A stretch of 32,000 nucleotides of DNA, taken from the NCBI RefSeq assembly GCF_000237865.1, contig NC_017459.1:2730001-2762000 (forward strand), given 5' to 3'. Origin of the DNA: Haloquadratum walsbyi C23 (GTDB lineage Archaea; Halobacteriota; Halobacteria; Halobacteriales; Haloferacaceae). Shown piece after piece: positions 1-32,000 of the stretch. Under the pieces are notes generated by a model that saw only the letters and a list, made by a program, of their open reading frames with translations, made no database searches and was not told the DNA's origin. A program made the position numbers and the translations under genes. How positions within the stretch are numbered: position 1 is the stretch's first letter; the number at the start of each line of letters is the position of its first letter.

Positions 1-125
1 TTCTCGCAACGGGACTGATTATTGCCGATGAGAGTGGACTGGGGTTTCCTCTATTCGTCATCACCCTCCTCGTCTGCGGTTACGCTTTCATACCGACCCT
101 CTTGACTCGCCTACGTGGACAGTAG
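1..125 (+). CDS. C-terminal end of a membrane protein (the gene starts upstream of the window)
   Basis: Frame 3 is open from the window edge and reads ...LATGLIIADESGLGFPLFVITLLVCGYAFIPTLLTRLRGQ, with stop TAG at 123-125. It contains a hydrophobic TM-like stretch. No family can be assigned. Confidence 0.4.
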   Translation, partial: LATGLIIADESGLGFPLFVITLLVCGYAFIPTLLTRLRGQ

Positions 126-862
126 CCCATAGACCCTATTTTTCTTCCCTTGAGGTGGTGTTATTTCAAGATGAATATATTCACGAATCGTAGTTTAGGT
201 CTCTGACACGAAAATAAACCATCTCTCATACATGTGTCCTACAAGCGATTACCCGAATAGCTCTCCGACAGATTCGATCTTTTCCTAGTGAGGAATATCA
301 TCAGGCTCTTACCGGAGATAGTGAAACAGCGGTATCTGTCTCGAAGCTGGGAGATCGAACTGTGCAAGATGCAGAGATGACACTCAGCAACCTTGATCTC
401 TGAATGAAGCAGTTCTACCTTGTTGCATATCGCTGATAAAAAACATATATTCCAAGCATACCTCCAACCGCAATACCAACAACTGCCTTGAGAATCTCTT
501 GCCAACTGGATCTACTGAGACCATATCAAATAAGTCCAATCGGAATGACTGCCAAGATTTCATAACCCCACGAAGGGATCTGGCTTGCATCAACCACTGA
601 GTCCATCGAAAAATACAAACTCATTGCAACAACGCCAACGAAGAACGCACTAATACGATTCCACTGAAAATGTGACCAGCGGAGACCATTGTTTGGAGGG
701 CTATCACCGATGAGATCTCGCTTAGAGGGCACGATTCGTATAGGATGATTTGAGATAAAGAACCTGTGCTAAACTTGTGCCATCCATCTTGCACGCCAAC
801 CAGTGACAATATCGCAAATCTGATCGGTGTTTCGCTCAGTTAGGCAAGAGCGTGTTCGCTTA

Positions 863-1864
863 TTATTCCAACTGCTCAACAGTTACCCCATGGTTCTGCC
901 CTTGAACGATACGTACAGTTCCATCAACGTCAGCGGCATCAAGCGCGTACTGACCAGCACGACGAGCAGCATCAGCATGTTCGATATCGGTGATTCCATA
1001 TACTGTTGGACCCCAGGATGATTGTCCAGCCCCGTAACATGATGATGATGCATCAAGCGAAGCAACGAGTTCACCCGCTGGCGGTCGATATACACCTCCT
1101 TGTTCATCGGTGTACCATCTTCCATTTAATCGCCCAATTGTTTCGATTGCGGTTCCAAACTGCTCGGCATTCTCATTAGCGATGGCTGGAAGAAGCTGCC
1201 GCATTACTGTCCCAGAAACGCGGTCTGCAATATCAGGAGCTGCTTGTGTAACCACACTACGCATACTTGCTTCTTCCTCAGTCCCACTCCGTCCCGGTTC
1301 AACGTCAGGGGTTAATAACAAAAACCGCCAGTTGTCTGGAATCTGTTTGTGAGTCATAACCGGCGGGACCGTCCAACTTCCATCGGTTGGTCGATCGGTC
1401 GTGAATCGCGCCGTCGGATGTCCACCGTCTATAACAAATCCGCCAATTTCAAATGTCCCAACTCCGACCCCAGAGCGTCCTCCGCGACCAAGCGCTGGAG
1501 CGTTCTCTCTTGGCTGTGGTGGTTGATCGTATGCATTTGCGACCGCAGTAAGTGTTGCAAGTGCGAGTTGTGTTCCACTCCCGAGTCCTGCATGCTGGGG
1601 AAGTGCTGATTCAACACTCACTGAAACACTGTCGAGATCTAGTGTATTAAGCGCGCGTGCTGCATATTCACGTGCACTTGGGTGTGAACATCTAACTGTC
1701 GGTGGATTGCAACTATTATCAATTGGCTCTGCAATTACACTCGTTGTGGGTTCACATACGCTAAGACCAATCCCGCCATAGAGACGATCATGTGCAAGAC
1801 TGAGATTCACGAATCCAAAGTGGATGCGACCGCTAGTGGTGACGCGGACGCGACCAAGACTCAT
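863..1864 (-). CDS. beta-ribofuranosylaminobenzene 5'-phosphate (beta-RFAP) synthase-like protein, GHMP-kinase fold
   Basis: 333-aa ORF with ATG at 1862-1864. The N-terminus RIHFGFVNL...LYGGIGLSV resembles the start of archaeal beta-RFAP synthases (MJ1427 family, recalled from memory). It carries a GHMP-type glycine-rich motif, GLGSGTQLALA. Confidence 0.75.
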   Translation of the reverse strand: MSLGRVRVTTSGRIHFGFVNLSLAHDRLYGGIGLSVCEPTTSVIAEPIDNSCNPPTVRCSHPSAREYAARALNTLDLDSVSVSVESALPQHAGLGSGTQLALATLTAVANAYDQPPQPRENAPALGRGGRSGVGVGTFEIGGFVIDGGHPTARFTTDRPTDGSWTVPPVMTHKQIPDNWRFLLLTPDVEPGRSGTEEEASMRSVVTQAAPDIADRVSGTVMRQLLPAIANENAEQFGTAIETIGRLNGRWYTDEQGGVYRPPAGELVASLDASSSCYGAGQSSWGPTVYGITDIEHADAARRAGQYALDAADVDGTVRIVQGQNHGVTVEQLE

Positions 1865-2126
1865 TCTGTGTCAATATACTGTGTCAAGCCGATTGTTGCT
1901 TTCGTCATCGGCGATATACGACAATAATGCCGTATGAGAGATGTATTACTATGTATACTGACTTCGGGAATCGACTTCTGTACCCGATGAAACTGTATTG
2001 AGACGGGTGAAGCCGTGTTCACCGACACACATGGAACGCTTGATCAAATACTCAGGACAAACCCATGTTGAAATTTTCCCGGCATTGGCGAAGCTTTCTC
2101 CTCGGGTTCCACATATCCAAAATTAC

Positions 2127-2456
2127 CTACGGTAGTGGGCAGAGACTTGCGGTAAGTATCGCTACTGTGTCTGTTTCATTACGGGCACCATGGACAACAC
2201 CACGGTCATTATACACAACGCCAGGTGCATCAACAGTCGTCTCTTCATCATCCTGCGTGACAACCACTGTCCCGTCAAGAATATGAAATACATTTGTACT
2301 CTTTTCATGTTCATGTGGGTCTACGCTTGCGCCTGGTCCAAGTGCGAATGCCTTGAGCAGGACGTCCTCAGAAACATGTAATTCTGCGGTTTCAATGTTA
2401 CCAGCGGCTGGATCAAGCGACGCAATCGCCTCAGCATACAGATCACTTATCGACAT
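2127..2456 (-). CDS. small cupin-domain protein
   Basis: The sequence DPHEHEKSTNVFHILDGTVVV...GVVHGARN has a two-motif cupin pattern. The 151-aa track ORF would overlap the 3' end of the upstream gene by about 56 nt, so I start at the internal ATG 2454-2456 (MSISDLYAEA...). Confidence 0.7.
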   Translation of the reverse strand: MSISDLYAEAIASLDPAAGNIETAELHVSEDVLLKAFALGPGASVDPHEHEKSTNVFHILDGTVVVTQDDEETTVDAPGVVYNDRGVVHGARNETDTVAILTASLCPLP

Positions 2457-2526
2457 TGTGACTGTTGAAAATAAACACTGATACAGTATAATATCGCCGA
2501 CGATGATATTCTGTCTTGCATCATAA

Positions 2527-2868
2527 CTATAATCCAGCCAACTCCTCAGCGACGACAGTTGTATTAAGTAATGCTGGGTCAATCGCTAGGTCTGTCTGTC
2601 CGCGAGCAAACTCAGGCAATGAGTCAGAGGTATACGCAACAACTCGTACCGCAGGATTCTGCTCTTTCGCGACTGGAATGGCTGATGCATCATCCATCGT
2701 CGTCAGAACAAGCGTATCAGCAGCCGAAAGTCCCGCCGCCTCAAGTGACTCATATGTCACTATTTCATTAATCTCTATAATGTCAACTCCACAATCGTTT
2801 AACTCCGCTGCAAGATCATTTTCATCCGGTCCGGCTATTAGAAACATCTGTGATTCATCGTTATTCAT
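2527..2868 (-). CDS. small acidic Rossmann/TrkA-N-like protein of unknown function
   Basis: 113-aa ORF with ATG at 2866-2868, very acidic as expected for a halophile. Alternating beta-alpha pattern (MFLIAGPDENDLAAEL...TLVLTTMDD...VRVVAYT). From memory, a similar small gene sits beside pyrG/guaA in other haloarchaea; this is not verified. Confidence 0.6.
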   Translation of the reverse strand: MNNDESQMFLIAGPDENDLAAELNDCGVDIIEINEIVTYESLEAAGLSAADTLVLTTMDDASAIPVAKEQNPAVRVVAYTSDSLPEFARGQTDLAIDPALLNTTVVAEELAGL

Positions 2869-3129
2869 GTCGATTGTCTAATCATATGATATCTAGCGTG
2901 GTCACACCAGCAATTCTCTCCGTCGACGTGAGCTCCAATTTCAATATTAATATTAATATGAATACGAATTCTAATTTTGATTTGATTCGGGTTGTGCGTG
3001 GGATTGATACCGTTTGTCACTCATACAATTGGTATATATAAGGTATACAGACTTAGCTACTTGCATCTTATTTGTACCGAGTTGGTCAGTGCATGTCATT
3101 GACTTTCTCTTCGACAGTAGCAGTATTTT

Positions 3130-3170
3130 GTGAACTCACCCCGAGGCAGTCGTCTTATACCGCCTGCACA
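3130..3170. repeat. short intergenic repeat S, copy 1 (GTGAACTCACCC...AGTCGTCTTATACCGCCTG)
   Basis: It shares GTGAACTCACCC and a 19-nt block AGTCGTCTTATACCGCCTG with 10541-10594. It lies about 96 nt downstream of the guaA-subunit-B stop codon. Confidence 0.6.
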
Positions 3171-3265
3171 TACGGTTCTCATTAATCATTCAATGCGTAC
3201 TTGATAATCGAAGACTGTTTAAGTATACCTGAGGTTACCGTTCAGTTTTATTTTCATTACAATAC

Positions 3266-4183
3266 TTACTCGTATTCAATTGTTGCTGGGGGCTTGTGTG
3301 TTATATCATAAAGAACTCGGGCAACATCATCATTTTCACCGGTGATCCGTGATTGAATTCGTTGGAGGGCTTCCCATGGAAGTTCCTGTGCCCGAGCTGT
3401 CATCCCATCACGAGACTCGACAGCACGCACTGAGACAATCCACCCATGGACGCGATTGTCACCTTTCACTCCCGTTGCTTTCCCAACGACTGCAGCGAAT
3501 GCTTGCCAAGGGTCGAATTCAGCAGTCTCTGATTCGACAATGTGACATGCCTCACGCGCAACCGCAACTTTTTCAGGAGTCACCTCATCGATGACACGGA
3601 TTGCGAGTCCCGGTCCAGGAAATGGCATTCGCTCAGAAACGAGTTCATCGAGATCAAGTTCACGGGCGACTTCTCGGACTTCATCTTTGTATAACTCACG
3701 AACTGGCTCAACAATTCCCTCAAAATCAACGACATCTGGTAATCCACCAACATTATGATGTGATTTAATATTCCCTTCTGACTCAATCCGGTCAGGGTAG
3801 ATTGTTCCTTGAACGAGATAATCAGCATTTGCAGCATGTGCTTCTTGTTCAAACTCACGAATAAACTGCTCACCAATGACGTGTCGTTTCTCTTCTGGAT
3901 CGGTGACACCAGCAAGTGATTCGAAAAATCGATCTTGTGCATCAACAACGCGAAGTGAATCCATATATGCAAAGGTGTCTTTCACCTGTTTGGTCTCTCC
4001 TTTCCGCATCAGCCCTGTATCAACATAGACAGGTGTGAGTTGGTCACCAATCGCTTTATATGCAAGTGCGGCTGAGACTGACGAATCTACACCACCAGAA
4101 AGCGCAATGACAGCATTATCCTCGCCAATCGCTGCATCAATCTCTGCAATAGCCTCATCAATGAATACGGATACATCAACCAT
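3266..4183 (-). CDS. guaA: GMP synthase [glutamine-hydrolysing] subunit B (ATP pyrophosphatase subunit)
   Basis: 305 aa. PP-loop motif [10 protein letters not shown] near the N-terminus and a conserved C-terminal dimerisation region ending ...KPPATIEYE. Its start codon overlaps the pyrG stop codon (TGATG at 4181-4185). Confidence 0.93.
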
Positions 4184-5850
4184 CAGATCTGCACCTCCTC
4201 ACTCGTGGAGACATTGAGCGAGCGAGCATCAAGTGTTGAATCAACTGACTTTAAGAAACTCACGAATGGTGGACTTGCACGGTCAGGTCGCGACCGGAAT
4301 TCAGGGTGAAACTGTGTTCCAAGGAAAAACGGATGATCGCTTCGCTCAAGAATTTCCATTCGATTATCTGCTTGCCCCGAGAATGAAAGTGCGCCTGCTT
4401 CTAATTTATCGATATACTCAGGATTGACTTCATATCGGTGTCGATGCCGCTCAGTGCAGACAGTGCCGTTATAGACCGCTGCTGCAAGTGTGTTCGGATC
4501 AATATTTGTCTCATGTGCACCTAATCGCATTGTTCCGCCCATTGTCTCAACGTCATACTGCTCAGGGAGAATATCAATCACTGGATGTGGTGTTTCAGGC
4601 TGTAATTCCGCGGAGTGTGCATCGGCGAATCCAAGCACATTCTGTGCATGCTCAACGACTGCCATCTGAAATCCTAAACAAAGTCCCAAGAACGGCACAT
4701 TGTGCTCTCGACAGTATTCAATCGCTTTGAGTTTACCCGCAATTCCACGAGACCCAAAGCCTCCAGGAACAACAACGCCATCTGCTTCTCGGAGGCGATC
4801 CTCATGATGATCAAGCATCTCATCAGAATCAACCCACTGAACGGTCACTTCGGTCTGTGTTTCAATCCCAGCGTGCTTCAGTGCCTCATGGACGGACATA
4901 TATGCGTCTTCAAGATCATATTTGCCAACAAGTGCAACATCAACATTGCTTGTTCGTTCACGGGTAACAAGCTCACGCCACGTGTTAGTTCGGTCTGTTG
5001 TTATTATTGCTTCCTCAGCGAGATTAAGTCGTTCCATGACATGCTGATCCAGTCCCTCCTCCTCAATCACGAGCGGAACATGATAAATATCGTCAACATC
5101 AGGATTCGAGAATACTGCTGTCGTTGGAACATCACAGAATAGCGCGATTTTCTCTTTTGTTGCCGGTTCAAGTCTATCTGAACATCGTCCAACCAGTATA
5201 TCGGGTTGGAGACCGATTGAACGAAGTTCTTTTACTGAGTGTTGTGTTGGTTTTGTTTTCTGCTCTCCATTCTTTGAGTATGGTACAAGCGTCACATGTG
5301 TGAAAAGGATATTCTCACTCGCTTCCTCATGTGCGAATTGTCGAAGTGCCTCAAGATACGGCATTCCCTCGATATCTCCGACAGTCCCACCAACTTCAAC
5401 GATACACACATCAGTCCCTGCTGCTGCTTCTCGAATCCGTCGTTTGATATCATCTGTGATGTGCGGAATAATCTGAACTGTCTTCCCGAGGTAATCGCCT
5501 GACCGTTCCTTCTCAATGACATGTTTGTATGTCTTCCCAGTTGTGACATTGTGATCAGAGGTCATATCCTCACCGAGGAATCGCTCGTAGTTTCCTAAAT
5601 CAAGATCAACTTCGCCACCATCTTTGAGCACATACACCTCACCATGTTGATACGGATTCATTGTCCCTGCATCAACATTGAGATATGGGTCGATTTTTAC
5701 TGCGGTAACGTCAAATCCAGCATTTGAGAGTAATCGTCCGGTGCTTGCGGCTGTGATTCCTTTGCCCAATCCAGACATTACTCCACCGGTCACAAAAATA
5801 AATTTTCGACCCAGTGAGGGGTCGTACTCCGTCTCAGGTTCCTTCGGCAT
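4183..5850 (-). CDS. pyrG: CTP synthase
   Basis: Motifs [14 protein letters not shown], the glutaminase site GLCLGFQ and HRHRYEVN. The track ORF begins at TTG 5892. The ATG at 5848-5850 ([17 protein letters not shown]...) matches the usual haloarchaeal N-terminus, so I use it. Confidence 0.95.
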
Positions 5851-6089
5851 ACTGAGTGTGTGCGAGGGCACCTCAAAACCGTTTCGGAGCAACTAATTCT
5901 ATGCGATAAATACACATGTATATCATATTTAATAAAATTAAAAATGTGAGAATTAATCAAGATAATTACTGAAGAAATCGTTCTATCGATACTCGTGTTT
6001 TAGATTCAAGAGTCATGATGTATGACGATTATCGTGCTGTCGATGGGGTTTTATTTACTGAGATAGTATTGTACAATAGAAACACTATC

Positions 6090-6284
6090 ATGGCTACAAA
6101 GTGCGAATCAAATGTTCGTCGAATGGCTGGTATTGTTGTTCTCGCTGGACTCTTGGGTGGGTGGTTCATCACCAGTTGGATATATCTGTTAACTGCATTT
6201 GCTGGAGTTAACCTACTACAAAGTAGTTTCACGAATATCTGTCCTGCAGAGTCGATTCTCTCTCGGCTCGGTCTTGGTTGTTAG
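6090..6284 (+). CDS. small two-TM membrane protein, DUF2892 (YgaP C-terminal)-like
   Basis: MATKCESNVRRMAGIVVLAGLLGGW...AFAGVNLLQSSFTNICPAESIL shows the R..G...L..G, two-TM and conserved C-P pattern typical of DUF2892. An upstream ATG at 6015 is possible but would add an atypical leader. Confidence 0.6.
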   Translation: MATKCESNVRRMAGIVVLAGLLGGWFITSWIYLLTAFAGVNLLQSSFTNICPAESILSRLGLGC

Positions 6285-6297
6285 TTACTCATCAAGA

Positions 6298-8991
6298 TTA
6301 TCCAGTATTTTTCATCCCTGCTGCAATTCCTTTCACCGTCAACCGGAGCGTTCGTTCCTCCTCATCAGTTCGATGTGTCTGCTCCAGCAGATGTGTCTGA
6401 AGTAGATTCAGCGGATCAACATATGGGTTCCGTCGTTGAAGGCTCTGATCAAGCCATTCACGCTCAAGCAGCGAGTCTCGACCGGAAACCTCACAGACAA
6501 GCTCACGTGATCGGTTACATTCTGTGCGGAGATGTGGGAAGAAATCCTCTCGAAGTTCAGGGTCTGCAAGCGACGCATAGTGCTCTGCTATGTCCAAATC
6601 GGTCCGTGCAAGCGCAAGTGCAGCGTTATCAAGTGTTGTTCTGAAGAATGGCCAATCAGTATACATTGATTTGAGCGTTGTGATATCCCCTCCATTGTCG
6701 AGATATGATTGAATCCCGCCACCGAGTGCGTACCATCCAGTGATGATACATCGAGACTGTGTCCAAGAAAACACCCATGGGATTGCACGCAGGTCTTCGA
6801 CAGTTCGCTCACCTGACCGCGATGCTGGTCGCGAGCCAAGATTTAAATCCTCGATAACACCGATTGGCGTTGCCTGTCCAAAGTATGTAATAAATCCATC
6901 AGTGTTCAACAGATCATAATATTGCTTTCGAGCGGCAGAAGCCATTTCCTCCATTGCATCAATCCACGCGCTCGGAACATCCTCTGTTGGCTCGCGAATA
7001 GCGTTATGACGGGCACGTACCTGTGCATTGAGCATCTGCTCAAGATTACGTTCAGCGATCAGTGGATTTGCATACTTCTCTGCAATAGCCTCTCCCTGTT
7101 CTGTGAATTTGATCTGTCCTGTGACCGTCTCATTTGGCAAGGCTAACATCGCCTCATTCATTGGTCCACCACCACGTGATATCGACCCGCCACGACCATG
7201 GAATAATCGCATTGTCACATCAAAGTCATCACAAATCTGTGCAAGACGGCGTTGATTCTTGTATAAATCCCAGTTTGCAGCAAGAAAGCCATTCTCCTTA
7301 TTTGAATCAGAATATCCAAGCATAATCTCTTGGACATTGTCGCGTGCACTCAATGCAGCCGCATATGCATCATTTTCAAACAGCGTCCCCATAATCTCGC
7401 GGGCTCCATTCAGCGCAGACTCTGTCTCTAATAGTGGGACAATATCAAGTCCACAGTGGTCTGGAAGCGAAACAACACCAGCCTGATCAGCTAAGAAAAG
7501 AACTTCGAGAACATGACTTGGGTTTTCAGTCATTGAGATACAGTATGTGTCGATTGCACCAACACCGAATTCTCGCTGCCACTCACCAAGCATTGAAAAT
7601 CGCCGAAGTACACGCCTTGCGGTATCAGAAACATCTCCGGGATCCTCAAGATCAACGACTGGTTCTGTCTGGAGAATTGCCTCTGTCAATATTTCGATGC
7701 GATCGGCTTCATCATAGCTATCATACTCAATCCCTGAGTTTATGAATACTTCATGAACAGCTTCAGTATGATTTTTTTGATGATCACGGAGATCGAGACT
7801 TGCAAGTGTAAATCCGAATGTATCCACCTGTCTCATTAATGGCTCAACATATTCATCCGCAACAACCTCGCCACCATTTTTGCGAAGACTCTGATCAATT
7901 ACTTCAAGATCCGAAAGGAATGCCTCAGGATCGCTGTATCCGTCTGGACGGACATCATCAATCCGGCGAAGTTGCTCACGCATCAGTTTCAATTTTTGTC
8001 GATATGGCTCACCAGGATAGCGCTCTTCAGTCTCTGCTGTGACGCCTGGGAGTCGTTCATAATCGGTTTTTAATGATCGTTTGAGCTGGGTGCTGATATC
8101 GACGCGATCAGCATCTTGGCTCAAGACACCAGACAACCGCTTAAGCGCCTGGCTATATTTCTCTAGAACAACTCCTCGCTGGCGCTCAAGAGTATCTGTT
8201 GTGACTTCTGGTGTGACAAATGGATTTCCGTCACGATCAGATCCAGCCCATGAGCGGAATTCGAATAATTTTGGTACACTAACATCGGGGTACTCTGACC
8301 CAATGATATCCTCAAACTCAGCGTACACTTCACCAACAACGTCAAATAGAATTGATTCGAGATACCACTGGACATTTCGCGCTTCATCTTGGGGCTCTGG
8401 ACGCCGTCCGCGAACCTGTGACGTCTGCCAGAGACTTGTAATCTCCGCATCAACCTTTCGCCAAATTTGATCATGTTCCCGATTGGTGATGCGTTGCTCG
8501 TCGAGTTCTTCGAGTTTATTCGCAATTGAGCGAAGTTTTGCTTTGACTGTCTTTCGCCGGGCTTCCGTTGGGTGTGCGGTAAATGTTGGCTCGATAAGAA
8601 CTTCATCAAGAACGCGCTGTACTGTCTCAGAATCGGCATCAGCATCTATCAGCGACTCAACAGTTGCGATAAGTCCATCATCGAGATCTTCTGCTTGGGC
8701 GCCTTCACGGACAACGCGAGCTCGTTCGCGTTCTTCAGCGAGATTCACAAGTTCAAAATATGTGGTAAATGCCCTTGCAACAGTGCTCTCTCGCTCTGAG
8801 TCAAGTTCATCTAATAGTTGATCAAGCTGATTGCGAGTTGCTAATTTTCCATTTCGATAATCGATTGCTGCCGTGCGAATATCCTCAACTGTCTCAAAAG
8901 CTGCATCAGAGGTCTGATCGGCTAAGACATCACCGAGAAGCGCACCTAGCTCCTGGATATCTTGTTTGACCCCCCTGCTGTGTAAGTCCAT
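6298..8991 (-). CDS. ppc: phosphoenolpyruvate carboxylase (bacterial/plant type)
   Basis: 897 aa with TAHPTE, GYSDSNKENG, FHGRGGSISRGGGP and the C-terminal ...GMKNTG signature. Confidence 0.95.
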   Translation of the reverse strand: MDLHSRGVKQDIQELGALLGDVLADQTSDAAFETVEDIRTAAIDYRNGKLATRNQLDQLLDELDSERESTVARAFTTYFELVNLAEERERARVVREGAQAEDLDDGLIATVESLIDADADSETVQRVLDEVLIEPTFTAHPTEARRKTVKAKLRSIANKLEELDEQRITNREHDQIWRKVDAEITSLWQTSQVRGRRPEPQDEARNVQWYLESILFDVVGEVYAEFEDIIGSEYPDVSVPKLFEFRSWAGSDRDGNPFVTPEVTTDTLERQRGVVLEKYSQALKRLSGVLSQDADRVDISTQLKRSLKTDYERLPGVTAETEERYPGEPYRQKLKLMREQLRRIDDVRPDGYSDPEAFLSDLEVIDQSLRKNGGEVVADEYVEPLMRQVDTFGFTLASLDLRDHQKNHTEAVHEVFINSGIEYDSYDEADRIEILTEAILQTEPVVDLEDPGDVSDTARRVLRRFSMLGEWQREFGVGAIDTYCISMTENPSHVLEVLFLADQAGVVSLPDHCGLDIVPLLETESALNGAREIMGTLFENDAYAAALSARDNVQEIMLGYSDSNKENGFLAANWDLYKNQRRLAQICDDFDVTMRLFHGRGGSISRGGGPMNEAMLALPNETVTGQIKFTEQGEAIAEKYANPLIAERNLEQMLNAQVRARHNAIREPTEDVPSAWIDAMEEMASAARKQYYDLLNTDGFITYFGQATPIGVIEDLNLGSRPASRSGERTVEDLRAIPWVFSWTQSRCIITGWYALGGGIQSYLDNGGDITTLKSMYTDWPFFRTTLDNAALALARTDLDIAEHYASLADPELREDFFPHLRTECNRSRELVCEVSGRDSLLEREWLDQSLQRRNPYVDPLNLLQTHLLEQTHRTDEEERTLRLTVKGIAAGMKNTG

Positions 8992-9138
8992 ACCACTGAT
9001 ATACCATGGACCGAGTAAAAATCCCTGTATTTTATTTACTCATTGATAAAAATATCACGATTATTGTTATGAGTTTGGTGTCTACTCAGCAATCGGTTGT
9101 TTCGTTACGCTTTTTACCAGTGGAGCGAAGTTCAAATT

Positions 9139-9984
9139 ATGAGTGAGCGTGATAAATACCCAGCAGATTCCGGTCGTCGTCGATTCGTGAAGGGCGTTGT
9201 CGGTGGAGCGGCGCTCGCTGGCGTTGGCGCGACAGGGGCTGCCGCAGTTAATTCTGCAACAACATCGCCAGGTGCTGGTGGAGGGACGACGCAGGCGTAT
9301 GCAATTGAGAATACTGATGGTCCAGCACCTCGTGGGATGCCTCAAATTCCGATTGAAGTCGATTCTGAGGGATTTTTGAAAGGTGTTTGGCCTGAAATTA
9401 AAACAGAAAAACAGGGGGGGATTAGTATCCAGATTGCTGAGACTGACGACTTCAAAGGATCTGGTGTGACGTACTCAACAGAATGGTTCCAATACTGTGG
9501 TGTTGAATCCTATGCTGGTATTAACCCACAGTATGACTCTGATAATTACTTCCGTGTCGGTTCAAATCCTGGGTATGACTGGATGAGTGAGACTTACTCT
9601 GAAGGCGATAAGCTTCATGTTGATGATTTCACCGACTATGAGTCATGGTCCAACGGCATCGGCCGTGCCGGGCTTGGAAAGCCAGCGACTGGACGGTGGC
9701 GGTCTGAGGATGCTGAAAATATCATCCCGATTCAGGTAATTAAATCGAAAGAAATCGAGGAAGCCACTGGTCAGGATGCGTGGCTTGAAGCATCAACTGA
9801 TGAAGGATTTGTCGCTTGGCTGAATAAGTGTACACACTTTTGTTGTGTTCCACAATACAAAAGCGAGGGATCTGCGAAATTCAATGCTGAAAATGATGTC
9901 TACTGCCAGTGTCACCAATCTGTATATGATCCATTCAGCATTGTTCAGACACTTTTTGTTGCACGACCTCGACCACAGGAATAA
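9139..9984 (+). CDS. Tat-exported Rieske [2Fe-2S] protein
   Basis: Twin-arginine signal SGRRRFVKGVVGGAALAG. Cluster-binding boxes C-T-H-F-C-C and C-Q-C-H-Q-S lie near the C-terminus. The ATG at 9139 (MSERDKYP...) is preferred over the upstream track start. Confidence 0.85.
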   Translation: MSERDKYPADSGRRRFVKGVVGGAALAGVGATGAAAVNSATTSPGAGGGTTQAYAIENTDGPAPRGMPQIPIEVDSEGFLKGVWPEIKTEKQGGISIQIAETDDFKGSGVTYSTEWFQYCGVESYAGINPQYDSDNYFRVGSNPGYDWMSETYSEGDKLHVDDFTDYESWSNGIGRAGLGKPATGRWRSEDAENIIPIQVIKSKEIEEATGQDAWLEASTDEGFVAWLNKCTHFCCVPQYKSEGSAKFNAENDVYCQCHQSVYDPFSIVQTLFVARPRPQE

Positions 9985-10110
9985 ACGAATATCACTGTGG
10001 ACAACCCGCGCTCATCACATCCGTTATACTTGTCGTATATCTGTTCTGAATCTGTCGACATCTTGATTTTCTCCGATATAATATTTGTGTGATATGTCTG
10101 TGTTCATAGT

Positions 10111-10467
10111 TCATCCACCGGTCACTGGGGGGAACAACGCGAGTTCATCACCATCTGTCAGCTGATCATCACGGTTCGCATCAGACCCGTTCCGTAGGAG
10201 ATTTATTTCAGTCGCAAGTTCTGTCTCTGTTTTCATTCCTGCATCGAGAAGAACGCGATTAGCCAATGCAGGTCGGTCATTAAGAAGCTCATCAATTGCA
10301 TCCTCAATGGTAGCGTTCGTGTGTATATCAATTGATTTCTCACGCGTCCCCGCAATCTCGGCAACATCGGCGAATAATCGCCATGTAATTGAGATGGTCT
10401 TTCTATCAGCATCATCCTCGACAGTATTGAACTCATTCGACTCGCTATTGGGCTCTGTTGTGGGCAT
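10111..10467 (-). CDS. samp1: ubiquitin-like small archaeal modifier protein, MoaD/SAMP1 type
   Basis: WRLFADVAEIAGTR...INLLRNGS...GDELALFPPVTGG-stop closely matches Haloferax SAMP1 as I recall it (WKLFADLAEVAGSR...INVLRNGE...GDELALFPPVSGG). The diglycine lies directly before the stop codon. Confidence 0.88.
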   Translation of the reverse strand: MPTTEPNSESNEFNTVEDDADRKTISITWRLFADVAEIAGTREKSIDIHTNATIEDAIDELLNDRPALANRVLLDAGMKTETELATEINLLRNGSDANRDDQLTDGDELALFPPVTGG

Positions 10468-10540
10468 ATGATACTGTAGTATTATTCCCGAAGCGTTTAC
10501 GTTTTATTGATTATCTTATTTACATTATCGTTCTCGCAGA

Positions 10541-10594
10541 GTGAACTCACCCAGGGTTCAAGTCCTGTGGTAGTCGTCTTATACCGCCTGTAAA
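10541..10594. repeat. short intergenic repeat S, copy 2 (with a 13-nt hairpin insertion)
   Basis: GTGAACTCACCC-aGGGTTCAAGTCCTGTGGt-AGTCGTCTTATACCGCCTG. It ends 2-5 nt from the TAG stop (10596-10598) of the Usp ORF. Confidence 0.6.
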
Positions 10595-10595
10595 C

Positions 10596-11276
10596 CTACT
10601 CCCGACCAGGGTCGAATACTGCAACGTCGGTCTCAATTTTACTGATACGTTCAAATGTTGGTGGTGAAATAAATCGAGATGCAACTGATCGGTCGCCACT
10701 TGACCCAAGAACAACGAGATTATAACTATCAGCGTTTGCTGAGATAAATTCCTCTACCGAGGAGCGCGCGACGCGCGTCTCAATATCTACATCTACAGTA
10801 ACAGTTTCAATTACTTGATCAAGTCGTGTCTCAGCACGGCGACGTTCGGTTTCATCTGAGATGCATGTTGTCACTGACACCATCCCTCCATTACCAGCGA
10901 GTCGTGTTGCAAAATCAATCATTCCATGTGCAGTATCTCCATCCCGAACGACAAGCACCAGTATCCGCTGCCAATTCATCACTGCTGTCTCTGATCGGAA
11001 CGATATTGTATCGACTGGCTGATTGAATATACCTTGGACATATGCCGAGAGATGACCATTATCCTCCTCATATGACGTGACAACAAGGTCACAATTAGCG
11101 GTTTCGACGTTCCGTGTGGTTGCTGATACTGGGTCGCCAGTTGCAACGACCATGTCGCAGGGAACGCCCACCTGCGTTTCAATCATTCTTACATATTGCT
11201 TTAGACAGTCGACTGTCTCAGCCGCCTGCTTTGTTTCAAATACGTCCTTTATATCACTCTGCTCGGTGTGCGCCAA
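10596..11276 (-). CDS. universal stress protein (UspA)-domain ORF; possibly the detached 3' part of the upstream HPP-Usp gene
   Basis: The C-terminal half is a complete Usp domain (ILVLVVRDGD...NLVVLGSSGDRSVASRF...DVAVF). The N-terminal part looks like only the second half of a Usp domain. The ORF begins at TTG, and the first in-frame ATGs are at codons 31 and 42. Confidence 0.6.
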   Translation of the reverse strand: MAHTEQSDIKDVFETKQAAETVDCLKQYVRMIETQVGVPCDMVVATGDPVSATTRNVETANCDLVVTSYEEDNGHLSAYVQGIFNQPVDTISFRSETAVMNWQRILVLVVRDGDTAHGMIDFATRLAGNGGMVSVTTCISDETERRRAETRLDQVIETVTVDVDIETRVARSSVEEFISANADSYNLVVLGSSGDRSVASRFISPPTFERISKIETDVAVFDPGRE

Positions 11277-11409
11277 TATTTATGTTTTCTCTGCTCGGCT
11301 TTAGATCATCTATTTCGGTCGTGACATCTGATTCGATATTATTGTTATCTCTCATATCTGATTGAATTATATTGAACGATGATTCGGTGGCATCGATTGA
11401 CGTCTGGCG

Positions 11410-12288
11410 CTACCGCTGAGCATTCTCCTGTTTACTTTGGTGCTGCATCTCAGTGCTATCGTTATTGATTGTTGCTGCGTCGGATCCCGAATCACCTCCT
11501 GAGACAATATCAAGAAGGACTACTTTCCCAGTTTCGTGTGCAGCAGCGAGTTGAGATCCAAAGAGTGCAGTTTGTTTATTATCATCTCCTCGCACTGGAA
11601 TGAGTACGTGATTGTCCGCTTGGACAGTTTCATAGAGATACTGCGCACGTTGTTCATAAAATTCGTTTCGCCAGATAACAAAAACTAGCGCAATGAGTAT
11701 CGATGCGAACATAATGCTCAGTACATATACAACTGGGTCAACCTCTCCTGTAATGAGCGTTAATAGCACTGTCGAAAACGCTGAGGGCGCTTCAATCCGC
11801 GCAAGCCACGTGATTATTCCGGTTAAGAAAATGGCGAGTGCAGCACTTTCTGGTCGTACGATCGCTCCACCACTTCCGTTTTGACATCCTCCCCGCGCTG
11901 AAGCGCGAGGCTTTCTCCTCGATTCTCCGTAAATGACTTGGGTAATGACTGCGGCAATCAACCCACACAACGCCCCAACGCTGAGACTACTAACAAATCG
12001 TACAGGGCTTGCATAACGACCTTCGGGGTCCGAAAATAACGTATAGGTCCCTGCAGCGAGTGGTGGAAATAATAAAAACGAGAGTATCGGTAACTGATTT
12101 GAGATATATGTTACAAATGCAATAAGAATCGGAATTAATAAAACAACTGATACATGGAGTAAATTATCAGTATACTGAAGCCACCGCTGAAGGGCGCTCA
12201 CTTCACGACGTCCGAATCGTCGAATCCGAGCATATACGATTGTCAGTTGCTTACGTGCACTTCTCATAAAATAGGCGATTGAGGGCAT
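11410..12288 (-). CDS. HPP-family-like integral membrane protein with a truncated C-terminal Usp domain
   Basis: Multi-TM protein containing LLFPPLAAGTYTLF...LSVGALCGL (HPP-like). The C-terminus VLIPVRGDDNKQTALFGSQLAAAHETGKVVLLDIV has the beta1-alpha1-beta2 pattern of a Usp domain, followed by TAG. The start is uncertain: ATG 12288, ATG 12267 or TTG 12339. Confidence 0.6.
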   Translation of the reverse strand: MPSIAYFMRSARKQLTIVYARIRRFGRREVSALQRWLQYTDNLLHVSVVLLIPILIAFVTYISNQLPILSFLLFPPLAAGTYTLFSDPEGRYASPVRFVSSLSVGALCGLIAAVITQVIYGESRRKPRASARGGCQNGSGGAIVRPESAALAIFLTGIITWLARIEAPSAFSTVLLTLITGEVDPVVYVLSIMFASILIALVFVIWRNEFYEQRAQYLYETVQADNHVLIPVRGDDNKQTALFGSQLAAAHETGKVVLLDIVSGGDSGSDAATINNDSTEMQHQSKQENAQR

Positions 12289-12345
12289 GATGAGAGAACG
12301 AAACCAGGGTTCACACGCTATTTTTATTCTTATTTTCAATACCGT

Positions 12346-13083
12346 TTATGTATATATATCGACAACAGCCGTAAGTGTGATTTCAATTGCTCGCTCGACA
12401 TTATTTTGCGCTTTCATTGGAAGTTCTGTCTCAGAGTCGGCCCCTTTCTGTGTCCCAGTGACAAGATTACCATCGACAGTGCAAATCGCCCCTGCTGCAA
12501 GTCCGTGCCGACGTGCTATTGTAAAGACCGCTGCTGCTTCCATTTCAATGGCAAGAAGATTTGCTTCCTCCCATGCCTCAACATATGTATCCGTTTCATT
12601 ATAGAATGCATCATCGGTGACGATTGGTCCAACGTGGACAGGAACAGCGTCAGTATGTTCCTCTGCTGCATCAGTGAGTGCGCGGACGGTGTCAAAATGA
12701 GGGACTGCTGGAAGCACTGGGTCTTCGTATCGCTTTGAGGTCCCTTCTTCTTTGGCGGCAGCGGTTGCGACAATCATATCGCCAATCTCGATATCTGACT
12801 GTAGCGCTCCGATTGTTCCAACGCGAATGACCGTTTCAACACCAACACGGGCTAGTTCCTCAACAGCAATCGCAGCTGATGGTCCACCGATTCCTGTCGA
12901 GCAAATTGTTACTGGAACATCGTTATATGTCGCATTGACAATCGTATATTCACGGTTTTCGGCGACTGATCTGACATTCTCACAGTGTTCGGCAATTCGA
13001 TTGACCCGACCAGGATCTCCAGGGATCAGTGCGATCTCGTTGATGTCACCAGACTCGATCAGAAGATGTGGTTGTTTCGGCAT
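12346..13083 (-). CDS. nucleoside phosphorylase, PNP/UDP family 1 (uridine or purine nucleoside phosphorylase)
   Basis: CSTGIGGPSAAIAVEEL and AIEMEAAAV motifs of the DeoD/Udp family. The track start at 13089 is GTG; the ATG at 13081-13083 gives MPKQPHLL... Confidence 0.85.
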   Translation of the reverse strand: MPKQPHLLIESGDINEIALIPGDPGRVNRIAEHCENVRSVAENREYTIVNATYNDVPVTICSTGIGGPSAAIAVEELARVGVETVIRVGTIGALQSDIEIGDMIVATAAAKEEGTSKRYEDPVLPAVPHFDTVRALTDAAEEHTDAVPVHVGPIVTDDAFYNETDTYVEAWEEANLLAIEMEAAAVFTIARRHGLAAGAICTVDGNLVTGTQKGADSETELPMKAQNNVERAIEITLTAVVDIYT

Positions 13084-13494
13084 ATACACTGACTCTCGCG
13101 TTGCAGTGAAAAACCACGTGATCCCTGTGGTTGCTTTCCTTCGTTGTTATTGGATATATATCCACACTGAGTGAAAATTGACATCCTCCCGCGTCTTGCA
13201 ATACTCCGTGAAGCATTTTGAACCATCGGTCCTACGCAACAGTATTAGCAGCTACTCTACGACAAGATTTTGAATTGAATTCTTCAATAAGTTTTTAGAA
13301 GCACTACGGGACTCCCACGGTACCGCACCGCTGAGTTGGGAATTTTAGCTGCAGGTTCATAGACTGCCAAGCCGACACATCGTGTGAATCGATGTGCAGT
13401 CAGACAAGGGACAGCCTCTTGAGAGTGCCACATCTTATCCCCTGGTACTCCTATCCTCAGCCGAGAACGCGTTCCTGTGTTAGTTTCCCCACAG

Positions 13495-14070
13495 GAGCGG
13501 TGGTCAGTGGTCGGCACTCGGATTCACCAGATTCAGAGTTACTTATCTTGATGATTGCTCGTCGCCTGTTATTTGATTCCCCGAAGGGCACATCCTGTGT
13601 CCAGTCTCGGTGGACACTCACACTCGAAGCACTAATTGTCGAGTATGCGGTTGCACTGGGATCGTAACCAGCGTGTCGACATATCAGTGCACGATATTGT
13701 AGAACAAGAAAGCTCGAAAATTTTCCCGTCCCCGTTCCCGTTTGACGGCGCGCATCCACATGTTAAACGCTGTCTTTTACCCATAAGTTCGTGGAGTCGT
13801 AACCGGACATTTCAGACGCTCTCAGAGATATTTTGAACGCAAAAAATCGAGGCGAGAAGCGATTCAGACAGTGATATCGGCTGTGGGGGTGACAGAACGC
13901 CGGTAATCAACGCCACTACAATTATTCCAAAGAGATGCTGGAACTGTAGATACCGAGAATTTCAGTCATGCTCGCCGATCCCGATCCCGTTCCGCTAAAA
14001 TCCTGACTCGAGTTGTGGGTAAGAGACAGATGTTAAACGGCATCGTATTGCGCCTGTTCAACTAATAATA
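13495..14070 (+). repeat. intergenic repeat family R, copy C1 (interrupted by a nested MITE; may extend left to about 13290)
   Basis: 13523-13628 aligns without gaps to the reverse complement of 23932-24037, with 95 of 106 positions identical. The shared blocks TGACGGCGCGCATCCAC (13743-13759) and ATTGCGCCTGTTCAAC (14047-14062) become contiguous once 13770-14039 is removed. 13444-13458 (GGTACTCCTATCCTC) matches copy R3. Confidence 0.8.
13770..14029. mobile_element. 260-bp MITE nested inside repeat copy C1, with IS4-family-like ends
   Basis: Terminal inverted repeats CTGTCTTTTACCCA (13770-13783) and TGGGTAAGAGACAG (14016-14029) match at 13 of 14 positions. A perfect 10-bp direct duplication ATGTTAAACG flanks it at 13760-13769 and 14030-14039. 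It contains no ORF. The sister copy at 23.8 kb has the uninterrupted site. Confidence 0.85.
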
Positions 14071-14143
14071 ACGTCATTTTAGCAGATACGTGTATATCAC
14101 CTCACCAGTGAGTATATTATTTCGCTGCGTTAATTATCGAAAG

Positions 14144-15343
14144 ATGGTCCGCTCAACGCTGTCAGCGATTGAGTCGCACACGCGACAGATCGAGACTACG
14201 GAAACAGTTCGATATGCAGTTATCGGGCTCGGTTGGTGGGCAACAGAAATGGCACTACCAGCACTCACCGCGGCAGATAATGCAACAGTGACGACGCTTG
14301 TTGCTGAGGAGAACATCAACACGGATACTCAGGAGTTAGCCCGTCGATATGGTGCTGATACCACTATGACGAGTGAGCAGTTTCTTTCTCTTGAGACTGA
14401 CACCGGTGAACAACACAATCTCATCGGCTCAACATCATCATCATCAGGAAATGAATCCGATAAACCAGCCAACAACAACATCATCGATACCGATCTATAT
14501 GATGCGGTGTACATCGCAACACCAAACGCTGCACACTTACCATATGCTAGGATTGCGGCTGCTCAAGAGAAAGCAGTGCTATGTGAAAAGCCGATTGAGG
14601 CGAACGTTGAGCGTGGAAATAAACTCCGAACCCATTGTCAACAGGCAAATGTCCCATTGATGATTGCCTACCGTGTGCAGATGCATCCACTTGTCAGATA
14701 CGCCCGAGAATTAATTGATCAGGGTGATATTGGCGATGTCACGGTTATACAGTCACATCATACACAGCCACTACTCAAGATGCATCCTGACACCAACCAG
14801 TGGCGATTAGATCCCGCACAAACAGGATATGGAACCGCGATCATGGATCTCGGTGTATACACGATTAATACCGCTCGGTTTCTCCTTGATGCAGATCCAA
14901 TCGCTGTGAGTGCTGTCACACTCGCAGATACGCCAGGATTTGAGGCTGTCCCTGATGATCGAGCTGCTGCGATTCTCAGCTTTCCAGACGGTGTGCAATT
15001 GGTTGCTAATACGACACAGCGAGGTCAACACGGAAGTGGAATGAAAATCATTGGCACCCAGGGGAGTCTTGATCTCCAGGGTATATTTCGTGGTCAGTGT
15101 TCGCTTACTGTCGCCGCAGGTGATATTGAAGGAACGTTTGAGCACACACAATTCACGCTTCATGATGAGATGACAGCGGTATTTGAGTACTTTGCTGATT
15201 GCCTACTCACCGATAAATCAGTAAGTCCAGATGGTGCCGAGGCGATTGCCGACCTTTCAGTGATGCGTGCAATGTATGCTGATGGTGATGGTAATGGTGA
15301 TGGTTCGGCTAATCACGCGGTATCATATCCCGAGTTTGTCTGA
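14144..15343 (+). CDS. Gfo/Idh/MocA-family NAD(P)-dependent oxidoreductase
   Basis: Rossmann start VRYAVIGLGWWA and the family EKP motif (VLCEKPIE). It contains a low-complexity S/N/D-rich insert (GSTSSSSGNESDKPANNNI). The track ORF begins at GTG 14090; the ATG at 14144 is preferred. Confidence 0.85.
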   Translation: MVRSTLSAIESHTRQIETTETVRYAVIGLGWWATEMALPALTAADNATVTTLVAEENINTDTQELARRYGADTTMTSEQFLSLETDTGEQHNLIGSTSSSSGNESDKPANNNIIDTDLYDAVYIATPNAAHLPYARIAAAQEKAVLCEKPIEANVERGNKLRTHCQQANVPLMIAYRVQMHPLVRYARELIDQGDIGDVTVIQSHHTQPLLKMHPDTNQWRLDPAQTGYGTAIMDLGVYTINTARFLLDADPIAVSAVTLADTPGFEAVPDDRAAAILSFPDGVQLVANTTQRGQHGSGMKIIGTQGSLDLQGIFRGQCSLTVAAGDIEGTFEHTQFTLHDEMTAVFEYFADCLLTDKSVSPDGAEAIADLSVMRAMYADGDGNGDGSANHAVSYPEFV

Positions 15344-15505
15344 AGCGAACAGCGAGATTTCAATGTGTCACACAACCTGTGTCGATTCATTGGTGTAATG
15401 ATGGACAGAAGAGAGGCGATGTAAACACAATAATGTATGAAATATATTACATTTGTGTCGACCGGGTTTGCTGGTAAATAAATATTGGGCAGTGCTATCA
15501 AACGC

Positions 15506-16897
15506 ATGTCCACGACACCAAACGTCCTTGTTGTTATTGCTGATAGTCTTCGCGCTAAGAGTGTTTCTGCATTTGGAGGACGTCGTGAGACGACGCCATT
15601 TCTTTCAGCGTTTAGTACTGAAGCGACGACATATACACAAGCACGAAGTCATAGTAACTGGACATTACCAAGTCATGCGAGTCTTTTCACTGGATCGTCT
15701 ACTGCGGCTGCACAATTCGATATCGATACACGACTTGCGCCTCATCAGACGATTTTCGAAGAGCTTGCTGCTGATGGGTATCAGACATCACTTTTCACCG
15801 ACAACCCATTTCTCATTGATCATCAAACTGGGCTTGATAACGCATTTACCACAGCTGTCGGGTCGCCAGAAACGTTTGATACGAAGTATGAGACAAATGG
15901 TTCGCTCGGCGATTGGCCAAATGGTTTCTGGTATGCTGATCAGTTACTGTCCTGGAGTGCTGACCAGACAACCCCATGGGCTGCATGTCTCAATTTGATG
16001 GACACACACCGTCCGTATGAACCACAGCCAGCGTATGATATATGGAGTGATGAACGTATCCGCCAGATTCAATCCGAGATGGGATTCAAATGGCATTGGG
16101 AGTTTTTGAGCGGAAACGTCTCATTAGGATTCGCCAAACTTCTCGAAACAATTTATTATGGCGCAGTTAGACAAGTTGATGCAATCTTTGAGCAACTCGT
16201 CGAAACGCTTCGTGATCGGGGGACACTTGATAACACGCTTATTATTTTCACAAGTGACCATGGAGAAGCATTTGGTGCAGAAACAGCACTCTCAAACGAG
16301 CCACCCGCCATCAGTCATCGAATTGGTACGCACGAACTACTATATCATGTTCCATTGTTTGTCCGACTGCCACGGACAACAAATACATCAGCATCTACCG
16401 CATCAATTGGCGGAACAGTTATTTCAGACCTCGCTGAATTAGCTGGAATTCCACGATTAATCCGGTCAGTCGTCGCAGATAATAATGACAGTGATATTGA
16501 CCCACAACACGCAATATGTGCTAAAGATGGGGTAACGGTAGCGACTCAACTGCCGATTCCTGCCGGTATGCAACGCGAGGCAGCCCGAATCTGTGAGACA
16601 GCGGATCCATACACGAAACGTGCGGACATTATTTACTCACAGCGCTCTGATGGAACTATTTTAAAGCAAGCACGATGGGGTGAGGATGCATATGAAACCC
16701 TGATAACAGGGCAGTTTGAGCGAGAGGATATGGGACAGATTGATACCCCAACTGTAATCGATGCCGTGGCAAGTGATCATAAAACGAGTGAGATTTCAAT
16801 CAACTCAATCGATGAGTATGATGAATTTGCCGAGCAATATTCAAACGAGTTCGCTGAAGAACTTGAGGACCAACTTGAAGCGCTCGGATATCGATAA
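15506..16897 (+). CDS. sulfatase-like alkaline-phosphatase-superfamily enzyme with a non-canonical nucleophile motif
   Basis: PNVLVVIADSLR, FTSDHGEAFG, and W-T-L-P-S-H at the position of the sulfatase C/S-x-P-x-R box. The track start at 15485 is TTG; the ATG at 15506 gives MSTTPNVLVV... Confidence 0.8.
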   Translation: MSTTPNVLVVIADSLRAKSVSAFGGRRETTPFLSAFSTEATTYTQARSHSNWTLPSHASLFTGSSTAAAQFDIDTRLAPHQTIFEELAADGYQTSLFTDNPFLIDHQTGLDNAFTTAVGSPETFDTKYETNGSLGDWPNGFWYADQLLSWSADQTTPWAACLNLMDTHRPYEPQPAYDIWSDERIRQIQSEMGFKWHWEFLSGNVSLGFAKLLETIYYGAVRQVDAIFEQLVETLRDRGTLDNTLIIFTSDHGEAFGAETALSNEPPAISHRIGTHELLYHVPLFVRLPRTTNTSASTASIGGTVISDLAELAGIPRLIRSVVADNNDSDIDPQHAICAKDGVTVATQLPIPAGMQREAARICETADPYTKRADIIYSQRSDGTILKQARWGEDAYETLITGQFEREDMGQIDTPTVIDAVASDHKTSEISINSIDEYDEFAEQYSNEFAEELEDQLEALGYR

Positions 16898-16904
16898 TAG
16901 CATC

Positions 16905-17714
16905 CTATCCAGCGACAGAAAACAACAATAGATTATGAACTCCTGGACCAAACCCAACTGCTGAGATAATAGCAAGGAGTATATTTGACTGCGCCGGGGC
17001 GGTATCAGCGATGTCTGCGAATACCCACACAACAACGCTTGCAATCAGTAATTTAACAACAACAAATAGCCATCCAGATCCAATAATCGCGTCGGTTGGA
17101 AGTCCAGAAGCAAATTCAATGATAAGCGCTGACAATGGTGTTCGTTCTCCGAATCCAAGCAGGTCAATGCCAATGGTTGTCGAAACACCATCTAGCGTGT
17201 GACCAAACACTGCAAATGTCCCCATCGGTGCTGTTAATTGCGTCTTTGGGACGATTCGCGTGAGCATAACCCAGACACCACCGCTGAGAATGACTGATAC
17301 TCCAATACCAATAATTGATACAGTCACGCGCAATGATGTTGGGTTGATTGCAATGACGCCAGCAATTGCAATCAATGCTGCAACAGCACCCACGCCAGCT
17401 AATATTTGAGCGATATACGCAGATGTAACCAGCAAATCAAGGCTAACCCATGTTCCGATAGCGGCGATAGTAACGATGGCATATACAGCCGGTGTTCCAG
17501 CAAGTGGTCGTATCGCAGGTGGGAGTGCATTGAGAACGTACTGAACATGAAGCGCTGCACCAAGCGCCATCCACGGGGCTAACGCTAATACTCGGGATGA
17601 TGTGACGGTTGGACGCTGACGAATAGCAGCATACGCAACAACACCGCTAGCGAATATAATTGTCAATAGATATGGAATTGCTGGCAATGCAAACCCATCA
17701 GGAAAAATGACCAT
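16905..17714 (-). CDS. polytopic archaeal membrane protein (DUF63-like)
   Basis: About 269 aa, almost entirely hydrophobic, with 7-8 TM segments and a FGHTLDGVSTTIG motif. The DUF63 assignment is from memory of the family. The ATG at 17712-17714 lies just inside the GTG track start. Confidence 0.6.
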   Translation of the reverse strand: MVIFPDGFALPAIPYLLTIIFASGVVAYAAIRQRPTVTSSRVLALAPWMALGAALHVQYVLNALPPAIRPLAGTPAVYAIVTIAAIGTWVSLDLLVTSAYIAQILAGVGAVAALIAIAGVIAINPTSLRVTVSIIGIGVSVILSGGVWVMLTRIVPKTQLTAPMGTFAVFGHTLDGVSTTIGIDLLGFGERTPLSALIIEFASGLPTDAIIGSGWLFVVVKLLIASVVVWVFADIADTAPAQSNILLAIISAVGFGPGVHNLLLFSVAG

Positions 17715-17895
17715 ACCCACGCACTGGGCTATCCGGCGACAAAACGGTATCGAAGATTCGGGTCAAAAACACGGTTGAACATTTGGCATTTCCTCGGTCC
17801 GAAAACAGGGATTTACTCTTGAAATTTAAATATACTCGTAAGCTTCCCTTACTGAGATGCACCCCCACACTATCTATGGAATGCGTGAAGTCCGT

Positions 17896-18487
17896 CTTAT
17901 TATATGCTGAGCAGGCGCAATACCACGGTCTTCAGGCCGTGGATACGCGCCGTCACGCCCTCCAAAGTCCTACTGTCGTCGCTTGATTCAAATTTAAAAA
18001 TACATACATTTAACTGACAGGCAATCACGCAATAAAACAGGAATCGGTTGGAAACAGAGCGATTCCCGCCAGTCCTACGATGGCGGCCTGTCCGCCCCAA
18101 GCAATAAGACAATCATCGGAACCAGTCTGGTGAACGGTCGGTTCCTATGATGAACCGATGCTGTGCCCGACTGCTTGAAAACACCACAGAAAGTAACTCC
18201 GAGTTTGCTAACGCCTGCCGGCGTCCCTGCGGCAAAAATAACGCTTGGACGCCGTATATGGTCGAGAATAGGAGTACCGGCGGCTTGGCACCGCCAGCAG
18301 TCCCACCCGCACCCGCCTCAGACCGCGAACAACCCTTCAGATTCGCACTGGCTGGTTGTTCGGTGGGAGCGTGAAACCTGACACTCCCAACGCTCGGGAT
18401 TCCTCCGCGTGAACCCGGAGGAGGATGTCAATGGGGTCCTTTGGCATCTTCCGGCGCCTAAATACGCCTTCGTGGATGCCCGGTCGG
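17896..18487 (-). repeat. intergenic repeat family R, copy R3 (longest copy; includes a GC-rich structured part at 18145-18487)
   Basis: Shares TGGATACGCGCCGTCA (17940-17955), the 38-nt end hairpin (17914-17951), CAATCATC...AGTCTGGTGAA (about 18108-18135) and GAGAATAGGAGTACC (18264-18278) with other copies. Two 60-nt lines counted by hand (18301-18360 and 18361-18420) have 37/60 and 39/60 G+C. Confidence 0.6.
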
Positions 18488-18498
18488 TTTTTTTATTA
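18487..18498 (+). promoter_or_regulatory. candidate TATA box for a leaderless deoC transcript
   Basis: The T/A-rich box TTTTTTTATTA is centred about 27 nt upstream of the deoC ATG (18519). This is the spacing typical of leaderless haloarchaeal mRNAs. Confidence 0.3.
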
Positions 18499-18518
18499 GT
18501 GGGATGTAGGCTATTAGT

Positions 18519-19178
18519 ATGAATATCGAGGAGCTTGCAGCACGGATTGATCACACCGTTCTCGGACCAACAACGACCATGGATGAGGTTACTGATGTAC
18601 TTTCGGACGCAGCCGCGTATGGAATGAATGCCTGTATTCCGCCATGTTATCTTGATGCTGCAGGTGACACTGATATGGTCACAGATTCTGGTGTGACGCT
18701 GGTCAGTGTTATTGGATTTCCACATGGGCAGCACGCTTCTATCGCAAAGCGAGAAGAGGCTGTGACTGCATGGCAGGCTGGTGCTGATGAAATTGATGTT
18801 GTCCTCAATATTGGTCGACTAAAGACGAGCGCAACCGAGACCGTGACCCATGATATTGCAGAAGTTGTTGCGGCGGTTCCCATTCCTGTCAAGGTAATTA
18901 TTGAGACAACGCTTCTTAACGATGATGAGAAACGTCGTGCCTGCAAAGTCGCTGTTGATGCCGATGCTGATTTTATAAAAACTTCAACCGGGTTCGCTAA
19001 TGGTGGTGCGACAACTGCAGATGTCGAAGTTCTTTCATCATACCTTCCGGTAAAGGCAAGTGGTGGAATTAGTTCATATGAAACAGCGAAGTCAATGCTT
19101 GATGCTGGGGCTGAACGAATTGGTGCCTCAGCGGGTGTAGAGATTCTTGAAGACGCACCGGATGTTTATTATGATTGA
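18519..19178 (+). CDS. deoC: deoxyribose-phosphate aldolase
   Basis: 219 aa. IDHTVLGP near the N-terminus and the Schiff-base lysine context DFIKTSTGF are typical of class I DERA. Confidence 0.9.
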
Positions 19179-19297
19179 TCTATTCGGGGATTCTTTCAAT
19201 CTTAAATATCATACCGGTGTCATTAATACAGTACGTCTGCTGGAAATAAATCGCCTCGGAATGTTCGTTGTGAAATTTCGATAACATCGCTGGCGTT

Positions 19298-20239
19298 TCA
19301 TCCACGATCATCGCTAACTCGTGGTTCCTTGACAAGGCGATTAGCATCAGGGTCATCTTTCCATTCATCAAGTTCACGAGGGTCAACATGAACAAACGCA
19401 TCATCAACGGACCGCAGGTCTTCAACGGATTCAACAACTGCAGACTCAATATTGTGTGCCTCTGTAAGCGTTAAATTCCCTTCAACCTCAATGTGAAGGC
19501 TCACATCTACCTCAGGACCAACATAATGAGCAACAACATCATGTGCGCCACGAACATCTGGATGCGTCAGTGCTTCTTCAAGAATTTCACGTCGAAGCGT
19601 CTCTGGAGGGGCAGCCCCAACAAGATAACTGATATTGTCGCGGACAATTTCATAGCCAGTATAAAAGATTCCAACTGAGACAACAATAGCAGCAATCGGA
19701 TCAAGAACGGGGGCGCCAATCGACGAGCCAAGCACGCCAATGAGCGCTGCACTCGCGGTGAGAATATCGTTTCGATTATCAAGAGCAGCAGCGGTGACCG
19801 CAGGCGAGTGGTGCTCGCTTCCGACATGACAGCAATATCGATACAAACCATATTTTACGACCGCGGTCCCAATCAGCACGCCAACGGCGGTGAGATCTGT
19901 TTTAATACCATATGTCCCTGCTTGAATCGCTTCAGCTGCATTCCATAACACGGCACCTCCAGCAATGAAAATACCAGCAGCGACAAATAATGAGACGAAC
20001 GGCTCAATTCGCTCATGTCCATGCGGATGTTTGAAATCTGGTGGCTGTGTCGTGAGATATAACCCCGTTAGGATAACAAGACTATATGCGCTATCAGTAA
20101 GACTATTAATCGCTTCTGAGCCAACTGCCAGACTACCGGTGATTAACCATACCCCACTCTTTGCAATTACTAGGACTAGATTTACGACAAGGATGACTGC
20201 TCCGACTCGTCGAACGACGGTCTGGCGGTCGTCGCTCAT
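19298..20239 (-). CDS. cation diffusion facilitator (CDF) family divalent-metal efflux transporter
   Basis: Six-TM N-terminal domain with INSLTDSAYS and HPHGHERIEP motifs, plus a cytoplasmic C-terminal domain (HDVVAHYVGPEVDVSLHIEV). Confidence 0.88.
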   Translation of the reverse strand: MSDDRQTVVRRVGAVILVVNLVLVIAKSGVWLITGSLAVGSEAINSLTDSAYSLVILTGLYLTTQPPDFKHPHGHERIEPFVSLFVAAGIFIAGGAVLWNAAEAIQAGTYGIKTDLTAVGVLIGTAVVKYGLYRYCCHVGSEHHSPAVTAAALDNRNDILTASAALIGVLGSSIGAPVLDPIAAIVVSVGIFYTGYEIVRDNISYLVGAAPPETLRREILEEALTHPDVRGAHDVVAHYVGPEVDVSLHIEVEGNLTLTEAHNIESAVVESVEDLRSVDDAFVHVDPRELDEWKDDPDANRLVKEPRVSDDRG

Positions 20240-20528
20240 TAAACTAAATACTGGAGCGATGTGTTAAGATGCTTCGGTCGAATTAGTTCGCCGTCATCTC
20301 ATATACATTTATCACAGATTGATGACAAGACCTCTTCTTCAAGAAGTGAGTAAAACGAATGAGTAGGGAGGGAATACGACAGTCATAATATTAATTTTGT
20401 AGTCTGATATACAATTAGCTGTCTAACGTGGAAATCACTCAAATCATAACGTAGGCCGTAACATCATCCATTCTTGTCGTTTTGCCACTTCAGACAGGCA
20501 GTTCAAATTTCAAACAAACCGTTCGAGA

Positions 20529-20660
20529 GAGAGTGTCTAAAGCGGGTCGTGGACACCCCACAGCGAATAAGTCTCTCGGATCTTGAATCTGGTCAGAATC
20601 TGAAGGACCCCTTCCTGGAAGGCCTGCTGCGAGGAATCCGTCGCAGACGGCTGAGTAGGT
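20529..20660 (-). repeat. intergenic repeat family R, degenerate mosaic copy R4
   Basis: GAGTGTC...TGGACAC hairpin (20531-20556) and AATAAGT...GAATCTGGTCAGAAT (20566-20599) correspond to C1 13596-13609 and 13523-13545 in reverse. AAGGACCCC (20603-20611) and GAGGAATCC (20631-20639) match the opposite strand of R3 at 18433-18441 and 18397-18405. Confidence 0.45.
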
Positions 20661-20769
20661 CTGTTGTGAGGAGGTTCACATCATCACATACGATTCACGA
20701 ACTGTGCGAAAGGGATGCAATAAGGTTTGATCCCGATTGACAAGCACAGAAAGCTAAATTAATCGATAA

Positions 20770-21441
20770 TCACGAGGATATTTCATGAGAATCAAACCGA
20801 AGTGTGACTGCTTGATTTGACGCCTCTGCATCAGCATCCTGCTGCATTGCTGACGTATTATCTGCATTATTGCCCATGTTCCTCGTCTCCTGTTGTTTAT
20901 TCTCCGTATCTGTCATCTGGTGGGACGTATCAACAGCCGGCTGGAGTGTGGTAAACGCATCATGAAGCCGGTCGTACGTATCATCTAATGCTTCGACAAT
21001 GACCTTTGTACCGTTAATAATAGGCATCATATTTGTATCGCCACGCCAGCGTGGTACAAGGTGTGTATGCAGATGATCATCAATTGAACCACCTGCAGCG
21101 TCACCGCCAAGATTCTCTCCGGTATTGATACCATCTGGGTCAAACGCACTCTGAATCGCGTTGATTGTCGCCGTCTTTGTCCGCGCATGATCCAGTAACT
21201 CGGTATCGTTCAGTGCATCCCACGACCCAGTGTGGTGATCCGGTATTACCATTACATGCCCTGGATTATATGGATAATTATTCAAAAGAACAAAGCTGTG
21301 CTGACTTCGAGCAACAATCCGGCTTTCACGATCACGTGTTGGCTTACGAGCAGGAAGAACGCAGAATGGACACCCATCGATTGACTCTGTTTCGTCACGC
21401 TCAACCCACTCAATGCGCCAGGGAGCAAACACTTGCTCCAT
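20770..21441 (-). CDS. HIT-family nucleotide hydrolase/transferase (Ap4A-phosphorylase-like N-terminus) with a low-complexity C-terminal tail
   Basis: Histidine triad DDHLHTHLVPRW and an N-terminal FAPWRIEWV...CPFC motif. The last 60 or so aa are Q/N/D/T-rich. The ATG lies 3 nt after the map stop, so the two are probably co-transcribed. Confidence 0.85.
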   Translation of the reverse strand: MEQVFAPWRIEWVERDETESIDGCPFCVLPARKPTRDRESRIVARSQHSFVLLNNYPYNPGHVMVIPDHHTGSWDALNDTELLDHARTKTATINAIQSAFDPDGINTGENLGGDAAGGSIDDHLHTHLVPRWRGDTNMMPIINGTKVIVEALDDTYDRLHDAFTTLQPAVDTSHQMTDTENKQQETRNMGNNADNTSAMQQDADAEASNQAVTLRFDSHEISS

Positions 21442-21444
21442 TGA

Positions 21445-22335
21445 TTATGCTGTAATAACTTCACACCCGTCTTCGGTGATAATAACGGTATGTTCTGCTT
21501 GACTAACGAGTTCACCATCATCTTCTTTTAATACTGGATATCCATGGAGTACACCACGCTGTTCCAATCGTCGCACAGCCATTTCTGCACGATCAGACTC
21601 AAGCCATCGTGTAGCGAATGGCAATGTTTTGTATTCGTCTGTCACCTGCTGGAGAACCTGTCTTGCTGCTCGATTGCGAACGGATCGATCATGTTCAAGA
21701 CTGTAAATCTCTGCATTGGTCCCCTCTGAGACCTTTCCTCGACCAGTCGTTGCAAATGGCTCAATCGCCACAACATCACCAACTTCGAACTCAATCCCAC
21801 GTTCGGTGCCGCGATTTGGAACATTTGGACTGGTGTGTGCATCCCACTGTCCAACGCCATGACCTGAGAGATTCAAAACTGGCGTGTATCCATATCCACG
21901 AATAACCTCTTCAATTTCTGTGCCAACAGTACTTGTTTCGACACCTGGTGCAATTATCTCAAGTGCAGCATCCAGTGCCTCTTCAGCAGCTTCAACGAGT
22001 GTTGGTGTTCCAGAGAGGTCAATTGTCACTGCAGCATCAGCAATATATCCATCAACGTGAACTCCACAATCAAGACACACCAGTTCATCATCAAACACAG
22101 CTTCATCATCAGCACCCGGGGTTGCGTGGGATGCCTCTTCATTGACGCTAATGTTTGCTGGAAATGCACATCCATCTGCGAGTTCCCTGATCCGTGATTC
22201 AGCAAATTTAGCCACTTCAAGATGTGTGGTACCTGGTTCAACCTTTGTTGCAGCTTCATCAAGCACTTGCTGAAGTACCTGTCCAGCTTTCCGATACTTT
22301 GAGCGTGTTTCTTCCGCAAGCGAGGCGCTAGCCAT
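21445..22335 (-). CDS. map: methionine aminopeptidase, type 2
   Basis: 296 aa. Metal-ligand contexts DCGVHVDGYIADAA, NLSGHGVG, AIEPFAT and AQAEHTVI are typical of archaeal MetAP2. Confidence 0.92.
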   Translation of the reverse strand: MASASLAEETRSKYRKAGQVLQQVLDEAATKVEPGTTHLEVAKFAESRIRELADGCAFPANISVNEEASHATPGADDEAVFDDELVCLDCGVHVDGYIADAAVTIDLSGTPTLVEAAEEALDAALEIIAPGVETSTVGTEIEEVIRGYGYTPVLNLSGHGVGQWDAHTSPNVPNRGTERGIEFEVGDVVAIEPFATTGRGKVSEGTNAEIYSLEHDRSVRNRAARQVLQQVTDEYKTLPFATRWLESDRAEMAVRRLEQRGVLHGYPVLKEDDGELVSQAEHTVIITEDGCEVITA

Positions 22336-22449
22336 ACTATATTATTGAGTGAGCGTCTCAAAGAGGTTCCGGATAAATCATCGTACTATCCCATGTCTAT
22401 ATATCTCACACAATGTATCTTAGCAATTGTTTAACAAACACACTGACAA

Positions 22450-23157
22450 ATGCCAATTAAGATAACAGTGCCACAGTTTGCAGACACTGTCGAACACAAG
22501 CGACTTGATGTAACCGCATGGGATGACATCTATATTATTGGTGATGTTCACGGCTGTCACGATGAACTCAATCAACTCCTTTCTACACTTGATGTGACTG
22601 ATACCGATCTTGTTGTGTTTGTCGGTGATCTCGTTCGAAAGGGTCCAGACAGCAAGGGCGTGCTTGAGCACGTTCGACATGCAGAAAATATGTTTACCAT
22701 TCGCGGTAATAACGAGGAAAAACTCCTTCGTGGCGAAAAGTCGCTTCCAGTGTTATCATCAGACGACCTTTCATGGATTAGATCACGACCAGTTGGAATT
22801 TCATGGCAAGACACGCTTGTTGTCCATGGTGGTGTTGACCCGCGAAAGGAACTTTCTGAGCATACAACATATGAATTACAGACGTTTCGATCGCTCTCAT
22901 CCGGCTATGACCGTCCGTTCTGGTGGGAAAGGTATGATGGGTCGGATCGGATCTTTTTCGGTCATACACCGCTTGCAGCACCCGTTTATCGTGAGTGTGC
23001 AATTGGTCTTGATACTGGATGTGTGTATGGCAATCAGCTCACTGCATACGATTGGCGACGTGATTGTTTCCACAGTGTGACAGCAGAAAAAACAGTACAA
23101 CATCGAAACGAATCCAAGTGGGTTCACCCTGATCAATCACCTCCTGCTGCAGATTGA
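22450..23157 (+). CDS. PPP-family metallophosphoesterase (ApaH/PrpE-like Ser/Thr phosphatase or bis(5'-nucleosyl)-tetraphosphatase)
   Basis: Contains GDVHGC, GDLVRKG, VVHGG and FGHTP motifs. The third motif reads RGNNEE rather than GNHE/D (codon N88 at 22711-22713). Confidence 0.82.
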   Translation: MPIKITVPQFADTVEHKRLDVTAWDDIYIIGDVHGCHDELNQLLSTLDVTDTDLVVFVGDLVRKGPDSKGVLEHVRHAENMFTIRGNNEEKLLRGEKSLPVLSSDDLSWIRSRPVGISWQDTLVVHGGVDPRKELSEHTTYELQTFRSLSSGYDRPFWWERYDGSDRIFFGHTPLAAPVYRECAIGLDTGCVYGNQLTAYDWRRDCFHSVTAEKTVQHRNESKWVHPDQSPPAAD

Positions 23158-23267
23158 TATGGGATTTAAACCCAGCACAGCAAGGATTCCCTGGCTCACC
23201 TAATCCGTAGCAGTTCAAATAAGTATTATATTTATTATATCTGATATGTCTGACGCGTATTTAAGAT

Positions 23268-23768
23268 ATGCCAGTCGTATTTGCTAGTATGCAGGGGATT
23301 GATTTGAACGAAGGATTAAGCTATGCTGTTCGACTGACGCTTTTCGGGATCTTTATAATAGCTATAAGCGGTATATCGGCTGCGTTTGGAATTGGAATCC
23401 TCGCTGGTACACTTGGCTATGCTGTCGGTGTCAATTTCACTCTACCGCTGAGAGGGATAAACACGACATTGCTTTCTGGATTTGGTGTCATTCTGACTGT
23501 TGTGGGTATTGTTTCTCTCATTTCGGGTTTGATTACTCTTGTGTACAAACTCATCGTTGATGCTGTTTCACGGGGGGCTCAAATGGCAAGTAATTCTCGA
23601 TCAAAATCACAGTCTCGTAGTTCACAATCAAAAACAAATGCACGAACGCAATCAAATCGGGCACCACCAACACAGTCACAGCAGTCACCGCAATCGAGGT
23701 CTACTCAGCGGTCAACTCCCCGAAGCACTCAGAACACCGATTCCGAGACGACTCCCGGTCGGCGCTGA
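23268..23768 (+). CDS. small membrane protein with a basic S/Q/R/T-rich C-terminal tail
   Basis: 166 aa with ATG at 23268. It has three hydrophobic segments, then SNSRSKSQSRSSQSKTNARTQSNRAPPTQSQQSPQSRSTQRSTPRSTQNT... No family was recognised. Confidence 0.55.
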   Translation: MPVVFASMQGIDLNEGLSYAVRLTLFGIFIIAISGISAAFGIGILAGTLGYAVGVNFTLPLRGINTTLLSGFGVILTVVGIVSLISGLITLVYKLIVDAVSRGAQMASNSRSKSQSRSSQSKTNARTQSNRAPPTQSQQSPQSRSTQRSTPRSTQNTDSETTPGRR

Positions 23769-23777
23769 TAATATCAG

Positions 23778-24051
23778 TTATTGTTGAATAGGCGCAATCC
23801 AGCGCCGTTTACATCGTGGATGCGCGCCGTCAGACGAAGACGGGGAATTTCGAGCTTTTTTGATATCGTGTACTGATATGTTGACATGCTAGTTACGACC
23901 ACAGTGCAGTCGCATGCCGGAAGATCGATAATTCGTGTGTGAGTGTCCACCGAGACTGGATGCAGGGTGTACCCTTCGGAGAATCAAATAACAAGCGACG
24001 GGCAATCATCAACATAAGTAACTCCGAGTCTGGTGAAACCGGCTACCGCTC
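23778..24051 (-). repeat. intergenic repeat family R, copy C2 (compact and uninterrupted)
   Basis: Its reverse complement aligns to C1 throughout. The core 23932-24037 has 95 of 106 positions identical. The 38-nt end hairpin is at 23791-23828. The copy fills almost the whole spacer between two convergent genes. Confidence 0.85.
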
Positions 24052-24102
24052 TTATATCAAAAATATTAGTTATGATTAGTGCCTGAGTATAGATTTTAAT
24101 TT

Positions 24103-24741
24103 TTAGTTATCCATGAGGCGACGCAATTGTGCCGGAGGAACAGCGCCTCGTACGGCATTACCATCGGTTTTATTCACAAATGTGGGGACACCGGTGATGC
24201 CTGCGTTTTGTGCTGCACGAAATTGCTCGTCAAGCGCATCATAGCGACCTTTATCACTAAGTATTGTCTCTATCCAGTCAGTATCGATACCAACATCAAT
24301 TTCTGATGCGATATCGGTGAGCACAGCTGTTTCCTCAATATCACGGTCGTCCTCCCACAACGCCGCGAGCACTGCCGTATCGAATGCAAGCCATGAGTCA
24401 TATGAGTATGCGTCTGCTTGCTGAATATTCACAGAAACAAGTTGTGCGGGTCGTGAGTCGACATCCGTTGCTAATTCTTGACACATCTCGGTGGCGTCAT
24501 ATTGATCCTGAAGTTGTCTCACGTTCTCTCTCGCCTGTTGGTAATACTGCTCACCTTTTTGATTTGCAGCGTCATGATCGATTGATCCATCTGCATGTCG
24601 CTGTTGTGCTCGGAGATCAAACGGGTGCCATTCGATCTGAAGAGAATCCTCACGTTCGGTTTGGTATATACTCAATGCGCGTCGACCCAGATAACAGAAT
24701 GGACATACGTAGTCGGAATAGACAAGAATTGATTCAGCCAT
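24103..24741 (-). CDS. DsbA/FrnE-like thioredoxin-fold oxidoreductase
   Basis: N-terminal VYSDYVCPFCYLG (CPFC active site), a helical insert, and C-terminal GITGVPTFV, typical of the DsbA family. Confidence 0.85.
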   Translation of the reverse strand: MAESILVYSDYVCPFCYLGRRALSIYQTEREDSLQIEWHPFDLRAQQRHADGSIDHDAANQKGEQYYQQARENVRQLQDQYDATEMCQELATDVDSRPAQLVSVNIQQADAYSYDSWLAFDTAVLAALWEDDRDIEETAVLTDIASEIDVGIDTDWIETILSDKGRYDALDEQFRAAQNAGITGVPTFVNKTDGNAVRGAVPPAQLRRLMDN

Positions 24742-24959
24742 ATGATACTAATAGTTGGCTATTGCATCATACAGCTTACGACATCAACTGCATTTGGATC
24801 AGGCTACATACACTCATTGTCGGCTGTCGCTAGTGTATTATAGACTTTATAAATCAAGTGCTGAGATACATGTGTCCAACTTGCAGACGCATAAGACGTG
24901 ATCAGAGATACGAAACGGCAGTGATTTACGCTCGGTTTCAAAAAAAAGATGCACGTTCT

Positions 24960-26225
24960 ATGAGCTACGAGCAGATTACAGCCCCTGAGGCGGGCGAGAG
25001 AATAACTGTCACCAACGCGGAGACCGGTGAATTAGATATCCCCGATACTCCAATCATCCCAATCATTCATGGCGATGGAATTGGAACGGACGTCGGACCT
25101 GCAGCACAGCAAGTGCTTGAAGCCGCCGCAGAAGCGACTGGTCGTTCAATTGAGTGGCTTCGAGTATATGCTGGTGAGTCCGCTCGCGAGCGGTATGGTG
25201 AGAACCTCCCGGAAGACACTGTTTCAGCAATTCGCGATCATCGTATTGCAATTAAAGGACCACTCACGACGCCTGTTGGAGCTGGATTTCGCTCACTGAA
25301 TGTTGCACTTCGACAGGAGCTTGATTTATACGCGAACGTTCGTCCGACATATCATCTTAGCGGGGTCCCGTCACCAGTGAAAAATCCCAGTGCGATGGAT
25401 ATGGTGACATTCCGTGAAAACACCGAGGATGTCTATGCTGGTATCGAATGGGAAGCCGGGACTGCAGGTGCAGATGAGGTGCGAGACTTCCTTGAAAATC
25501 AAATGGATTACGATGAGGTAATGCATGATGGACCAATCGGGATTGGAATTAAGCCAATTACTGAATTTGGGACAAAACGATTAGTCCGTCAGGCAATCGA
25601 TTACGCGCTTGAGAATAATCGTCCTTCCGTCACTCTTGTACATAAGGGTAATATTATGAAATTCACAGAGGGTGCATTCCGCGATTGGGGATATGAAGTT
25701 GCTGAAGAAGAATACGGTGATATTACTATTACCGAGGATGAATTATGGGATGAATATGATGGTGAGCAACCTGCAGATACGCTTCTAATCAAAGATCGAA
25801 TCGCAGATAATATGCTTCAGCAGTTACTTACCCGGACTGATCAATATGATGTCATTGCAACAATGAATCTCAACGGTGATTATATGTCTGATGCTGCTGG
25901 GGCACAGATTGGCGGACTCGGAATTGCACCTGGTGGAAACTTCGGCGATGGACTTTGTCTCGCTGAGCCAGTACATGGTTCAGCACCAAAATACGCGGGT
26001 CAGGACAAAGTCAATCCGACCGCTATTATCCTTTCTGGACGTATTATGTTTGAGTATATGGGATGGAAAGACGCTGGCGAACTCGTTCGCGACGCCGTTG
26101 AGCAAACAATTCTCGACGGTGATGTCACCTATGACCTACATCGCCAGATTGAGGACGGTAGAAAACTTGCGACCTCTGAGTTTGCCGATGCCGTTGTGAG
26201 AAACATCGATGAATTGGCTTCATGA
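24960..26225 (+). CDS. icd: isocitrate dehydrogenase (NADP)
   Basis: MSYEQITAPEAGE..., IKGPLTTP, and NLNGDYMSDAAGAQIGGLGIAPG, consistent with prokaryotic homodimeric IDH. The track ORF's 34-codon basic N-terminal extension is rejected in favour of the ATG at 24960. Confidence 0.93.
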   Translation: MSYEQITAPEAGERITVTNAETGELDIPDTPIIPIIHGDGIGTDVGPAAQQVLEAAAEATGRSIEWLRVYAGESARERYGENLPEDTVSAIRDHRIAIKGPLTTPVGAGFRSLNVALRQELDLYANVRPTYHLSGVPSPVKNPSAMDMVTFRENTEDVYAGIEWEAGTAGADEVRDFLENQMDYDEVMHDGPIGIGIKPITEFGTKRLVRQAIDYALENNRPSVTLVHKGNIMKFTEGAFRDWGYEVAEEEYGDITITEDELWDEYDGEQPADTLLIKDRIADNMLQQLLTRTDQYDVIATMNLNGDYMSDAAGAQIGGLGIAPGGNFGDGLCLAEPVHGSAPKYAGQDKVNPTAIILSGRIMFEYMGWKDAGELVRDAVEQTILDGDVTYDLHRQIEDGRKLATSEFADAVVRNIDELAS

Positions 26226-26308
26226 TCAGTTACTTATTTTATAGCCAAGTTTAATAAATAGCAAATCCGCACGCGGTTTTATTCGATTTCGGATCTTAAC
26301 GTGTAGTG

Positions 26309-27667
26309 ATGGATACGGAGTCAGATACAGACCAAACTCAACCACAGGATATCACACTGTCATTTCCTGATGCAGAGACTGTTGAGGCTGCGCTTCCAAC
26401 CCGCGAAATACCGAGTTTCGCGACAGTCGAATCCCATCCTGAAACGCCTGTTGAAAGCGATATTATCAAAGCGACTCAATATGCTGTTAATAATCTTTCC
26501 GGACCACTGTCATCTGTCCCCGCTGGTGGGACAATCGCTGTTGGTCTCGGAAGTCGTGGTATTCATGACATTCAGACAGTTGCTCAAGTTACCATCGATG
26601 AACTCATTAGTCGCGGGTATAATCCGGTTGTGATTCCGGCAATGGGCAGTCATGGTGGGGCAACACCAGCAGGACAGCGACAGACACTTGAAGAAATTGG
26701 TCTGAACGAGGAAACACTTGGATGCTCGATTGACGCAGGAATGGAAACAACCGTCCTAGGTGAGACAACGCGTGGTCACAATATTTCATTTGCACAGTCT
26801 GCAATTGATGCAGATGGAATCATCGTAATTAATCGGATAAAACCACATACCAACTTCACCGGTTACATTGAAAGTGGATTATCTAAGATGCTTACTGTTG
26901 GTCTTGGCAAACAAGCAGGTGCACGCACGTTTCATGAGACGGCACTGACGAACGGATACGTCGATACGATTGAACGTGCTCTTGAGATAATTTGTGATAC
27001 TGTAAGGGTGATCGGTGGTATTGGTATCGTTGAAAATTTTCACGAACAAACCGCTCATATCGATGGGATTCCAGCAGATAAGCTCCCAGAGGCTGAAACA
27101 TCTCTTCTCACCCGTGCGGAATCATACCTTCCGACACTCCCATTTGATGATCTTGATGTTCTTATTATCGAAAAAATTGGCAAAGACATCTCAGGTGCAG
27201 GAATGGACACAAATGTTGTTGGACGATATCGAGTGCTGAATGCTGATAACCCTGATACACCAGCAATTAGTCGAATTGTTGTACTTGGATTAACTGAGAC
27301 AACTCATGGTAACGGGCAAGGTATCGGATTAGCAGATATTACGACCGCTAATGTTGTCAGCGAACTTGATTTTGAGCAAACATATACGAATGCATTGACA
27401 AGTGCATCAGTGTCAAAAGCTCACCTTCCACTTGTGATGCCTTCTGAGCGACATGCAATCCAAGCAGCCCTCGGCACTATTGGTCAGTATGATCCACAGA
27501 CAGCACGCATTGCTTGGATTAGCGATACATCACAACTATCACAGTTTCATCTCTCGACCGGACTGCTCCCGGGTATTGAAGCAACTGACAGTCTCACAAT
27601 TAAACAACGGATGGAACTTTGCTTCACCGATGATATCGCTCGATTTGATCCACTCACTGATAGTTAA
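26309..27667 (+). CDS. conserved uncharacterised protein (LarA-N/DUF2088- or DUF362-like); function unknown
   Basis: About 452 aa, acidic and continuous with no frame problems. Motifs GLGSRGI, PAMGSHGG and NRIKPHTNF remind me of DUF362/lactate-racemase-N-like families, but I cannot discriminate between them by eye. Confidence 0.7.
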   Translation: MDTESDTDQTQPQDITLSFPDAETVEAALPTREIPSFATVESHPETPVESDIIKATQYAVNNLSGPLSSVPAGGTIAVGLGSRGIHDIQTVAQVTIDELISRGYNPVVIPAMGSHGGATPAGQRQTLEEIGLNEETLGCSIDAGMETTVLGETTRGHNISFAQSAIDADGIIVINRIKPHTNFTGYIESGLSKMLTVGLGKQAGARTFHETALTNGYVDTIERALEIICDTVRVIGGIGIVENFHEQTAHIDGIPADKLPEAETSLLTRAESYLPTLPFDDLDVLIIEKIGKDISGAGMDTNVVGRYRVLNADNPDTPAISRIVVLGLTETTHGNGQGIGLADITTANVVSELDFEQTYTNALTSASVSKAHLPLVMPSERHAIQAALGTIGQYDPQTARIAWISDTSQLSQFHLSTGLLPGIEATDSLTIKQRMELCFTDDIARFDPLTDS

Positions 27668-27686
27668 TTTTTCATCATACTACAGT

Positions 27687-27786
27687 CACTCCCACTCGAG
27701 AGCGACCATTGTTCGAGTCAGCGCCACAATCGTCCAATGGGGTGCACGACATATCGTCTAATAAATAGTGACGGCCGTATCCATAC
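27687..27786 (+). repeat. intergenic repeat family R, partial copy R5 (right-hand part only)
   Basis: CACTCCCACTCGAGAGC...ATTGTTCGAGT...GTGCACGACATAT...GTGACGGCCGTATCCA parallels C1's CACTCACACTCGAAGC...ATTGTCGAGT...GTGCACGATAT...TTGACGGCGCGCATCCA in the same order and orientation. Confidence 0.55.
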
Positions 27787-27909
27787 AATACTATACCCAA
27801 CAGATGCACATCACAATCGTGTCTAGTTAATGTTATTTGACACATAGTGAAGAATCACTCCAATCGCATAGAGCGGAAAATTCAATCATATCGCGAATGA
27901 GTATATCAT

Positions 27910-28437
27910 ATGTATGCTGTCGTTGGTTGTACTGATTGCAGTGCAATGTGGTTATTAAGCGATGCACACACGGCAGAATCAGCAACCTGCCCACGATGTG
28001 GGCGCACTCATCAGACAAAGAAGCTCCGGCACTTTGTTGAGGAATCTGACCGGGAGGCTGCTCGGCAGGCACGATCAGCATTACTCGCCAAACGTGATGG
28101 AAACAGTGCAGCATTTGCCGATACAGCACATGTCGCAAAGATGGAACGGACACTGGCTGATGATAGCCAGCAGGTGAGTGATAATGAGTATCTTTCTGGT
28201 GTCGGAATCAATCCTGACGCGGTTGAAAACGCAGCCCAATCAGATGATGCAACCCGACAAAGTCGCCCCGAAATCATCCGTTCTGCAATCTCATCACAGG
28301 ATGCCCCTACCGAAGAAGATATTATTTCATATGCAACGGACCGTGGTGTCCCGACTGACGCGGCTCGCGAACTTCTTGAAAAACTCATCCGTCAAGGCAA
28401 TCTCACAGAGTCTCATGGCACGTATCGCCTCTTATAG
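27910..28437 (+). CDS. zinc-ribbon plus winged-helix-like protein, conserved haloarchaeal type; function unknown
   Basis: N-terminal C-x2-C...C-x2-C (GCTDCSAMW...ATCPRCGRTH), an acidic linker, and a C-terminal helical module (EEDIISYATDRGVPTDAARELLEKLIRQGNL). Confidence 0.7.
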   Translation: MYAVVGCTDCSAMWLLSDAHTAESATCPRCGRTHQTKKLRHFVEESDREAARQARSALLAKRDGNSAAFADTAHVAKMERTLADDSQQVSDNEYLSGVGINPDAVENAAQSDDATRQSRPEIIRSAISSQDAPTEEDIISYATDRGVPTDAARELLEKLIRQGNLTESHGTYRLL

Positions 28438-28549
28438 CCAACTTCGATAGAGATAGAAACAGAGACAAAAGTGAACTACCTCAGGGATAATTCCAGAGGC
28501 ACTCGCCTTGTCCCGTCTGTAGAGATAGCTGAATACGTCACTCTGGCAG

Positions 28550-29770
28550 CTATTCTCGACCCAGGTCTGCATGTGCAGTCGAGAGATTTCTTGATGCAAG
28601 CGCTGACAATAATGAGAGTTCGCCCGCAAGCGCTCCTGTCGCGATACATTCAGCAAGACCATCAGCGTTTGATCCTGGCGGTGTTCCTCCGCCTCGAATT
28701 CCAAGCATATCGAGTGCTTCTGCTTGTGCTGGAAGAGTGGTTCCGCCACCGACTGTCCCGACTTCAAGTGAGGCAATTGACACCGACATATAGAGATCAT
28801 TCTCCCTGACCTCCGCGGTTGTAATCGCATTCGCCCCTTCAACAACTTGTGCTTCATCCTGTCCGGTCGCAATAAACATCGCAGCAACAACGTTCGCAAC
28901 ATGTGCGTTGAATCCAAGACTTCCTGCTTTTGCAGACCCAATCAGGTTTTTTCGAGTGTTCAACTCAGCAACCGCGCTTGGTGTTGTGTGTAGACGATCT
29001 ACAACAGTCTCTCGCGGAATTGTCACATCAGCGGTCACCGTTCGTCCCCGTCCTTCGACAGCGTTGATCGCGGCGGGTTTTTTATCAGTGCAAAGATTTC
29101 CTGAGAGCGCAATAAGCTCAGCGTCAGTCTCTTTCTCAACAACCTCACAGGCTGCCTCAGTGGCGATAGTTGCCATGTTCATGCCCATTGCGTCTTTTGT
29201 GTCATATCGGAATCGAAGATACACTGACCGTCCAACAGCGTATGGTGTAACCGATTCAAGCTCACCGTGATTTGTTGTCTCCTCTGCTGCATCTCGAAGT
29301 GAATCAATATTATCACGAACCCATTCAACCAATGCCTTCGCAGTCACAACGTTATCAACTCGAAATACTGGAGCCCGAGACATTCCAGATTTCATTACAC
29401 GGGCAACTGCCCCACCAGCAGCTGAGAGAACAGTGCACCCACGATTAACACTTGCAAGGAGCGCTCCTTCTGTTGTTGCAAGCGGTAAGTACCGCTTGCC
29501 GGTGAGTGCCCCACCATTTACTATGACAGGCCCGGCAACACCAATAGGGATGTCAATTGTTCCAATCATGTTCTCGATATTCGCTGTTGCCTCTGCAGCG
29601 GGGAATCCATAGTCAGATACCGCATCAAGCGCTATATCTGCCTGCTCTTCAACGATGAGTCGCCGTGCAGCAGCTGCAGTATCTGCATCGACATCGTCTA
29701 TATCCGTGAGCTCATGTAACCGGCGTTCGCCTGTCTGGACCGAATTGGCGAGTGTCATTGGGTCTGGCAT
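28550..29770 (-). CDS. hmgA: 3-hydroxy-3-methylglutaryl-CoA reductase, class I (soluble archaeal form)
   Basis: Contains EGRGR, TKDAMGMNMAT and EVGTVGGGT. The track start at 29812 is GTG. In-frame ATGs at 29770 (MPDPMTLANS...) and 29758 are the more likely starts. Confidence 0.93.
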   Translation of the reverse strand: MPDPMTLANSVQTGERRLHELTDIDDVDADTAAAARRLIVEEQADIALDAVSDYGFPAAEATANIENMIGTIDIPIGVAGPVIVNGGALTGKRYLPLATTEGALLASVNRGCTVLSAAGGAVARVMKSGMSRAPVFRVDNVVTAKALVEWVRDNIDSLRDAAEETTNHGELESVTPYAVGRSVYLRFRYDTKDAMGMNMATIATEAACEVVEKETDAELIALSGNLCTDKKPAAINAVEGRGRTVTADVTIPRETVVDRLHTTPSAVAELNTRKNLIGSAKAGSLGFNAHVANVVAAMFIATGQDEAQVVEGANAITTAEVRENDLYMSVSIASLEVGTVGGGTTLPAQAEALDMLGIRGGGTPPGSNADGLAECIATGALAGELSLLSALASRNLSTAHADLGRE

Positions 29771-29938
29771 ACCCGACTTTTTGTACCCGTTTAGATTAAC
29801 GTTTGCAAGCACACGCCGGTATGAAGGCTAGGATTCTGATTGCGATCGTCTCAATAACGCTGGGAGAGGTCGGATGTGTCTTTTTCTATCATACAAGTAT
29901 TAATTAACATCCTCAATCCTCGAATTATAAAGATCATC

Positions 29939-29966
29939 AGAAATCACGTATCATACGTTGATTTCT
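29939..29966. promoter_or_regulatory. imperfect 28-nt palindrome in the divergent hmgA/nadA spacer (candidate operator)
   Basis: AGAAATCA-CGTAT-C-ATACG-T-TGATTTCT has 8-bp outer arms and 5-bp inner arms that are exact complements, with one extra T. Confidence 0.3.
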
Positions 29967-30129
29967 TTCTAGCTCAGATACAATGATTATAATCGTCAAT
30001 ACGAATCTATACATATATTATTTTGTATGAATACTGTAAGTAGAGATACTATATTCCAATCACGCTTTGAAGAAAAATCTTTTTCAGTATAGCACCATGA
30101 AGTGCAATTACGTCTAAATAATAAATACG

Positions 30130-31281
30130 ATGGCAGAATTAGAAACCGCAGGATTTGAATCAGACCTCAGCTTGTTCAAATACGATAATCTTGAGCAGCT
30201 ACCAGAGTCGTATCGCACTCTCACAGAGTCAGAACGCACTGATCGGATCACAGCAGCGCTTGGAGAGCTCGGTGATGATGTTATTATTCTTGGACATAAT
30301 TATCAGCGCCGAGAAATTGTCGAGCATGCAGATTTTATTGGGGACTCATATGAGTTATCAAAGCGAGCAGCCGAGTCTGACGCTTCATATGTTGTATTTG
30401 CAGGTGTCACATTTATGGCTGAAAGTGCAGATATTATTACAGACCCTGATCAAACCGTTCTACTTCCTTCAATGGAGGCTTCCTGTCCAATGGCAGGGAT
30501 GGCTGAAGCACTTCAAGTCGATGCCGCCTGGGAGCAAATTGAGAATGCGACTGATAATCGCAATATCATTCCAGTGACGTATATGAACTCATACGCCGAT
30601 CTAAAGGCATTTTGCGCTGAACAAGGCGGACTTGTTTGTACCTCTTCAAATGCGAGTGATGCATTCAATTGGGCGTTTGAGCGCGGAGATGCTGTTTTAT
30701 TCCTTCCAGATAAATTCCTTGGACGAAACACAGCCGCAGAATTAGGATATGATGTTGATTCACCAACTGGGACAGATGCAGTCGCTGAGTGGGATCCGTG
30801 GGATCCTGCAGGCCCGGATGCGAGTGATGTTTCCGATGCTGAGATTATTCTCTGGGATGGCTATTGTCAGGTTCATGAACGCTTCCGTGTTAAACATATC
30901 AAATCAATTCGGGAAAGTCACGATGCGAACGTCGTTGTTCATCCTGAATGTCGACGCGACGTTGTCCGTGCTGCTGACGTTGTTGGTTCAACAAGTCAAA
31001 TATGCGATACGATTGCAAACGCTGAGCCCGGAGAAACGTGGGCAATTGGAACGGAGGTTCACCTCGCGAATCACCTCCAACGATGGCATCCCGATGTTGA
31101 GGTAGTCCCACTTTGTGGAGATGCATGTATGGACTGCAATGCCATGCGACAGATCGACCCAAATTACTTGACATGGTTACTTGAGTCACTCGCAGACGGC
31201 GAGGTTCACAATGCCGTTGAGGTGGCGCCACAAGAGCGGGATCGGGCAGCAACAGCACTTGATCGAATGCTTGAATTATAA
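30130..31281 (+). CDS. nadA: quinolinate synthase
   Basis: 383 aa. IILGHNYQR, FMAESA, VVHPEC and the cysteine-rich CGDACMDCNAMR region are consistent with NadA. Confidence 0.92.
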   Translation: MAELETAGFESDLSLFKYDNLEQLPESYRTLTESERTDRITAALGELGDDVIILGHNYQRREIVEHADFIGDSYELSKRAAESDASYVVFAGVTFMAESADIITDPDQTVLLPSMEASCPMAGMAEALQVDAAWEQIENATDNRNIIPVTYMNSYADLKAFCAEQGGLVCTSSNASDAFNWAFERGDAVLFLPDKFLGRNTAAELGYDVDSPTGTDAVAEWDPWDPAGPDASDVSDAEIILWDGYCQVHERFRVKHIKSIRESHDANVVVHPECRRDVVRAADVVGSTSQICDTIANAEPGETWAIGTEVHLANHLQRWHPDVEVVPLCGDACMDCNAMRQIDPNYLTWLLESLADGEVHNAVEVAPQERDRAATALDRMLEL

Positions 31282-31294
31282 TATATTTCGAAAC

Positions 31295-32000
31295 ATGAGT
31301 TTTTCAAACCAAACAGATGTTCTGGTGATTGGCTCCGGTATTGCAGGATGTGCAGCAGCACTCACAGCCGCTCGAAATGGTGCATCAGTCACAGTTGTCA
31401 CAAAAGCAACCGAGCCGAGCGATGCCTCAACTGATTGGGCACAAGGAGGTATTGCTGTCACTGGGAATGACCCAGAATCATTCCGAAAGGATATCATCGA
31501 GGCAAGTGCCGGTGAAGCTCAGCCGGAAGCTGTTGATGCTCTTGTGAATAACGCACGTGATGTTGTTGATGATATCCTCATCAACACGCTTGAAATACCA
31601 TTTGATGGGGCTACTCCGACAGCGCCACTCGATGCATATGACCGTGGTCGTGAGGCTGCACACTCAGAACGGCGAATCCTCCATGTCGATACCACCACCG
31701 GCGAGCATATTCTTCGTCCATTTCTCGCTCAGCTGAAATCAGACAATCGCATCGAATTCGTTGATGATGCGATGGCGCTTGAACTCCTGACACATGAAGG
31801 GCGTGTGCATGGGGTCTCAGTTCTACGTGATGATTCTGTCACGTCCGTCTTTGGTGGTGCAACTATCATCGCAACAGGCGGCATTGGTGCATGTTATGAA
31901 ACGAGCACGAATCCTGGGGGTGCAACCGGCGACGGAATTGCGATGGCTGCCCTCGCTGGTGCACGAATTGCTGATATGCAGTACGTTCAATTCCATCCGA
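31295..32000 (+). CDS. nadB: L-aspartate oxidase (5' part; runs off the window)
   Basis: This ORF is missing from the track because it has no stop inside the window. The ATG at 31295 gives MSFSNQTDVLVIGSGIAGCAAALTAARNGASVTVVTKATEPSDASTDWAQGGIAV... (FAD dinucleotide-binding fold). It starts 14 nt after nadA. Confidence 0.88.
   Translation, partial: MSFSNQTDVLVIGSGIAGCAAALTAARNGASVTVVTKATEPSDASTDWAQGGIAVTGNDPESFRKDIIEASAGEAQPEAVDALVNNARDVVDDILINTLEIPFDGATPTAPLDAYDRGREAAHSERRILHVDTTTGEHILRPFLAQLKSDNRIEFVDDAMALELLTHEGRVHGVSVLRDDSVTSVFGGATIIATGGIGACYETSTNPGGATGDGIAMAALAGARIADMQYVQFHP

Follow-up and report, generated by a model that had tools for sequence, protein, structure and literature searches.

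HqIRS56-group PATEs in Haloquadratum walsbyi: gene-less repeats that very probably derive from the tnpB-only branch of IS200/IS605

The window analysed here, a stretch of 32,000 nt from Haloquadratum walsbyi C23, contains three related repeat loci, termed copies A, B and C. These are very probably PATEs of the HqIRS56 group, i.e. gene-less, non-autonomous IS200/IS605 elements of the IS1341 (tnpB-only) branch. The repeats are real but ordinary. The PATE class was defined in H. walsbyi (PMC3119063), and the HqIRS56 group is already catalogued in this species by Dyall-Smith et al. 2011 (PMC3119063). The PATE and omega-RNA ideas for such elements have both been published previously (PMC4615843; 10.1101/2023.03.14.532601). 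A first-pass annotation of the window had named the kind of element correctly (a non-autonomous IS200/IS605-type derivative); its errors are anatomical and concern orientation, extent, copy number and two nested elements that were missed. It had counted five loci, and three of these are related:

13178–14064, minus strand: copy A, a composite HqIRS56-type PATE (nhmmer family profile, E = 1e-115; family alignments)
17904–18431, plus strand: copy C, an intact 528-nt HqIRS56 PATE (published termini; empty sites; nhmmer E = 2e-84)
23782–24051, plus strand: copy B, a truncated A-type PATE (nhmmer profile positions 6–277, E = 2e-48)

Copy C is intact, polymorphic in natural populations and recently mobile. 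In the metagenome contigs L121 (99.3% identity) and L174 (98.5%) position 17903 is followed immediately by 18432, i.e. copy C is absent from them, and no base is duplicated at the junction. The 5′ end of copy C (TTATA TGCTGAGCAGGCGCAATACCACG.TCTTCAGGCCGTGGATACGCGCCGTCA) and its 3′ end (...GCTCGGGATTCCTCCGCGTGAACCCGGAGGAGGATGTCAA) each show one mismatch with HqIRS56 (Table S9). Its length of 528 + 4 nt lies within the published range of 532–574 bp, which includes the targeting sequence, and there is neither a terminal inverted repeat nor a target duplication. Copy C thus agrees with HqIRS56 in terminal sequences and length, by which the specific type is recognized, and displays no difference of substance from it (PMC3119063, Tables S8–S9). 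The locus had been reported as a weaker copy at 17896–18487; its ends and right half are indeed common to copies A and B, but it lacks their 106-nt core. The parts of copy C are as follows:

17900–17903, plus strand: TTAT target motif directly before copy C; target duplication absent (unambiguous empty-site junction, GTCTTATTAT/TGGGGTCC)
17914–17951, plus strand: left-end subterminal hairpin, GGCGC AATA CCACGG tcttcag GCCGTGG ATAC GCGCC (RNAalifold helices 1–2)
17999–18190, plus strand: PATE-specific middle domain, a conserved TTTAA (TATA-like) and then covariation-supported helices (nhmmer "mid" profile)
18191–18431, plus strand: omega-RNA-like scaffold and right end (Rfam sot0042 at 18191–18422; right-end covariance model, 72 bits)

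In this family, insertion is exactly behind TTAT and leaves no target duplication; terminal inverted repeats are lacking as well. The absence of such repeats and duplications had been pointed out from the start; the family ends, A/TnGYTGArCAGGCGC... and ...GGAGGATGTCAA, have no inverted match, and neither feature is found at the PATE ends in the window. TTAT(A) is upstream of about 39 of the 43 complete A/B-type members and of nearly all 120 genome loci. Palindromes are present near both termini, at 17914–17951 and at 18401–18422 (TCCTCCGCG-TGAA-CCCGGAGGA, followed by GGATGTCAA), and both display compensatory changes in a 21-sequence alignment. In the left-end hairpin these changes are at two pairs, and the hairpin pattern recurs in >120 genome loci. 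The members are 470–600 nt long, below transposase size, and 18 of them have stop codons in all six frames, in agreement with the earlier view that they are non-coding. A tnpA or tnpB open reading frame is found neither in the three copies nor elsewhere in the window, and the copies are therefore not autonomous or tnpB-bearing elements.

The end blocks TGACGGCGCGCATCCAC and ATTGCGCCTrTTCAAC, first seen in copies A and B, are also present at 17897–17955. A search of genome loci shows that the shared block is the left end of tnpB-only (IS1341-type) IS200/IS605 elements. It occurs in >120 genome loci, almost all in Halobacteria, and is always followed by ...TATAA in the orientation used by the first-pass annotation. 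Many of these loci have, on the other strand, a 420–470-aa open reading frame whose start is ~90 nt inward of the block and which encodes TnpB (Pfam OrfB_IS605 and Cas12f1-like_TNB domains). Full-length relatives with the same ends, which had been suggested as a check, are thus present. By the spacing of their two ends the loci fall into two size classes, one of 472–673 nt (33 loci) and one of 1457–1583 nt (14 loci). Haloarchaeal IS1341-type elements (ISHwa21, ISNph series) have in common with PATEs the left-end hairpin, the TTAT(A) target, the right-end hairpin, the terminal GGATGTCAA and the last ~165 nt. The PATEs, however, have no tnpB open reading frame; about 1 kb is replaced by a non-coding middle of 190–250 nt that is unrelated to tnpB, and only the left end and the final ~165 nt are homologous. 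A blastn search of PLSDB plasmids with copy B and a scan of IMG/VR with the end pattern gave no match.

With both ends common to 14 tnpB-bearing elements, the copies might be viewed as decayed tnpB pseudogenes, i.e. the remains of complete IS1341 elements that decayed separately at every locus, and not a distinct gene-less element that spreads. Repeat-mediated core deletions that convert IS605-type elements into PATEs are documented (Dyall-Smith et al., PMC3119063), the left end and the right ~165 nt are homologous to tnpB elements, and in one of these (L098) the alignment with copy C is about 260 nt long. However, neither TnpB coding sequence nor any of the 14 full-length elements resembles the middle regions, and the ~515-nt form is colinear along its entire length in at least 12 haloarchaeal genera. 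Moreover, 43 complete A/B-type copies of similar size are found at no fewer than 35 distinct sites, none with tnpB; nearly all terminate in GATGTCAA or a one-base variant, and their right flanks are unrelated. In copy C, in addition, it is the short form itself that is cleanly present or absent as an insertion. Independent erosion is very improbable in view of these data, and the copies are treated below as PATEs.

Copy A contains about 505 nt of PATE sequence and two nested insertions, one in each end hairpin:

14065–14068, minus strand: TTAT target motif (presumed TAM), directly 5′ of the copy A left end (read from the sequence)
13770–14029, no strand assigned: MITE of 260 nt in the left-end hairpin (terminal inverted repeats and target duplication; empty site in L133)
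13523–13628, minus strand: 106-nt core, the A/B-subfamily middle region from the left end to the omega-RNA-like half (95/106 identities with copy B)
13307–13545, minus strand: omega-RNA-like (sot0042-like) right half (nhmmer "omega" profile 13542–13335, E = 2e-8)
13194–13306, no strand assigned: small mobile repeat of ~108–112 nt in the right-end hairpin loop (interrupts GGGAGTCCCG...CGCGGGAGGATGTCAA)

The copy had been placed at 13495–14070, but runs from 14064 down to 13178. Its left end is at 14064 and its right end, GGATGTCAA, at 13186–13178; these boundaries were set by analogy with the copy C empty site and by the positions of CAGGCGCAA and GGATGTCAA. Copies A and B had both been read in reverse, because the sense strand of the family is the opposite one. 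The alignment first made by hand was recomputed exactly: 13523–13628 and the reverse complement of 23932–24037 have 95 identities in 106 positions without gaps, the next 24 nt, described as poorly conserved, match at 12, and the following 45 nt at 39. The next-best ungapped 106-mer match in the whole window is 46/106. A repeat search gives arms of 186 nt with 82% identity between A and B, and blastn 79.5% over 259 nt (E = 7e-55). The 106-nt core is not a private feature of the window; it is conserved in 75 metagenome loci and in copies from Haloquadratum J07HQW1/2 and Halovenus.

The indels and reconvergence that had been described further along are in fact the 260-nt MITE. It has terminal inverted repeats CTGTCTTTTACCCATAA and CTGTCTCTTACCCACAA (Tn5/IS4-like; 15/17 in a repeat search) and a 10-bp target duplication, ATGTTAAACG, at 13760–13769 and 14030–14039. 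Metagenome contig L133 represents the empty-site allele, with a single copy of ATGTTAAACG and no MITE, and a diverged MITE copy is found in contig L197. The element has no open reading frame, and its ends appear related to those of a known transposon. Judged by listed size, terminal inverted repeat and target duplication it is probably HqIRS35-like (parent ISHwa2; 241–266 bp, ITR 16/19, TD 10 in PMC3119063 Table S8); a 260-nt HqIRS35 insertion is listed at HBSQ001 32662–32921 (Table S5). Were the two insertions equivalent, an HqIRS46 would be expected at about 9100–9450 of the window, and this interval has none.

At the other end, the small mobile repeat separates the right half of copy A, which can be aligned with the family position by position, from the terminal hairpin. 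Its right-end covariance score is only 14 bits because the hairpin is broken, and an Rfam search of the copy A region (E ≤ 10) gave no match. Inverted repeats are not apparent in the ~112-nt insert when the window copy is viewed alone, but an alignment of five copies shows imperfectly inverted ends, TAGTGCTCC...GGAGTRCTA. The four additional copies (L136, two in L204, L196) are each in the end-hairpin loop of a PATE or IS605-type element. A length of ~110 bp, inverted ends unlike those of known transposons, no target duplication and insertion in a near-terminal palindrome fit, at the class level, the SMRs HqIRS42/43/55, which target near-terminal palindromes of PATEs (PMC3119063). With the MITE in its left hairpin and the small mobile repeat in its right, copy A is immobilised.

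What remains in copy B is the left end, the middle and some 45 nt from the start of the omega-like half; a right end is absent. Its homology stops at ...GGCTACCGCTC, and the identical truncation is present in contigs L174, L191 and L201. Copy B is an old left-half fragment.

Copies A and B have the ends and the general layout of the HqIRS56-type group (HqIRS56-70), and hits by a MITE and a small mobile repeat in near-terminal palindromes, as in copy A, are a published pattern for it. Neither copy reaches the >90% full-length identity to the type that marks a "homogeneous" PATE, because similarity to copy C is confined to the ends and the right half and the middle region is unrelated. Both probably belong to the wider HqIRS56-type group, with assignment at the group level (numbered types HqIRS57-70).

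The remaining two loci that had been proposed as weaker copies, 20529–20660 and 27687–27786, are unrelated to the family and show no repetition by four methods: blastn, the family nhmmer profile (E ≤ 10), the right-end covariance model with filters off, and comparison with ~1.4 Mb of related loci. It may be noted that GGTTCAC at 20673–20679 resembles the termini of other IS605 groups; this is a 7-nt match and was not counted as evidence. An element of another group is found elsewhere in the window:

11881–11928, minus strand: 48-nt "terminal-only" mini-PATE, ISHwa24/HqIRS54-like, with fused ends (ends compared with Table S9)

It is inserted after TTAC within a coding region and is absent from L127, L128, L131 and L133. 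Further copies are present in L204, L184 and L168. It gives an HgcC-like Rfam match (E = 0.08) and 25.6 bits with the right-end covariance model (E = 1e-4).

The right half of copy C resembles a known RNA. The Rfam family sot0042 (RF02656), now termed TnpB omega-RNA, matches 18191–18422 over model positions 1–174 of 174. The score, 37.3 bits, falls short of the gathering score of 88; E is 5e-8 when the sub-region is searched and 2e-6 for the entire window, in which no Rfam family passes its gathering threshold. The scaffold abuts the right end, i.e. 18422, the last position matched, is 9 nt short of the final base of copy C at 18431. In addition, an nhmmer "omega" profile shows this half to be homologous to the last ~165 nt of 14/14 tnpB elements. 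The idea of omega-RNA content, offered originally as speculation, thus agrees with the sequence. Neither copy A nor copy B could yield a full scaffold.

The middle domain of copy C has a different distribution. In 120 haloarchaeal loci the "mid" profile gives 56 matches. It matches none of the 14 tnpB elements and, within the window, copy C alone. A tblastn search for tnpB remnants in the middle regions, using 26 left-end open reading frames (many TnpB-sized), gave artefacts only, because stop-to-stop reading frames overrun the element ends. Helices 5–9 of the domain show compensatory changes, and the TTTAA near its start (~18012) may be a promoter. Compensatory change is seen at 32 pairs of the 21-sequence alignment, compared with 17.2 in shuffles (0/500 reached 32) and 5–11 in slid controls, the structure having been predicted on the same alignment that was later used for covariation scoring. 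Invariant G-U pairs fit the sense strand only. The covariation could stem from folding of the transposing single DNA strand instead of RNA.

Conserved secondary structure of this type would also be expected if the loci were host non-coding RNA genes (sRNA regulators) that resemble transposon ends and were copied by gene duplication rather than transposition. Halobacterium grew better when a PATE-derived RNA was overexpressed (PMC4615843), and the copies adjoin promoters of housekeeping genes. However, the copies show presence/absence polymorphism with exact element boundaries and TTAT-specific insertion at dozens of unrelated sites, their positions are non-syntenic, and many assemblies break at PATE repeats. 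As A and B show, decay, truncation and invasion of copies are tolerated, and the ends are common to bona fide IS elements; a host-gene origin is highly improbable. Barely credible are REP/REPIN-like structural repeats, whether kept by the host as terminators, nucleoid-protein or recombination sites or spread by a RAYT-like enzyme instead of IS200/IS605 TnpA: hairpins are near both ends, the copies are intergenic and Gomes-Filho et al. draw a REPIN parallel (PMC4615843), but the elements are 470–600 nt long, unlike short paired hairpins, their left and right ends are distinct and oriented, and they are co-linear with tnpB elements and retain an omega-like module.

The PATE, the reading preferred here, has the following order on its sense strand: the TTAT target, the left end with its subterminal hairpin, a subfamily-specific middle region, a ~240-nt module homologous to the TnpB omega-RNA/sotRNA scaffold, a right-end hairpin with a UUCA-type loop, and the terminal GGATGTCAA. 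By the established biology of the family, a Y1 transposase (TnpA) supplied in trans would move such elements as single strands. The IS200-type tnpA genes are all disrupted in strain C23, and all but one in HBSQ001, despite strain-specific insertions (PMC3119063). The sense strand may be transcribed into an omega-like RNA whose guide would be the DNA immediately to the right of GGATGTCAA. A TnpB encoded elsewhere could then use this RNA to cut the empty site, which would favour retention of the element. The predicted empty-site target for the copy C RNA is TTAT plus the right flank, TGGGGTCCTTTGGCATC.

A further proposal is put forward tentatively and is rather unlikely as it stands. The ~515-nt HqIRS56-type PATE might be a self-contained "guide-RNA-only" mobile gene, not a mere deletion remnant, with its own TATA-like box and a structured RNA of ~390 nt whose 3′ half is the TnpB omega-RNA scaffold. 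Its 5′ domain of ~150 nt would be PATE-specific (absent from the 14 tnpB relatives compared) and kept by compensatory substitutions across at least 12 haloarchaeal genera. Such an element would parasitise TnpA for movement and TnpB for retention, and the extra 5′ domain might tune TnpB loading or compete for it. If so, this pan-haloarchaeal form of 515 nt would amount to a naturally occurring, stand-alone TnpB guide-RNA gene, with a bearing on the separation of guide RNAs from nucleases en route to CRISPR-type systems. In the literature no description was found of the full-length, cross-genus conservation of the copy C type with a middle domain absent from tnpB relatives. For annotation, the long "empty" spacers of this genome and some spurious open reading frames are mobile-element debris; Haloquadratum intergenic spacers have many PATEs, secondarily invaded by MITEs and small mobile repeats, and the window is a clean catalogued example.

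Several known systems may be compared with these elements. Among the sotRNAs, sot0042 (RF02656) is covered at all 174 positions, the UUCA-type terminal hairpin among them, by the right half of copy C, but copy C has expansions of 60 nt and 54 nt where the model has 16 and 32 nt. The HgcC family (RF00062), whose RNAs are strongly expressed in H. walsbyi (PMC5496347), resembles the 48-nt element at 11881, below its gathering threshold. VNG_R0052, a PATE-derived RNA expressed in Halobacterium (Gomes-Filho et al. 2015, PMC4615843), comes from H. salinarum and is 99 nt long with fused ends, whereas the window PATEs are ~500 nt. REP/REPIN sequences (RAYT-mobilised) are likewise non-autonomous, hairpin-bearing repeats from the IS200/IS605 world, but a REPIN is a short pair of inverted hairpins served by a domesticated enzyme of its own, and the window PATEs are long and oriented with distinct ends. 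The PATE-like elements of Geobacillus stearothermophilus (ISGst1/5-related; Meers et al. 2023, bioRxiv 10.1101/2023.03.14.532601) are also gene-less with IS200/IS605 ends. They "often encode omega-RNAs" for use by TnpB in trans, and PATEs are described in the same work as omega-RNA carriers acting in trans. These elements are bacterial and unrelated in sequence to the window PATEs; TnpA and TnpB activities were demonstrated by experiment in Geobacillus, and the omega-RNA likeness in Haloquadratum is at the sequence level.

Positions 13523–13628 align without gaps with the reverse complement of 23932–24037 at 95 of 106 identities, exactly as the first-pass annotation had reported when it proposed a non-coding repeat family at five loci. 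Past this 106-nt core, the next 24 nt are weakly conserved (12/24) and 45 nt then match at 39/45, also as described. The best unrelated ungapped match of the 106-mer within the window is 46/106. A repeat search gives arms of 186 nt at 82% for copies A and B, and blastn shows 79.5% identity between them over 259 nt (E 7e-55). A family profile (nhmmer) places three copies in the window, termed A, B and C, and no others. Of three proposed weaker copies, the one at 17896–18487 is related (copy C) and those at 20529–20660 and 27687–27786 are unrelated: the latter show no match by blastn, to the family nhmmer profile at E<=10, to the right-end covariance model with filters off, or in ~1.4 Mb of related loci. 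The window (G+C ~47%) contains housekeeping genes only; tnpA and tnpB were sought in it and none was found. The copies, which are palindrome-associated transposable elements (PATEs), and their parts are as follows.

17904–18431, plus strand: copy C, PATE HqIRS56, intact, 528 nt
17999–18190, plus strand: PATE-specific middle domain of copy C (profile matches, covariation)
14064 down to 13178, minus strand: copy A, composite PATE (family alignments)
13770–14029, strand not applicable: MITE in copy A, 260 nt, Tn5-like inverted ends, 10-bp duplication ATGTTAAACG
~13194–13306, strand not applicable: insert of ~110 nt within the right-end hairpin loop of copy A
23782–24051, plus strand: copy B, PATE fragment, stops ~45 nt into the right half, no right end

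Exact-protein look-ups of neighbouring genes yielded hypersaline-metagenome contigs 96–99% identical to the window. In L121 and L174, two of these contigs, window position 17903 is joined directly to 18432 and copy C is absent. Thus copy C is an insertion polymorphism with unambiguous boundaries, and it is inserted after TTAT with no duplicated base. Its termini each differ by one mismatch from the published HqIRS56 ends (Table S9, PMC3119063), and its 528 nt plus the 4-nt target give 532 bp, the lower published bound for HqIRS56 (PMC3119063).

The shared end block was characterized by scanning one genome per species for the pattern ACGGCGCGYATCCAC-N(8-30)-TTGCGCC, which is present at at least 120 loci, nearly all in Halobacteria and in many genera; the extended consensus of this end block is GTGACGGCGCGTATCCACGGCCTGAAGGCCGTGGTATTGCGCCTGTTCAGCnTATAA. 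Many loci display an open reading frame of 420–470 aa on the opposite strand that starts ~90 nt inside the block. Two of these show the Pfam domains OrfB_IS605 and Cas12f1-like_TNB and are therefore TnpB. Since the block adjoins TnpB open reading frames on the opposite strand, what had been called a 3′ end block is, in reverse complement, the left end of tnpB-only (IS1341-type) IS200/IS605 elements, and the family must therefore be read in the opposite orientation: copy A lies on the minus strand, B and C on the plus strand. When the family is aligned in this direction, the order is TTAT(A), a left-end hairpin (GGCGCAATACCACGG-loop-CCGTGGATACGCGCC), a middle region, and a right half that terminates in GGGATTCCTCCGCnTTCAnGCGGAGGA GGATGTCAA.

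An origin from IS200/IS605-type elements had been suggested, and relatives with the same ends that carry tnpB do exist. Among the at least 120 matches listed, the distance between left and right ends is bimodal, 472–673 nt (33 loci) and 1457–1583 nt (14 loci), and the 14 long forms carry tnpB. Short and long forms share two parts only, the first 55–100 nt and the last ~165 nt. The last ~165 nt are represented in Rfam by the model sot0042, a sense-overlapping transcript (sotRNA) from transposase genes of the IS1341 type; sotRNAs correspond to the RNA nowadays termed TnpB omega-RNA. This model is matched by copy C at all 174 positions with 37.3 bits (E 5e-8 for the sub-region, 2e-6 for the whole window); two expansions account for most of the shortfall from the gathering score of 88. 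The right half of copy A is recognized by the family "omega" profile (E 2e-8) and gives only 14 bits with the right-end covariance model, because the ~110-nt insert breaks its terminal hairpin. The core is situated just upstream of the omega-RNA-like module and represents the middle region specific to the subfamily rather than the omega scaffold.

Copy C aligns over its full length, with 61–71% identity, to elements of ~505–560 nt in Halorubrum, Halobellus, Halosimplex, Halobacterium, Haloterrigena, Natrinema, Halarchaeum, Halovenus, Halorientalis and other haloarchaeal genera. Elements of this type have stops in all six frames. The middle-domain profile gives 56 matches across the loci compared (~45 loci in many haloarchaeal genera, e.g. 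L102:6495–6678 and L007:6858–7044); it has no match in 14 tnpB elements and is never beside tnpB among these loci. Within the middle domain, a conserved TTTAA precedes the first conserved helix by ~25–30 nt. Covariation was analyzed with an RNAalifold structure of 21 aligned sequences, with shuffles and slid partners as controls. Standard pairs occupy 96.6% of cells (90.2% in shuffles), and 32 pairs are changed on both sides, compared with 17.2 in shuffles (0/500 reached 32) and 5–11 with partners slid, the structure being derived from the same alignment on which it was scored. Compensatory changes are found in the middle and omega domains alike, and several invariant G-U pairs fit the sense strand only. 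The same signal would be expected from folding of a transposing single DNA strand as from folding of an RNA. We found no description of the class-wide full-length conservation of this 515-nt form and its middle-domain covariation, which is presented as a lead and not as a result.

Copy A extends much further than the interval first assigned to it. In L133 it is found without the MITE and the 10-bp duplication is single; by its size, inverted ends and duplication, the MITE fits HqIRS35 as tabulated (Table S8, PMC3119063). The ~110-nt insert has imperfect inverted ends (TAGTGCTCC/GGAGTRCTA). One further copy of it is found in L136, one in L196 and two in L204, always within the loop of a hairpin that belongs to a PATE or an IS605-type end. 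The truncation of copy B is common to L174, L191 and L201 and is therefore old.

The core has further copies as well: 75 metagenome stretches match a degenerate motif made from it. With a family profile, 43 elements of this A/B subfamily (460–600 nt) prove complete, and they occupy at least 35 distinct sites. TTATA precedes ~39 of the 43, the terminal sequence is almost always GATGTCAA or differs from it by one base, and none contains tnpB. Related copies are present in the genomes of Haloquadratum J07HQW1 and J07HQW2 and in one Halovenus genome. A/B-type PATEs (e.g. L117, L099, L071, L079) display variable short tandem expansions of GTGTGA/GTGTAA units, GGGGTTTGG units and CAACT pentamers, which make up most of their length variation. 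In the metagenome contig L148, the left flank is that of the L197 PATE copy and the right flank that of the L173/L157 copy, either by recombination between PATE copies or as an assembly chimera at the repeat. In L122–L126 and many end-block loci, contigs stop within or at the edge of elements, with matches at positions 2–105; evidently PATEs and IS1341 ends break short-read assemblies of haloarchaea.

Other small elements are present in the window:

11881–11928, minus strand: terminal-only mini-PATE, 48 nt, GGAGAATCGAGGAGAAAGCCTCGCGCTTCAGCGCGGGGAGGATGTCAA, after TTAC, ISHwa24/HqIRS54 end type
3130–3170, 10541–10595 and 28471–28520, all minus strand: three short elements, 36–49 nt, common AGGCGGTATAAGACGAC..., end G(A/T)GTTCAC

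The mini-PATE is absent from several metagenome contigs and has further copies elsewhere. It lies inside the gene region of ORFs 11410–12339 and 10596–11276, which in most metagenome contigs is one gene for a 548-aa HPP + Usp membrane protein. Its length is divisible by 3; the gene is additionally split in the window into two open reading frames in different frames. The three short elements resemble terminal-only PATEs from a different IS605-type end group, and that at 28471–28520 is preceded by TCTAC, like an HqIRS46-type PATE. The 530-nt spacer at 20240–20770, between two minus-strand genes, is 97.7% conserved in L174 and gave no match to an ORF family, repeat or RNA family; its hairpin-rich stretch ends in GGTTCAC (20673–20679), a motif found at termini of other IS605 groups. 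ORF 9097–9984 (plus strand, 295 aa) has no Pfam match, and its N-terminus, SGRRRFVKGVVGGAALAGVGATGAAA, looks by eye like a putative twin-arginine signal peptide.

The family consists of elements that lack genes and whose left and right ends differ from each other and bear hairpins; insertion is precise, after TTAT and without duplication, and many copies are at unrelated sites. The ends and right module are common to PATEs and tnpB elements. By analogy with IS200/IS605 biology (Meers et al. 2023, 10.1101/2023.03.14.532601; Gomes-Filho et al. 2015, PMC4615843), TnpA supplied in trans would move PATEs as single strands, and a PATE may be transcribed into an omega-like RNA with the right flank as guide, which a TnpB encoded elsewhere could use. 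For copy C, the site defined by TTAT + TGGGGTCCTTTGGCATC would be precisely the allele without the element in L121 and L174. Weak points of this mechanism are that the window has neither tnpA nor tnpB and that almost all H. walsbyi tnpA genes are reported to be disrupted (PMC3119063). High expression in H. walsbyi is reported for HgcC-type RNAs, a finding on that class of RNA and not on these loci in particular (Bolhuis et al. 2017, PMC5496347).

The proposed repeat family is real and was interpreted correctly in kind, and it is accounted for by the 2011 H. walsbyi catalogue, in which each genome has 177–194 PATE copies and the largest group is that of HqIRS56 type (PMC3119063). Nearly all MITEs and most ~110-bp small mobile repeats lie inside PATEs or IS605-type elements (PMC3119063), and the ~110-nt insert of copy A behaves as the ~110-bp repeats HqIRS42, 43 and 55 (main text, PMC3119063). 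The original finding is already known, because the 2011 catalogue covers the elements and PATEs were connected with sotRNA/omega-RNA in 2015 (PMC4615843) and 2023 (10.1101/2023.03.14.532601).

Follow-up and report, generated by a model that had tools for sequence, protein, structure and literature searches.

A gene-less IS200/IS605-derived element of Haloquadratum walsbyi most likely carries its own omega-RNA gene for TnpB acting in trans

An odd GC-rich, structured stretch upstream of deoC in Haloquadratum walsbyi C23 is explained here as part of a catalogued mobile element. Positions 17900-18431 (plus strand) of the window, by which we mean the whole 32,000-nucleotide stretch of DNA that was analysed (C1:2730001-2762000 of a 3,148,033-bp contig, in a genome of four contigs with 47.8% G+C), are one 532-bp copy of HqIRS56, a gene-less palindrome-associated transposable element (PATE) derived from the IS200/IS605 family. 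We conclude, with a probability of roughly 0.8, that this gene-less derivative makes its own omega-RNA for a TnpB acting in trans. This conclusion builds on the established identity and ends of the element, its copy number and strain-specific presence, the homology of its interior to omega-RNAs, the conservation of its structure, its orphan status and the existence of an intact TnpB partner.

A PATE is an insertion sequence of the IS200/IS605 type (IS1341/ISHwa21-type) without its protein genes. Such elements were described in H. walsbyi by Dyall-Smith et al. (2011, PLoS One 6:e20968; PMC3119063), and the tables of that study include the copy analysed here. Row 646 of Table S5 records an HqIRS56 insertion of 532 bp at C23 2747900-2748431, a site where strain HBSQ001 has only 4 nt (PMC3119063); the published coordinates correspond exactly to window positions 17900-18431, and the window copy is a recent strain-specific insertion. 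Table S9 gives the HqIRS56 termini, a length of 532-574 bp and the targeting sequence TTATA, and Table S8 counts 19 copies in C23 and 23 in HBSQ001, with 7 strain-specific copies in each (PMC3119063). The termini of the window copy agree with Table S9, with one mismatch in the 5' end hairpin. An earlier note on this DNA had called the stretch unannotated and the longest copy of a repeat. A DNA element at these coordinates has in fact been published since 2011, but guide-RNA content is absent from that description as far as its account of HqIRS56 goes; and the window copy, although the sole complete one in the window, is, at 532 bp, the shortest of the complete HqIRS56 copies (range 532-574 bp).

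A blastn search of the window's own genome with positions 17850-18560 yielded 12 further copies at 74-95% identity, spanning 17896/17900 to 18431/18432, and about 20 copies that are more distant (66-79% identity over 18039-18432), which answers the question whether the module is single-copy or repeated: it is multi-copy in its own genome. The 13 close copies, window copy included (74-100% identity), have exact ends and unrelated flanks. They start with TTATA followed by TGCTGAGCAGGCGCAATACC (TTATA in 12 of the 13, CTATA in one), and all 13 finish with GGAGGAGGATGTCAA and diverge at once after it. The ends of the element read TTATA followed by TGCTGAGC on the left and GATGTCAA on the right. An alignment of the 13 copies with their flanks contained neither terminal inverted repeats nor a target duplication, the upstream TTATA being the only feature that the flanks have in common. 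TTATA also precedes the left end in copies from other genera, and, apart from a few that have diverged, the copies all have TCAA at the right end. The TTATA target, a would-be TAM, lies at 17900-17904 (plus strand) and is conserved in the copies, given in Table S9 and alike in ISHwa21. The element starts at 17900 if this target is counted and at 17905 if it is not, and it ends at 18431.

Both ends carry hairpins. The left end (17905-17960, plus strand), delimited from the aligned copies and the published 5' end, contains an imperfect subterminal hairpin at 17914-17951, with the arms GGCGC-AATA-CCACGG and CCGTGG-ATAC-GCGCC around the loop TCTTCAGG. Other mobile repeats have struck HqIRS56 copies, and in 6 of the 13 a small mobile repeat of about 107 nt sits inside this loop. 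The right end, seen in the aligned copies at 18402-18431 (plus strand), consists of the hairpin CCTCCG-cgtgaacc-CGGAGG and, after it, AGGATGTCAA. The TCAA cleavage site occupies 18428-18431, and 36 of 37 nt at this end are identical to the right end of ISHwa21. Imperfect hairpins close to the ends, without inverted repeats or target duplication, are the signature of IS200/IS605 elements known from IS608 and ISDra2. The fixed target, the subterminal hairpins, the TCAA right end and the lack of terminal inverted repeats and duplication therefore assign HqIRS56 to this family. The copy has every property of a PATE: it is short, without a conserved ORF, bears subterminal palindromes and a fixed target and cleavage motif, and lies at the published coordinates.

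The interior is as rich in G+C and hairpins as had been claimed for 18145-18487, where G+C amounts to 59.2% as opposed to 46.9% across the window, and the features named in the earlier note were all found at, or within 1-2 bases of, the places it gave. Direct reading confirmed the hairpins CCTCCG/CGGAGG (18402-18407 and 18416-18421), GGGAGCG...CACTCCC (about 18364-18388), CGAACAACC/GGTTGTTCG (18326-18334 and 18354-18362), GGCGG-cttggca-CCGCC (18279-18295), GGCGTCC/GGACGCC (18220-18226 and 18247-18253), GGAATCG/CGATTCC (18040-18046 and 18060-18066) and GGCGG-cctgt-CCGCC (18082-18096). Some of the accompanying numbers need correction: line counts of 37/60 and 39/60 G+C had been given, and the content is indeed high, but the actual 60-nt lines have 32-38; likewise, a 15-of-16 match to 13444-13458 reflects true homology, but 14 of 15 bases are identical, on the opposite strand. 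The limits of the module also shift, in that the conserved unit runs from about 18039 to 18431, and 18432-18487 is host flank common to both sequenced strains.

Within this unit, we identified an omega-RNA (sotRNA) scaffold at 18191-18431 (plus strand), on the evidence of an Rfam match, a layout like that of tnpB-linked RNAs, and covariation. The Rfam family RF02656 (sot0042) matched 18191-18422, on the plus strand only and over the whole model (positions 1-174), with 37.3 bits and an E value of 7.7e-8, far short of the gathering score of 88 bits, so that the window copy falls outside the family by the Rfam threshold. ISHwa21's own tnpB-linked RNA likewise stays under that score, at 62.9 bits. 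A comparison with Rfam had been proposed as a check; nowhere in the window does an Rfam 15 family attain its gathering score, and RF02656 was matched below its cut-off. RF02656 was built from sense-overlapping transcripts at the 3' ends of tnpB genes in IS1341-type elements of Halobacterium salinarum (Gomes-Filho et al. 2015; PMC4615843), and these sotRNAs are now regarded as TnpB omega-RNAs (PMC12558985). In the genome analysed here, the strongest RF02656 matches, at 63-155 bits, adjoin TnpB TNB-domain matches on the 3' side, as in the case of a TNB-domain match at 1912409-1912609 followed by an RF02656 match at 1912617-1802.

The cmscan alignments of the PATE and tnpB-linked RNAs have an identical order of elements: P1 (AAGUAACUCCGAG ... 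GGAGUA), with an enlarged tip; a GGCNG-UUGGCA-CNGCC hairpin, which is GGCGG-CUUGGCA-CCGCC in the window copy; P3, with another enlarged tip, followed by a single-stranded AAACC region (AAACCUGA in the window copy); and a UCCC/GGGA stem followed by the right-end hairpin. The enlarged tips comprise 60 nt in P1 and 54 nt in P3, compared to 16 and 32 in the model, and they might prevent the binding of ISHwa21 TnpB. The RF02656 match stops 9 nt before the TCAA boundary, directly beyond which the flanks diverge; a scaffold that ends at the right end would be expected to draw its guide from the flanking DNA, as in TnpB omega-RNAs. The scaffold does not overlap the 3' end of a tnpB in sense, there being no tnpB upstream and a TnpB-tail relic alone remaining. 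Although the score lies below the RF02656 threshold, the architecture and the homology chain to omega-RNAs are clear.

Among housekeeping and otherwise catalogued RNAs, neither RNase P, SRP, group II intron and HEARO nor any other was matched at the gathering score, and the element is multi-copy and strain-specific; accordingly, these candidates were rejected, and the idea of an element-borne structured RNA module, as opposed to an independent housekeeping RNA, is borne out. Also rejected were the C/D-box sRNAs sR36 and sR14, matched with E values of 2-6; the C-box-like AUGAUGA is not kept in other copies. No tRNA or tmRNA was found.

The conservation of the structure was examined in an alignment (A4) of 23 sequences, namely the window copy, two diverged copies from its own genome and a further 20 that stem from other haloarchaeal genomes (one of them within the genus). 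Of the 74 pairs predicted by RNAalifold, 26 show compensatory changes. The fraction of paired cells was 96.4%, compared to 89.7% in shuffles, and both sides had changed in 127 cells, compared to 43 in shuffles and at most 15 when the partners were slid by 1-3 columns; these numbers overstate independence, given that the structure was derived from the same alignment and the sequences are related, but the slid controls are still far lower. Conservation may in part mirror recent horizontal spread instead of selection. The helices with compensatory changes include hairpins of the 5' module described below (helices 3-5), the scaffold P1, the P2 hairpin and P3, where the lower stem CAGUCC:GGACUG, of the Rfam type, shows two compensatory events. 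RNAalifold further proposed a long-range helix between GACUGC (18169-18174) and GCAGUC (18297-18302), which is invariant and competes with the P3 lower stem; this modelled helix is unproven.

The stems had initially been read on the minus strand, and transcripts had been proposed for the plus strand. Single-sequence folding leans slightly towards the minus strand, neither strand being clearly preferred: on either strand, the fold of 18185-18431 is better than that of dinucleotide shuffles, with z -2.2 for plus and -3.5 for minus. The copies from the own genome alone give a tie, with 52 G:U versus 53 A:C. In A4, the RNAalifold energy is -82.9 kcal/mol for the plus strand versus -67.1 for the minus strand, and among the pairs predicted on both strands, G:U pairs number 32 on the plus strand versus 13 on the minus strand. 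Because of this cross-genus alignment, the restriction of the Rfam match to the plus strand and the fact that all tnpB-linked relatives are in sense, we favour the assignment of the RNA to the plus strand and rejected a minus-strand RNA. Thus, homology and covariation favour the plus-strand direction proposed for the transcripts, and the RNA-family match and the cross-genus fold speak against the minus-strand reading of the stems.

Upstream of the scaffold lies a PATE-specific 5' module of about 150 nt (18039-18184, plus strand), conserved in orphan copies and in other genera, where its identity is 69-82%. Its three hairpins are located at 18040-18066, at about 18078-18119 (enclosing GGCGG/CCGCC at 18082-18096) and at about 18120-18175. 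The module is missing from tnpB-linked modules, in which homology begins near 18186-18215, and no tnpB-bearing parent with a 5' module was found either in the own genome or among the upstream ORFs at five loci of other genera. A TATA-box-like TTTAAC at 18009-18014 (plus strand), conserved in A4, is the predicted promoter; most relatives have TTTAAG (A4 columns 12-18). The order in the alignment is the TATA-like box, some 20 nt of variable spacer and an invariant AGGAATC at which conservation starts, the box lying about 25-30 nt upstream of that point. Transcription is predicted to start near A18039, with a spacing that fits a haloarchaeal promoter. Two other TATA-like strings had been suggested as promoters. 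Both can be read in the sequence, TTTAAATA at 17825-17832 and TTTAAAAATA at 17993-18002, but neither is the conserved box; the former is outside the element, and the latter reads TTTCAAAATA in most copies. The 5' module with its own predicted promoter is the one feature for which we found no description in the literature.

At the other end, the predicted guide is the host flank TGGGGTCCTTTGGCATCTTC at 18432-18451 (plus strand), by analogy with the build of TnpB omega-RNAs. No other site in the genome matches this 20-mer with up to 3 mismatches, which is what one would expect of a homing guide. A T7 run (18488-18494), part of a T-rich stretch ending in ATTAG (18488-18499, plus strand), is the likely stop for the predicted transcript, as had been suggested; the primary length would be about 450 nt, inside the 300-500 nt guessed earlier. 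The same T-rich stretch, 20-31 nt upstream of the deoC ATG (18519; deoC identified by Pfam PF01791), is probably the TATA region of a leaderless deoC. Between the insertion and deoC downstream of it there are 87 bp, and the predicted transcription points towards the gene; for this reason the insertion could also influence deoC.

The element itself contains no ORF longer than 75 codons, and a transposase-sized frame is absent. The 75-codon open frame (18147-18374, plus strand) gives a weak blastx match to residues 401-449 of the ISHwa21 TnpB and is best regarded as a relic of the TnpB C-terminal tail, not a gene; ESNSE is common to the frame and TnpB, and the omega-RNA start, AAGTAACTCCGAG, encodes it. 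We rejected a protein-coding reading of this frame and of a 72-codon frame, given stops in 3 of 13 copies, no start codon in most, and no Pfam match. Preservation of the frame was likewise discarded as a sign of coding, as all length differences are hexamer duplications that keep the frame trivially.

Orphan modules of this kind greatly outnumber those linked to tnpB. A two-round nhmmer profile of 18030-18431, searched in the genome, produced 96 matches, 73 of them complete to the right end. Six of these 73 complete modules are directly downstream of a TnpB TNB-domain match, and the remaining 67 are orphan, a ratio of about 11:1; the 150 nt that precede the scaffold (18039-18184) are present in 33 of the 67 orphan modules and absent from 34. 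Among the 21 copies examined, none had a long ORF on its own strand that ended within or close to it. The conservation in related genomes that had been named as a check is evident: the whole unit of 390 nt occurs in at least 20 genomes of about 15 Halobacteria genera, at 69-82% identity. It is present on megaplasmids of Halomicrobium, Natrinema, Halogeometricum, Haloarcula, Halobacterium, Halorubrum, Natribaculum and others, in nearly all cases without any annotated feature beneath it. No TnpB-sized frame ends at the unit at the five loci inspected in other genera, and three candidate upstream frames scanned against Pfam contained no TnpB domain. Several copies from other genera possess the left end and TTATA as in HqIRS56, and in one genome unrelated to Haloquadratum (G126), a PATE joins an ISHwa21-like left end to the 390-nt unit.

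A potential partner is encoded in the same genome. Two ISHwa21 copies have an uninterrupted TnpB, of 451 and 454 aa, with OrfB_IS605 and TNB domains, and ISHwa21 and HqIRS56 have in common TTATA, the left-end loop and the 36 of 37 nt at the right end. A relative of the ISHwa21-type TnpB is present in 19 of 20 PATE-holding genomes, compared to 9 of 20 control genomes; in 10-12 of the PATE-holding genomes, one has 79% identity or more. The controls are a biased set, chosen for having no match to the query including the shared right end, and the comparison therefore counts for little. Meers et al. (2023) noted that PATEs often encode omega-RNAs, which have to be used in trans by the TnpB of other IS elements (PMC10055086).

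These observations translate into a simple scheme, in which the transcript with its start site, its loading onto a TnpB supplied in trans, and the cutting of DNA are predicted. For single-strand transposition of the TnpA type, the element has kept the TTATA target, both end hairpins and the TCAA end; internally, it has kept a putative structured RNA gene of about 390 nt. From the TATA box at 18009-18014, a plus-strand transcript beginning near 18039 would pass through the 5' module (18039-18184) and then through the scaffold (18191-18431), the homologue of RF02656. Past the right end it would enter host DNA, with the first 16-20 nt of the flank (18432 onward) as the guide, and would probably stop, in the window copy, at the T7 run (18488-18494). 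The TnpB of intact ISHwa21-type elements, which have the same TTATA motif and a near-identical right end, would bind the RNA in trans. It would then cut TTATA-flanked empty sites, either left after excision or on insert-free copies of the chromosome, and repair by recombination would restore the element, which would amount to retention or homing. TnpA, too, would be supplied in trans.

The alternative that survives best, although we consider it improbable, is that the copy is an inert, decaying deletion derivative, in which the omega-RNA-like part is neither transcribed nor used any more and the hairpins are inherited from the parent IS. The Rfam score under the gathering cut-off and the large insertions in P1 and P3 would suit such a relic, as would the mobile repeats that have struck some copies. 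All 10 Y1-transposase (TnpA) matches in the genome contain stop codons or are truncated, and the published count for C23 is 15 tnpA copies, all disrupted (PMC3119063); with every Y1 tnpA match broken, the element may be stranded in this genome. Moreover, five different sites bear derivatives of 161 bp that have lost the whole core and consist of the end halves alone, and one genome (G007) has several PATE copies and no TnpB relative at E 1e-30 or better. However, compensatory changes preserve the helices across copies of about 70% identity from about 15 genera, the TATA-like box is conserved at a fixed upstream distance, and HqIRS56 was recently active, as attested by 7 strain-specific insertions per strain, all of which argues against decay.

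We regard as very unlikely the possibility that the conserved structure acts not in an RNA but in single-stranded DNA during TnpA-mediated excision and integration. IS200/IS605 elements transpose as single-stranded top-strand DNA via subterminal hairpins, and the left- and right-end hairpins of HqIRS56 are of this subterminal DNA type. Furthermore, DNA tolerates G:T pairs, making the strand asymmetry compatible with such a role, and G:T-tolerant pairing in the transposed top strand is not fully separable from RNA pairing. Nevertheless, in IS608 and ISDra2, TnpA requires only the subterminal hairpins and short guide motifs, and the 161-bp derivatives have nothing but end halves at their five sites, whereas the family to which the internal 390 nt is homologous was defined from detected transcripts. 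Equally improbable is a riboregulator of host or IS genes that is independent of TnpB, or a decoy that soaks up TnpB, working through the extra 5' module, which is PATE-specific, structured and conserved across genera and accompanies an excess of orphan over tnpB-linked modules of about 11:1, given that no target or binding partner is known and that the scaffold retains every TnpB-type omega-RNA element as far as the right-end boundary, a set for which a pure regulator would have no use.

An omega-RNA made by the element and used by TnpB in trans, the reading that we prefer, can be set against four known systems. The first is HqIRS56 as published (PMC3119063), an identical element in its termini (with the one 5' hairpin mismatch), its 532 bp and its listed coordinates; what the 2011 account provides on it concerns DNA only (ends, palindromes and copy numbers), with no mention there of RNA, a promoter or a TnpB guide, topics that arose only later. 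The second is RF02656, or VNG_sot0042 (PMC4615843), which the window copy resembles in helix order, plus-sense orientation and right-end terminus and with which it has in common AAGUAACUCCGAG, the GGAGUACCGG-hairpin, AAACC, UCCCA...GGGA and the right-end hairpin; it differs by its score (37 versus 88 bits), the enlarged P1 and P3 tips, the lack of overlap with tnpB, the extra 5' module of 150 nt and, apparently, a promoter of its own. The third is ISHwa21, the IS1341-type, TnpB-only IS of H. walsbyi, which is alike in TTATA, the TCTTCAGG loop, the right end and the omega-RNA core, but is 1.6 kb long, encodes a TnpB of 451-454 aa and has another left-end stem and no 5' module.

The fourth comparison is with the PATE-like elements of Geobacillus stearothermophilus (PMC10055086), gene-less IS200/IS605 derivatives with ends and an omega-RNA for which TnpA and TnpB have been proposed to act in trans; these are bacterial and unrelated in sequence, and a PATE-specific 5' RNA module does not appear in the portion of that report devoted to them. 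Against this background, the element was already catalogued, and its reading as a guide-RNA source is a routine extension of a known concept. The present analysis adds the excess of orphan modules in the genome (about 11:1), the covariation of the 390-nt unit across genera, and the 5' module and predicted promoter that are missing from tnpB-linked omega-RNAs. We tentatively suggest, as a bolder idea that may well prove wrong, that HqIRS56-type PATEs are self-transcribing guide-RNA genes, with their own promoter, 5' module and enlarged omega-RNA, that live off ISHwa21-type TnpB in at least 15 haloarchaeal genera, the 5' module being a functional add-on that might, for example, stabilise the RNA, help it to out-compete the cognate omega-RNA for TnpB, or switch between two competing, mutually exclusive pairings of GCAGUC (18297-18302). 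Should the RNA indeed be produced and loaded onto TnpB in trans, Haloquadratum would provide a natural example of gene-less elements that exploit an RNA-guided nuclease.

Among the 13 close copies of HqIRS56, a 532-574 bp gene-less derivative of IS200/IS605 (PATE), in the H. walsbyi C23 genome, every length difference, compared at window positions 18158, 18243, 18268, 18305-18316 and 18362, is a gain or loss of a tandem hexamer (GATGCA, CGCTTG, TAGGAG, CCCGCN or GGTGGG). The CCCGCN units lie on one strand of P3, a helix of the TnpB guide-RNA (omega-RNA) scaffold, and the GGTGGG units on the opposite strand; thus, P3 lengthens by slippage on both sides.

On the largest contig of this genome, five mini-elements of 161 bp occupy unrelated sites (659518-659678, 2247249-2247409, 354257-354417, 512665-512825 and 1611115-1611275). 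They begin with the first half of the left-end hairpin of HqIRS56, continue with a small, roughly 107-nt mobile repeat and finish with the 19 terminal nt of the right end (ACGCGGAGGAGGATGTCAA); all five lack the entire RNA core. These mini-elements may have arisen when the core was deleted between repeats inserted into the left- and right-end hairpins, and they may have remained mobile.

Two further family members reside in the window. The segment 13250-14075 (minus strand) is a second, diverged HqIRS56-type PATE with an omega-like module at about 13310-13558. A MITE of about 260 bp, which has Tn5-like ends (CTGTCTCTTACCCACAAC...) and a 10-bp duplication, CGTTTAACAT, on either side, interrupts the left end of this PATE (TTATTA|GTTGAACAGGCGCAATAC...); the right end of the PATE looks truncated. 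The third member, at 23806-24063 (plus strand), includes 186 nt with 82% complementarity to 13512-13697 and a short match to the omega-module (24001-24063). In addition, the window contains a C23-specific, terminal-only (core-deleted) ISHwa23 insertion of 52 bp, located within a gene (11881-11932; PMC3119063, Table S5).

In both intact copies of ISHwa21, the TnpB-only element proposed as the nuclease source, the loop of the left-end hairpin (TCTTCAGG) has been hit by another element with Tn5-like ends (2890840-2890960 and 2212740-2212830 on the same contig); the TnpB ORFs remain whole. In a genome from another genus of the same order (G007), the 390-nt unit comprising the 5' module and the scaffold is present in full length at least four times (e.g. 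C1:694372-694750); no relative of the ISHwa21 TnpB at E 1e-30 or better was found in G007.

The window copy of HqIRS56 (17900-18431) points toward deoC, with 87 bp (18432-18518) separating it from the deoC start codon. The T7-ATTAG stretch could serve both as the stop of the PATE transcript and as the deoC TATA box; accordingly, the insertion might have altered deoC expression compared to strain HBSQ001.
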